Positions 1-64,000 of a stretch of DNA of 64,000 nucleotides are shown piece after piece (positions within the stretch are counted from its first letter, which is position 1; every line of letters starts with the position of its first letter). The notes beneath the pieces are model-generated. The model had not been told where the DNA came from. It saw only the letters and a program-made list of their open reading frames with translations, and made no database searches. The position numbers were made by a program, and so were the translations under genes. The stretch comes from Eledone cirrhosa. Its lineage: Eukaryota. The stretch covers positions 21,514,001 through 21,578,000 of the forward strand of contig OZ024753.1 in NCBI GenBank assembly GCA_964016885.1. The letters run 5' to 3'.

Positions 1-3000
1 AGCCGTAGAATTGACCAGACCTGACATAACTCATGCTAGCCTTAGGAGTGACCAGAACTGACATAACCCATGCTAGCCGTAGAATTGACCAGACCTGACA
101 TAACTCATGCTAGCCTTAGGAGTGACCAGAACTGACATAACCCATGCTAGCCTCAGTAGTGGCCAGACCTGACATAACCCATGCTAGTCTCAGTAGTGAC
201 CAGACCTGACATAACCCATGCTAGCCTCAGTAGTGACCAGACCTGACATAACCCATGCTAGCCGTAGAATTGACCAGACCTGACATAACTCATGCTAGCC
301 TTAGGAGTGACCAGACCTGACATAACCCATGCTAGCCGTAGAATTGACCAGACCTGACATAACTCATGCTAGCCTTAGGAGTGACCAGAACTGACATAAC
401 CCATGCTAGCCTCAGTAGTGGCCAGACCTGACATAACCAATGCTAGCCTCAGTAGTGGTCAGACCTGACATAAGCCATGTTATCCTCAGTAGTGGCCAGA
501 CCTGACATAACCCATGCGAGCCTCAGTAGTGACTAGACCTGACATAACCCATGCTAGCCACAGTAGTGACCAGACCTGACATAACCCATGCTAGCCTTAG
601 TAGTGACCAGACCTGACATAACCCATGCTAGCCTGAGTAATGACCAGAACTGACATAACCCATGCTAGCCTCAGTAGTGACCAGACCTGACATAACCCAT
701 GCTAGCCTTAGTAGTGACCAGACCTGACATAACCCATGCTAGCCTCAGTAGTGACCAGACCTGACATAACCCATGCTAGCCACAGTAGTGACCAGACCTG
801 ACATAACCCATGCGAGCCTCAGTAGTGACTAGACCTGACATAAGCCATGCTAGACTCAGTAGTGACCAGACCTGACATAACCCATGCTAGCCACAGTAGT
901 GACCAGACCTGACATAACCCATGCTAGCCACAGTAGTGACCAGACCTGACATAACCCATGCTAGCCACAGTAGTGACCAGACCTGACATAACCCATGCGA
1001 GCCTCAGTAGTGACTAGACCTGACATAACCCATGCTAGCCTTAGTAGTGACCAGACCTGACATAACCCATGCTAGCCACAGTAGTGACCAGACCTGACAT
1101 AACCCATGCTAGCCACAGTAGTGACCAGACCTGACATAACCCATGCTAGCCTTAGTAGTGACCAGACCTGACATAACCCATGCTAGCCACAGTAGTGACC
1201 AGACCTGACATAACCCATGCTAGCCTCAGTAGTGACCAGACCTGATATAACCCATGCTAGTCTCAGTAGTGACCAGACCTGACATAACCCATGCTAGCCT
1301 CAGTAGTGACCAGACCTGACATAACCCATGCTAGCCTTAGTAGTGACCAGACATGACATAACCCATGCTAGCCTCAGTAGTGACCAGACATGACATAACA
1401 CATGCTAGCCTCAGTAGTGACCAGACCTGATATAACCCATGCTAGTCTCAGTAGTGACCAGACCTGACATAACCCATGCTAGCCTCAGTAGTGACCAGAC
1501 CTGATATAACCCATGCTAGTCTCAGTAGTGACCAGACCTGACATAACCCATGCTAGCCTCAGTAGTGACCAGACATGACATAACCCATGCTAGTCTCAGT
1601 AGTGACCAGACCTGATATAACCCATGCTAGTCTCAGTAGTGACCAGACCTGACATAACCCATGCTAGCCTCAGTAGTGACCAGACCTGATATAACCCATG
1701 CTAGTCTCAGTAGTGACCAGACCTGACATAACCCATGCTAGCCTCAGTAGTGACCAGACATGACATAACCCATGCTAGTCTCAGTAGTGACCAGACCTGA
1801 TATAACCCATGCTAGTCTCAGTAGTGACCAGACCTGACATAACCCATGCTAGCCTCAGTAGTGACCAGACCTGATATAACCCATGCTAGTCTCAGTAGTG
1901 ACCAGACCTGACATAACCCATGCTAGCCTCAGTAGTGACCAGACATGACACAACTCATGCTAGCCTTAGTAGTGACCAGACATGACATAACACATGCTAG
2001 CCTTAGTAGTGACCAGACCTGACATAACCCATGCTAGCCTTAGTAGTGACCAGACCTGACATAACCCATGCTAGCCTTAGTAGTGACCAGACCTGACATA
2101 ACCCATGCTAGCCACAGTAGTGACCAGACCTGACATAAGCCATGCTAGCCTTAGTAGTGACCAGACCTGACATAACCCATGCTAGCCTCAGTAATGACCA
2201 GACCTGATATAACCCATGCTAGTCTCAGTAGTGACCAGACCTGACATAACCCATGCTAGCCTCAGTAGTGACCAGACCTGACATAACCCATGCTAGCCTC
2301 AGAGGTGACCAGCCCTGACATAACACATGCTAGCCTTAGTAGTGACCAGACATGACATAACCCATGCTAGCCTTAGTACTGACCAGACCTAACATAACCC
2401 ATACTAGCCTTAGTAGTGACCAGACCTGACATAACCCATGCTAGACTTAGTAGTGACCACACCTGACATAACCCATGCTAGCCTTAGTAGTGGTCAGGCC
2501 TGACATAACCCATGCTAGCCTTAGTAGTGACCGGACCTGTGATAACCCATGCTAGACTTAGTAGTGACCAGACCTGACATAACCCATTCTAGCCTTAGTA
2601 GTGACCAGACCTGACATAACCCATTCTAGCCTTAGTAGTGACCAGACCTGACATAACCCATACTAGCCTCAGTAGTGACCAGACCTGACATAACCCATGA
2701 AAGCCTCAGTAGTGACCAGACCTGACATAACCCATGCTAGACTTAGTAGTGACCAGACCTGACATAACCCATGCTAGCCTCAGTAGAGACCAGACCTGAC
2801 ATAACCCATGTTAGCCTGAATAATGACCAGAACTGACATAACCCATGCTAGCCTGAGTAATGACCAGAACTGACATAACCCATGCTAGCCTTAGTAGTGA
2901 CCAGACCTGACATAACCCATGCTTGCCTTATTAGTGACCAGACCTGACATAACCCATGCTAGTCTCAGTAGTGACCAGACCTGACATAACCCATGCTAGC

Positions 3001-6000
3001 CTCAGTAGTGACCAGACCTGACATAACCCATGCTAGCCGTAGAATTGACCAGACCTGACATAACTCATGCTAGCCTTAGGAGTGACCAGAACTGACATAA
3101 CCCATGCTAGCCGTAGAATTGACCAGACCTGACATAACTCATGCTAGCCTTAGGAGTGACCAGAACTGACATAACCCATGCTAGCCTCAGTAGTGGCCAG
3201 ACCTGACATAACCAATGCTAGCCTCAGTAGTGGTCAGACCTGACATAAGCCATGTTATCCTCAGTAGTGGCCAGACCTGACATAACCCATGCTAGCCTCA
3301 GTAGTGACCAGACCTGACATAACCCATGCTAGCCTTAGTAATGACCAGACCTTACATAACACATGCTAGCCTCAGTAGTGACCAGACCTGACATAACCCA
3401 TGCTAGCCTTAGTAGTGACCAGACCTGACATAACCCATGCTAGCCTCAGTAGTGACCAGACCTGACATAACCCATGCTAGCCTTAGTAGTGACCAGATCT
3501 GACATAACCCATGCTAGCCTTAGTAGTGACCAGACCTGACATAACCCATGCTAGCCTCAGTAGTGACCAGACCTGACATAACCCATGCTAGCCTTAGTAG
3601 TGACCAGATCTGACATAACCCATGCTAGCCTTAGTAGTGACCAGACCTGACATAACCCATGCTAGCCTCAGTAGTGACCAGACCTGACATAACCCATGCT
3701 AGCCTTAGTAGTGACCAGACCTGACATAACCCATGCTAGCCTCAGTAGTGACCAGACCTGACATAACCCATGCTAGCCTTAGTAGTGACCAGACCTGACA
3801 TAACCCATGCTAGCCTCAGTAGTGACCAGACCCGACATAACCCATGCTAGCCTTAGTAGTGACCAGACCTGACATAACCCATGCTAGCCTTAGTAGTGAC
3901 CAGACCTGACATAACCCATGCTAGCCTCAGTAGTGACCAGACCTGACATAAGCCATGCTAGCCTTAGTAGTGACCAGACCTGACATAACCCATGCTAGCC
4001 TTAGTAGTGACCAGACCTGACATAACCCATGCTAACCTTAGTAGTGACCAGACCCGACATAACCCATGCTAGCCTTAGTATTGACCAGACCTGACATAAC
4101 CCATGCTAGCCTTAGTATTGACCAGATCTGACATAACCCATGCTAGCCTTAGTATTGACCAGACCTGACATAACCCATGCTAGCCTCAGTAGTGACCAGA
4201 CCTGACATAACTCATGCTAGGCTTAGTAGTGACCAGACCTGTCATAACCCATGCTAGCCTTAGTAGTGACCAGACCTGACATAACCCATGCTAGCCTTAG
4301 TATTGACCAGATCTGACATAACTCATGCTAGCCTCAGTAGTGACCAGACCTGACATAACCCATGCTAGCCTTAGTAGTGACCAGACCTGACATAACCCAT
4401 GCTAGCCTCAGTAGTGACCAGACCTGACATAACCCATGCTAGCCTTAGTAGTGACCAGATCTGACATAACCCATGCTAGCCTCAGTAGTGACCAGACCTG
4501 ACATAACCCATGCTAGCCTTAGTAGTGACCAGACCTGACATAACCCATGCTAGCCTCAGTAGTGACCAGACCTGACATAACCCATGCTAGCCTTAGTAGT
4601 GACCAGACCTGACATAACCCATGCTAGCCTCAGTAGTGACCAGACCTGACATAACCCATGCTAGCCTTAGTAGTGACCAGACCTGACATAACCCATGCTA
4701 GCCTCAGTAGTGACCAGACCCGACATAACCCATGCTAGCCTTAGTAGTGACCAGACCTGACATAACCCATGCTAGCCTTAGTAGTGACCAGACCTGACAT
4801 AACCCATGCTAGCCTCAGTAGTGACCAGACCTGACATAAGCCATGCTAGCCTTAGTAGTGACCAGACCTGACATAACCCATGCTAGCCTTAGTAGTGACC
4901 AGACCTGACATAACCCATTCTAGCCTTAGTAGTGACCAGACCTGACATAACCCATGCTAGCCTTAGTATTGACCAGACCTGACATAACCCATGCTAGCCT
5001 CAGTAGTGACCAGACCTGACATAACTCATGCTAGGCTTAGTAGTGACCAGACCTGTCATAACCCATGCTAGCCTTAGTAGTGACCAGACCTGACATAACC
5101 CATGCTAGCCTTAGTATTGACCAGATCTGACATAACTCATGCTAGCCTCAGTAGTGACCAGACCTGACATAACCCATGCTAGCCTTAGTAGTGACCAGAC
5201 CTGACATAACCCATGCTAGCCTCAGTAGTGACCAGACCCGACATAACCCATGCTAGCCTTAGTAGTGACCAGACCTGACATAACCCATGCTAGCCTTAGT
5301 AGTGACCAGACCTGACATAACCCATGCTAGCCTCAGTAGTGACCAGACCTGACATAAGCCATGCTAGCCTTAGTAGTGACCAGACCTGACATAACCCATG
5401 CTAGCCTTAGTAGTGACCAGACCTGACATAACCCATGCTAGCCTTAGTAGTGACCAGACCTGACATAAGCCATGCTAGCCACAGTAGTGACCAGACCTGA
5501 CATAACCCATGCTAGCCTTAGTAGTGACCAGACCTGACATAACCCATGCTAGTCTCAGTGGTGACCAGACCTGACATAACCCATGCTAGTCTCAGTGGTG
5601 ACCAGACCTGACATAACCCATGCTAGCCTTAGTAGTGACCAGACCCGACATAACCCATGCTAGCCTTAGTAGTGGCCAGACCTGACATAACCCATGCTAG
5701 CCACAGTAGTGACCAGACCTGACATAACCCATGCTAGCCTTAGTAGTGACCAGACATGACATAACCCATGCTAGCCTTAGTATTGACCAGACCTGACATA
5801 ACCCATGCTAGCCTTAGTATTGACCAGATCTGACATAACCCATGCTAGCCTTAGTAGTGACCAGACCTGACATAACCCATGCTAGCCTTAGTATTGACCA
5901 GACCTGACATAACCCATGCTAGCCTCAGTAGTGACCAGACCTGACATAACTCATGCTAGGCTTAGTAGTGACCAGACCTGTCATAACCCATGCTAGCCTT

Positions 6001-9000
6001 AGTAGTGACCAGACCTGACATAACCCATGCTAGCCTTAGTATTGACCAGACCTGACATAACCCATGCTAGCCTTAGTATTGACCAGATCTGACATAACCC
6101 ATGCTAGCCTTAGTATTGACCAGACCTGACATAACCCATGCTAGCCTCAGTAGTGACCAGACCTGACATAACTCATGCTAGGCTTAGTAGTGACCAGACC
6201 TGACATAACCCATGCTAGCCTCAGTAGTGACCAGACCTGACTTAACCCATGCTAGCCTCAGTAGTGACCAAACATGACATAACACATGCTAGCCTTAGTA
6301 GTGACCAGACATGACATAACCCATGCTAGCCTTAGTAGTGACCAGACCTGACATAACCCATGCTAGCCTCAGTAGTGACCAGACCTGATATAACCCATGC
6401 TAGTCTCAGTAGTGACCAGACCTGACATAACCCATGCTAGCCTTAGTAGTGACCAGACATGACATAACCCATGCTAGCCTTAGTAGTGACCAGACCTGAC
6501 ATAACCCATGCTAGCCTTAGTAGTGACCAGACCTGACATAACCCATGCTAGCCTCAGTAGTGACCAGACCTGATATAACCCATGCTAGTCTCAGTAGTGA
6601 CCAGACCTGACATAACCCATGCTAGCCTTAGTAGTGACCAGACCTGACATAACCCATGCTAGCCACAGTAGTGACCAGACCTGACATAACCCATGCTAGC
6701 CTTAGAAGTGACCAGACCTGACTTAACCCATGCTAGTCTCAGTAGTGACCAGACATGACATAACACATGCTAGCCTTAGTAGTGACCAGACCTGACATAA
6801 CCCATGCTAGCCACAGTAGTGACCAGACCTGACATAACCCATGCTAGCCACAGTAGTGACCAGACCTGACATAACCCATGCTAGCCACAGTAGTGACCAG
6901 ACCTGACATAACCCATGCTAGCCTCAGTAGTGACCAGACCTGACATAAGCCATGCTAGCCTTAGTAGTGACCAGACCTGACATAACCCATGCTAGCCACA
7001 GTAGTGACCAGACCTGACATAACCCATGCGAGCCTCAGTAGTGACTAGACCTGACATAAGCCATGCTAGACTCAGTAGTGACCAGACCTGACATAACCCA
7101 TGCTAGTCTCAGTAGTGACCAGACCTGACATAACCCATGCTAGCCACAGTAGTGACCAGACCTGACATGACCCATGCTAGCCTCAGTAGTGACCAGACAT
7201 GACATAACCCATGCTAGCCACAGTAGTGACCAGACCTGACATAACCCATGCTAGCCACAGTAGTGACCAGACCTGACATAACCCATGCTAGCCTTAGTAG
7301 TGACCAGACCTGACATAACCCATGCTAGCCACAGTAGTGACCAGACCTGACATAACCCATGCTAGCCTTAGTAGTGACCAGACCTGACATAACCCATGCT
7401 AGTCTTAGTAGTGACCAGACCTGACATAACCCATGCTAGCCACAGTAGTGACCAGACCTGATATAACCCATGCTAGTCTCAGTAGTGACCAGACCTGACA
7501 TAACCCATGCTAGCCTCAGTAGTGACCAGACCTGATATAACCCATGCTAGTCTCAGTAGTGACCAGACCTGACATAACCCATGCTAGCCACAGTAGTGAC
7601 CAGACCTGACACAACCCATGCTAGCCACAGTAGTGACCAGACCTGACACAACCCATGCTAGCCACAGTAGTGACCAGACCTGACATAAGCCATGCTAGCC
7701 TTAGTAGTGACCAGACCTGACACAACCCATGCTAGCCACAGTAGTGACCAGACCTGACATAAGCCATGCTAGCCTCAGTAGTGACCAGACCTGACATAAC
7801 CCATGCTAGCCACAGTAGTGACCAGACCTGACATAAGCCATGCTAGCCTCAGTAGTGACCAGACCTGACACAACCCATGCTAGCCACAGTAGTGACCAGA
7901 CCTGACACAACCCATGCTAGCCACAGTAGTGACCAGACCTGACACAACCCATGCTAGCCACAGTAGTGACCAGACCTGACATAAGCCATGCTAGCCTTAG
8001 TAGTGACCAGACCTGACATAACCCATGCTAGCCACAGTAGTGACCATACCTGACATAACCCATGCTAGCCTTAGTAGTGACCAGACCTGACATAACCCAT
8101 GCTAGCCACAGTAGTGACCAGACCTGACACAACCCATGCTAGCCACAGTAGTGACCAGACCTGACATAAGCCATGCTAGCCTTAGTAGTGACCAGACGTG
8201 ACATAACCCATGCTAGTCTCACTAGTGACCAGACCTGACATAACCCATGCTAGCCTCAGTAGTGACCAGACCTGACATAACCCATGCTAGCCACAGTAGT
8301 GACCAGACCTGACATAACCCATGCTAGCCTCAGTAGTGACCAGACCTGACATAACCCATGCTAGCCTTAGTAGTGACCAGACATGACATAACCCATGCTA
8401 GCCTCAGTAGTGACCAGACATGACATAACACATGCTAGCCTTAGTAGTGACCAGACATGACACAACTCATGCTAGCCTTAGTAGTGACCAGACATGACAT
8501 AACACATGCTAGCCTTAGTAGTGACCAGACCTGACATAACCCATGCTAGCCTTAGTAGTGACCAGACCTGACATAACCCATGCTAGCCTTAGTAGTGACC
8601 AGACCTGACATAACCCATGCTAGCCACAGTAGTGACCAGACCTGACATAAGCCATGCTAGCCTTAGTAGTGACCAGACCTGACATAACCCATGCTAGCCT
8701 CAGTAATGACCAGACCTGATATAACCCATGCTAGTCTCAGTAGTGACCAGACCTGACATAACCCATGCTAGCCTCAGTAGTGACCAGACCTGACATAACC
8801 CATGCTAGCCTCAGAGGTGACCAGACATGACATAACACATGCTAGCCTTAGTAGTGACCAGACATGACATAACCCATGCTAGCCTTAGTAGTGACCAGAT
8901 CTGACATAACCCATGCTAGCCTTAGTACTGACCAGACCTAACATAACCCATGCTAGCCTTAGTAGTGACCAGACCTGACATAACCCATGCTAGACTTAGT

Positions 9001-12000
9001 AGTGACCACACCTGACATAACCCATGCTAGCCTTAGTAGTGGTCAGGCCTGACATAACCCATGCTAGCCTTAGTAGTGACCGGACCTGTGATAACCCATG
9101 CTAGACTTAGTAGTGACCAGACCTGACATAACCCATGCTAGCCTTAGTAGTGGCCAGACCTGACATAACCCATGAAAGCCTCAGTAGTGACCAGACCTGA
9201 CATAACCCATTCTAGCCTTAGTAGTGACCAGACCTGACATAACCCATGCTAGCCTTAGTAGTGACCAGACCTGACATAACCCATGCTAGCCTCAGTAGTG
9301 ACCAGACCTGACATAACCCATGAAAGCCTCAGTAGTGACCAGACCTGACATAACCCATGCTAGACTTAGTAGTGACCAGACCTGACATAACCCATGCTAG
9401 CCTCAGTAGAGACCAGACCTGACATAACCCATGCTAGCCTGAATAATGACCAGAACTGACATAACCCATGCTAGCCTGAGTAATGACCAGAACTGACATA
9501 ACCCATGCTAGCCTCAGTAGTGACCAGACCTGACATAACCCATGCTTGCCTTATTAGTGACCAGACCTGACATAACCCATGCTAGTCTCAGTAGTGACCA
9601 GACCTGACATAACCCATGCTAGCCTCAGTAGTGACCAGACCTGACATAACCCATGCTAGCCTCAGTAGTGACCAGACCTGACATAACCCATGCTAGCCGT
9701 AGAATTGACCAGACCTGACATAACCCATGCTAGCCTTAGGAGTGACCAGAACTGACATAACCCATGCTAGCCTCAGTGGTGACCAGACCTTACATAACAC
9801 ATGCTAGCCTTAGTAGTGACCAGACCTGACATAACCCATGCTAGCCTCAGTAGTGACCAGACCTGACATAACCCATGCTAGCCTTAGGAGTGACCAGAAC
9901 TGACATAACCCATGCTAGCCTCAGTAGTGGTCAGACCTGACATAAGCCATGTTATCCTCAGTAGTGGCCAGACCTGACATAACCCATGCTAGACTTAGTA
10001 GTGACCAGACCTTACATAACACATGCTAGCCTCAGTAGTGACCAGACCTGACATAACCCATGCTAGCCTCAGTAGTGACCAGACCTGACATAACCCATGC
10101 TAGCCTTAGTAGTGACCAGACCCGACATAACCCATGCTAGCCTTAGTAGTGACCAGATCTGACATAACCCATGCTAGCCTTAGTAGTGACCAGACCTGAC
10201 ATAACCCATGCTAGCCTTAGTAGTGACCAGACCCGACATAACACATGCTAGCCTTAGTAGTGACCAGACCTGACATAACCCATGCTAGCCTCAGTAGTGA
10301 CCAGACCTGATATAACCCATGCTAGCCTCAGTAGTGACCAAACATGACATAACACATGCTAGCCTTAGTAGTGACCAGACATGACATAATCCATGCTAGC
10401 CTTAGTAGTGACCAGACCTGACATAACCCATGCTAGCCTTAGTAATGACCAGACCTGACATAACCCATGCTAGCCTTAGTAGTGACCAGACCTGACTTAA
10501 CCCATGCTAGCCTCAGTAGTGACCAAACATGACATAACACATGCTAGCCTTAGTAGTGACCAGACATGACATAATCCATGCTAGCCTTAGTAGTGACCAG
10601 ACCTGACATAATCCATGCTAGCCTTAGTAGTGACCAGACCTGAAATAACCCATGCTAGCCTTAGTAGTGACCAGACCTGACATAACCCATGCTAGCCTTA
10701 GTAGTGACCAGACCTGATATAACCCATGCTAGCCTCAGTAGTGACCAAACATGACATAACACATGCTAGCCTTAGTAGTGACCAGACCTGACATAACCCA
10801 TGCTAGCCTTAGTAGTGACCAGACCTGACATAACCCATGCTAGCCTTAGTAGTGACCAAACATGACATAACACATGCTAGCCTTAGTAGTGACCAGACCT
10901 GACATAATCCATGCTAGCCTTAGTAGTGACCAGACCTGACATAACCCATGCTAGCCTTAGTAGTGGTCAGACCTGACATAACCCATGCTAGCCTTAGTAG
11001 TGACCAGACCCGACATAACCCATGCTAGCCTTAGTAGTGACCAGATCTGACATAACCCATGCTAGCCTTAGTAGTGACCAGACCTGACATAAGCCATGCT
11101 AGCCACAGTAGTGACCAGACCTGACATAACCCATGCTAGCCACAGTAGTGACCAGACCTGACTTAACCCATGCTAGCCTCAGTAGTGACCAGACATGACA
11201 TAACACATGCTAGCCTTAGTAGTGACCAGACCTGACATAAGCCATGCTAGCCACAGTAGTGACCAGACCTGACATAACCCATGCTAGCCACAGTAGTGAC
11301 CAGACCTGACATAACCCATGCTAGCCACAGTAGTGACCAGACCTGACATAACCCATGCTAGCCTCAGTAGTGACTAGACCTGACATAACCCATGCTAGCC
11401 TTAGTAGTGACCAGACCTGACATAACCCATGCTAGCCTGAGTAATGACCAGAACTGACATAACCCATGCTAGCCTCAGTAGTGACCAGACCTGACATAAC
11501 CCATGCTAGCCTTAGTAGTGACCAGACCTGACATAACCCATGCTAGCCTGAGTAATGACCAGAACTGACATAACCCATTCTAGCCACAGTAGTGACCAGA
11601 CCTGACATAACCCATGCTAGTCTCAGTAGTGACCAGACCTGACATAACCCATGCTAGCCACAGTAGTGACCAGACCTGACATACCCCATGCTAGCCACAG
11701 TAGTGACCAGACCTGACATAACCCATGCTAGCCACAGTAGTGACCAGACCTGACATAACCCATGCTAGCCACAGTAGTGACCAGACCTGACATAACCCAT
11801 GCTAGCCTTAGTAGTGACCAGACCTGACATAACCCATGCTAGCCACAGTAGTGACCAGACCTGACATAACCCATGCTAGCCACAGTAGTGACCAGACCTG
11901 ACATAACCCATGCTAGCCACAGTAGTGACCAGACCTGACATAACCCATGCTAGCCACAGTAGTGACCAGACCTGACATAACCCATGCTAGCCACAGTAGT

Positions 12001-15000
12001 GACCAGACCTGACATAACCCATGCTAGCCTTAGTAGTGACCAGACCTGACATAACCCATGCTAGCCACAGTAGTGACCAGACCTGACATAACCCATGCTA
12101 GCCACAGTAGTGACCAGACCTGACATAACCCATGCTAGCCACAGTAGTGACCAGACCTGACATAACCCATGCTAGCCTTAGTAGTGACCAGACCTGACAT
12201 AACCCATGCTAGCCACAGTAGTGACCAGACCTGACATAACCCATGCTAGCCACAGTAGTGACCAGACCTGACATAACCCATGCTAGCCTTAGTAGTGACC
12301 AGACCTGACATAACCAATGCTAGCCTCAGTAGTGACCAGACCTGATATAACCCATGCTAGCCTCAGTAGTGACCAGACCTGACATAACCCATGCTAGCCA
12401 CAGTAGTGACCATACCTGACATAACCCATGCTAGCCTTTGTAATGACCAGACCTGACATAACCCATGCTAGCCACAGTAGTGACCAGACCTGACATAACC
12501 CATGCTAGCCACAGTAGTGACCAGACCTGACATAAGCCATGCTAGCCTTAGTAGTGACCAGACCTGACATAACCCATGCTAGTCTCAGTAGTGACCAGAC
12601 CTGACATAACCCATGCTAGCCTCAGTAGTGACCAGACCTGACATAACCCATGCTAGCCTTAGTAGTGACCAGACATGACATAACCCATGCTAGCCTCAGT
12701 AGTGACCAGACATGACATAACACATGCTAGCCTTAGTAGTGACCAGACATGACACAACCCATTCTAGCCTTAGTAGTGACCAGACATGACATAACACATG
12801 CTATCCTTAGTAGTGACCAGACCTGACATAACCCATGCTAGCCTTAGTAGTGACCAGACCTGACATAACCCATGCTAGCCTCAGTAGTGACCAGACATGA
12901 CATAACACATGCTAGCCTTAGTAGTGACCAGACATGACACAACCCATTCTAGCCTTAGTAGTGACCAGACCTGACATAACCCATGCTAGCCTTAGTAGTG
13001 ACCAGACCTGACATAACCCATGCTAGCCACAGTAGTGACCAGACCTGACATAAGCCATGCTAGCCTTAGTAGTGACCAGACCTGACATAACCCATGCTAG
13101 CCTCAGTAGTGACCAGACCTGATATAACCCATGCTAGTCTCAGTAGTGACCAGACCTGACATAACCCATGCTAGCCTCAGTAGTGACCAGACCTGACATA
13201 ACCCATGCTAGCCTCAGAGGTGACCAGACCTGACATAACACATGCTAGCCTTAGTAGTGACCAGACATGACATAACCCATGCTAGCCTTAGTAGTGACCA
13301 GATCTGACATAACCCATGCTAGCCTTAGTACTGACCAGACCTAACATAACCCATGCTAGCCTTAGTAGTGACCAGACCTGACATAACCCATGCTAGACTT
13401 AGTAGTGACCACACCTGACATAACCCATGCTCGCCTCAGTAGTGACCAGACCTGACATAACCCATGCTAGACTTAGTGGTCACCAGACCTGACATAACCC
13501 ATGCTAGCCTCAGTAGTGACCAGACCTGACATAACCCATGCTAGCCTTAGGAGTGACCAGACCTGACATAACTCATGCTAGCCTTAGGAGTGACCAGACC
13601 TGACATAACCCATGCTAGCCTTAGGAGTGACCAGACCTGACATAACCCATGCTAGCCTCAGTAGTGACCAGACCTGACATAACTCATGCTAGCCTTAGGA
13701 GTGACCAGACCTGACATAACTCATGCTAGCCTTAGGAGTGACCAGACCTGACATAACCCATGCTAGCCTCAGTAGTGACCAGACCTGACATAACCCATGC
13801 TAGCCTTAGTAGTGACCAGACCTGACATAACTCATGCTAGCCTTCGGAGTGACCAGACCTGACATAACCCATGCTAGCCGTAGAATTGACCAGACCTGAC
13901 ATAACTCATGCTAGCCTTAGGAGTGACCAGACCTGACATAAGCCATGTTATCCTCAGTAGTGGCCAGACCTGACATAACCCATGCTAGCCTCAGTAGTGA
14001 CCAGACCTGACATAACCCATGCTAGCCTTAGTAATGACCAGACCTGACATAAGCCATGCTAGCCTTAGTAGTGACCAGACCCGACATAACCCATGCTAGC
14101 CTTAGTACTGACCAGACCTAACATAACCCATGCTAGCCTTAGTAGTGACCAGACCTGACATAACCCATGCTAGCCTCAGTAGTGACCAGACCTGACATAA
14201 CCCATGCTAGCCTCAGTAGTGACCAGACCTGATATAACCCATGCTAGTCTCAGTAGTGACCAGACCTGACATAACACATGCTAGCCTTAGTAATGACCAG
14301 ACCTGACATAACCCATGCTAGCCTTAGTAGTGACCAGACCTGACATAACCCATGCTAGCCTCAGTAGTGACCAGACCTGATATAACCCATGCTAGTCTCA
14401 GTAGTGACCAGACCTGACATAACCCATGCTAGCCACAGTAGTGACCAGATTTGACATAACCCATGCTAGCCTTAGTAGTGACCAGACCTGACTTAACCCA
14501 TGCTAGCCACAGTAGTGACCAGACCTGACATAAGCCATGCTAGCCTTAGTAGTGACCAGACCTGACATAACCCATGCTAGCCACAGTAGTGACCAGACCT
14601 GACATAACCCATGCGAGCCTCAGTAGTGACTAGACCTGACATAACCCATGCTAGCCTCAGTAGTGACCAGACCTGATATAACCCATGCTAGTCTCAGTAG
14701 TGACCAGACCTGACATAACACATGCTAGCCTTAGTAATGACCAGACCTGACATAACCCATGCTAGCCTTAGTAGTGACCAGACCTGACATAACCCATGCT
14801 AGCCTCAGTAGTGACCAGACCTGATATAACCCATGCTAGTCTCAGTAGTGACCAGACCTGACATAACCCATGCTAGCCACAGTAGTGACCAGATTTGACA
14901 TAACCCATGCTAGCCTTAGTAGTGACCAGACCTGACTTAACCCATGCTAGCCACAGTAGTGACCAGACCTGACATAAGCCATGCTAGCCTTAGTAGTGAC

Positions 15001-18000
15001 CAGACCTGACATAACCCATGCTAGCCACAGTAGTGACCAGACCTGACATAACCCATGCGAGCCTCAGTAGTGACTAGACCTGACATAACCCATGCTAGCC
15101 TTAGTAGTGACCAGACCTGACATAACCCATGCTAGCCACAGTAGTGACCAGACCTGACATAACCCATGCTAGCCACAGTAGTGACCAGACATGACATAAC
15201 CCATGCTAGCCTTAGTAGTGACCAGACCTGACATAACCCATGCTAGCCTTAGTAGTGACCAGACCTGACATAACCCATGCTAGCCTTAGTAGTGACCAGA
15301 CCTGACATAACCCATGCTAGCCACAGTAGTGACCAGACATGACATAACCCATGCTAGCCTTAGTAGTGACCAGACCTGACATAACCCATGCTAGCCTCAG
15401 TAGTGACCAGACCTGACATAACCCATGCTAGCCACAGTAGTGACCAGACCTGACATAACCGATGCGAGCCTCAGTAGTGACCAGACCTGACATAAGCCAT
15501 GCTAGACTCAGTAGTGACCAGACCTGACATAACCCATGCTAGTCTCAGTAGTGACCAGACCTGACATGACCCATGCTAGCCACAGTAGTGACCAGACCTG
15601 ACATAACCCATGCTAGCCACAGTAGTGACCAGACCTGACATGACCCATGCTAGCCACAGTAGTGACCAGACCTGACATAACCCATGCTAGCCACAGTAGT
15701 GACCAGACCTGACATAACCCATGCTAGCCACAGTAGTGACCAGACCTGACATAACCCATGCTAGCCTTAGTAGTGACCAGACCTGACATAACCCATGCTA
15801 GCCACAGTAGTGACCAGACCTGACATAACCCATGCTAGCCTCAGTAGTGACCAGACCTGACATAACCCATGCTAGCCACAGTAGTGACCAGACCTGACAT
15901 AACCGATGCGAGCCTCAGTAGTGACCAGACCTGACATAAGCCATGCTAGACTCAGTAGTGACCAGACCTGACATAACCCATGCTAGTCTCAGTAGTGACC
16001 AGACCTGACATGACCCATGCTAGCCACAGTAGTGACCAGACCTGACATAACCCATGCTAGCCACAGTAGTGACCAGACCTGACATGACCCATGCTAGCCA
16101 CAGTAGTGACCAGACCTGACATAACCCATGCTAGCCACAGTAGTGACCAGACCTGACATAACCCATGCTAGCCACAGTAGTGACCAGACCTGACATAACC
16201 CATGCTAGCCTTAGTAGTGACCAGACCTGACATAACCCATGCTAGCCACAGTAGTGACCAGACCTGACATAACCCATGCTAGCCTCAGTAGTGACCAGAC
16301 CTGATATAACCCATGCTAGTCTCAGTAGTGACCAGACCTGACATAACCCATGCTAGCCACAGTAGTGACCATACCTGACATAACCCATGCTAGCCTTAGT
16401 AGTGACCAGACCTGACATAACCCATGCTAACCACAGTAGTGACCAGACCTGACACAACCCATGCTAGCCACAGTAGTGACCAGACCTGACATAAGCCATG
16501 CTAGCCTTAGTAGTGACCAGACCTGACATAACCCATGCTAGTCTCAGTAGTGACCAGACCTGACATAACCCATGCTAGCCTCAGTAGTGACCAGACCTGA
16601 CATAACCCATGCTAGCCTTAGTAGTTGTCAGGCCTGACATAACCCATGCTAGCCTCAGTAATGACCAGATCTGACATAACCCATGCTAGCCTTAGTAGTT
16701 GTCAGGCCTGACATAACCCATGCTAGCCTCAGTAATGACCAGATCTGACATAACCCATGCTAGCCTTAGTAGTGACCAGACCTGACATAACCCATGCTAG
16801 CCTTAGTAATGACCAGATCTGACATAACCCATGCTAGCCTTAGTAGTTGTCAGGCCTGACATAACCCATGCTAGCTTTAGTAGTGACCAGACATGACATA
16901 ACACATGCTAGCCTTAGTAGTGACCAGACCTGAGATAACACATCCTAGACTTAGTAATGACCAGACCTGACATAACCCATTCTAGCCTTGATAGTGACCA
17001 GACCTGACATAACCCATGCTAGCCCCATTAGTGACCAGACCTGACATAACCCATGCTAGACTTGGTAGTAACCAGACCTGACATAACCCATTCTAGCCTT
17101 AGTAGTGGTCAGACCTGACATAACCCATGCTAGCCTTAGTAGTGACCAGACATGACATAACCCATGCTAGCCTCAGTAGTGACCAGACATGACATAACAC
17201 ATGCTAGCCTTAGTAGTGACCAGACCTGACATAACCCATGCTAGCCACAGTAGTGACCAGACCTGACATAAGCCATGCTAGCCTTAGTAGTGACCAGACC
17301 TGACATAACCCATGCTAGCCTTAGTAGTGACCAGACCTGACATAACCCATGCTAGCCACAGTAGTGACCAGACCTGACATAAGCCATGCTAGCCTTAGTA
17401 GTGACCAGACCTGACATAACCCATGCTAGCCTTAGTAGTGACCAGACATGACATAACACATGCTAGCCTTAGTAGTGACCAGACCTGACATAACCCATGC
17501 TAGCCTTAGTAGTGACCAGACCTGACATAACCCATGCTAGCCTTAGTAGTGACCAGACCTGACATAACCCATGCTAGCCACAGTAGTGACCAGACCTGAC
17601 ATAAGCCATGCTAGCCTTAGTAGTGACCAGACCTGACATAACCCATGCTAGCCTCAGTAGTGACCAGACCTGATATAACCCATGCTAGTCTCAGTAGTGA
17701 CCAGACCTGACATAACCCATGCTAGCCTCAGTAGTGACCAGACCTGACATAACCCATGCTAGCCACAGTAGTGACCAGACCTGACATAACCCATGCTAGC
17801 CACAGTAGTGACCAGACCTGACATAAGCCATGCTAGCCTTAGTAGTGACCAGACCTGACATAACCCATGCTAGCCTCAGTAGTGACCAGACCTGATATAA
17901 CCCATGCTAGTCTCAGTAGTGACCAGACCTGACATAACACATGCTAGCCTCAGAGGTGACCAGACCTGACATAACACATGCTAGCCTTAGTAGTGACCAG

Positions 18001-21000
18001 ACATGACATAACCCATGCTAGCCTTAGTAGTGACCAGATCTGACATAACCCATGCTAGCCTTAGTACTGACCAGACCTAACATAACCCATGCTAGCCTTA
18101 GTAGTGACCAGACCTGACATAACCCATGCTAGACTTAGTAGTGACCACACCTGACATAACCCATGCTAGCCTTAGTAGTGGTCAGGCCTGACATAACCCA
18201 TGCTAGCCTTAGTAGTGACCGGACCTGTGATAACCCATGCTAGACTTAGTAGTGACCAGACCTGACATAACCCATTCTAGCCTTAGTAGTGACCAGACCT
18301 GACATAACCCATGCTAGCCCCATTAGTGTCCAGACCTGACATGACACATGCTAGCCTCAGTAGTGACCAGACCTGACATAACCCATGCTAGCCTGAGTAA
18401 TGACCAGAACTGACATAACCCATGCTAGCCTCAGTAGTGACCAGACCTGTGATAACCCATGCTAGACTTAGTAGTGACCAGACCTGACATAACCCATGCT
18501 AGCCTGAGTAATGACCAGAACTGACATAACCCATGCTAGCCTTAGTAGTGACCGGACCTGTGATAACCCATGCTAGACTTAGTAGTGACCAGACCTGACA
18601 TAACCCATGCTAGCCTTAGTAGTGACCAGACATGACATAACCCATTCTAGCCTTAGTAGTGACCAGACCTGACATAACCCATGCTAGTCTCAGTAGTGGC
18701 CAGACCTGACATAACCCATGCTAGCCCCATTAGTGTCCAGACCTGACATGACACATGCTTGCCTTAGTAGTGACCAGATCTGACATAACCCATGCTAGCC
18801 TTAGTGGTGACCAGACCTGACATAACCCATGCTAGTCTCAGTAGTGGCCAGACCTGACATAACCCATGCTAGTCTCAGTAGTGACCAGACCTGACATAAC
18901 CCATGCTAGCCTCAGAGGTGACCAGACCTGACATAACACATGCTAGCCTTAGTAGTGACCAGACATGACATAACCCATGCTAGCCTTAGTAGTGACCAGA
19001 TCTGACATAACCCATGCTAGCCTTAGTACTGACCAGACCTAACATAACCCATGCTAGCCTTAGTAGTGACCAGACCTGACATGACCCATGCTAGACTTAG
19101 TAGTGACCACACCTGACATAACCCATGCTAGCCTTAGTAGTGGTCAGGCCTGACATAACCCATGCTAGCCTTAGTAGTGACCGGACCTGTGATAACCCAT
19201 GCTAGACTTAGTAGTGACCAGACCTGACATAACCCATTCTAGCCTTAGTAGTGACCAGACCTGACATAACCCATTCTAGCCTTAGTAGTGGCCAGACCTG
19301 ACATAACCCATGCTAGCCCCATTAGTGTCCAGACCTGACATGACACATGCTAGCCTTAGTAGTGACCAGACATGACATAACCCATTCTAGCCTTAGTGGT
19401 GACCAGACCTGACATAACCCATGCTAGTCTCAGTAGTGGCCAGACCTGACATAACCCATGCTAGTCTCAGTAGTGACCAGACCTGACATAACCCATGCTA
19501 GCCTCAGAGGTGACCAGACCTGACATAACACATGCTAGCCTTAGTAGTGACCAGACATGACATAACCCATGCTAGCCCCATTAGTGTCCAGACCTGACAT
19601 GACACATGCTAGCCTTAGTAGTGACCAGACATGACATAACCCATTCTAGCCTTAGTAGTGACCAGACCTGACATAACCCATGCTAGCCCCATTAGTGTCC
19701 AGACCTGACATGACACATGCTAGCCTCAGTAGTGACCAGACCTGACATAACCCATGCTAGCCTGAGTAATGACCAGAACTGACATAACCCATGCTAGCCT
19801 CAGTAGTGACCAGACCTGTGATAACCCATGCTAGACTTAGTAGTGACCAGAGCTGACATAACCCATGCTAGCCTGAGTAATGACTAGAACTGACATAACC
19901 CATGCTAGCCTTAGTAGTGACCGGACCTGTGATAACCCATGCTAGACTTAGTAGTGACCAGACCTGACATAACCCATGCTAGCCTTAGTAGTGACCAGAC
20001 ATGACATAACCCATTCTAGCCTTAGTAGTGACCAGACCTGACATAACCCATGCTAGTCTCAGTAGTGGCCAGACCTGACATAACCCATGCTAGCCCCATT
20101 TGCGTCCAGACCTGACATGACACATGCTAGCCTTAGTAGTGACCAGATCTGACATAACCCATGCTAGCCTTAGTGGTGACCAGACCTGACATAACCCATG
20201 CTAGTCTCAGTAGTGGCCAGACCTGACATAACCCATGCTAGCCTTAGTAGTGACCAGACCTGACATAACTCATGCTAGCCTTAGTAGTGACCAGACCTGA
20301 CATAACCCATGCTAGCCTTAGTAGTGACCAGACATGACATAACCCATGCTAGCCTTAGTAGTGACCAGATCTGACATAACCCATGCTAGCCTTAGTGGTG
20401 ACCAGACCTGACATAACCCATGCTAGTCTCAGTAGTGGCCAGACCTGACATAACCCATGCTAGTCTCAGTAGTGGCCAGACCTGACATAACCCATGCTAG
20501 CCTTAGTAGTGACCAGACCTGACATAACCCATGCTAGCCTTAGTAGTGACCAGACCTGACATAACCCATGCTAGTCTCAGTAGTGGCCAGACCTGTCATA
20601 ACCCATGCTAGCCTTAGTAGTGACCAGACCTGACATAACCCATGCTAGCCACAGTAGTGACCAGACCTGACATAACCCATGCTAGCCTTAGTAGTGACCA
20701 GACCTGACATAACCCATGCTTGTCTCAGTAGTGACCAGACCTGACATAACCCATGCTAGCCTTAGTAGTGACCAGACCTGACATAACCCATGCTAGTCTC
20801 AGTAGTGACCAGACCTGACATAACCCATGCTAGCCACAGTAGTGACCAGACCTGACATAACCCATGCTAGCCTTAGTAGTGACCTGACCCGACATAACCC
20901 ATGCTAGCCTTAGTAGTGACCTGACCCGACATAACCCATGCTAGCCTTAGTAGTGACCAGACCTGACATAACCCATGCTAGTCTCAGTAGTGACCAGACC

Positions 21001-23775
21001 TGACATAACACATGCTAGCCTTAGTAGTGACCAGACCTGACATAACCCATGCTAGCCTTAGTAGTGACCAGACCTGACATAACCCATGCTAGACTTAGTA
21101 GTGACCACACCTGACATAACCCATGCTAGCCTTAGTAGTGGTCAGGCCTGACATAACCCATGCTAGCCTTAGTAGTGACCGGACCTGTGATAACCCATGC
21201 TAGACTTAGTAGTGACCAGACCTGACATAACCCATTCTAGCCTTAGTAGTGACCAGACCTGACATAACCCATGCTAGTCTCAGTAGTGGCCAGACCTGAC
21301 ATAACCCATGCTAGCCCCATTAGTGTCCAGACCTGACATGACACATGCTAGCCTTAGTAGTGACCAGACATGACATAACCCATTCTAGCCTTAGTAGTGA
21401 CCAGACCTGACATAACACATGCTAGCCTTAGTAGTGACCAGACCTGACATAACCCATGCTAGTCTCAGTAGTGGCCAGACCTGACATAACCCATGCTAGC
21501 CCCATTACTTTCCAGACCTGACATGACACATCCTAGCCTTAGTAGTGACCAGATCTGACATAACCCATGCTAGCCTTAGTAGTGACCAGACCTGACATAA
21601 CCCATGCTAGTCTCAGTAGTGGCCAGACCTGACATAACCCATGCTAGCCTTAGTAGTGACCAGACATGACATAACCCATGCTAGCCTTAGTAGTGACCAG
21701 ACCTGACATAACCCATGCTAGCCTCAGTAGTGACCAGACCTGATATAACCCATGCTAGTCTCAGTAGTGACCAGACCTGACATAACCCATGCTAGCCTCA
21801 GAGGTGACCAGACCTGACATAACACATGCTAGCCTTAGTAGTGACCAGACATGACATAACCCATGCTAGCCTTAGTAGTGACCAGACCTGACATAACCCA
21901 TGCTAGCCTCAGTAGTGACCAGACCTGATATAACCCATGCTAGTCTCAGTAGTGACCAGACCTGACATAACCCATGCTAGCCTCAGAGGTGACCAGACCT
22001 GACATAACACATGCTAGCCTTAGTAGTGACCAGACATGACATAACCCATGCTAGCCTTAGTAGTGACCAGATCTGACATAACCCATGCTAGCCTTAGCAG
22101 TGACCAGACCTGACATAACCCATGCTAGCCTCAGAGGTGACCAGACCTGACATAACACATGCTAGCCTTAGTAGTGACCAGACCTGACATAACCCATGCT
22201 AGACTTAGTAGTGACCAGACCTGACATAACCCATGCTAGCCTTAGTAGTGGTCAGGCCTGACATAACCCATGCTAGCCTTAGTAGTGACCGGACCTGTGA
22301 TAACCCATGCTAGCCTTAGTAGTGACCAGACCTGACATAACCCATGCTAGACTTAGTAGTGACCAGACCTGACATAACCCATTCTAGCCTTAGTAGTGGC
22401 CAGACCTGACATAACCCATGCTAGACTTAGTAGTGACCAGACCTGACATAACCCATTCTAGCCTTAGTAGTGGCCAGACCTGACATAACCCATTCTAGCC
22501 TTAGTAGTGGCCAGACCTGACATAACCCATTCTAGCCTTAGTAGTGGCCAGACCTGACATAACCCATGCTAGACTTAGTAGTGGCCAGACCTGACATAAC
22601 CCATTCTAGCCTTAGTAGTGGCCAGACCTGACATAACCCATGCTAGCCTTAGTAGTGGCCAGACCTGACATAACCCATGCTAGCCCCATTAGTGTCCAGA
22701 CCTGACATGACACATGCTAGCCTTAGTAGTGACCAGACCTGACATAACCCATTCTAGCCTTAGTAGTGGCCAGACCTGACATAACCCATGCTAGCCTTAG
22801 TAGTGGCCAGACCTGACATAACCCATTCTAGCCTTAGTAGTGGCCAGACCTGACATAACCCATGCTAGCCCCATTAGTGTCCAGACCTGACATGACACAT
22901 GCTAGCCTTAGTAGTGACCAGACCTGACATAACCCATTCTAGCCTTAGTAGTGACCAGACCTGACGTAACCCATGCTAGTCTCAGTAGTGGCCAGACCTG
23001 ACATAACCCATGCTAGCCTTAGTAGTGACCAGACATGACATAACCCATTCTAGCCTTAGTAGTGACCAGACCTGACATAACACATGCTAGTCTCAGTAGT
23101 GGCCAGACCTGACATAACCCATGCTAGCCCCATTAGTGTCCAGACCTGACATGACACATGCTATCCTTAGTAGTGACCAGACCTGACATAACCCATGCTA
23201 GTCTCAGTAGTGACCAGACCTAAAAAAACCCATGCTAGCCTTAGTAGTGGCCAGACCTGACATAACCCATGCTAGCCTCAGTAGTGACCAGACCTGACAT
23301 AAGCCATGCTAGCCTTAGTAGTGACCAGACCTGACATAACCCATGCTAGTCTCAGTAGTGACCAGACCTGACATAACCCATGCTAGCCACAGAGGTGACC
23401 AGACCTGACATAATCCATGCTAGCCACAGTAGTGACCAGACCTGACATAATCCATGCTAGCCTTAGTAGTGACCAGACCTGACATAACCCATGCTAACCT
23501 TAGTAGTGACCAGACCTGACATAACCCATGCTAGCCTTAGTAGTGACCAGACCTGACATAACACATGCTAGCCTCAGTAGTGATCAGACCTGAAATAATC
23601 CATGCTAGCCACAGTAGTGACCAGACCTGACATAACCCATGCTAGCCTCAGTAGTGGTCAGACCTGACATAACCCATGCTAGCCTCAGTAGTGACCAGAC
23701 CTGACATAACCCAGGCTAGCCTTAGTAGTGACCAGACCTGACATAACCCATGCTAGCCTTAGTAGGGTCCAGACT
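1..23775. repeat. 37-bp satellite array, about 642 units, running off the left edge; consensus AGTAGTGACCAGACCTGACATAACCCATGCTAGCCTY
   Basis: Head-to-tail units with no spacers. CTGACATAAC at 21 and 23701 is exactly 640 x 37 bp apart. Confidence 0.99.
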
Positions 23776-23785
23776 AGCTCACCAA

Positions 23786-24766
23786 TATGCAAGATGGTAT
23801 CAAAAAGTTTCTGGACTAGTTCTGTAGCGCACCAACAGATGGCCGCACACAGTTGCATGGGCAGTGAGAGCTAGCAGTGACCTTCATGGTTGGAACAAAG
23901 AGCCATCACGAAATTTGGGAAGACTGCTACAGAAACATTGAGCATGCTTCGGGTATGACTCTTAGATGAAGCAGCATTCGACACACTAGTAAAACCCTTC
24001 ATCTGAAGAAAGCACAACAGAGCTACAGCTTAATCAAGACCATGCTCATTGTTTTTTTATCGACATCCAGAGTATTGTGCATTCTAAACTCATCCCCCAG
24101 GGCCAGACTGTCAATCAAGGGTTCTACTGCAACGTTTTGAGGCGGTTGATGGAGGATGCTTGGCAAACGCGACTTGATCTGTGGAGCGAGAAGAATTGGA
24201 TTCTTCATGATGACAATGTACGCTGTCATTGAGCTCTCCTCATTGGGTTCTTCATGATGACTATTTACCCTGTCATTGAGCTCTCCTCATTGGGTTCTTC
24301 ATGATGACAATGTACCCTGTCATTGAGCTCTCCTCATTGGGTTCTTCATGATGACTATTTACCCTGTCATTGAGCTCTCCTCATTGTGTTCTTCATGATG
24401 ACAAATTACCCTGTCACTGATGGCAATGTACCTCCTCGCTTTCTGGTCCAAAACAACATTGTATTGCTTCTGCACCCACCTTATTCACCAGATTTTGCAC
24501 CTGCTGACTTCCATCTCTTCTCCAAGCTGAAAATGCTGCTTAAAGGTTGCTGTTTGATACTATTGCCAAAACCCAGACTGACTCACAGAAGGTCCTTGAC
24601 TCGTTTACGGAAAACAACTTCCAGGCCGGTTTCTAAAAGTGGCAGGAATGCTGGGAGTGGTGTATTGCTGCACTAGGTGATTATTTCGAAGGAGATGATG
24701 GTAAAATTTAGGTAAATATATTTATTTTAAACATAACTCGGGAACTTTTTGATAACACCCCGTATA
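23786..24766 (+). mobile_element. Degenerate, internally deleted mariner transposon
   Basis: Imperfect TA-bounded TIRs: tatgcaagatggtatcaaaaagttt and reverse complement tatacggggtgttatcaaaaagttc. Transposase remnants WILHDDN (~24197) and HPPYSPDFAPADFHLFSKLK (YSPDLAP motif). Confidence 0.9.
24200..24420 (+). repeat. 47-bp tandem repeat (~4.5 copies) inside the mariner
   Basis: GTTCTTCATGATGACWATKTACCCTGTCATTGAGCTCTCCTCATTGG repeated at 47-bp spacing. Confidence 0.9.
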
Positions 24767-25828
24767 ACAGTTATTTCCGTGTCTTTAATCATCTCTCTTA
24801 TACTTGAGTAGTTTTCATTTAATAATCAATATCTGGAATCAGATAAAAGACTAGACATCATACTTGATACTTTGATTTCAATCTCGATTGGAAGTATTTT
24901 GAAGACAAATAATAAATTACTTTTCTATTTTATTTATTTTTTATTAATTCAAATATTTAGCTTTAATAAAAAACTGTTTTTTAAACATTCATTACTAGAA
25001 ATAAATTAATTAGTAAATGTATATGTTCTTTTTTAATTAAACATTTGTCTGTTCTGAGTCTTGAAAAAATTGGTGAAGAAATAATTGTATGGAAATGTTT
25101 CTCAGCCATTTCATTTTAGATTAAAACATTCTCAGTTTTGCTGTTTAGTAAAATATTGGTGTTATATTCTGCAGAATCAGCACATAATAATAATTATTTC
25201 TTAAGGTAGTATTGAAAATTGTAATTTTGATAGTAAAATACTATTTTATGCTACATTTAATGGTGTTATTTGGAGTCATCAGCATTTAACGTCTGTTTAC
25301 CCTACAATGAAAGAGTTGGATGCATAATCTGAAGACTAAGTTGGTACTCATGTGGAGGTACGATCCCCATATATGGGCTGGGAGCCTATATCTAACATAC
25401 TGCACTCTACCAAGTTCTCAGAGGGGCTGATGGCCCACAACTCACTTATATACAATCTCATTCACAACCAAGTGCACATTATTGTAAAATCAACACTAGG
25501 GAGTTTGTCATGTCTTGGACACAACTGAAAAGTCTTCCTGACCCCTTGGTGGGGTTCTATGACTGGATACACTTCCTATCACCACCACTTGTACACCAGC
25601 AGTAGTTATCATACCTATGACACAAATGTCCTCTTGTCCCTTTTTGGAATGGTTTCTACATATCTGTCCTGTCACCAACCACTTTACAATTTATACAATG
25701 CAGATCTGTAGTGGGAGAGCAGGCACAAGAGATGTAGTGGGAGAGCAGGCAAACTAATAGGTAGGGAAAACTACATATGTAGTAGACGTACAGGGAAATT
25801 TGACAGTAGAAGTTGCAGTGGTAGACGC

Positions 25829-25921
25829 CTCGGTAATCAGATTAGCAGGGGAGGAGGGTGCTCTGAGGCCATAGTATATAGAATAAGGATGGGTTGGAAA
25901 GAGTTGAGGGAGCTGCTTCCT
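25829..25921 (+). pseudogene. Short fragment of an RTE LINE ORF (post-RT region)
   Basis: Translates LGNQISRGGGCSEAIVYRIRMGWKELRELLP, matching LGDKISSGGGCSESTVARVRTGWKKFRELIP in the RTE ORF at 45021-45650. Confidence 0.85.
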
Positions 25922-28900
25922 AACCTACACCCCTCCACCCAGTCTCTAACCTACTCCCCTCCACCAAGTCTCTAACCTACCCCCATTCACCCAGTCTCTA
26001 ACCTACCCCCTCCACCCAGTCTCTAACATAACCCCCGCCACCCAGTCTATAACCTACCTCCCTTCACCCAGTCTCTAACCTACCTCCCGCCACCCAGTCT
26101 ATAACCTACCTCCCTCCACCCAGTCTCTAACCTACCCCCATTCACCCAGTCTCTAACCTACCCCCTGCCACCCATCTCTAACCTAACCCCCACAACCCAG
26201 TCTCTAGCCTAACCCCCACAACACAGTCTCTAGCCTACCCCCCTTCACCCAGTCTCTAGCCTAACCCCCACAACACAGTCTCTAGCCTACCCCCCTTCAC
26301 CCAGTCTCTAACCTACCTCCCTCCACCCAGTCTCTAACCTACCTACCTCAACCCAGCCCTTAACCTACCTCCCTCCACCCAGTCTCTAACCTACCTCCCT
26401 CCACCCAGCCCCTAACCTACCTCCCTCCACTCAGTCTCTAACCTCCCTCCCTCCACCCAGTCTCTAACCTACCTCCCTCCTCCCAGTCTGTAACCTACCT
26501 CCCTCCACCCAGTCTCTAACCTACCTCACTCCTCCCAGTCACTAACCTACCTCCCTCCACCCAGTCTCTAACCTACCTCCCTCCATCCAGTCTCTAACCT
26601 ACCTCCCTCCACCCAGTCTCTAACCTACCTCCCTCCTCCCAGTCTCTAACCTACCTCCCTCCACCCAGTCTCTAACCTACCTCCCTCCTCCCAGTCTCTA
26701 ACCTACCTCCCTCCACCCAGTCTCTAACCTACCTCCCTCCATCCAGTCTCTAACCTACCTCCCTCCCAGTCTCTAACCTACCTCCCTCCACCCAGTCTCT
26801 AACCTACCTCCCTCCACTCAGTCTCTAGCCTACCTCCCTCCACCCAGTCTCTAACCTACCTCCCTCCACCCAGTCTCTAACCTACCTCCCTCCACTGAGT
26901 CTGTAACCTACCTCCCTCCACTCAGTCTCTAGCCTACCTCCCTCCACCCAGTCTCTAACCTACCTCCTTCCACCCAGTCTCTAACCTACCTCCCTCCACC
27001 CAGTCTCTAACCTACCTCCCTCCACCCAGTCTCTAACCTACATCCCTCTACCCAGTCTCTAACCCACTCCCCTCCACCCAGTCTCTAATCTAACCCCTCC
27101 ACCCAACCCCTAACCTACCTCCATCCACTCAGTCTCTAACCTACCTCCCTCCACTCAGTCTCTAACCTACCTCCCTCCACTCAGTCTCTAACCTACCTAC
27201 CTCCACCCAGTCTCCAATCTACCCCCTCCACCCAGCCCCTAACCTATCTCCCTCCACCCAGTCTCTAACCTACCTCCCTCCACCCAGGCCCTAACCTACC
27301 TCCCTCCACCCAGTCTCTAACCTACCTCCCTCCACTCAGTCTCTAACCTACCTCCCTCCACCCAGTCTCTAACCTACCTACCTCCACCCAGGCCCTAACC
27401 TACCTCCCTCCACCCAGTCTCTAACCTACCTCCCTCCACTCAGTCTCTAACCTACCTCCTTCCACCCAGTCTCTAACCTACCTACCTCCCTCAGTCTCTA
27501 GCCTACCTCCCTCCACCCAGTCTCTAACCTACCTCCTTCCACCCAGTCTCTAACCTACCTCCCTCCACTCAGTCTCTAGCCTACCTCCCTCCACCCAGTC
27601 TCTAACCTACCTCCCTCCACCCAGTCTCTAACCTACCTCCCTCCACTCAGTCTCTAACCTACCTCCTTCCACCCAGTCTCTAACCTACCTCCCTCCACTC
27701 AGTCTCTAGCCTACCTCCCTCCACCCAGTCTCTAACCTACCTCCCTCCACCCAGTCTCTAACCTACCTCCCTCCACTCAGTCTCTAACCTACCTCCCTCC
27801 ACCCAGTCTCTAACCTACCGACCTCCACCCAGGCCCTAACCTACCTCCCTCCACCCAGTCTCTAACCTACCTCCCTCCACTCAGTCTCTAACCTACCTCC
27901 TTCCACCCAGTCTCTAACCTACCTACCTCCCTCAGTCTCTAGCCTACCTCCCTCCACCCAGTCTCTAACCTACCTCCTTCCACCCAGTCTCTAACCTACC
28001 TCCCTCCACCAGGCCCTAACCTACCTCCCTCCACCCAGTCTCTAACCTACCTCCTTCCACCCAGTCTCTAACCTACCTCCCTCCACCCAGTCTCTAACCT
28101 ACCTACCTCCACCAGGCCCTAACCTACCTCCCTCCACCCAGTCTCTAACTTACCTCCCTCCACCCAGCCCCTAACCTACCTCCCTCCACTCAGTCTCTAG
28201 CCTACCTCCCAACACCAAGTCTCTAACCTACCTCCCTCCACCCAGTCTCTAACCTACCTCCCTCCACCCAGCCCCTAACCTACCTCCCTCCACCCAGTCT
28301 CTAACCTACCTCCCTCCACCCAGTCTCTAACCTACCTCCCTCCACTCAGTCTCTAACCTACCTCCCTCCACCCAGGCTCTAACCTACCTCCCTCCACTCA
28401 GTCTCTAGCCTACCTCCCTCCACCCAGTCTCTAACCTACCTCCCTCCACCCAGACTCTAACCTACCTCCCTCCACTGAGTCTGTAACCTACCTCCCTCCA
28501 CTCAGTCTCTAGCCTACCTCCCTCCACCCAGTCTCTAACCTACCTCCTTCCACCCAGTCTCTAACCTACCTCCCTCCTCCCAGTCTCTAACCTACCTCCC
28601 TCCACCCAGTCTCTAACCTACCTCCCTCCACCCAGTCTCTAACCTACATCCCTCTACCCAGTCTCTAACCCACTCCCCTCCACCCAGTCTCTAATCTAAC
28701 CCCTCCACCCAGCCCCTAACCTACCTCCATCCACTCAGTCTCTAACCTACCTCCCTCCACTCAGTCTCTAACCTACCTCCCTCCACTCAGTCTCTAACCT
28801 ACCTACCTCCACCCAGTCTCCAATCTACCCCCTCCACCCAGCCCCTAACCTATCTCCCTCCACCCAGTCTCTAACCTACCTCCCTCCACTCAGTCTCTAA

Positions 28901-29099
28901 CCTCCCTCCCTCCACCCAGTCTCTAACCTACCTCCCTCCACCCAGTCTCTAACCCACTCCCCTCCACCCAGTCTCTAATCTACCCCCTCCACCCAGCCCC
29001 TAACCTACCTCCCTCCACCCAGTCTCTAACCTACCTCCCTCCACTCAGTCTCTAACCTACCTCCCTTCACTCAGTCTCTAGCCTACCTCGCTCCACCCA
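25920..29099. repeat. 26-bp C-rich minisatellite (CCAGTCTCTAACCTACCTCCCTCCAC)n, ~120 units
   Basis: Direct tandem units with strong C/G strand skew. Confidence 0.97.
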
Positions 29100-29251
29100 T
29101 GATCATCCATTAAGACTATTTCCCCCACCTTTAACATGATAATGCCCTTCTCTAGTCTAGAAATGACAACAAGTTTTAGCTTGTAGGAATATTACTTTTG
29201 TGATAGAGCACAACAACTGAAATTTTATATTGGCAATTATTTTGTCAGTGT

Positions 29252-29505
29252 GTTGGAATGTGGCCTAGTGGTAAGGGTGTTGGGCTTACAATGATAATGT
29301 CATGGGTTTGATTGCTGGACTGGGTTGTGTGTTGTGTTCTTGAGCAAAGCACTTCATTTTTAGTTGCTCCAGTATACTCAGCTGAAAATGAGTACCAGTA
29401 ATAGCTGGGGCCGTAACACTGTGATGGACTGGTGTCCTGTCGAGGGAGAGTCTTATGCACCCAGTTGCATGTTGCCATGGTAACTGAGATAAGCACCGGT
29501 CTGAT
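29252..29505 (+). mobile_element. tRNA-derived SINE with CORE-like body
   Basis: A-box-like TGGCCTAGTGG, degenerate B box, then GTGTTCTTGAGCAAAGCACTT. Related copies at ~34600-34810(-), ~44500-44590(-) and ~60502-60615(+). Confidence 0.7.
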
Positions 29506-29689
29506 GAGACTTTACACTAGACTCAATTTTGTCAAAGAGGGGAGGGGGGGTCATTAATTTGATAATGGCTTTAATTTTGTCAAAGAGTGGGACTGTCATT
29601 ATATTAATTAATTATTCTCGTTGAATCTAATGAATCAACTTGTTACAATGCAGCACTGATCTTGGAACAAAAGTACCTTCATTTTACAC

Positions 29690-32600
29690 AGATACACATA
29701 CTTACAGTCACACACACTCACACAGGCATGCAGGCACACTCACACACCCACACATGCAGAGATACACACACACACTAACCCACGCAGACACTGACATGCA
29801 GATACACACACACACTAATACATGCTGACACACACACTCATACTAATACATGCTGACACACACACTCATGCTAATACATGCTGAGACACACACTCACACA
29901 TGCAGACAAACACACACTCACACATGCAGACAAACACATACTCACACATGCAGACAAACACACACTCACATATGCAAACAAACACACACTCACACAAGCA
30001 GACAAACACATACTCACACATGCAGACAAACACATACTCACACATGCAGACAAACACATACTCACACATGCAGACAAACACACACTCACACATGCAGACA
30101 AACACATACTCACACATGCAGACAAACACATACTCACACATGCAGACAAACACACACTCACACATGCAGACAAACACACACTCACACATGCAGACAAACA
30201 CACACTCACACATGCAGACAAACACACACTCACATTTGCAGACAAACACACACTCACACATGCAGACAAACACACACTCACACATGCAGACAAACACACA
30301 CTCACACATGCAGACAAACACACACTCACATTTGCAGACAAACACACACTCGCACATACAGACAAACACATACTCACACATGCAGACAAACACATACTCA
30401 CACATGCAGACAAACACACACTCACATATGCAGACCAACACACACTCACACATGCAGACAAACACACACTCACATATGCAGACAAACACACACTCACACA
30501 TGCAGACAAACACACACTCACATATGCAGACAAACACACACTCACACATGCAGACAAACACATACTCAAACATGCAGACAAACACACACTCACACATGCA
30601 GACAAACACATACTCACACATGCAGACAAACACATACTCACACATGCAGACAAACACAGACTCACACATGCAGACAAACACATACTCACACATGCAGACA
30701 AACACACACTCACACATGCAGACAAACACATACTCACACATGCAGACAAACACACACTCACATATGCAGACAAACACACACTCACATATGCAGACAAACA
30801 CACACTCACACATGCAGACAAACACACACTCACAGATGCAGACAAACACATACTCACACATGCAGACAAACACACACTCACACATGCAGAAAAACACATA
30901 CTCACACATGCAGACAAACACATACTCACACATGCAGACAAACACAGACTCACACATGCAGACAAACACATACTCACACATGCAGACAAACACACACTCA
31001 CACATGCAGACAAACACATACTCACACATGCAGACAAACACATACTCACACATGCAGACAAACACAGACTCACACATGCAGACAAACACATACTCACACA
31101 TGCAGACAAACACACACTCACACATGCAGACAAACACACACTCACAGATGCAGACAAACACATACTCACATATGCAGACAAACACACACTCACACATGCA
31201 GACAAACACACACTCACAGATGCAGACAAACACATACTCACACATGCAGACAAACACACACTCACACATGCAGAAAAACACATACTCACACATGCAGACA
31301 AACACACACTCACACATGTAGACAAACACACACTCACATATGCAGACCAACACACACTCACACATGCAGACAAACACACACTCACATATGCAGACAAACA
31401 CACACTCACACATGCAGACAAACACACACTCACATATGCAGACAAACACACACTCACACATGCAGACAAACACATACTCACACATGCAGACAAACACACA
31501 CTCACACATGCAGACAAACACATACTCACACATGCAGACAAACACATACTCACACATGCAGACAAACACACACTCACACATGCAGACAAACACATACTCA
31601 CACATGCAGACAAACACACACTCACACATGCAGACAAACACACACTCACACATGCAGACAAACACACACTCACACATGCAGACAAACACACACTCACATT
31701 TGCAGACAAACACACACTCACACATGCAGACAAACACACACTCACACATGCAGACAAACACACACTCACACATGCAGACAAACACACACTCACATATGCA
31801 GACAAACACACACTCACACATGCAGACAAACACACACTCACATATGCAGACAAACACACACTCACACATGCAGACAAACACATACTCACACATGCAGACA
31901 AACACACACTCACACATGCAGACAAACACATACTCACACATGCAGACAAACACATACTCACACATGCAGACAAACACAGACTCACACATGCAGACAAACA
32001 CATACTCACACATGCAGACAAACACACACTCACACATGCAGACAAACACATACTCACACATGCAGACAAACACACACTCACATATGCAGACAAACACACA
32101 CTCACATATGCAGACAAACACACACTCACACATGCAGACAAACACACACTCACAGATGCAGACAAACACATACTCACACATGCAGACAAACACACACTCA
32201 CACATGCAGAAAAACACATACTCACACATGCAGACAAACACACACTCACACATGCAGACAAACACACACTCACATATGCAGACCAACACACACTCACACA
32301 TGCAGACAAACACACACTCACATATGCAGACAAACACACACTCACACATGCAGACAAACACACACTCACATATGCAGACAAACACACACTCACACATGCA
32401 GACAAACACATACTCACACATGCAGACAAACACACACTCACACATGCAGACAAACACATACTCACACATGCAGACAAACACATACTCACACATGCAGACA
32501 AACACACACTCACACATGCAGACAAACACATACTCACACATGCAGACAAACACACACTCACACATGCAGACAAACACATACTCACACATGCAGACAAACA

Positions 32601-32948
32601 CACACTCACATATGCAGACAAACACACACTCACATATGCAGACAAACACACACTCACACATGCAGACATACACACACTCACAGATGCAGACAAACACATA
32701 CTCACACATGCAGACAAACACACACTCACACATGCAGAAAAACACATACTCACACATGCAGACAAACACACACTCACACATGCAGACAAACACATACTCA
32801 CACATGCAGACAAACACACACTCACACATGCAGACAAACACACACTCACATATGCAGACAAACACATACTCACACATGCAGACAAACACATACTCACACA
32901 TGCAGACAAACACATACTCACACATGCAGACAAACACACACACACACA
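29690..32948. repeat. 24-bp CA-rich minisatellite (CACACATGCAGACAAACACAYACT)n with a degenerate CA-rich lead-in
   Basis: Regular from ~29890. Unit length is a multiple of 3 and lacks stops in most frames, which explains the ~1000-aa ORFs. Confidence 0.98.
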
Positions 32949-33292
32949 ATTTTATCAATAGCCCACTGTTGTTTACATTCATTTATTCTTTATCCTAAAA
33001 AAACTCTCCATTTAAAACATGTTCCTCTCAGCCAAATCTTTTCCCGCACCTTCCGTTATAAATTATTGAAAGACTAAAGTTAATCTGATCAATGATCCAA
33101 TTGATGGAATTCAATAAAAAACAAAAGGCTTGGATGTCAGTTCCATAAAGATAGAATTCTAAAGAGGAAAAAACAAATCAATGTTCTATAAAATGATTAG
33201 TTCTAATTGATAGGAAGTAAGACACGGTATGGGTATTGGAATAATTAAAGTGTCACAGATATATTTAATTGTGGGCAGCAATGTATTGACAT

Positions 33293-33650
33293 ATCATCAT
33301 CATCATCAGCATCATTGCCATTTAATGTCTGCTTTCCCTGCTAGCAATGGTGGGATCGGTTAATAACAAAACTGTGTGGGCTGAATAATTGTGGAGTAGG
33401 TATTAAAGATAGTGATATATAGAGATGGGATTTACAAGCTTAACTTTGTATTTTTCAGAATATATATCATCGTCTAACGTCTATCTTCCACGCTAGAATA
33501 GGTTAGACAGGTTTGTCCCAATTTGAGGCAAGTTGGGTCGAGTAACTGTGTCTTGCTCATATAGGACTGTTTCTGGCTAGTTTTCTACAGTTGGATGCCC
33601 TTCCTAGTGCTAACAACATTTACAGTGTGTGATGGATGCTTTTTGCCCCC
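33293..33650 (-). mobile_element. Two decayed RTE 3'-tail fragments
   Basis: (CAT)n plus TTTAATGTC/CTAACGTC, and TTTCTACAGTTGGATGCCCTTCCTA, matching the RTE 3' UTR at 44634-45020. Confidence 0.7.
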
Positions 33651-33804
33651 AGCCCACACTATAGAGTGGTCATGATATATATAAAGAAAGTAATGTCCCA
33701 CACAGGTAAAAATATTGGGAAAAGAATTTGAAAATGCAACTGGAGTCTTTTAAGAAACACAAATCCTCCATCTCAGTCAGACTCTACATTTGGCACAACA
33801 GCAA

Positions 33805-33902
33805 CAATTTGGGGGATGAGGAAAGTCAACCAAATCAACCCCAGTATTTAACTGGTACTATATTTTATCAACCCTCAAAGGAAGAAAGGCAAAGTTGACC
33901 CA
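33805..33902 (-). mobile_element. Truncated copy of the abundant tRNA-SINE family
   Basis: ACTGGTACTATATTTTATCAACC...GAAAGGCAAAGTTGACC core shared with the other copies. Confidence 0.7.
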
Positions 33903-34296
33903 ATAATAATATATAGTTATCAGAGAAAGTAGTCAATGATGATGATGATATGATTCCATGTCTATTAAACTAACATCTCAGATTACTTAGTTTATCCAGT
34001 AATTAGCAATATTTTAGTTTTATGCATTCATCTAATATTTCCTTGTCTATCATTATTATGAATTCCATGTATTGTTTTATAATTATTTTGTTTTCTAACA
34101 GTTTAAAACAAAAATGCTTTAAAATCTAAATCTGAAATGAGTTGTCGTTAATGAAATTTGAATTTTTCAGGCTATTAACCTCTTCTTTATGGGAGAAATT
34201 ACACCTACAGTATATCAGTATTCTACTGGCTAAACATGTTTTTATTCTTATTTTGGAAATAAAGCCCCTTCTGGTTTGAATCCTTTAAAAAATAAT

Positions 34297-34476
34297 TGTT
34301 TCTACTTTTGGCACAAGGCCAGCAATTACCCAGTGCATTACTGGTACTTTATTTTATCGACCCCGTAAGGATGAAAGGCAAAGTCAACCTCGGCGGGATT
34401 TGAACTCAGATCGTAAAGGGACGTAACTATGCTGGAAAGCATGGCGTCCGACCCTCTACCGATACTGCCAATCCAC
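34297..34476 (-). mobile_element. Full-length tRNA-derived SINE with an 18-bp TSD
   Basis: B box GAGTTCAAATCC on the minus strand; core GACTTTGCCTTTCATCC...GGTCGATAAAATAAAGTACC. TSD AATCCTTTAAAAAATAAT at 34279-34296 and 34477-34494. Confidence 0.9.
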
Positions 34477-36700
34477 AATCCTTTAAAAAATAATGAAAAA
34501 ATAATAATAATCTTCGTCATTATCTTCACTTTATATCTGTTTTTCTATACTGGCATGGGTTGGGTGAGTCATTACAGAACCAATCTAAAGTCTGTCTCAT
34601 CAAGTCAGTGCTTATCTCGCTTTCTGTGGTGTTAAGTGACTGTGAGTACAAGACTTCCCCTGGACAGGATGCCAGTTCATCACAGGGTTAAACCTCCAGC
34701 TACTGTTGCTACTTCATTATCAGCTGAGTATACTGGAGCAATGTGTAATGAAAAAGAATACAACACACAACCCAGTCCAGGAATTGAACCCACAATAGCC
34801 TTACCATTAGACCATCACCTCCACATTACAGATCAAGTCAGTTCTTAATCAGAGCTATTATCTTCCTAGACACGATGGGGAACACATCTTGCTCACATAC
34901 ATTCTGACATGGTTTCTATAGCTGGATGCTCTTCCTAATGTCAACCACTTTACACAGTCTTCTTGGTACATTTCATTGTAGCACCAGTACTATGTATCAA
35001 GAAATATAACACAGATGATCCCCCTCCTCCTCATCACCACCACCATCTCAACATTGTAATATTCTGATATCTCCAGCATCATGAGATCACCTTTTGACAC
35101 TTCTTCCCCCTGTCATCCTTGGTCTTCTTCTATCACAGTTTCCATTCACTTTAAATGTTCTCCATTTTTTTATACAGTTGTCATCCTACATGTTCATCAC
35201 ATACACCAGTGCTGCAGTCTCTAGCATATCACATCTCATTCCTCTTTTATCTCATCTCATTTCTACTTTGCCCTATATTATCTACCCTAACATTACACAT
35301 CCAGTGGAGCAGGCTTGCTTTATTTCTTACCAGCCTTTGCATGTCCTCTATATTCAATGTCAATACATTAGCTTCTTCCTGAAGGCCATTTGTCATCTGA
35401 AATGTTCATAAACCAAAACTATTTTCCCCATACAAAATGTTGTGAGAGACTATGAAAGACAGATAGAAATTACCATAGTAACTAACTACACAGCAAGCAG
35501 CACTTTCCTGATACCAACCATTCCAGCTTGTTGCCAACCATTGTTGCCGGCTTGACTGTTAATTACTCAAGACACTGTTCATCAGCTAAGTTGTTTTGTA
35601 TTTGGAAAAATTGTTTGTGAACCGATTGTTTCATGATGAGAGGCATTTGTGAAGCGAGGTTCCACTGAATATTTCTAACATATATTATTGTATTATCACA
35701 CATCCTACATAAGCATCTTATTTTTACTCATTTGTTCAAAGAGACAATTTCTTTGTTGTCAGCATAGGTAATAGCTCCCTGAACGTTTTACTAAGAATAC
35801 CTGGACCAACCAGATTACAACATTAATCCCCCCCCCCCCCCGAATATTCAAGAGGACAGCATTCTTGTGAACAGTTATATATAGTAGACTTGATCCTCCT
35901 GTTCTTAATCTAGTTACTATAGTTACAGATCACTCCCTCCACTAGTAATTAAGTCAGGTAACAGAAGAAGCCATCAAATACCTCTGTGGAGTTTTCTGAG
36001 CATTAGAAATAATGTATTTTACTGGTGCTCTCATTACTAACTAGGTGCATACATCTATCTGACTTATCCAAAGACTCGTTTCCTTGTCAACCTGCCAGTG
36101 ACCCCACTAAATCTCTTTACATTGAGTATTTGAATATATTGTAGTATGTAATCTCTACCAATTCCTTTCCTCTATATTGACAAAAAGCTTTAAATATTTT
36201 TTCGAAATGTCTATAAAAATGATGTTAATAGTATGAACATTAAAGAAAAGGTTTCTCTAGAGATAAATATGTATATGAACATACACAAATCAATACTATT
36301 AAAACAGCTGATAAATAATATCAACACAACTATATCAATACACTTTATGTATGAAATGTTAGTATCTGGTGGTGATGGTGGTTGCTGTGGACGAAAGAAC
36401 ACTTTATCATATTATGAGGTTAAGCTTCAATTCTAAGAAAGCTTGTTGTGATTTATTTATTCATCATCATCATCATCATTTTATGTCTGCCTTTTTTTTT
36501 GTTGCCGGCATGGGTTTGATGGGTTGTTGCAGTTTGAGACCAGATGGAGGCATCATTTCCCCGCCAGAATGTTACTGCATACTATGGTACCTGTCACATG
36601 TTGCTCTAATCATTTGATTGACTTAAACAACAAAAGCCAGACAAATGTATTGAAGAAGTTCCTCTATTTTGTGTTTTATTATTGTTTATTTCTTTACCAG

Positions 36701-37223
36701 GTTACCAGTCACAGCAATATACCGTTACCTCTACCTCATATAAAACATGTTAATGTACCAAAATATGGAGAATTTACAGCTATTTCTAGATCTTCCCAAT
36801 ATAAACCAACATCCATTCCTGGAATGAAACCAGCCTCTTCTCCAATGTTACTCCCCAAATCTCCTGCTCCTGTACCAAGACCGTTATGGGTTGTATCTTC
36901 CACCTCTAAATCTCCATTTCAAGAGATGTCACAGCCCTTAACAGTACCTGCTAGAAATCTACAGCTGCAAAGACCCATGCCTACTTTCTCCCTATCTACT
37001 TCTTCAATGGATAATTTGGAAAAGGCTGCACTACCTATAGCATCCCTTGCCACTCCTAATCCTCCTTCAATGTCAGAGAAACAACATTTTCAAATGCAAG
37101 CACCGACAACACCCTCATTTTGTCCTTCACCAAGTATAAAAAGTGTTCCAATACAGAAAATGACTTCACCTATGCCACCAAATTTAGAAAACCTTCAACA
37201 AGCTTCAGAACTTAATCAAACTG
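36701..37223 (+). CDS. Internal coding exon of an unidentified host gene (Pro/Ser-rich, probably disordered)
   Basis: Pyrimidine tract plus TTACCAG acceptor, 174 open codons (VTSHSNIPLPLPHIK...SELNQT), G|GTAAAA donor in phase 1. Confidence 0.8.
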
Positions 37224-37433
37224 GTAAAAATGGATTTATTTGTTCAATTTTGTTGCTTCATCTTTTCATGGCTTTTTTTAATCATGGAATACACTCTACT
37301 TCAATTATTGCATTTGCTGGCCTATTGGACGCACTTTAAGAAGAAAAAAAACATTAAAAAACCTTCCCTGTGTTCAATATGTCCTTGTTACTGATCGGCG
37401 GCCAAACGGAGGGTGAGGACAATCAGGGTTAAA

Positions 37434-37735
37434 ACAATTTAGTCTGTATTACTATTAGTATTACTAATACAGTATTACAATACAATTTAGTCTGAATTAT
37501 TATTAGTATTACTAATACATTAATACAATACAATTTAGTCTGTATTACTATTAGTATTACTAAAATCCCGCCGAGGTTAACTTTGCCTTTCATCCTTACA
37601 GGGTCGATAAAATAAAGTACCAGTAATGTACTGGGTAATTGCTGGCCTTGTGCCAAAAAGTAGAAACAAGTATTACTAATACAGTAATACAATACAATTT
37701 AGTCTGAAATACTATTATACTAATACAGTAGTACA
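37434..37735. repeat. ~48-bp AT-rich tandem repeat interrupted by a 5'-truncated SINE (~37564-37669, +)
   Basis: ACAATTTAGTCTGWATTAYTATTAGTATTACTAA units on both sides; AGTATTACTAA flanks both ends of the SINE. Confidence 0.8.
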
Positions 37736-38149
37736 GTTTATATAAGTAAAATGATGTCAAACTTATATAAGTTTTGGAGAAAAAATGAAATAATTTTAAA
37801 GAATTTTATGTAGAAATGTACTAAAACTCCTTTTTTCCTCAAAATATCCTTGTAAAACCAGGGGACATCTTATATGAAGGGCCATTCAATAGGCCAGTAA
37901 GTACAATAATTAATGAAGAATTTGAAAGGACCAACTAAAATTGTCATATTATTTATTTCATTACTATGATAATTATTTAACATATGACTCATATAATATT
38001 ATCTTGGTAGATTTTAATCTAAATAGGAAGCCTTTAAAATGGAGGATTTTGTTTCATAAAACCAGAGCTAGATTTGGTCAGGTTGGCAATAAAAGGGTTA
38101 AATTTTACTTGATAATTTCTTGAATTGTTATACAAGTTGTCTTAATTTG

Positions 38150-38850
38150 TAGAAAATAGTATTTTATTTGAAGGCTACTATGAATTGGACAGTGAATGTT
38201 AAAAATATGATGTTATCTTGCTATTTTAGGCCTCTATATTTTGGGATAAAATCCCTTCATCAAAGGATAGAAAATAGTAGTTTGGGGCTGTATATTTTTT
38301 GTTGTTCTTACAAGGGTCAGCTGGAAAGTTCATAGGCTAACCAAGATACTCTCATGGAATGACCAAATGAGGATTATTTTTCAACTTAGTCCTTAAAAAG
38401 AAACAATGCAGTTGAAATTAATGCATGCAATATTTCACAGTTCTAGCATCATTCCTTTATAGTCAGCATATGAACTTTTCAGCCTACCCTTCTATATCAT
38501 TGCATAGCTTAGCTCACATACTAAATGATCTATTCATCATTTCCAGTGTCGATTGGAAAAAAAAGCCATCACTTTTAAATTTAAAAAATGTCAGCTTAAG
38601 AGCAACAAAAAATATACATTCCTGAACTAATTTCTTTTATTAATGTTTTGATGAAGGATTTTATCCAAAAATATAAGGACCTACAAAATAACTGTGAGGT
38701 CACATTCCAACTTGATTTTGTTATGTTTTTAACCATCACAGTCCAATTGTGTAGTCTATTATGGTAGTCTGCAAGTATTTTGTCATATTTTTAACCTTCA
38801 TGGTCCAATTCACATTATGCTAGTCTGCAAGTATTTCTCTAATTTCTATT
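38150..38850. mobile_element. Old fold-back/MITE-like element with long imperfect inverted arms
   Basis: GAATTGGACAGTGAATGTTAAAAATATGA and GGATAAAATCCCTTCATCAAA on the left are inverted at ~38645-38815. Boundaries are approximate. Confidence 0.6.
38309..38494. mobile_element. Mariner-derived MITE nested in the fold-back; second copy at ~39551-39734
   Basis: TA-flanked TIRs CAAGGGTCAGCTGGAAAGTTCATAG and TATGAACTTTTCAGCCTACCCT; the body is shared with the second copy. Confidence 0.8.
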
Positions 38851-38924
38851 TTTCCACATAAATATTTCAAATGATATAGAGGAAATTTTAAAATATTAAT
38901 AATTGAACTTGTTTTTTCACTCAG

Positions 38925-39097
38925 GAGAAACTACTTTGAACAGCTCAAACAACAACATCAACAATGATGATTTTCAAGAGAATCTCTTTGATTACAATGA
39001 ACATCAAAGGATGTTGAAGAAACTCCATTCATCCCCAGGCATACCTGTTATGTCTACCAGACCGATGTTTCTCCAATCAGATAATGATAATGAACAG
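38925..39097 (+). CDS. Next coding exon of the same host gene
   Basis: TTTTTTCACTCAG acceptor. Phase-1 join G|GA gives Gly in frame with the previous exon. Encodes ETTLNSS...DNDNEQ; CAG|GTAAGG donor in phase 0. Confidence 0.85.
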
Positions 39098-39889
39098 GTA
39101 AGGAATAATACCGAGGTGTTTAATATTAATTTTAGTTTGATTATTATTTTTCAGTCCTCCACTTTTGTAATACAATATTATTGATTATCTGAAACTTAAC
39201 TTTGTCACCATCTCCTTCTTTCAATGATTTAAACCCAGAAGAATTAAAATACTCGGACTATAAGCTATCTAGAATGGTCTTTTACCATTTTAGCTTAATA
39301 TTTATTACATAGCAACAATACTATTTATATGAGGAATTGTTTTGATCATGATTTTCCAAAGTGTATTAGCAACTAAGGTTCATGAGATTTACCGGGAGTT
39401 AAACATCAGATATTGGACTTGTATGTACTCTTCCTTCTACTGTATAGTGGTTTTATCTGTGTAGCTAGAATGTAGTTGATATATAACAGCAGTGAAGTTG
39501 GCCCTGGAACATATATCTGGAATGTAGTTAATATGTGAAGCTAATATGTGAAGTTCATAAGCTGACCAAGATACTCTCATGGAATGAGCAAATAAGGTTT
39601 ATTTTTCAACATAGTCCCTAGAAAGACAAAATGCAGTTATTAATAAGAAGAGTTGAAATTAATACATGCAAGATTTCCCATCTCTAGCATCACTGCTTCA
39701 TAGTCAGCCTATGAACTTTTCAGCCCACCCTCATATAATAGTCGTGAAGTTGTCCCTGGAAACTATAGTGTTACATTGGCTACTATAACCTATTGGTTTA
39801 GTGTACTGAGCTGAGATCACAACGTAGTCAGCATTGCCTATCTAGGGTTGATAAAATAAGGGTTATTGTGATATTGGTATGATAGGGTG

Positions 39890-40180
39890 TGGTCCCGTAA
39901 CTCCTGAGATAGTTGTAGAGGCGCAGCATTGGCATACAGTGTTTCTTGAGTATTTTAAGCCTGGCAGAGCTCATCTCTGTCCAGGCCTGAGTACTCTATA
40001 TTTCTTCCAGAGAAGGATAGAAAGTGAGGGGAAGTGAGAAAGAGATATAGAGGAAGAATCAACCCCAGTACTTGACTGGTACTTTTGTTATCGACCTTGA
40101 ATGGATGAAAGGCAAAGTTAACATCAGCAGGATTTGAACTCAGTGAGTTCAGAGAGCATTCTATCAATTCACTGCCTAAA
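39890..40180 (-). mobile_element. SINE variant with a long 3' tail; siblings at ~57015-57290 and ~61735-62050
   Basis: Same SINE core plus a ~150-bp tail (CCCGTAACTCCT...CCAGGYCTGA on +) shared by three copies. Confidence 0.75.
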
Positions 40181-40804
40181 TGAGGTGTAATGGATGTCTG
40201 GTTGTATTGTGTTCTTAGATAAGTCACATAACTCTGGTTGTGTTCTTTGATAAGTTACATAACTCTGGTTGTGTTCTTAGATAAGTTACATGGAACTACT
40301 TAACTCTTTTCATACCTTGCTTAAAACTACTCCTGGTTCTAGCTGCTACCCGGGAGTTATGAGTTATGAGGTTTTCCATCATGGCAACCTCTCTTTCCAT
40401 CTTTAAGGGTCTTCACCTTATAAGCTATCTTATAGCATATCCATGCATCAGCACACCATTCTTTATATTAATTTATTGTGTTTATATTCATCTAAAAATC
40501 TTCCATCATAATTTTATGTAAGAATTGTTAAGTTATGCTCCAAATAAGCTGAATAATGAGACCATTTCTTGTATTACTATCTCCTGCCAAATTCTTAAAT
40601 ATTTTCAAAATTTATTTGAAAATCACAAACAGTGTTTTTTCATTAGAAATGTAAGTGTTTAGGTTGTCAAGGCAACAAATTCACTCCTAACTAGCCCCTC
40701 ATATGGAGTATTGTCTTCCAAATACATAACATCTCATAGATTCCATATTATGAGAGATAATTACGTGAGGTAAAGACTTTACCGTGAAAATAACATAGTA
40801 TATA

Positions 40805-41430
40805 TTAGTTGAATGGCCTGGCGTTGCTCGGGATTTGCTCTAGGGTTCTTATATATTTGATATATATTTATCCTTATCGAGCCTCGTGAAATAAATACGT
40901 TTGTTTATATTTTGTTATTGTGTATGCAAAAATATCTGTACAAGAATATATAATTATATATATACATATTGAAATATCAGATTAAAGTTTAAGCAAAGAA
41001 TCGCTGCTTTCACCCTTCTGAAACTAAAATGAAAAAATCAATCTGTGAACACAGAAGTAAATATTTTGAAAAACGTTACACACTATATATATATATATAT
41101 ATACACACACTATATATACATATATACACACACATACATATAGCGTCATAATGTCGTAATGCAGACAGCCAGACATACAGACAGATATTATAAGGGCGCA
41201 ATGTTATATCTATGTATCTATATAAAAAAAGAAAGACTAAGAATTATAGAGAGAGATCGCTAAATCGCCTAATGCGGTCCCTAGGGTATTGAAAATTTGA
41301 AATATTCTTTGCTCAAAACACTCACAAGACCATAAGTATTACATGTGTAAAGTTTGAAAACAATCGGTTGCGTAGTTCTCGAGTTTTAGGGAGTCAGACA
41401 GACAGACGTTCTCTATTTTAGATATATAGA
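40805..41430 (-). mobile_element. Non-autonomous Helitron-type element
   Basis: Minus strand begins A|TC, contains (CTGT)n near the 5' end, and ends with the GC-rich CCCGAGCAACGCCAGG followed by CTAA|T. This fits the TC...CTRR, AT-target pattern. Confidence 0.7.
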
Positions 41431-41785
41431 TAGTAAATATAGTGTGTATAGTAGTGTATATAATAGTGTATATAATAGTATATATAGTGTATATAATAGT
41501 ATATATAGTATATAGAGTGTATACAATAGTGTATATATAGTGTATATAGTGTATATAATAGTATATATAGTGTATATAATAGGGTATACAATAGTGTATA
41601 CAATAGTGTATATAATAGTATATATAGTGTATATAATAGTATATATAATAGTATATAAGTATACAATAGTGTATATAATAGTATATATAGTATATATAGT
41701 GTATATAGTGTATATAATAGTATATATAACAGTATATATAGTGTATATAGTATATACAATAGTGTATATAATAGTACATATAGAG
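41431..41785. repeat. Low-complexity (TAGTRTATATAA)-type repeat
   Basis: Seen directly; source of the Y/I/H-rich ORFs. Confidence 0.9.
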
Positions 41786-42697
41786 TAATGTAGATGCTAA
41801 AGGGTTAATTCAACTAAAACTGTTCTTTGTTTCCTCCTGAAAAGTAAATAATTGAAATTAGGAAATTTTAAAGAACAATTCAGCAGATATTTAAATTTAT
41901 TGACCAATCAAATCTATTTTACTTTGTAAAAACAAATAATGAAAAAATTAATTTTAAAACAAATCAATAGCTTATAAGAATATATAAAAAAGATTATTTG
42001 TTTAATTCCTTTCTCAAAGTTTAAATCCTATTGTTCCACTATAAAACAACAGAAATGGCAATAATGGTATATTTTATAGAGTCGGTTGCCATAGCACTTA
42101 GTATTTTATGGTTACTAAACATTATTAGTTTTGTTTGGTTTAATATCCATCAAAAAGTTGTAGACTTGTTAATAATAACTCAAATTATTGAAGCATTAAA
42201 ATTTCCTCATAAGTTATCATCACCATCACCACCATCATTCCTCCACCACCTGGTCCATCATCACCACTACCAACATCATTTTGTTGTCAGTACTCCTCCA
42301 CCTCTGATGTGTGTGACTAAAAATGTCAAAATAGTTGTTCTAGGTTAAACAGAGTAAATAAAAACTAATAAGAATTGTTAAATAATGTTATAAAGACCAT
42401 GTCGTTAAAGTTCAAAGTAATTAAGTCAGAGTAATAAGTGAAAATATTTTATTAGAAATAATGGTTAAAAGTGTTTAAATGTTCACAATATTTGTATTAT
42501 TTCACAGCCTTTGAAGAGAAATTTTATAAAAAACCTGAATAAATGATTATATATATATATTTCTGTGACATGACAGGCTGATTTATGTATATACTAGTAT
42601 GTGGCTGTTGTTTTACACAGGGAATATATAATATTAAGTTGTTTCACCAAATTATAACAAAGCTGTTTGTGGATTATATATACATACATACATAAAA

Positions 42698-42927
42698 CAC
42701 ACAGTCCACACTGTAAAGTAGTCGTGTAGGAGACAGTAAAAAGGCTCCCAGTCCACACTGTAAATCTGGTTGGCATTAGGAAGGGCATCCAGCCATAGAA
42801 ATCCTGCCAGAGACATTTCTGTACGAGTGAGACACCGTCTCCCGACCAATCCCACATCGAATGGAACAAAACCGTCTAACCCATGCTACCATGGAAGATG
42901 GACGTTAAACGATGATGATGATGATGA
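42698..42927 (+). mobile_element. RTE 3'-tail fragment ending in (GAT)n
   Basis: GGCATTAGGAAGGGCATCCAGCC...TGGACGTTAAAC(GAT)n. Confidence 0.85.
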
Positions 42928-43164
42928 TATATATATATATATATATATGATAATTTATTATACTAAAATTCTGGATGATACCTTACGGAGAAAATCCTAA
43001 GGAACAAAACCGAGGAACATCTGTTTAAGAATAAGCCAGCAAATTTTTGATCAACCAACTTTCTTCAACTGAATAATTATATATATCATCATCAAACAAA
43101 TGAACAGACAAATAAGTGGAAATTGTTAGAAAATGAGGAGTAAATATTATAGTTTCTTTAACTA

Positions 43165-43568
43165 ATTTAATACACTTCTATATGAGCACCATTAATTGTA
43201 CGAAGGACATCAAGACAGTACTAGATTTCTTGCCATATTTGCTGTAGCATGGCCTCATCAATGGTGGCAATGGCATCAGTGATCTTTTGCTTTAGATCAG
43301 TGATGTCTCGTATCTTTGTTCAATACATGATATCTTTAACATAACCCCATAGAAAGAAGCCCAGGGGGAGTGATATCTGGTGAACGAGATGGCCAGGGAA
43401 TTTCCTTGACCTTTTGACTGAATATGTGGCACCACAACTATATGACCTTCAACCAACCATCATTTTCCAGCAAGATGCTGCACCACCACATTGGGGACTG
43501 CATGTTCATAGGTTCCTAAATCAAACATTTCCAGACTGGTGAATTGGAAGGGATGGCCCAATTCCCTT
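43165..43568. mobile_element. Tc1/mariner DD41D (rosa/VS-like) transposase fragment with an internal inversion
   Basis: + strand IIFQQDAAPPHW...IGRDGPIP (ends 43567) continues on the - strand as IPWPSRSPDITP(L)GFFLWGYVKD (from 43402 leftward). When joined, 41 residues separate the second D from the position of the third (now G). Confidence 0.8.
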
Positions 43569-43754
43569 AGTTTTCACACCCTCTACGAAAACTGACCAGC
43601 ATAACCTTCCTCCTTTGAAATAGGTCATGTGACAACACAGGCAGGATTACTATTATAGTGAACATTTTTTTATTTTAATAATAAATTAATAGATATATGA
43701 ATAAAAAATAGAATAAGTAAATATTACAATACAACAGGAGGAAATATGATATCA

Positions 43755-43794
43755 TCACTGATGGTGTCACAGCTGTGTGACGAAAAAGCTCTGA
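43755..43794 (+). ncRNA. Degenerate minimal hammerhead ribozyme, related to the motif at 56767
   Basis: TCA-CTGATGG-T-GTCACA gctg TGTGAC-GAAA-AAGC-TC-TGA. A9 is changed to G and stem III does not close. Confidence 0.5.
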
Positions 43795-43887
43795 GAGACT
43801 ATATATATAGTCTGGTACATTAAGGTCCACCTTGTATCTTACCACACCCTCTTTGCTTTATATATATATATTTGCTTTATATATAAT

Positions 43888-44290
43888 ACAGAAGACCCGC
43901 CTTACCTAAGTACAAAGTGAAACCTACTACAGTCAGTGGGCACCTCTAACAAAAATACCCCCCCCCCCCACCCCATCCACACCACCCCTTTCAATGTAAA
44001 GTTATGTTGGTACCACAACATCCAGTCCGAAACAAATGAGGTCGTGTAGGTGTCATGACAAAAAAACACACAGTCCACGCTGTAATGTGGCCATGTAGGT
44101 AACACCGTAAAAACCTCCCAGTCCACACTGTAAACGTGGTTGGTGTTAGGAAGGGCATCCAGCCGTAGAAAACCTGCCAGACAGTCCTATGCGAGCAAGA
44201 CAACCACTCTTGCCACAAGTGGGAAAACTCCCGTCCAAACCCATGCAAGCGTGGAAGATGGACGTTAAACGATGATGATGATGATGATGA
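43888..44290 (+). mobile_element. 5'-truncated RTE copy (last codons, 3' UTR and (GAT)n tail)
   Basis: Near-identical reverse complement of 44634-45043, beginning AGAAGACCCGCCTTACCTAA (KTRLT*). Confidence 0.92.
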
Positions 44291-44633
44291 TATATATATA
44301 TATATATACACACACACATATTTATATCTATATTTTTAACTGTCGGTCAGTCAATGATAACATTGATTGGCAGGTAAATTAAATATAGGGATATAAAATA
44401 TACGGAAGCGAATATCAACCTAAACCAAACAGTGAGTGTGTTTTATTATGTATTTCTGGCAACAATATAACAATGTGATCCTCCTCAAAGATAACAATGT
44501 TTGTTCCAACACACAATATCATATCAAACAACACACCACCCGGTCTGAGAATTGAACTCACCAGCTTCCGATTGCAAGGCCAATGCTCTATATATATAGA
44601 GCACAGCATATATATATATATATATATATATAT

Positions 44634-47600
44634 ATCATCATCATCATCATCGTTTAACGTCCCTGTTCCATGCTTGCATGGGTTTGGACGGTGGTTTTCC
44701 CACTTGAGGCAAGAGTGGTTGTCTTGCTCGCATAGGACTGTCTGGCGGGTTTTCTACAGCTGGATGCCCTTCCTAACACCAACCACATTTACAGTGTGGG
44801 GCTGGGAGGTTTTTACCGTGTTGCCTACACGGCCACATTACAGCGTGGACTGTGTGTTTTTTGTCGTGACACCTACACGATCTCATTTGTTTCGGCCTGG
44901 ATGTTGTGGCACCAACATAACTTTGCATTGAAGGGGGCGGTGTGGATGGGGTGGGGGTGGTGGAATGGGGGTGTATTTTGTTAGAGATGCCTACTGACTG
45001 TAGTATGTTTTACTTTGTATTTAGGTAAGGCGGGTCTTCTCTGTTACTGAGTACCGCCAAAGGTCTCGGTCCAGTGACATTGTCTTGGAGAGGTGTAAGT
45101 GTGTGAGGTCGGAATTTATCAGCTCGTCCCAGGTTTTCCTGGGTCTGCCTACTCCATGGCTACCATCTATCTTTATTGCCCTGCACTTTGTTATACAGCT
45201 GTCGTCTTTCATGCGCATCACGTGACCATACCAACGTAGCCTTCTCTCGAGTAAATAACATCTGATCCCTCTTATTTCTAATTTTTTCCTTAGTTCGTTT
45301 ATGCTTTGCCGTTCACGTATATTACTATTACACATCCAGCGGAGCATGCAAGCTTCGTTCCTCTCTAGTCTGCGTATATCCTCTGCACACAATGCCCAGG
45401 TCTCACTGCCATGCAACATTGATGTTCGTATGCAGGCATCATACAACCTGCCTTTCATTTTTAGGGAGAACCCTTTAGCGGCTAATAGTGGTATAAGCTC
45501 TCTGAACTTTTTCCATCCAGTTCTGACTCTAGCTACTGTACTTTCAGAGCACCCTCCCCCACTGCTGATTTTGTCACCCAGGTAACGGAAGCTGTCCACT
45601 ATTTCTATAGAACCCTCTGCGCAATTGAAAGAGTTAGTATTTGTGAGCACTTGCTGCTACTTATTGCACCAGAGCACCGGCCACATGTAAAATCTGTGTT
45701 CTTAGTTAGCTTACCTGTGATCCCACTACATCTTTTATGCACCCATACTTTGCATTTGGGACATAAAATGGAGTTTCTGCCTACGCCTTCCCTACACACT
45801 GAGCTTGGCCATTTCCTGGAGGGGACCGGCGCCTTATTTTCTTTCCTACAAACTAGAACTTTAGTCTTAGCCAGGTTAATTTTAAGGCCTTTTGATTCTA
45901 GGCCGTGCTTCCATGTTTGGAATTTCTTCTCTAGCTCGGCCATTGATTCAGCTATAAGCGTTAGATCATCTGCGTATAGGAGTTCCCATGGGCAGCCGGT
46001 CTTGAACTCCTCTATTATAGCCTGAAGGGCAATAATAAATAGTAGGGGGCTAAGAACAGAGCCCTGATGGACACCAACTTTTACGCTAAACTCTTCACTA
46101 TATTCGTTGTTAATTCTAACCTTGCTGACTGTTTCTTTATACATGGCTTGTATGGCTCTCACAAGCCATTCGTCAACACCTAGTTTTCTAAGAGCCCACC
46201 AGATAATGGAACGGGGGACTCTGTCGAAGGCTTTCTCCAAGTCGACAAAAGCTAAGTATAGGGGCTTACTTTTAGCTAGGTACTTCTCCTGTAGTTGTCG
46301 TACAATGAAAAGAGCGTCTGTGGTACTTTTGCCTTATACAAACCTGAACTGCATTTCATCTAGGTCAATTCTCTCTCTGATTAGTTGCGCTATTACTTTT
46401 TCCGTGACCTTCATGACCTGGTCGATTAATTTAATGCCTCTATAGTTACTCCTGTCTAGGGCGTCTCCTTTACCCTTGTAACAGTTAACGATGATGCTGC
46501 TACGCCAGTCCTTCGGAACAACCCCATTCTGTATGACTTGGTTTACTATCCGGGTGACCATGGTGTGTCCCACCATACCGGAGGCTTTCAGCATCTCAGC
46601 AACTATTTCCGAAGGCCCAGCCGCCTTACCCGTCTTCATATCTTTGATTGCCTTACTTATTATACTACCTTCGACTAACACTGCTGGTCCCTCTATTGGG
46701 TCGATGTGAGGGAGACTGTCTTTCTCCCATTTATTCTCCTCATTTAGTAGCCTTTCGTAGTGACACTTCCAAGCTACCTTCTTATCAGCGTCAGTGATGG
46801 CAAGTACGCCATCATCGTTATGTACACACTTCTCCCCGACAATATCACGGTTTTCCTTGACACATTGCCTAGCAATCCTGAACACCTGACGTTTTTGGTC
46901 CTCGCGTTGTAGAACATGCTTGAACTTTCTTTCCTCTGCTTCCCTTCTTGCGAAGTACACTTGTCTCCTAGCTTGCCTCCTGGCCACTTGATAGTCTTCT
47001 CTACTTCCCCAATCCCGCCATGCTTTCCAAGCCTGCTTTTTGGCCTTGATTGACCCCTCCACCTTCCTCTTCCACCACCATGTTACTCTCCTCCTGCCTA
47101 CAGGCCTGCTCCAGCCACAGACTTCGTCTGCCGCCATCAGCAGGTTTGCTTTCAGGAATTCCCACTGTTCCTCTATATTGTAAGACTCTAATTGCTCTTC
47201 CTTACTGTCGAAAGCATCAAGTAATATGCTTTGAAATTTATTTCTGGCTGTGGGATCCTTTAGCTTCCATATTTTTCTCCTGAAGATAGTCCTCTTCTGC
47301 TGTCTAGTACGTCTCGTCCTGACTATGAGGTCGCTAATTATCAGTCTATGTTGGGAGGTGCATTCTTCATGGGGGAGGGATTTAGTGTTTACAACAGACA
47401 CTCTGTCACGTCTTCTGGTAAGGATATAATCTACCTGGCTGGTATGTTCTCCTGATCTGTAGGTGATCAAGTGATTGTCTCGTTTTTTGAAGTTAGTGTT
47501 ACAGATAGTTAGGTTGTTTGTATCACAGAATTCCAGGATTCTGGAGCCTTCCTCATTTCTTGTACCAAACCCATAGCCTCCGTGGATTCCGTCATAGCCG

Positions 47601-48290
47601 TCACAGTGTTGTCCAACGTGACCATTTAGGTCGCCAGCAATAATTATATAGTCACTGTCGGTTATTTGGGAGGTAGTGAGCATCAGTATCTCATAGAATC
47701 TGTCTTTTATAGCGCCAGGCAGTCCGGATTGGGGCACGTATGCAGATATTACTGTCACAGTAGTTCTATTTAGAACAAGTCTTATTTTAATTATTCTGTC
47801 ATTCACTCTATTTACATCTATTATCTTATCTACCCATTTTTCTGCTAACATGATTCCTACCCCACCTATCCCATTGTCATTCCCCACCCGGAAAAGCTTA
47901 TAGCAACGTTTGTTACCCACAATGAATCTAGCAGACCCGCCCCTCCACCTGGTCTCTTGGATACAGCAAACATCAACCTCCTTACGTTCAAGCAATTCTA
48001 CAACCTCGTTTGAGCGGCCTTTTAAGGTGCCTACGTTCATGGTACCAACTCTGAAGTTTTGGATTGTGTTTGGGGGATGGGGCGCAGGGAGGGGTGAGGG
48101 GAATGAGTTTGGGGTTATGTTGGCCATCCGCGGCCGAAACAACGAGGGGGGGCCTTTCCCCTTCGTCCGGCAGCATGAGGTGGATTTGTCGTTATCTTTG
48201 GCATTGTCATCGAGTGTCCAGATTCTTCAGACTCTCCAGAAATTCCTTAGTCCATCCATCATATCGAAAAGCAGCCAGTAGTGATTGGTC
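44634..48290 (-). mobile_element. Near-full-length RTE-clade LINE; 5' boundary uncertain (may extend to ~48766)
   Basis: APE endonuclease, RT and C-terminal domain across three ORF pieces; ~390-bp 3' UTR and (GAT)n tail. Confidence 0.95.
45021..48142 (-). pseudogene. RTE ORF (APE endonuclease-RT, Cys/His finger) broken by frameshifts near 46330 and 45640
   Basis: TMNVGTL, IQETRW, GDLNGH, VDYIL, SQHR (APE); EKAFDRV, GVHQGSVLSP, YADD (RT); FRYLG, HGSETW, RRLRWYGHV, GRPRKTW (RTE C-terminus). Confidence 0.95.
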
Positions 48291-48339
48291 CAAATAGTAA
48301 AGGTGGAGAGTGGGGGCTGGAGGGAGAGATATGGGGTAG

Positions 48340-48766
48340 TTAGCAATGAGGGAGATTATTTAGAACCAGCGTGGAGAAGATTAATTTAGGGCAAGGATAG
48401 CAACGATTGTAGATATATATGGATGAATGAACGAGGTTTTAAGGAGACAAGAAGAAAATGTTCTATAATACATTACATTTTCGTAAAATCGACTGACCAT
48501 TTAATAAGGGTTGACAAATTCTGAGGTTTTGTCCCTCGTAACATTCTTATTTATATTAGGGAGTGAGAGATCGAGAGGGACGTATATGTTAGAGAGAGTG
48601 GGAGTAATAGCGATTTTGGTGGGCGAGAGAGAATCTATTTTTATGAATCCTGGAAAATTTTTAGCAATGAGAGAGATTATTTAGAACCAGCGTGGAGAAG
48701 ATTAATTTAGGGCAAGGATAGCAACGATTGTAGATATATATGGATGAATGAACGAGGTTTTAAGGA
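48340..48766. repeat. ~105-bp direct repeat (48340-48445 and 48661-48766)
   Basis: TTAGCAATGAGRGAGATT...GAGGTTTTAAGGA present twice, near-identical. Confidence 0.9.
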
Positions 48767-48808
48767 TTACATTACATTTTCGTAGAATCGAATATGTAAT
48801 GTAATCCT

Positions 48809-49378
48809 ATGATATTTAATAGGAACGTAGTTAAGATCAGTTACTCTTGTCGCCCATCTATGAAGTCCAAGATCACTAGTTCAAATCATACGAGAACAAA
48901 TCCAGGATGCAGTTGCAGGAAGCCGGATGAATGCCCATTGCAGGGCAAATGTAACACCAAATCTGTTGTTTATGAGGCTAAAATAACACCGTTAATCAAC
49001 AACCAGCCAGCCAGGAGTGAGCGATATGTCGGCATGACCCAGGACAGGTTTAAAGCCAGATTTTACTCACATGTCGCTTCTTTTAAGCACTCCGATAAAC
49101 GAACGACAACGGCCCTCGCAAGTAAGGTGTGGGAATTCAAGGATAATAACATCCCATACTCTATCGATTGGTCTATTTTAGACCATTCGAGGGAGTACCA
49201 AAGGGGCACAAATAATTGTTCTTTGTGTACCACAGAAAAATATAGGATTTTGTTAAACTTGAGAGCTACTTCTGCTTGCCTGAATTCAAAGACCGAGATC
49301 TTTAGATGTTGTCCTCATCTGAAATCACATCTGATCTGTAACTGGATTGACATTCCTGTGATAACTCAACCGCCTTGA
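48809..49378 (+). mobile_element. 5'-truncated Penelope-like element: linker plus GIY-YIG endonuclease, open frame
   Basis: IFNRNVVKISYSC, CSCRKPDECPLQGKC, VVYEA...YVG (GIY-YIG), FKARFYSH, CSLCTTEK; homologous to 52496-53060. Confidence 0.9.
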
Positions 49379-49541
49379 ATTCCTTCTCTGCTCTTTACTT
49401 CTACTACGGTTTTTTTACCTGCTGAATCCACGTTCTCTACTCTTGTGTTCTCTTTCTCCCTTATCTCCCCTTATATTTAACCTTTTCCTAAGTCTTTTTT
49501 GCCCCAAAAATGTTTTTTTGCCTTACCCTTCACATACCAAA

Positions 49542-49560
49542 ATGTATGTGTATGTATGTG

Positions 49561-49635
<75 letters not shown>

Positions 49636-49821
49636 ATATGTATATATATGGATAGACCAGGATTTTTTTATTCTGATGATTGATGGCAAAATTTTCTGCT
49701 TTTAAGAAACCACTGGTAAATGGAATAGTTGCCTTATGTTGTTTATTACATGACTATATATATATATATGTATATTTTAGAGTTAAATAAGGTTCATATG
49801 AATTATCTAAGATTGAGTTTT

Positions 49822-49905
<84 letters not shown>

Positions 49906-49975
49906 TTGTATTTCGTTGTGCGTATTTGTGATATGTACGTATTTGTATGTGTATAATTGTATGGCTATGTATGTA

Positions 49976-50042
<67 letters not shown>

Positions 50043-50634
50043 GTATATGTGTATATGTGTGTGTGTGTGTTTGTGTATGTATGTGTGTATGCGTATGTAT
50101 GTGTTTATGTATTTGTATATGTATATTTATGTGTGAGAGTGTGTGTATGTTTTTATTTTTACGTATGTATGTGTACGTGCATTCGTGTGTATTGCTTACC
50201 ACGTGTGTTTGTTCATTTCTTTGTTGCCTGTATTGGTGTCAACATATAACAGTCTTTATTTTCGTTTATTATTTTATATATATTTTTTCTTATATTTATT
50301 TGCGTGTGTGAATATGTAGAGGTGTGTGTATATTTTTATAATTTTGTGCATGCATATGTATACATTTATGTATGTGTATGTATCTACGTGTGTATATAGG
50401 TATGATTGTGTGTATGTATTTATGTATGTATATGTATGTGTATGTGTACGCACATATATATATATATATTTCTATTTCTATATATATATGTGTGTATATA
50501 TGTGTGTGTGGTTGTATATATGTATGTGTATGTACGGATATGTTGATTCTTATGTGGGTATGTATGTATGTGTATATGTATGTGTATGTGTGTGTTTATA
50601 TATACACACATATGTGTGTGTGTATGTATGAGGG

Positions 50635-50672
<38 letters not shown>
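49542..50672. repeat. (TA)n/(TG)n/(TATG)n microsatellite tracts
   Basis: Seen directly; interrupted by the HHR-bearing block at ~49650-49750. Confidence 0.95.
49665..49726 (+). ncRNA. Minimal type-I hammerhead ribozyme, copy 1
   Basis: Stem I TTTTATT/AATGGAA; CTGATGA at 49673-49679; imperfect stem II; GAAA-CC act GG-TA. Confidence 0.75.
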
Positions 50673-50676
<4 letters not shown>

Positions 50677-50761
50677 AAGGTTTTATTTAAAATTGTTGGG
50701 TTACAACGAGTAAATATTTTATAACTGATATAAAAGCACTCAACAAGTTTTGGAGTATATT

Positions 50762-51117
50762 TACGATATTAAACAAATGGAAACTATATTTATAAAACCA
50801 TATTTATTTCATTATATATATTTCAGGGATATCATATTAAAAATATGGTATGCCCTCTTCAGACAAAATACAATATATAAACAGTTTTATAAATAAATTT
50901 GACATACCTTAAACTTTACAACTTCCATTTAAAAAGTTAAACAACTTTTTAAATGGAAGTTGTAAAGTTTAAGGTATGTCAAATTTATTTATAAAACTGT
51001 TTATATATTGTATTTTGTCTGAAGAGGGCATACCATATTTTTAATATGATATCCTTGAAATATATATAATGAAATAAATATGGTTTTATAAATATAGTTT
51101 CCATTTGTTTAATATCG

Positions 51118-51119
<2 letters not shown>
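50762..51119. repeat. Palindrome with 177-bp arms, 4-nt loop and 1 mismatch seen
   Basis: Positions i and 101881-i are complementary; centre AAAAAGTT-aaac-AACTTTTT. Confidence 0.97.
51011..51076 (+). ncRNA. Minimal hammerhead motif in the right palindrome arm (mirror on - strand at 50805-50870)
   Basis: TATTTTGT-CTGAAGA-GGGCATACCATATT ttt AATATGATATCCTT-GAAA-TATATA-TA-ATGAAATA; stem I is 8 bp with two GU pairs. Confidence 0.65.
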
Positions 51120-51152
<33 letters not shown>

Positions 51153-51296
51153 ATGTATATAATTGTGTGTGTGTTTACATGTGTGTTTTTATTTTTTTAA
51201 TTTTATTTTTCCTTTCCTTCTTCCTTCTGCAGCCTCACTTTCATATAGATTGCATTTTTGTTTTTAGAATCCAATATCAATAAATAGACCAGGATT

Positions 51297-51358
51297 TTTT
51301 CATTCTGAAGATTGAAAGCAACATTTTTTTGCTTTTAAGAAACCACTGGTAAATGGAA
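51297..51358 (+). ncRNA. Minimal type-I hammerhead ribozyme, copy 2
   Basis: TTTTCATT-CTGAAGA-TTGAAAGCA loop TGCTTTTAA-GAAA-CCactGG-TA-AATGGAA. Lies in a ~100-bp repeat of 49652-49749. Confidence 0.82.
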
Positions 51359-51451
51359 TAATTGCCTTATGTTGTTTATTACTTAACTATTAAGCTCTGT
51401 TACCTACATAGAGCACTCTTTTTTCCTGGACTTTAACGAAGGAATTACTTC

Positions 51452-51532
<81 letters not shown>

Positions 51533-52495
51533 CATACATACATACATACATACATACATACATACATACATACATACATACATACATACATACATACATA
51601 CATTAAAATAACAGATTAAAGTTTAAGCAAAGAACCGCTGCTTTCACCCTTAACTGGATCTTCTGAAACTAACAAATTTCAAAAAACGTTGCAACCGGAG
51701 GAAGACAGGAAGACGATACTTTGGTTCGTGGAAACGTTCCCTGGCAAAGAACGGGAGAAGTCGTAGACTAATGTTCTCTTAGGTGGTTCATAGAGACGTT
51801 CTCTGGCATTGAACGTCAAAAACGAAGATAATATGTCATATGTGGAGCGGTGAGAACAATTACACGCAAAGACAAAACCACGTAAATGGTATAGCTTAAG
51901 TCGTAGACTAAAATTCTAACTAGGAGACCGAATGAATCTCCACTTCAGAATTAAGAACAAAGTAAATAAAATACAATACAGAGGTAATTGAAATTAAATA
52001 AATACATGCACGCATCCAAATACGTACATACACAAGCATACGCGAAAACACTCGCCATAGGTATACAAAACTACGCACATATAAATATGTGTGTGTGTGC
52101 GTGTATACAAATAAATAAGTAATTAAATAAATGTATATAAATAAATAAATACGTATATAACAAGCGCACATACATACCTACATATAAATACACAAATGTT
52201 CGGAGTCGTACGTCAACCAAAACATGAAGTACACATATACACACACCCAACATACGTACGAACCCGCTTACTCACACAGACGCAAAACTCCCGTATACAC
52301 TTAACCAAAAGCATATGTACCAGAATATATAAAAATATACGCCATAACATATACAATAAAATATACGTACGAGAAATTATACGTTCACAAAACATACAGG
52401 TAAAATATACTTACCTATGCAAATAAGTAATGGTATAAACATAACATATACTTAGCTACCCCATCAAGACGTAAAATATCCACGTATAGATCGTA

Positions 52496-54605
52496 CTATC
52501 CGTTAGGGTATAATGTGGGGCTGTAATACAGGAAAGTTTTGTGCAATTTATGTTTACAAGCCGAAATTGCCTCAGATTTTTTGTTTAAGATGTGGTCCGT
52601 GGCGTAGAGTATTTCCAGGGCCTCAGCGGTGCAGAGGTTACATGGTCTTTTATTTCCGTTATACGATCTAGCCCTAGCTTGGATCTCCCAGTGTAACTTA
52701 TATTGGGTGTGGTTGTCTTTTAGACTCCAGATATAAGCTGAAAGTGACGTCATATTCCTTCTTAGAGGGTAACGAAAAGAATGGGTATGCATGTAAAGAC
52801 GCTGCTTGAATCTATTGGTGGTTAACCCTATGTAGGCCCTACGGGACGTGGGTGTTTCAACCTTACATTTGTAGACAATGTTACTAGAGAGGCATTTCTC
52901 AGATAGGAGGCAATCAACCCGATTCCTACAATTACAGTTAGTACTAACTACAGGGTTGCACGTGTTCATACGGCTAGGTAGTTTAGCTAAATTTGAAGCT
53001 GTTATGTGCAATGTTAGGAGTCATAGAGTAAGAAATTTTAATAGTATTTCTATTAAAAATTTTACTATATTTATGTGTAGGGGGAAATGCTTCGTAATAA
53101 GGGATAGAAAGATCTTAGCTAATGGTGTGGCCACCTCCATATTATATGGTGGGTTATACCATATAATGCAACGGGATCTATTTCTTCTAGGTCTATTCTT
53201 GTACTCTGTATATGCTACCTTATCGACAAATCCACTCCGAGCAAGAGCTTCATTGTAAGAAGTGGAATGGTCGTTGAAAATATGCTCGTTAGTAGATAGA
53301 CGGGAAAGCCTCAACGAAACGTTTCTTACCAGATTCTTGGTTATGCTAGCAGGATGGTTGGAATGCTTACTTATGTAATTAAGCGTATCATTCGGCTTTC
53401 TATATGGGTAATACAAGCCATTCGATAAATTGAGGGTAACGTCGAGGTAATTAATGACCCAGAGGTTGGCCACAACCTGTATAGAGAGGTTGAAGCCTTT
53501 AAAGAAGGCTGTGAGTTCTTTTCTGAACCTGTCGCAAGCACGAGGTCCGCACTTAGTCATAGTCAAAAGACCATCATCACGGTACAAACTCCGCCCGCGT
53601 TGGGGAATTCGTCCTTGATAGAGAAAAGAAGGAAAGGGCCGATAAGATCAGTAACCTCAGAAGAATTGCTGACGCCCATACTCATGTCGAATGGGGTACT
53701 ATTGGATTTTTTAATCCAAATAGAGTCGTCGAAATTAATCACCGACTTACGGGCATTGAGGATGACATCAACTTCGAAATCCTTAATCACTGTGAGTGTT
53801 TTAGCGAAATTGATAGCTCTAAGGAGAAGTGGTAAAGTGATGGAGGAGTAGTAATTATTGATGTCGAATTGGATAAAACGGCAATGTTCCTTGTTGCATA
53901 TGCCGTTGAACCAATCAATCACCGCGAAAGAATTGTTCCACAGTGCAAGAGGGGCCAAACTTCTAATTTCAAGTATAATTCTATCAAGAATCCTTTTACT
54001 AAGTCTACCTAAATCAGACTCCGTAGGGTTAATAAGCCGAATAGAGGGGCTGTTCGGAAAATTGGATTTGTGATCCTTCAGGGTAAAGTGGGGAGAAATA
54101 GGGTCCAGAGGCTCGGTCCGGTCCAGGATGTTGAGATCAGAGGTGATTTTAAACCAGCATCGTTGATTTCATTGATGATGCACCAATTAGTTTTACGGTA
54201 ATCCTTAGTTACAGCATTATGTAGTAGTTGATGGTAAGTACTGCGCTCCACTTGATATAGGTTGCCAGTTTTGTCGGAATGGACGTGCACGGCATTAGAA
54301 TCCTTAATAGAACGAATTCTATTTTTCAGGTCCTGCTGGAAGGAATTGCTCCTATTCCGAAATTTGATACTCCATATGAGTTCCAAGACATCATTTTCAA
54401 AGGGTAGCAATGGAAGGGTATTATAGGTTTTAAACCCAAATTTATCCTGTTTGTTGTCAGCTTTACGCGGATTATCGAAATAAAAGGCACGCCAACGCAA
54501 CCTTTTAATGAACAGGTCTGTTTTCTGTATCAGGAGTTTTAGGTATGATTTCCTACTTGGTACGGGTATGTTCTTTGTATAAATATTCAGATGTTGTTTC
54601 TGCAT
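52496..54605 (-). pseudogene. Near-complete Penelope-like element ORF (RT + GIY-YIG, probably Naiad-like) with ~4 frameshifts
   Basis: KNIPVP...RLRWRAFYF...FGFKT, DKTGNLY, TLKDHK...RLINP, QFDINNYY, YRDDGL, YLDVTLNL, SNHP, IIWYNPPY, KIFNRNTIKISYS, IVYKC...YIG, CNLC. Clade assignment is inference. Confidence 0.93.
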
Positions 54606-54778
54606 GATGAATATAAGTTAATAGAGTGCTCAACCGAGGGAGCCAAATAGTAATAATAATAAATTTGAAGACTAAAATCCAAAGAGGGCTCGATAAGGAT
54701 AAATATATATCAAATATATAAGAACCGTAGAGCAAATATATATTTATATATATATACACACGCGCACACACACACACA

Positions 54779-56008
54779 CAGGGTGCGAATGATATTTGTT
54801 CGCAAGATTACTGTCTAGGAAAAATTAACACAGTAGTTTTATTTTTTAAGATTTATTTATCAAACTTGGGTCAGTTCGTCTTCATGACTTGTTCTTTCAA
54901 TCTCACTTGATAAACCCTCTTTTGGCTTTGATGACGGCTTCAAGGCGGCCTCGGAACTGGCTACAGGCCTTTGTCACTGTCCCCCGACTTAGGCCCCTAA
55001 AGGCACTTGTGATCCTGGTCTTCAGATCGTCTTTCGTATTGCAGCTAGATCTGTTGGTGTCTCGTTCTACTGTGCACAAAGAAGTCGAGGCGATTGCAGT
55101 CAGGCGAGCTGGGAGGCCAGATGTCAGGTGAAGTGTGGTTGACGAAGTTCTCTGACAGCCAGGCTTGGGTCTTGCTGTCACACGTACGGCCTACCTGCAG
55201 CTACCTGGTTGATCCAGGGCTTTACTACCTCATTCAGGACGCGGATGTAGCCATCGGTGTTCAGCTTGAGGCCCTTAGGGAAGAAGTGAGGTGGCGTGAC
55301 GTCACCTTGACTGCTGACGACACCTAAGACCAATGTTGTCGCTGGAAACTTTGTCTGCATGAGACAGCGAGCCACCTGTTGTTCTGGGAGTTGATCTTCT
55401 GGTCTTGGCAGAAGTTTTTCTCGTCAGGGAAAAACCACAGCATGTCTGGCTCCAGTGGGTGTTTCAAGTTGTTGATCAGCTTCTTTGTGTGCTTCAGTCA
55501 CTTTTCTTGCATCGCATCATCGCATTTGACAGAAATTGTCCTTTCCTCATCTTGTATGAAACGTAGCGAATGTCTTCATGTACCACCAGCCTAATGAGCT
55601 TTTCATCCATGCATCGACTTGCTAGGTTCATTGTTGATGATATCCTGAACTTCAGTGACGAACTCGGGCGTTCTGAAGGCGTCAGACCGTTGATCATGTG
55701 TTTTCCTCTCTGATGTTGCTTCGTAGTCGAATCCTGAATCTTCCAATTCCTTTCTGACCTTTTCCACCATTCTCCTGCTGACGCCGTGAAAGTCTGAAAT
55801 TTCCTTATTTGTCCTCCCTGCGCGGATTCCAAGAACTCTGTGTCTCTTCCACAAATTTGGATGTTCAAAATTATTCATAATCAATTATTCTGAAAATAAA
55901 TAATGGAAATATAGTCACTGTTTTTATGAAGACAAGAGTGACAACGGAAGTAAAAAAAATTTGCATAAAATTAGCAGTTGAAAATTGTGAACAAATATCG
56001 TCCGCACC

Positions 56009-56011
<3 letters not shown>
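54779..56011 (-). mobile_element. Tc1/mariner DD37D (maT-like) transposon, degenerate, both TIRs present
   Basis: 27-bp TIRs CAGGGTGCG(A/G)A(T/C)GATATTTGTTC(G/A)CAA. Motifs FFPDEKNF, TKFPATTLVLGVVS, QQD, WPPSSPDCNRLDF, with stops and deletions. Confidence 0.9.
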
Positions 56012-56039
<28 letters not shown>

Positions 56040-56047
<8 letters not shown>

Positions 56048-56344
56048 GACAGGGGGGAAGAAAAAAATGGCTTCACTTGTGCTTTCAACAAATTTATTTT
56101 CTTCACAAAATCCCAAAAGAATTTTTTTCCGGATTAGAAAAAAAAATTTTTCTTAAAAAAAAATTTTTTTTTTTAAATTGAGTTCTTGGTTGCCAACAAC
56201 TTAATTTATAAAAAAAAATTTTTTTTTTTAAGAAAAAAATTTTTTTCTAATCCGGAAAAAAATTCTTTTGGGATTTTGTGAAGAAAATAAATTTGTTGAA
56301 AGCACAAGTGAAGCCATTTTTTTCTTCAGGGGTGTCTTAATATA
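56040..56344. repeat. AT-rich palindrome with ~150-bp arms
   Basis: TATATTAAGACA...GAAGAAAAAAATGGCTTCACTTGTGC mirrored by GCACAAGTGAAGCCATTTTTTTCTTC...TGTCTTAATATA. Confidence 0.93.
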
Positions 56345-56373
56345 CCTAACTGTACCAATGATTACACACATTT

Positions 56374-56427
<54 letters not shown>

Positions 56428-56479
56428 TTTCTGAATTTGTTTAGCAAGATTCTTTATCTGAAATCGTGTGTTGAAACCG

Positions 56480-56970
56480 ATATTGTTATACTTTGGGAGG
56501 GTCATGTTGCCAATAAGAAACACACGCACCAGTTGCTTTCACTTCAATTTAATTTAATATATATTTATAAATTTACAAATTTATAAATTTCTGGTTGGTT
56601 GGTTGGTTCCACAACCAGAAAGTTGTTTATATATATATAGTCATAGTTCTTTCGTCACACACTCTGTGACCTCTTCAGTGACTGGGGATTTCTTTCTTCG
56701 TTTCTGTGCCTTTCCTTTCTTCTATCCTACGCCATTTTGGGCACAGAAACGAAGAAAGAAATCCCCAGTCACTGAAGAGGTCACAGAGTGTGTGACGAAA
56801 GAACTATGACTATATATATATAAACAACTATCTGGTTGTGGAACCAACCAACCAACCAGAAATTTATAAATTTGTAAATTTATAAATATATATTAAATTA
56901 AATTGAAGTGAAAGCAACTGGTGCGTGTGTTTCTTATTGGCAACATGACCCTCCCAAAGTATAACAATAT
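56480..56970. repeat. Palindrome with 231-bp arms and a 29-nt spacer
   Basis: Positions i and 113450-i are complementary; about 1 mismatch seen. Confidence 0.97.
56767..56811 (+). ncRNA. Minimal hammerhead ribozyme in the right palindrome arm (mirror on - strand at 56639-56683)
   Basis: AGTCA-CTGAAGA-G-GTCACA gagtg TGTGAC-GAAA-GaaC-TA-TGACT; stems I and II pair perfectly. Confidence 0.8.
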
Positions 56971-57699
56971 ATATATATATATATATACTGTATATATATA
57001 AATAAAAGGATAAAGATCCCATAACTCCTCGTGGAGTCGTAGAGGCACCATCATACCGCGTGTCTAGGGCACTTTTAAACCTGGTGGAACCTAACCTTCT
57101 CCAGGTCTGAACACAGCTGATTTTTTTCTATAGAGGAAGAATCGACCCCAGTACAGAACTGGTACTTTTTTATGAACCTTGGAAGGATGAAAGGCAAAGT
57201 TGACCATGGCGGGATTTGAACTCAGAGCACAAAATGAGGTGGGACAAATACCATAAAGCATTCTATGCTACATCTTAATGACTCTGCCAATATATATATA
57301 TATAATTGCGAAATTCTTTTATTCATGGAAAATGGACGTTAAATGATGATGATGGTGATGATACATATTTCAATGGCATTCATTGTTATGTGATGCTTTG
57401 GTAATATATATAAAACAACCATCAACTTTGTGAGGTGGTCATGCTGGTGCCACAACAAAAGAAAGCAGTCTATCCAGATCCATCATTCTACCCTAAAATG
57501 CTAACACAGCAATCATACACCCGTCTGTTATTATGCCAGCACCTCCCACATTAGTTGAGGTCCCCTTTCCTCTTTATTCACCACCCTGTTAAATCCCACC
57601 ACTTCACCACACTCCTCATACACCCATGACATCATATTTATGCTTCATAAATAACAACCCCTGCATGCGAGTTGAGTAGTGAGGTCTCTTTAGTCGAGT

Positions 57700-57980
57700 T
57701 GCAACTAAAACTTTCCTAGTGCTGGTGCCACGAGAAATGTACTCAGTAAACTCTGTAAGGTGGTTGGTGATAGGTAGAATTCCATTGTAGAAATCAAGAA
57801 CTCCTCACTTGTATCAAGAGCATGACAACCTCTCTAATCTTTGTAACCTACAGGATAAATGCACCTAGTACACTCTGTAAAGTGGTTGGTGATAGAAGGT
57901 CATCTAGCTGTAGAAAACCTGCCAAACAAAGGGTCAGGAGAACTCTTGAGCTGTGTCAAAGACATGACAACCTCTCTCTT
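57700..57980 (+). mobile_element. Two tandem decayed RTE-tail-related fragments
   Basis: CTCTGTAARGTGGTTGGTGATAG...TGTAGAAA...CATGACAACCTCTCT present twice. Confidence 0.65.
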
Positions 57981-58189
57981 ATGACATGATAAAATAGACT
58001 TGATTCTGGAAACATTTTATAAATGAGATATGAGTTTGAAACTTGCTTGAGCATTGGGTAACATACATGGACAAAAATAAAGAAGATACACACCCTTGGC
58101 ACATTCAATTTTTTTCAGGATTAGTTACAGATCAATTTTAATTTACTTAGTTCATAATTTGATATCCGTAGCTTTAAAAATAAAAATAT

Positions 58190-59483
58190 TTAACCCTTTA
58201 GCATTCGCATTGATTTTCAAATGTCTTGCTTATCTGTTCGCATTATTTTAAGGGCAGAGGATTGGCAGTATCAGTAGAGGGTCGGACGCCATGCTTTGAC
58301 GCATAGAGTTACGGTCCTTGCCATTCTGAGTTCAAATCCCGCCGAGGTTAACTTTGCCTTTCATCCTTTCGGGGTCGATAAAATAAAGTACCAGTAATAC
58401 ACTGGGTTAATTTCTGGCCTTGTGCCAAAAAGTAGAAACAATTATTTTTAGTTAATCATACTCAAGAGGGTTATCAATTTTATTTGTTTGTAATTTTCTT
58501 AATTTTCTATGTGCAGGCTTGAAATTTTGTCAGTAGATGTTTAAATATCAATAATTTAAAATTATATAATTTTACCTGATTTTTTTGGTCAAATTTGACT
58601 TTTATTGGCAGGTGAAATTGATTAATAGGGGCATTTGACATATCAACCAGGTGCAAATACTGATTTAATTTTGAATACCTTGTTTTCAGCATAATACTTG
58701 ATATATAAGAATCACTAAACCTTATATCAGTGCTCCAGTAATTCCACAGTCTTGGAAATTGTTTTATACCGAAGATAATATTTACGGTAAAAAATGCTTG
58801 CATTTCCGCAGCATCTGTCGGTCGCCATAACCGATCGTGTTTTTCTCGATTTGAAATCTGCTGTTGGGTATATCAATTAATCTCTTCTGCCACAACTTCG
58901 AAGAAAGTTTGTGGTAAAAACAAAAAGAAATAATCCAGTGCTTTAGCATCAGGAGCAAATGTGTGTTGTGAACCACTATTTTGAATAAAATCGGGAACAT
59001 TTATTGGTGTGGTATTTTTCAACCATGTTGCTGTAATATTTTCAATGGCGTCCTGGAGACCTCCTTCATTTTCACTTTCAAAACAACAATCATCGTCGGA
59101 CGAAATTTCAGAAATATAAACATCAGATTCATTTGAAGATAAATCACTAATATTATCGTTTGTTTCTTGTTTATTTTGAATGTCATCGTGTATAAAACCT
59201 TCAAAGTCGGTATCGCTACTTTCATAAGCCATGTTGATACAAAAAAAAATTTGTTGCACTTTCAAAGTTAAAAAAACACTTGTTGTTTTAAGTTGTTCCA
59301 CTATATTAAGTGTTAATATTCGCAGTAAGGGTCTAATCTCACAGCAGTCTCGAATTGATGAGATTTTGATGATGGTTTGTTTATTTTTAGTGTAGGTGTT
59401 TTCGGGCCATTTCGAGTGGTTTGAACAAATGAAGGGGAAATAACTTTGGGCTATTTCGGGCGGTTTGAACACTAAAGGGTTAA
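58190..59483 (-). mobile_element. Internally deleted piggyBac element with a PGBD4-like transposase 5' remnant
   Basis: TTAA-CCCTTTAGCATTC ... GAACACTAAAGGG-TTAA. Acidic N-terminus MAYESSDTDFEGF, LDYFFLFLP...VAEEIN, MQAFF...NYWSTD...YLHLVD. Confidence 0.88.
58251..58448 (+). mobile_element. Full-length tRNA SINE nested in the piggyBac
   Basis: Closely matches the reverse complement of 34297-34476; ATTATTTT on both flanks. Confidence 0.88.
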
Positions 59484-59515
59484 TCCATCACTAACTTTTT
59501 TCTCATTTTTTGTAG

Positions 59516-59551
59516 ATGCTTGATTCACACTTCAGCGAGACTTCACATAGG
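59516..59551 (+). CDS. Probable 36-nt exon (MLDSHFSETSHR) of the host gene
   Basis: Branch point CTAAC at 59491, long T-tract, TAG acceptor, AGG|GTAAAA donor. Phase 0-0 fits the exon ending at 39097. Confidence 0.55.
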
Positions 59552-60824
59552 GTAAAATTATAGCAGCAAATATTTTGTTCTTAAAGTTTTATTTTTAGTC
59601 TTAAAATGACTGAAAGTAGATCCAACCTCATCCTATTTGTTAGGGTAGTTTTGATGGAGGGGCTACTCAAGGAAATACTCTTTCAACCATGGCATTGTTT
59701 AGAAGTATCCTGTAAACAGTCAGTGCATATTCTTGACAAATCTAGCAATTCAGGTTTATTAATGCTCCAAAAGTTTGAAGTTCCATCTGTGCAATAACAT
59801 TTTGATATTAATTCTTAACATGATTGGGCAGAAAATAGCTCAGATTGGGTTTGTTATCTCAAATGTTTATAGAATCTTTACTTACAGATCTTTGTGGAAA
59901 TTTGCAATAAACTAAAGTAAAGACATTAATTTCTAAAGTGACGCAGTCATACTGCTGTCTGGCACTTTTTTTTATATCTTGCTAATAGTGTGGTTTCATG
60001 TTGTACAGAATACTGAGATAAATTCTCATATCACTCAAGGAACTTTTACAATGTAATGCAACATTTTAGCTGTATTTTTTTTTTACAACAGGATTTAACC
60101 TTATAAACTGTGAGATATATTTAATTTTGTCAGTTATTGCAATATCTAACATTATAGAGATTCTTTTTACAAGCAATATCATCCAGAATCGAAAAGAACT
60201 GACTTTTATTTATATCTTCAGTTTCTTCAGTATGGAACAGAGATATTTTTATATACCATTGCAGTTTTATGTAATTTCAAGTAAGTTACAATTGATGATG
60301 AAGGAATTCTTTTATTAATAAGTTCCCCTAAATCATCGACACTTAATATTTCCATGACAAGCTATAAATATTGTGATCTGTAGTTCTATTTTTGTTATTT
60401 TACTATTGGGAAAAAACAATAATTGCCTTAATAGTTTCTTGTGAATATCAGTTTATTACTGCACTATTTTCTTGTTCTGATGAACTGAAGGTACATTGTG
60501 AAGGTATGTAGCTTAGTGGCTAGAGAATTGGTTTCACAATCCTGAGCTTGCCAGTTCAATTCTTGGACCAAGCGCTGTGTTATGTCCTTGAGCAAGAAAT
60601 TTTATTTCATGTTGTCCTTTCTGCCAGGAGTTGTGACCAATAGATAGTATCAGCAATTGGAATGACCAATGGAAACATTGTTTCCTTGGTCCGGTGTTTT
60701 ATTTGATGAGTTCCACCCTACTTGGTAAGGCATGGGATTTTGTCAATTGATTTGATGAAGGTGATGATGATGATGAAGAAGAAGCATGCTTTGTTAATGC
60801 AGTTTTGTAAACCTGTATCTAATA

Positions 60825-61115
60825 CCACTACCCCCCCCCCCTACACACACCACTACAACAACCACCAAACTACAATCACCACCACCACCACTACCACTAC
60901 CACCAATAACATCATCATTGTCACTATCACCACAACCACCACCAACACAACCACCACCACAATCACCACAACCACCACCACTACCACAACCACCACCACA
61001 TCCACAACCACCACCACTATCACAACCACCACCACCACCACTACTACCACCACCACCAATAACATCATCATTGTCACCACCACCACCACTATCACCACCA
61101 CCACCACCACCACCA
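60825..61115. repeat. (ACC)n-type trinucleotide repeat
   Basis: Seen directly. Confidence 0.95.
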
Positions 61116-62162
61116 AATAGCTCCCCGAAGTATCATGTTGTTCCCCAAAGTGGAAAATATCCCCCACCGTAGCTAGTAACTTTCCGAAGTCCCATGTCGA
61201 CCCTCCAAAGCAGTGAAATCTGTTAGTTTTAGCCTGGTTTAGTGACCCTGTGTTGAGAGTGATGATCACTTCAGTTAAGTTTCAATGTCGTACAGATAAC
61301 ATTTACTGGATGAGACAGACAATAAAACTCATCTTGAAGCTTATGTAATTTTAATTCTATTGAAATTATCTCTATACGCTATGATTACAATATGTTGCAC
61401 TAAATTTTACATCATATGGCGCTAGAGAATAACATTTTAAATCTGAAACCAAAGTGAAATATTGATTAATAAAAATAAAATTAAAAAAATTAGAATTAAA
61501 ATTTACGTGTAGTAATGTCCAGTTTCATTTTCAAGTTGTTTTCTGTTTTTTCTTCATGTGATTTAATGAATATATAAATAGAAAATCAGATTTGATATTT
61601 ATTTTCTCATCAGACACACAATCATATTTTGTAAGGGAAAATTGTAATTAGTCTTGAGAAACACAGGAGATGAAATAGTATAAATACATAAGGGTGACTG
61701 AACTGTCTTTACTGAGGAGTGTCGAATATATGTATGGCCCCGTAACTTCTGAGGGAGTCATAGGTATGTTCTCATAACATACAGCATTTCTTGGGTATTT
61801 TTTTAAAGCCTAGCAGAGCCTATCCCTTTCCAGGTCTGAATGCAGCAAATTTCTGCTGAAGAAAGAGAATGTGAGAGAATAAAAGTGAGAAACAGAAGAG
61901 GAAGAATTGACCCCAGTACTTGACTGGTACTTTTGTTATCAACCTTGAATGGATGAAAGACAAAGTTGACCTCAGCAGGATTTGAACTCGAGAGTAGAGA
62001 ACCAAAATAAATACCATAATCTCCAATGACAATTCTACCAATTCACCACCTAGTGTCAAATAAAAGACATGAATAACTTGTGAAGTACATAGTTTGAATA
62101 TTGACCATTCATGGGAGTACTTTTAAATATTGATACATTATCAGGAAGGAATATATTAGTGT

Positions 62163-62163
<1 letters not shown>

Positions 62164-62206
<43 letters not shown>

Positions 62207-62390
62207 TTTACATCCACCTTTCCCTGCTTGCAAGGGTGGGATGGGAATTGATTCTGGCTTGATTTCTACAGCTGGATGCTCTTCTTAACACCAACTTCAT
62301 TTACAGAGTTGATTGGGTACTTTTTATCATGACACCTACATGACCACTTTACAGTGAGTGCTGGGTGCTTTTTTGCCGTGGCACCTACAG
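62164..62390 (-). mobile_element. RTE 3'-tail fragment with expanded (CAT)n
   Basis: (CAT)n-TTTACATCC...TTTCTACAGCTGGATGC. Confidence 0.7.
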
Positions 62391-62454
62391 ATGTAGAAAA
62401 TAACGACTTTTAGAATAAGACTGCATATGACTGCATAATGTTCAGGCCATATAA

Positions 62455-62640
62455 GGGCAATGGAATGACAGTATCTGTAGAGAGTCAGACAACATGTTTT
62501 GTGACAGAGTTACGTCCCTTTACATTCTGAGTTCAAATCTCGTCAAGGTTAACTTTGACTTTCATGTTTATAGAATAAAGTAGCAGTAATGTACTTGGGT
62601 TGATTTAATCAACATTTCTCTCCCCACAAAACAGAAACCA
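62455..62640 (+). mobile_element. Decayed tRNA SINE
   Basis: TTCTGAGTTCAAATCTCGTCAAGGTTAACTTTGACTTTCAT. Confidence 0.7.
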
Positions 62641-62734
62641 TTATGTTCAGCCCAGAGAACTATATATATTTCTAAAATGATAAATTATTAGGATAAAAGG
62701 TGTTATTAATTGAACATTGTCAACACTCTAACTT

Positions 62735-63292
62735 CACCATCACCATCACCATCACCATCATCAAAACCATCACCATCACCATCATCATCACCGGCATCAT
62801 CATCATCATCATCACCGTTAACATCACCATTAACATCATTATCACCATCACCATCATCATCATCACCATCACCATCATCATCATCACCATCATCATCTTC
62901 ATCATCTTCATCACATCATCATCACCATCACCACCATCACCACCATCACCACCATCATCATCACCATCATCATCACCATCACCACCATCAGATATATATT
63001 TGTATATGTGTATATATATATATTTGTATATGTGTATATATATATATTTGTATATGTGTATATATATATATATTTGTATATGTGTATATATATATTTGTG
63101 TATATGTATATATATATATATTTGTATATGTGTATATATATATTTGTATATGTGTATATATATATATTTGTATATGTGTATATATATATTTGTATATGTG
63201 TATATATATATATATTTGTATATGTATATATATATATATTTGTATATGTGTATATATATATATGTATATGTGTATATATATATATTTGTATA
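62735..63292. repeat. (CAT/CAC)n tract followed by a (TA)n-TTTGTATATGTG compound repeat
   Basis: Seen directly. Confidence 0.95.
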
Positions 63293-64000
63293 TAGGAACG
63301 AGTAGGACCCCGACGGCTGAGCTCAAGCCGTCTCAACGGCTAATTCTGGACTAAATGAAAATTTTTATCCTGGTATCTGAATAGCTTCTCAGGGGTTAAT
63401 TCCATATATGGTAAAAGTGATTGTCACAAGGATTGGTCAAAAGTTTGTTGTTGAGACACATAATTCTATCATGGCAATTTCTGGAAGGAAGGGGGTGGGG
63501 GATTCTGAATTAATTTTCCGTATCAAATTTTTCATATACATCGTACGAGCATTTATGTAATTTGCACTAGAATTTTTGTATCGTAGCGGCACCCTTAGAG
63601 ATAGTATTAGTATTCTTTTTCGGGATTCTGATTTATTATTTCGTATTAGTTTATTTTTTGCACTGGGTAGTTGCTGGCCTTGTGCCTAGGGTAGAAACAA
63701 TTATTTCGTATTAGTCTCGGGACTCTGAATTATTATTTTGTGGTAGTTTCTTTAGTATTTTGGTCCCCCACTCGTTGACCCGTCACCGTAAGATATACTC
63801 GGTTGATTACTACTAGCTCTTAAAAGGGTCTCATTATAATTCCGTCCCACCTAGTAAACTTTTCTATAGTCTAGCAGTACCAGTGAGGGACTTGATGTCT
63901 GTCGTTAGGGAATAATAACCAGAAATTGTTTTTTTTTTTTTTAATATTTAATTGTTTTTTTAACATTCTCGGTATTCTTCTATATATTTACCCCATATTG

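What the first reader, a model, noticed from the sequence alone, without database searches (positions are those of the whole stretch)
56480..56970. Palindrome carrying the same hammerhead ribozyme on both strands
Seen: 231-bp near-perfect arms, with a complete minimal type-I HHR at 56767-56811(+) and therefore also at 56639-56683(-). In either transcription direction the antisense copy is made first and the ribozyme second. Established: PLEs carry minimal HHRs with very short stem III in their pseudo-LTRs and can leave inverted copies. Inference: this is a head-to-head pseudo-LTR pair with no adjoining ORF. It may be a non-autonomous fold-back ribozyme element, whose HHR is masked by dsRNA unless the hairpin is processed or A-to-I edited.
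Basis: partly seen in the sequence, partly recalled or inferred. Interest (0 to 1): 0.8.

Follow-up and report, generated by a model that had tools for sequence, protein, structure and literature searches.

The report
Two-ended Penelope retroelement ribozyme stump
This mirror-image sequence is a gene-less stump of a very abundant Penelope-like jumping gene, likely built at its landing site from two short DNA copies of one RNA, and RNA-editing-like marks in sister copies point to that route, with whole hairpin RNAs likely recopied in a minority of cases.

Summary
The palindrome and the two hammerhead motifs are real, at the stated places. The tailed arm is 99.4% identical to the pLTR and first 27 codons of an intact 1318-aa RT/GIY-YIG Penelope-like element elsewhere in this genome (10,083 exact tail ends). 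In 95 insertions picked by their tail alone, 69 have a head-to-head inverted arm and 34 are ORF-less pairs like this one. The layout is the published PLE one. Best mechanism: two cDNAs primed on the two target strands, at two fixed sites on one sense RNA, then joined. Support: some arm pairs do not overlap; loop orientation is 21:21; same-apex palindromes are not one clade; eight A>G-hypermutated insertions carry the same marks on both arms' sense strands. Such editing breaks the ribozyme core rather than unmasking it. Cleavage, expression and reads across this locus are untested. Earlier notes of this scan reported twin priming and editing fossils on other DNA, this genome included.

The parts
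56425..56739 (-). Tailed sense arm = pLTR positions 233-547 of the parent PLE (numbered from the base after the ORF stop in L072): putative 5' end region, hammerhead, 5' UTR, start codon, first 27 codons
   Evidence: 99.4% identity over 315 nt to L072
56425..56479 (-). One-sided 55-nt tail (pLTR 493-547), inside the start of the parent ORF; it lies between the two fixed family ends, 492 and 547
   Evidence: the tail as the stretch between two RT start sites is from PMC11167929
56740..56970 (+). Tailless inverted arm = pLTR positions 262-492
   Evidence: 99.6% identity over 231 nt to L072
56639..56683 (-). Minimal type-I hammerhead motif of the tailed arm; predicted cut between 56644 and 56643
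   Evidence: conservation; cleavage not tested
56767..56811 (+). Minimal type-I hammerhead motif of the tailless arm; predicted cut between 56806 and 56807
   Evidence: cleavage not tested
56711..56740 (-). Unpaired 29 nt (pLTR 233-261, present in one arm only) and the head-to-head junction at 56739/56740. Position 233 lies in the family's pile-up of 5' ends; the first ten bases resemble a YY1 site (motif recalled)
   Evidence: junction found once in the genome; pile-up
56503..56505 (-). Start codon of the parent ORF in the tailed arm (mirror at 56945-56947, +)
   Evidence: sequence; ORF start in L072
56378..56426 (.). (TA)n tract at the tailed end; likely target site
   Evidence: (TA)n follows the tail at 10,083 places
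56967..56987 (.). (TA)n tract at the tailless end
   Evidence: same junction in sister copies

Best explanation
This is an ORF-less, head-to-head pair of pseudo-LTRs of an abundant endonuclease-bearing Penelope-like retrotransposon, likely made at this site by two reverse transcriptions primed on the two cut strands of a (TA)n target and copying one sense RNA from two fixed start points. Shown by sequence: the parent element, the two fixed outer ends (pLTR 547 with tail, 492 without), the (TA)n flanks, and that such pairs are common. Inferred: the element's protein cuts both target strands. One cDNA starts at 547 and the other at 492, both run towards the RNA's 5' end, and their 3' ends are joined head to head. 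When the RNA starts at the pLTR's own promoter (likely near position 220-233), both cDNAs are short and the product is this stump. The hammerhead is a passenger from the pLTR. In a read-through transcript it would be locked in a long hairpin that ADAR likely edits, and now and then such a hairpin RNA is likely recopied whole.
For: Parent: a tandem array with a 4423-bp unit and an intact 1318-aa ORF. RT region matches RVT_1 weakly (E 2e-4, below cut-off); the C-terminus aligns at 39% to the GIY-YIG region of homologue P0043. In 95 insertions picked by the tail only, 69 have an adjoining inverted arm; 48 of those 69 end at 492, 3 at 547, and 18 were not traced or end elsewhere; 34 of 95 are ORF-less pairs. 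Either arm can be the longer (33 tailless, 25 tailed, 8 equal), and in 5 the arms do not overlap, so neither could be copied from the other. At the commonest apex (52 loci) the 3-nt loop points 21:21 relative to the tail, and both orientations occur among identical sequences. The 42 apex copies in the tree are rejected as one clade against 59 parent-type pLTRs (AU p 1.2e-6). Edit barcodes: the two arms share 32 of 33/32, 12 of 15/16, 93 of 95/97, 14 of 15/15 and 102 of 102/102 A>G sites, with 2-31 expected by chance, 0-1 T>C per arm, and between-locus Jaccard 0.12-0.46. Three more pairs agree (L219/220 at 31 of 31, L227/228, and weakly L215/216). In 38 pairs not chosen for editing, private substitutions are mostly on one arm (77, against 18 shared), so arms are not routinely homogenised afterwards. 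5' ends pile up at 218-240 (21 ends, 0.91 per nt, against 0.25 downstream and 0.03 upstream; p 5e-6, interval chosen after seeing the data). In vitro, an anole PLE protein cuts and extends both target strands and starts at two sites flanking the tail (PMC11167929).
Against: Two ORF-less palindromes (L200, L232) have A>G on the tailed arm and T>C on the tailless arm, that is all changes on one physical strand, which fits whole-hairpin recopying. Among edited ORF-less palindromes the count is only 3 to 2 (the searches differ, so this is not a rate). 35 of 42 same-apex copies fall in the youngest clade, where only 7 of 59 parent-type pLTRs lie, so palindromic source loci may contribute. One pair (L212/213) shares 20 of 20 A>G sites but lies tail to tail, 10 kb apart, so DNA-level copying can also duplicate a barcode. 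The window copy carries no edit marks, so its own route is inferred from the family. 26 of 95 insertions show no inverted arm. The 3' G preference of the marks (0.48, against 0.28-0.30; partly inflated by the search pattern) differs from the weak downstream-G preference reported for octopus (PMC5625713), although 5' C and G are disfavoured as expected (0.19 and 0.23, against 0.41-0.42). No RNA or cleavage data.
Confidence: 0.75

Rival explanations
1. Non-autonomous fold-back element: palindromes are transcribed as hairpins and recopied whole by the parent's enzyme, and this copy descends from such a source.
For: L200 (16-18 A>G on one arm, 13 T>C on the other) and L232 (20 and 27) have normal ends in (TA)n and one-strand marks. 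52 loci share one apex, enriched in the youngest clade. The window copy differs from that apex by a 22-nt gap.
Against: This junction is single-copy, and no unedited source for L200 was found. Apex copies are not one clade, and both loop orientations occur among identical copies. Eight edited pairs were rebuilt from the sense strand. The two T>C pattern searches found only 2 loci in the genome. Arm lengths vary continuously.
Confidence: 0.13
2. One cDNA folds back on itself, or an antisense transcript self-primes (the reading in PMC3846280), so the second arm is a DNA copy of the first.
For: Would also give identical marks on both arms. Small apex duplications (L034, L042, L044, L046, L047) and short junction palindromes look like snap-back synthesis. 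8 pairs have equal 5' ends.
Against: Five tail-picked insertions and L113 have arms that do not overlap, and in 33 pairs the tailless arm reaches further than the tailed one, while the tail is absent from the tailless arm. Marks read A>G on the element's sense strand: 2 of 158 loci not chosen for editing show A>G excess, and none shows T>C excess. An antisense template would give T>C.
Confidence: 0.08
3. Fold-back sequencing or assembly artefact.
For: Perfect palindromes can arise from fold-back reads; no read spanning this locus was seen.
Against: The one-sided tail and the two exact ends match the family's biology at dozens of other loci. The arms differ at one base, and the palindrome does not extend into the flanks.
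Confidence: 0.02
4. A MITE of a TA-targeting DNA transposon with whole-length inverted repeats.
For: Short, palindromic, non-coding, sits in TA, many copies.
Against: The arms are the pLTR of an RT-encoding element; the ends are asymmetric; arm lengths vary from tens of bases to kilobases; sister copies carry RNA-editing-like marks.
Confidence: 0.01

Closest known systems
Endonuclease-bearing Penelope-like element insertions with an inverted pLTR and a one-sided tail (Pen2a_Av and others, PMC3846280; overview in PMC8557442; passages read)
   Same: Head-to-head inverted 5'-truncated copy, tail on one end only, pLTR plus tail covering the first codons of the ORF, partial tandems, microsatellite targets.
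   Different: No ORF between the arms; tail is 55 nt rather than 30-40; (TA)n hides any target duplication. PMC3846280 favours self-priming on an antisense template and leaves sense versus antisense open, while the marks here read as a sense template.
Poseidon element of Anolis carolinensis in vitro (PMC11167929; parts 1-2 of 4 read)
   Same: Two RT start sites inside the ORF start that bound the tail, AT-rich targets, both strands cut and extended, predicted dimer, ribozyme cleavage not needed for insertion.
   Different: The parts read do not say that the two start sites serve the two ends of one insertion, or that both cDNAs come from one RNA. The ribozyme here lies about 140 nt upstream of the start codon rather than overlapping it.
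Minimal hammerheads of metazoan PLEs (PMC4209133, PMC6765202; passages read)
   Same: [quoted passage not shown]
   Different: Positions 15.2-16.2 with loop 3 are only partly palindromic (two A-A mismatches in a dimer), and the two copies are antisense to each other, so one transcript holds only one ribozyme-sense copy.
Non-LTR retrozymes (bioRxiv 10.64898/2026.07.22.740005; part 1 of 5 read)
   Same: Non-coding, type-I hammerhead, derived from a PLE pLTR.
   Different: Retrozymes are head-to-tail tandem units; this is one head-to-head pair.
LINE-1 twin priming (recalled, no call)
   Same: Two cDNAs primed from the two target strands on one RNA give an inversion.
   Different: In L1 it is a minority event with a variable internal priming site; here the inverted arm is the rule (69 of 95) and both start sites are fixed.

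Membership tests
EN+ Penelope-like element (parent family) | Single ORF with PLE-type RT and C-terminal GIY-YIG endonuclease | tested here: met
   1318-aa ORF in L072; weak RVT_1 match below cut-off; C-terminus 39% identical to the GIY-YIG region of P0043. No tree against named PLE references was built.
EN+ Penelope-like element (parent family) | Tandem or partial-tandem copies forming pLTRs that include the ORF start | tested here: met
   L072/L073 tandem array with a 4423-bp unit; partial tandems in L063, L064, L069, L071
EN+ Penelope-like element (parent family) | Inverted 5'-truncated copy and tail at one end | tested here: met
   69 of 95 inverted; 48 of 69 end 55 nt short of the tail end
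EN+ Penelope-like element (parent family) | Clade (Neptune/Nematis carry an extra Zn-finger-like linker) | tested here: inconclusive
   A Cys-rich stretch precedes the endonuclease, which fits Neptune or Nematis (PMC8557442); no phylogeny with references
PLE minimal hammerhead | Complete core, extra nucleotide at 9/10.1, G10.1-C11.1, helix I of 4-5 bp | tested here: met
   features from PMC4209133
PLE minimal hammerhead | Palindromic 15.2-16.2 and loop 3 allowing a dimer | tested here: not met
   Outer G-C pairs only; the two inner bases do not pair in either common variant
PLE minimal hammerhead | Self-cleavage as monomer, dimer or with protein help | not testable with these tools
   no assay
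Non-LTR retrozyme | Head-to-tail units, each with a type-I hammerhead | tested here: not met
   head-to-head pair
Self-propagating non-autonomous fold-back lineage | Copies share one junction and form a clade apart from the autonomous element | tested here: not met
   junction single-copy; apex copies rejected as a clade; two copies do look recopied whole
MITE (DNA transposon) | Symmetric terminal inverted repeats unrelated to a retroelement | tested here: not met
   asymmetric tail; identity with a PLE pLTR

The most novel reading that the evidence does not exclude
This family records in DNA the full insertion cycle of Penelope-like elements. Normal integration is two-ended priming on one sense RNA. 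Its short double-ribozyme stumps (several hundred in this genome, by rough extrapolation from 8 of 95 to about 10,000) are transcribed into hairpins that ADAR edits. A share of those hairpins is recopied whole as non-autonomous fold-back retroelements. The stumps or other inverted arms also supply the antisense strand that gets the parent's own pLTR edited and its ribozyme disabled, a self-made brake on the element.
Probability: 0.3. Interest if true: 0.7.

Novelty: new member of a known kind. Interest (0 to 1): 0.45.

Why it matters
The copy itself is one ordinary stump among thousands, and the layout is published. The family matters because how PLEs make inverted pLTRs, and whether they copy a sense or an antisense RNA, is left open in PMC3846280 and PMC8557442. 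Here each hypermutated insertion has its own A>G barcode, and the barcode sorts insertions into two routes: rebuilt from one sense RNA, or recopied as a whole hairpin. That turns the open question into a count that can be made in one assembly, and into a clear prediction for the existing in vitro system. It also suggests that RNA editing is written into the germline through these elements. I found no paper stating either point in five searches, but the library lacks most subscription journals, and earlier notes of this scan reached similar readings.

Tried and rejected
Rfam: no hammerhead family at either threshold, only generic hairpin matches; Rfam neither supports nor excludes a minimal motif. 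Pfam on the whole 1318-aa protein: nothing. A DNA search with the tail found nothing because common words are skipped; pattern searches then found thousands. Searches used too long a gap; their hits were kept and added. My first idea, that the purine-rich apex was the end of the ORF, was wrong: it lies 233 nt after the stop. A rolling-hairpin DNA mechanism for the two loop orientations was considered and dropped once the RT-encoding parent and the edit marks were found. Sequencing runs: no RNA holder listed. Laying four runs on the central 173 nt gave only short contigs of a high-copy family and none spanning the junction: no verdict on this locus. A genome-wide count of the whole hammerhead motif was not obtained. 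Of 20 matches (18 loci) to the A>G core pattern, 8 loci were clearly hypermutated and 10 were not or only weakly. Of 43 matches, 30 were fetched; 24 not seen before were analysed, covering 4 new edited loci or pairs. No unedited source copy for L200 was found. The YY1 reading of the apex is recalled; the paper consulted (PMC3286893) gave only a reference title. Lunse et al. 2017 on dimeric PLE hammerheads was not read. No supplements were read.

Full report
Observation. The arms are at 56480-56710 and 56740-56970, 231 nt each, with 29 nt between them and one mismatch. A descriptor scan of the window gave six hits. The two at 56767-56811(+) and 56639-56683(-) have a 5-bp stem I, a complete core, an extra nucleotide, a 6-bp stem II and a minimal stem III. 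These match the minimal PLE hammerhead of PMC4209133 (passages), except that the stem III region is only partly palindromic. Rfam has no hammerhead match. Among 154 arms from 86 loci the core and stem II vary least (1.4% and 0.8% per site, against 6.2% in loop II and 6.5% in the flank), and subfamily variants avoid them (p 0.028). The copies are related and no compensatory change was seen, so this is modest support. Folding predicts that the motif forms in one arm (stem II 0.995) and not in the full hairpin (about 1e-20).

What it is. A search of the genome with the central 105 nt gave 76 matches on many chromosomes, mostly in inverted pairs. The copies share a one-sided tail and sit in (TA)n; in the window the tail is 56425-56479. 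The tail continues into an ORF at other loci. Thirteen stretches fetched around such places include a tandem array with a 4423-bp unit and an intact 1318-aa ORF (L072). Its RT region matches RVT_1 weakly and its C-terminus aligns with a homologue's GIY-YIG domain. The nearest named relative is an Octopus vulgaris protein at 68%, so the host is likely a cephalopod (inference). Numbering from the ORF stop, the window holds pLTR 233-547 on the minus strand and 262-492 on the plus strand, at 99.4% and 99.6% identity. The tail followed by (TA)n occurs exactly at 10,083 places.

How typical it is. I took 97 loci chosen only by the tail, all on contig C1: 37 and 60 consecutive unfetched ones. One earlier-fetched locus in that run (L063) was left out, and two pairs were the same insertion, leaving 95. 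Of these, 69 have an adjoining head-to-head arm; 48 of the 69 end at 492, 3 at 547, and 18 were not traced or end elsewhere; 34 of 95 are ORF-less pairs; 8 of 95 reach the hammerhead region on both arms (heuristic chaining). This layout is published: inverted pLTR, optional tail, microsatellite bias (PMC8557442 and PMC3846280, passages). PMC11167929 (parts 1-2 of 4) shows in vitro that the tail lies between two RT start sites, that both target strands are cut and extended, and that ribozyme cleavage is not needed.

Mechanism, structural evidence. The tail is never in the tailless arm. The tailless arm reaches further upstream in 33 pairs, the tailed arm in 25, and they are equal in 8; in 5 the arms do not overlap. 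So both arms need an RNA template, which is what two primed cDNAs give. 5' ends pile up at 218-240 and drop sharply upstream (21 ends; 0.91, 0.25 and 0.03 per nt; p 5e-6, interval chosen after the fact). I read this as the RNA's start (inference; PLE start sites lie in the pLTR, PMC2377424 and PMC6765202, passages; a YY1-like motif there is recalled). One exact apex occurs at 52 loci. Its loop points 21:21 relative to the tail. In a tree of 42 apex copies and 59 parent-type pLTRs the apex copies are interleaved with parents and rejected as one clade (AU p 1.2e-6), and both loop orientations occur among identical rows. Against this, 35 of the 42 lie in the youngest clade. The window's own junction is single-copy; it could be a fresh join, or that apex with 22 nt lost.

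Mechanism, edit barcodes. Among 158 loci not chosen for editing, 2 carry A>G clusters on the element's sense strand, and none carries T>C, G>A or C>T clusters. Pattern searches added more. In five pairs the arms share 32, 12, 93, 14 and 102 edited sites, against 2.3, 2.9, 30.9, 3.0 and 23.9 expected, with 0-1 T>C per arm, while different loci overlap only partly (Jaccard 0.12-0.46). Three more pairs agree. The 5' neighbours are U 0.42, A 0.41, C 0.19 and G 0.23, as expected for ADAR; the 3' G preference (0.48) is stronger than reported for octopus (PMC5625713, passages). Later homogenisation is an unlikely cause, since in 38 pairs not chosen for editing 77 private substitutions are on one arm and 18 on both. 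One tail-to-tail pair 10 kb apart does share its marks, so DNA-level copying can happen. The simplest reading is one edited sense RNA copied twice. This bears on the sense-or-antisense question left open in PMC3846280.

The minor route. Mirror searches for T>C found two loci in the genome. Both are ORF-less palindromes with A>G on the tailed arm and T>C on the tailless arm (L200: 16-18 and 13; L232: 20 and 27). That puts all the changes on the strand of a read-through transcript. No unedited source was found for L200. Hairpin templates are bound to be over-represented among edited copies, so 2 against 8 is not a rate. The changes hit the catalytic core, so editing would disable the ribozyme.

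Artefact. Not checked by reads: no RNA holder was listed and short contigs did not span the junction. The family-exact ends and the one-sided tail make an artefact unlikely.

Known and new. Works like, and is filed as, an EN+ PLE insertion: a new member of a known kind. It is not a retrozyme (bioRxiv 10.64898/2026.07.22.740005, part 1 of 5) and not a MITE. Five paper searches (listings only) showed nothing stating two-ended priming on one RNA for PLEs, or edit barcodes in genomic PLE copies; the library is incomplete. Earlier notes of this scan report both on other DNA, this genome included. I had reached the two-ended reading and the shared-edit result before reading them, and they are not independent support. 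Verdict: real; ordinary in kind; useful as a test bed. Interest 0.45.

Noticed in passing
window 50673-51125: A second palindrome (183-nt arms) with a one-sided tail of about 80 nt, (TA)n flanks and a weaker hammerhead-like motif. It belongs to another dispersed family (1084 candidates) with inverted arms at varied distances; one sister locus (L135) has a PLE-like endonuclease C-terminus upstream. Likely the same process in a second PLE family.
   Followed up: partly
window 56040-56374: A third inverted pair (136-nt arms, 93%) with a one-sided extension, directly beside the finding in the same (TA)n-rich patch; a dispersed family (1227 candidates). Parent not sought.
   Followed up: partly
L063, L087, L110, L113, L116, L117, L120, L124 (pLTR 400-547): A>G marks almost vanish over pLTR 400-547 (4 of 406 A sites, against 25-53% over 225-374), although inverted arms reach 492. 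The region around the two start sites may be protein-covered or need to stay unedited. L200 and L232 do carry marks there.
   Followed up: partly
L063 (G000:C1:2082000-2091900): In a partial tandem, the upstream pLTR and the inverted arm share about 30 A>G marks starting at pLTR 235, while the downstream pLTR is unmarked: the two cDNAs appear to have started on different pLTRs of one RNA.
   Followed up: yes
L169/L170, L194/L195: Insertions with the tail on both ends (3 of 69 inverted arms end at or near 547); start-site use is not strictly one of each.
   Followed up: no
L072:3900-4500: The parent ORF has a long Asn/Thr/His-rich low-complexity insert before the RT, recalling the N-rich inserts of rotifer PLEs in PMC3846280.
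   Followed up: no
window 12-23774, 25920-29099, 29886-32948: Tandem arrays with periods 37 (642 copies), 26 and 24.
   Followed up: no
window 52496-54617(-) and 48800-49378(+): Broken ORF pieces that read like RT and GIY-YIG parts of other Penelope-like families (motifs recognised from memory; no tblastn hit to P0001).
   Followed up: no
window 43959-44963: Inverted arms of about 330 nt in all (92-95%) around a 345-nt spacer; not examined.
   Followed up: no
window 45021-48226(-): ORF pieces of a LINE-type endonuclease/RT element (recognised from memory).
   Followed up: no
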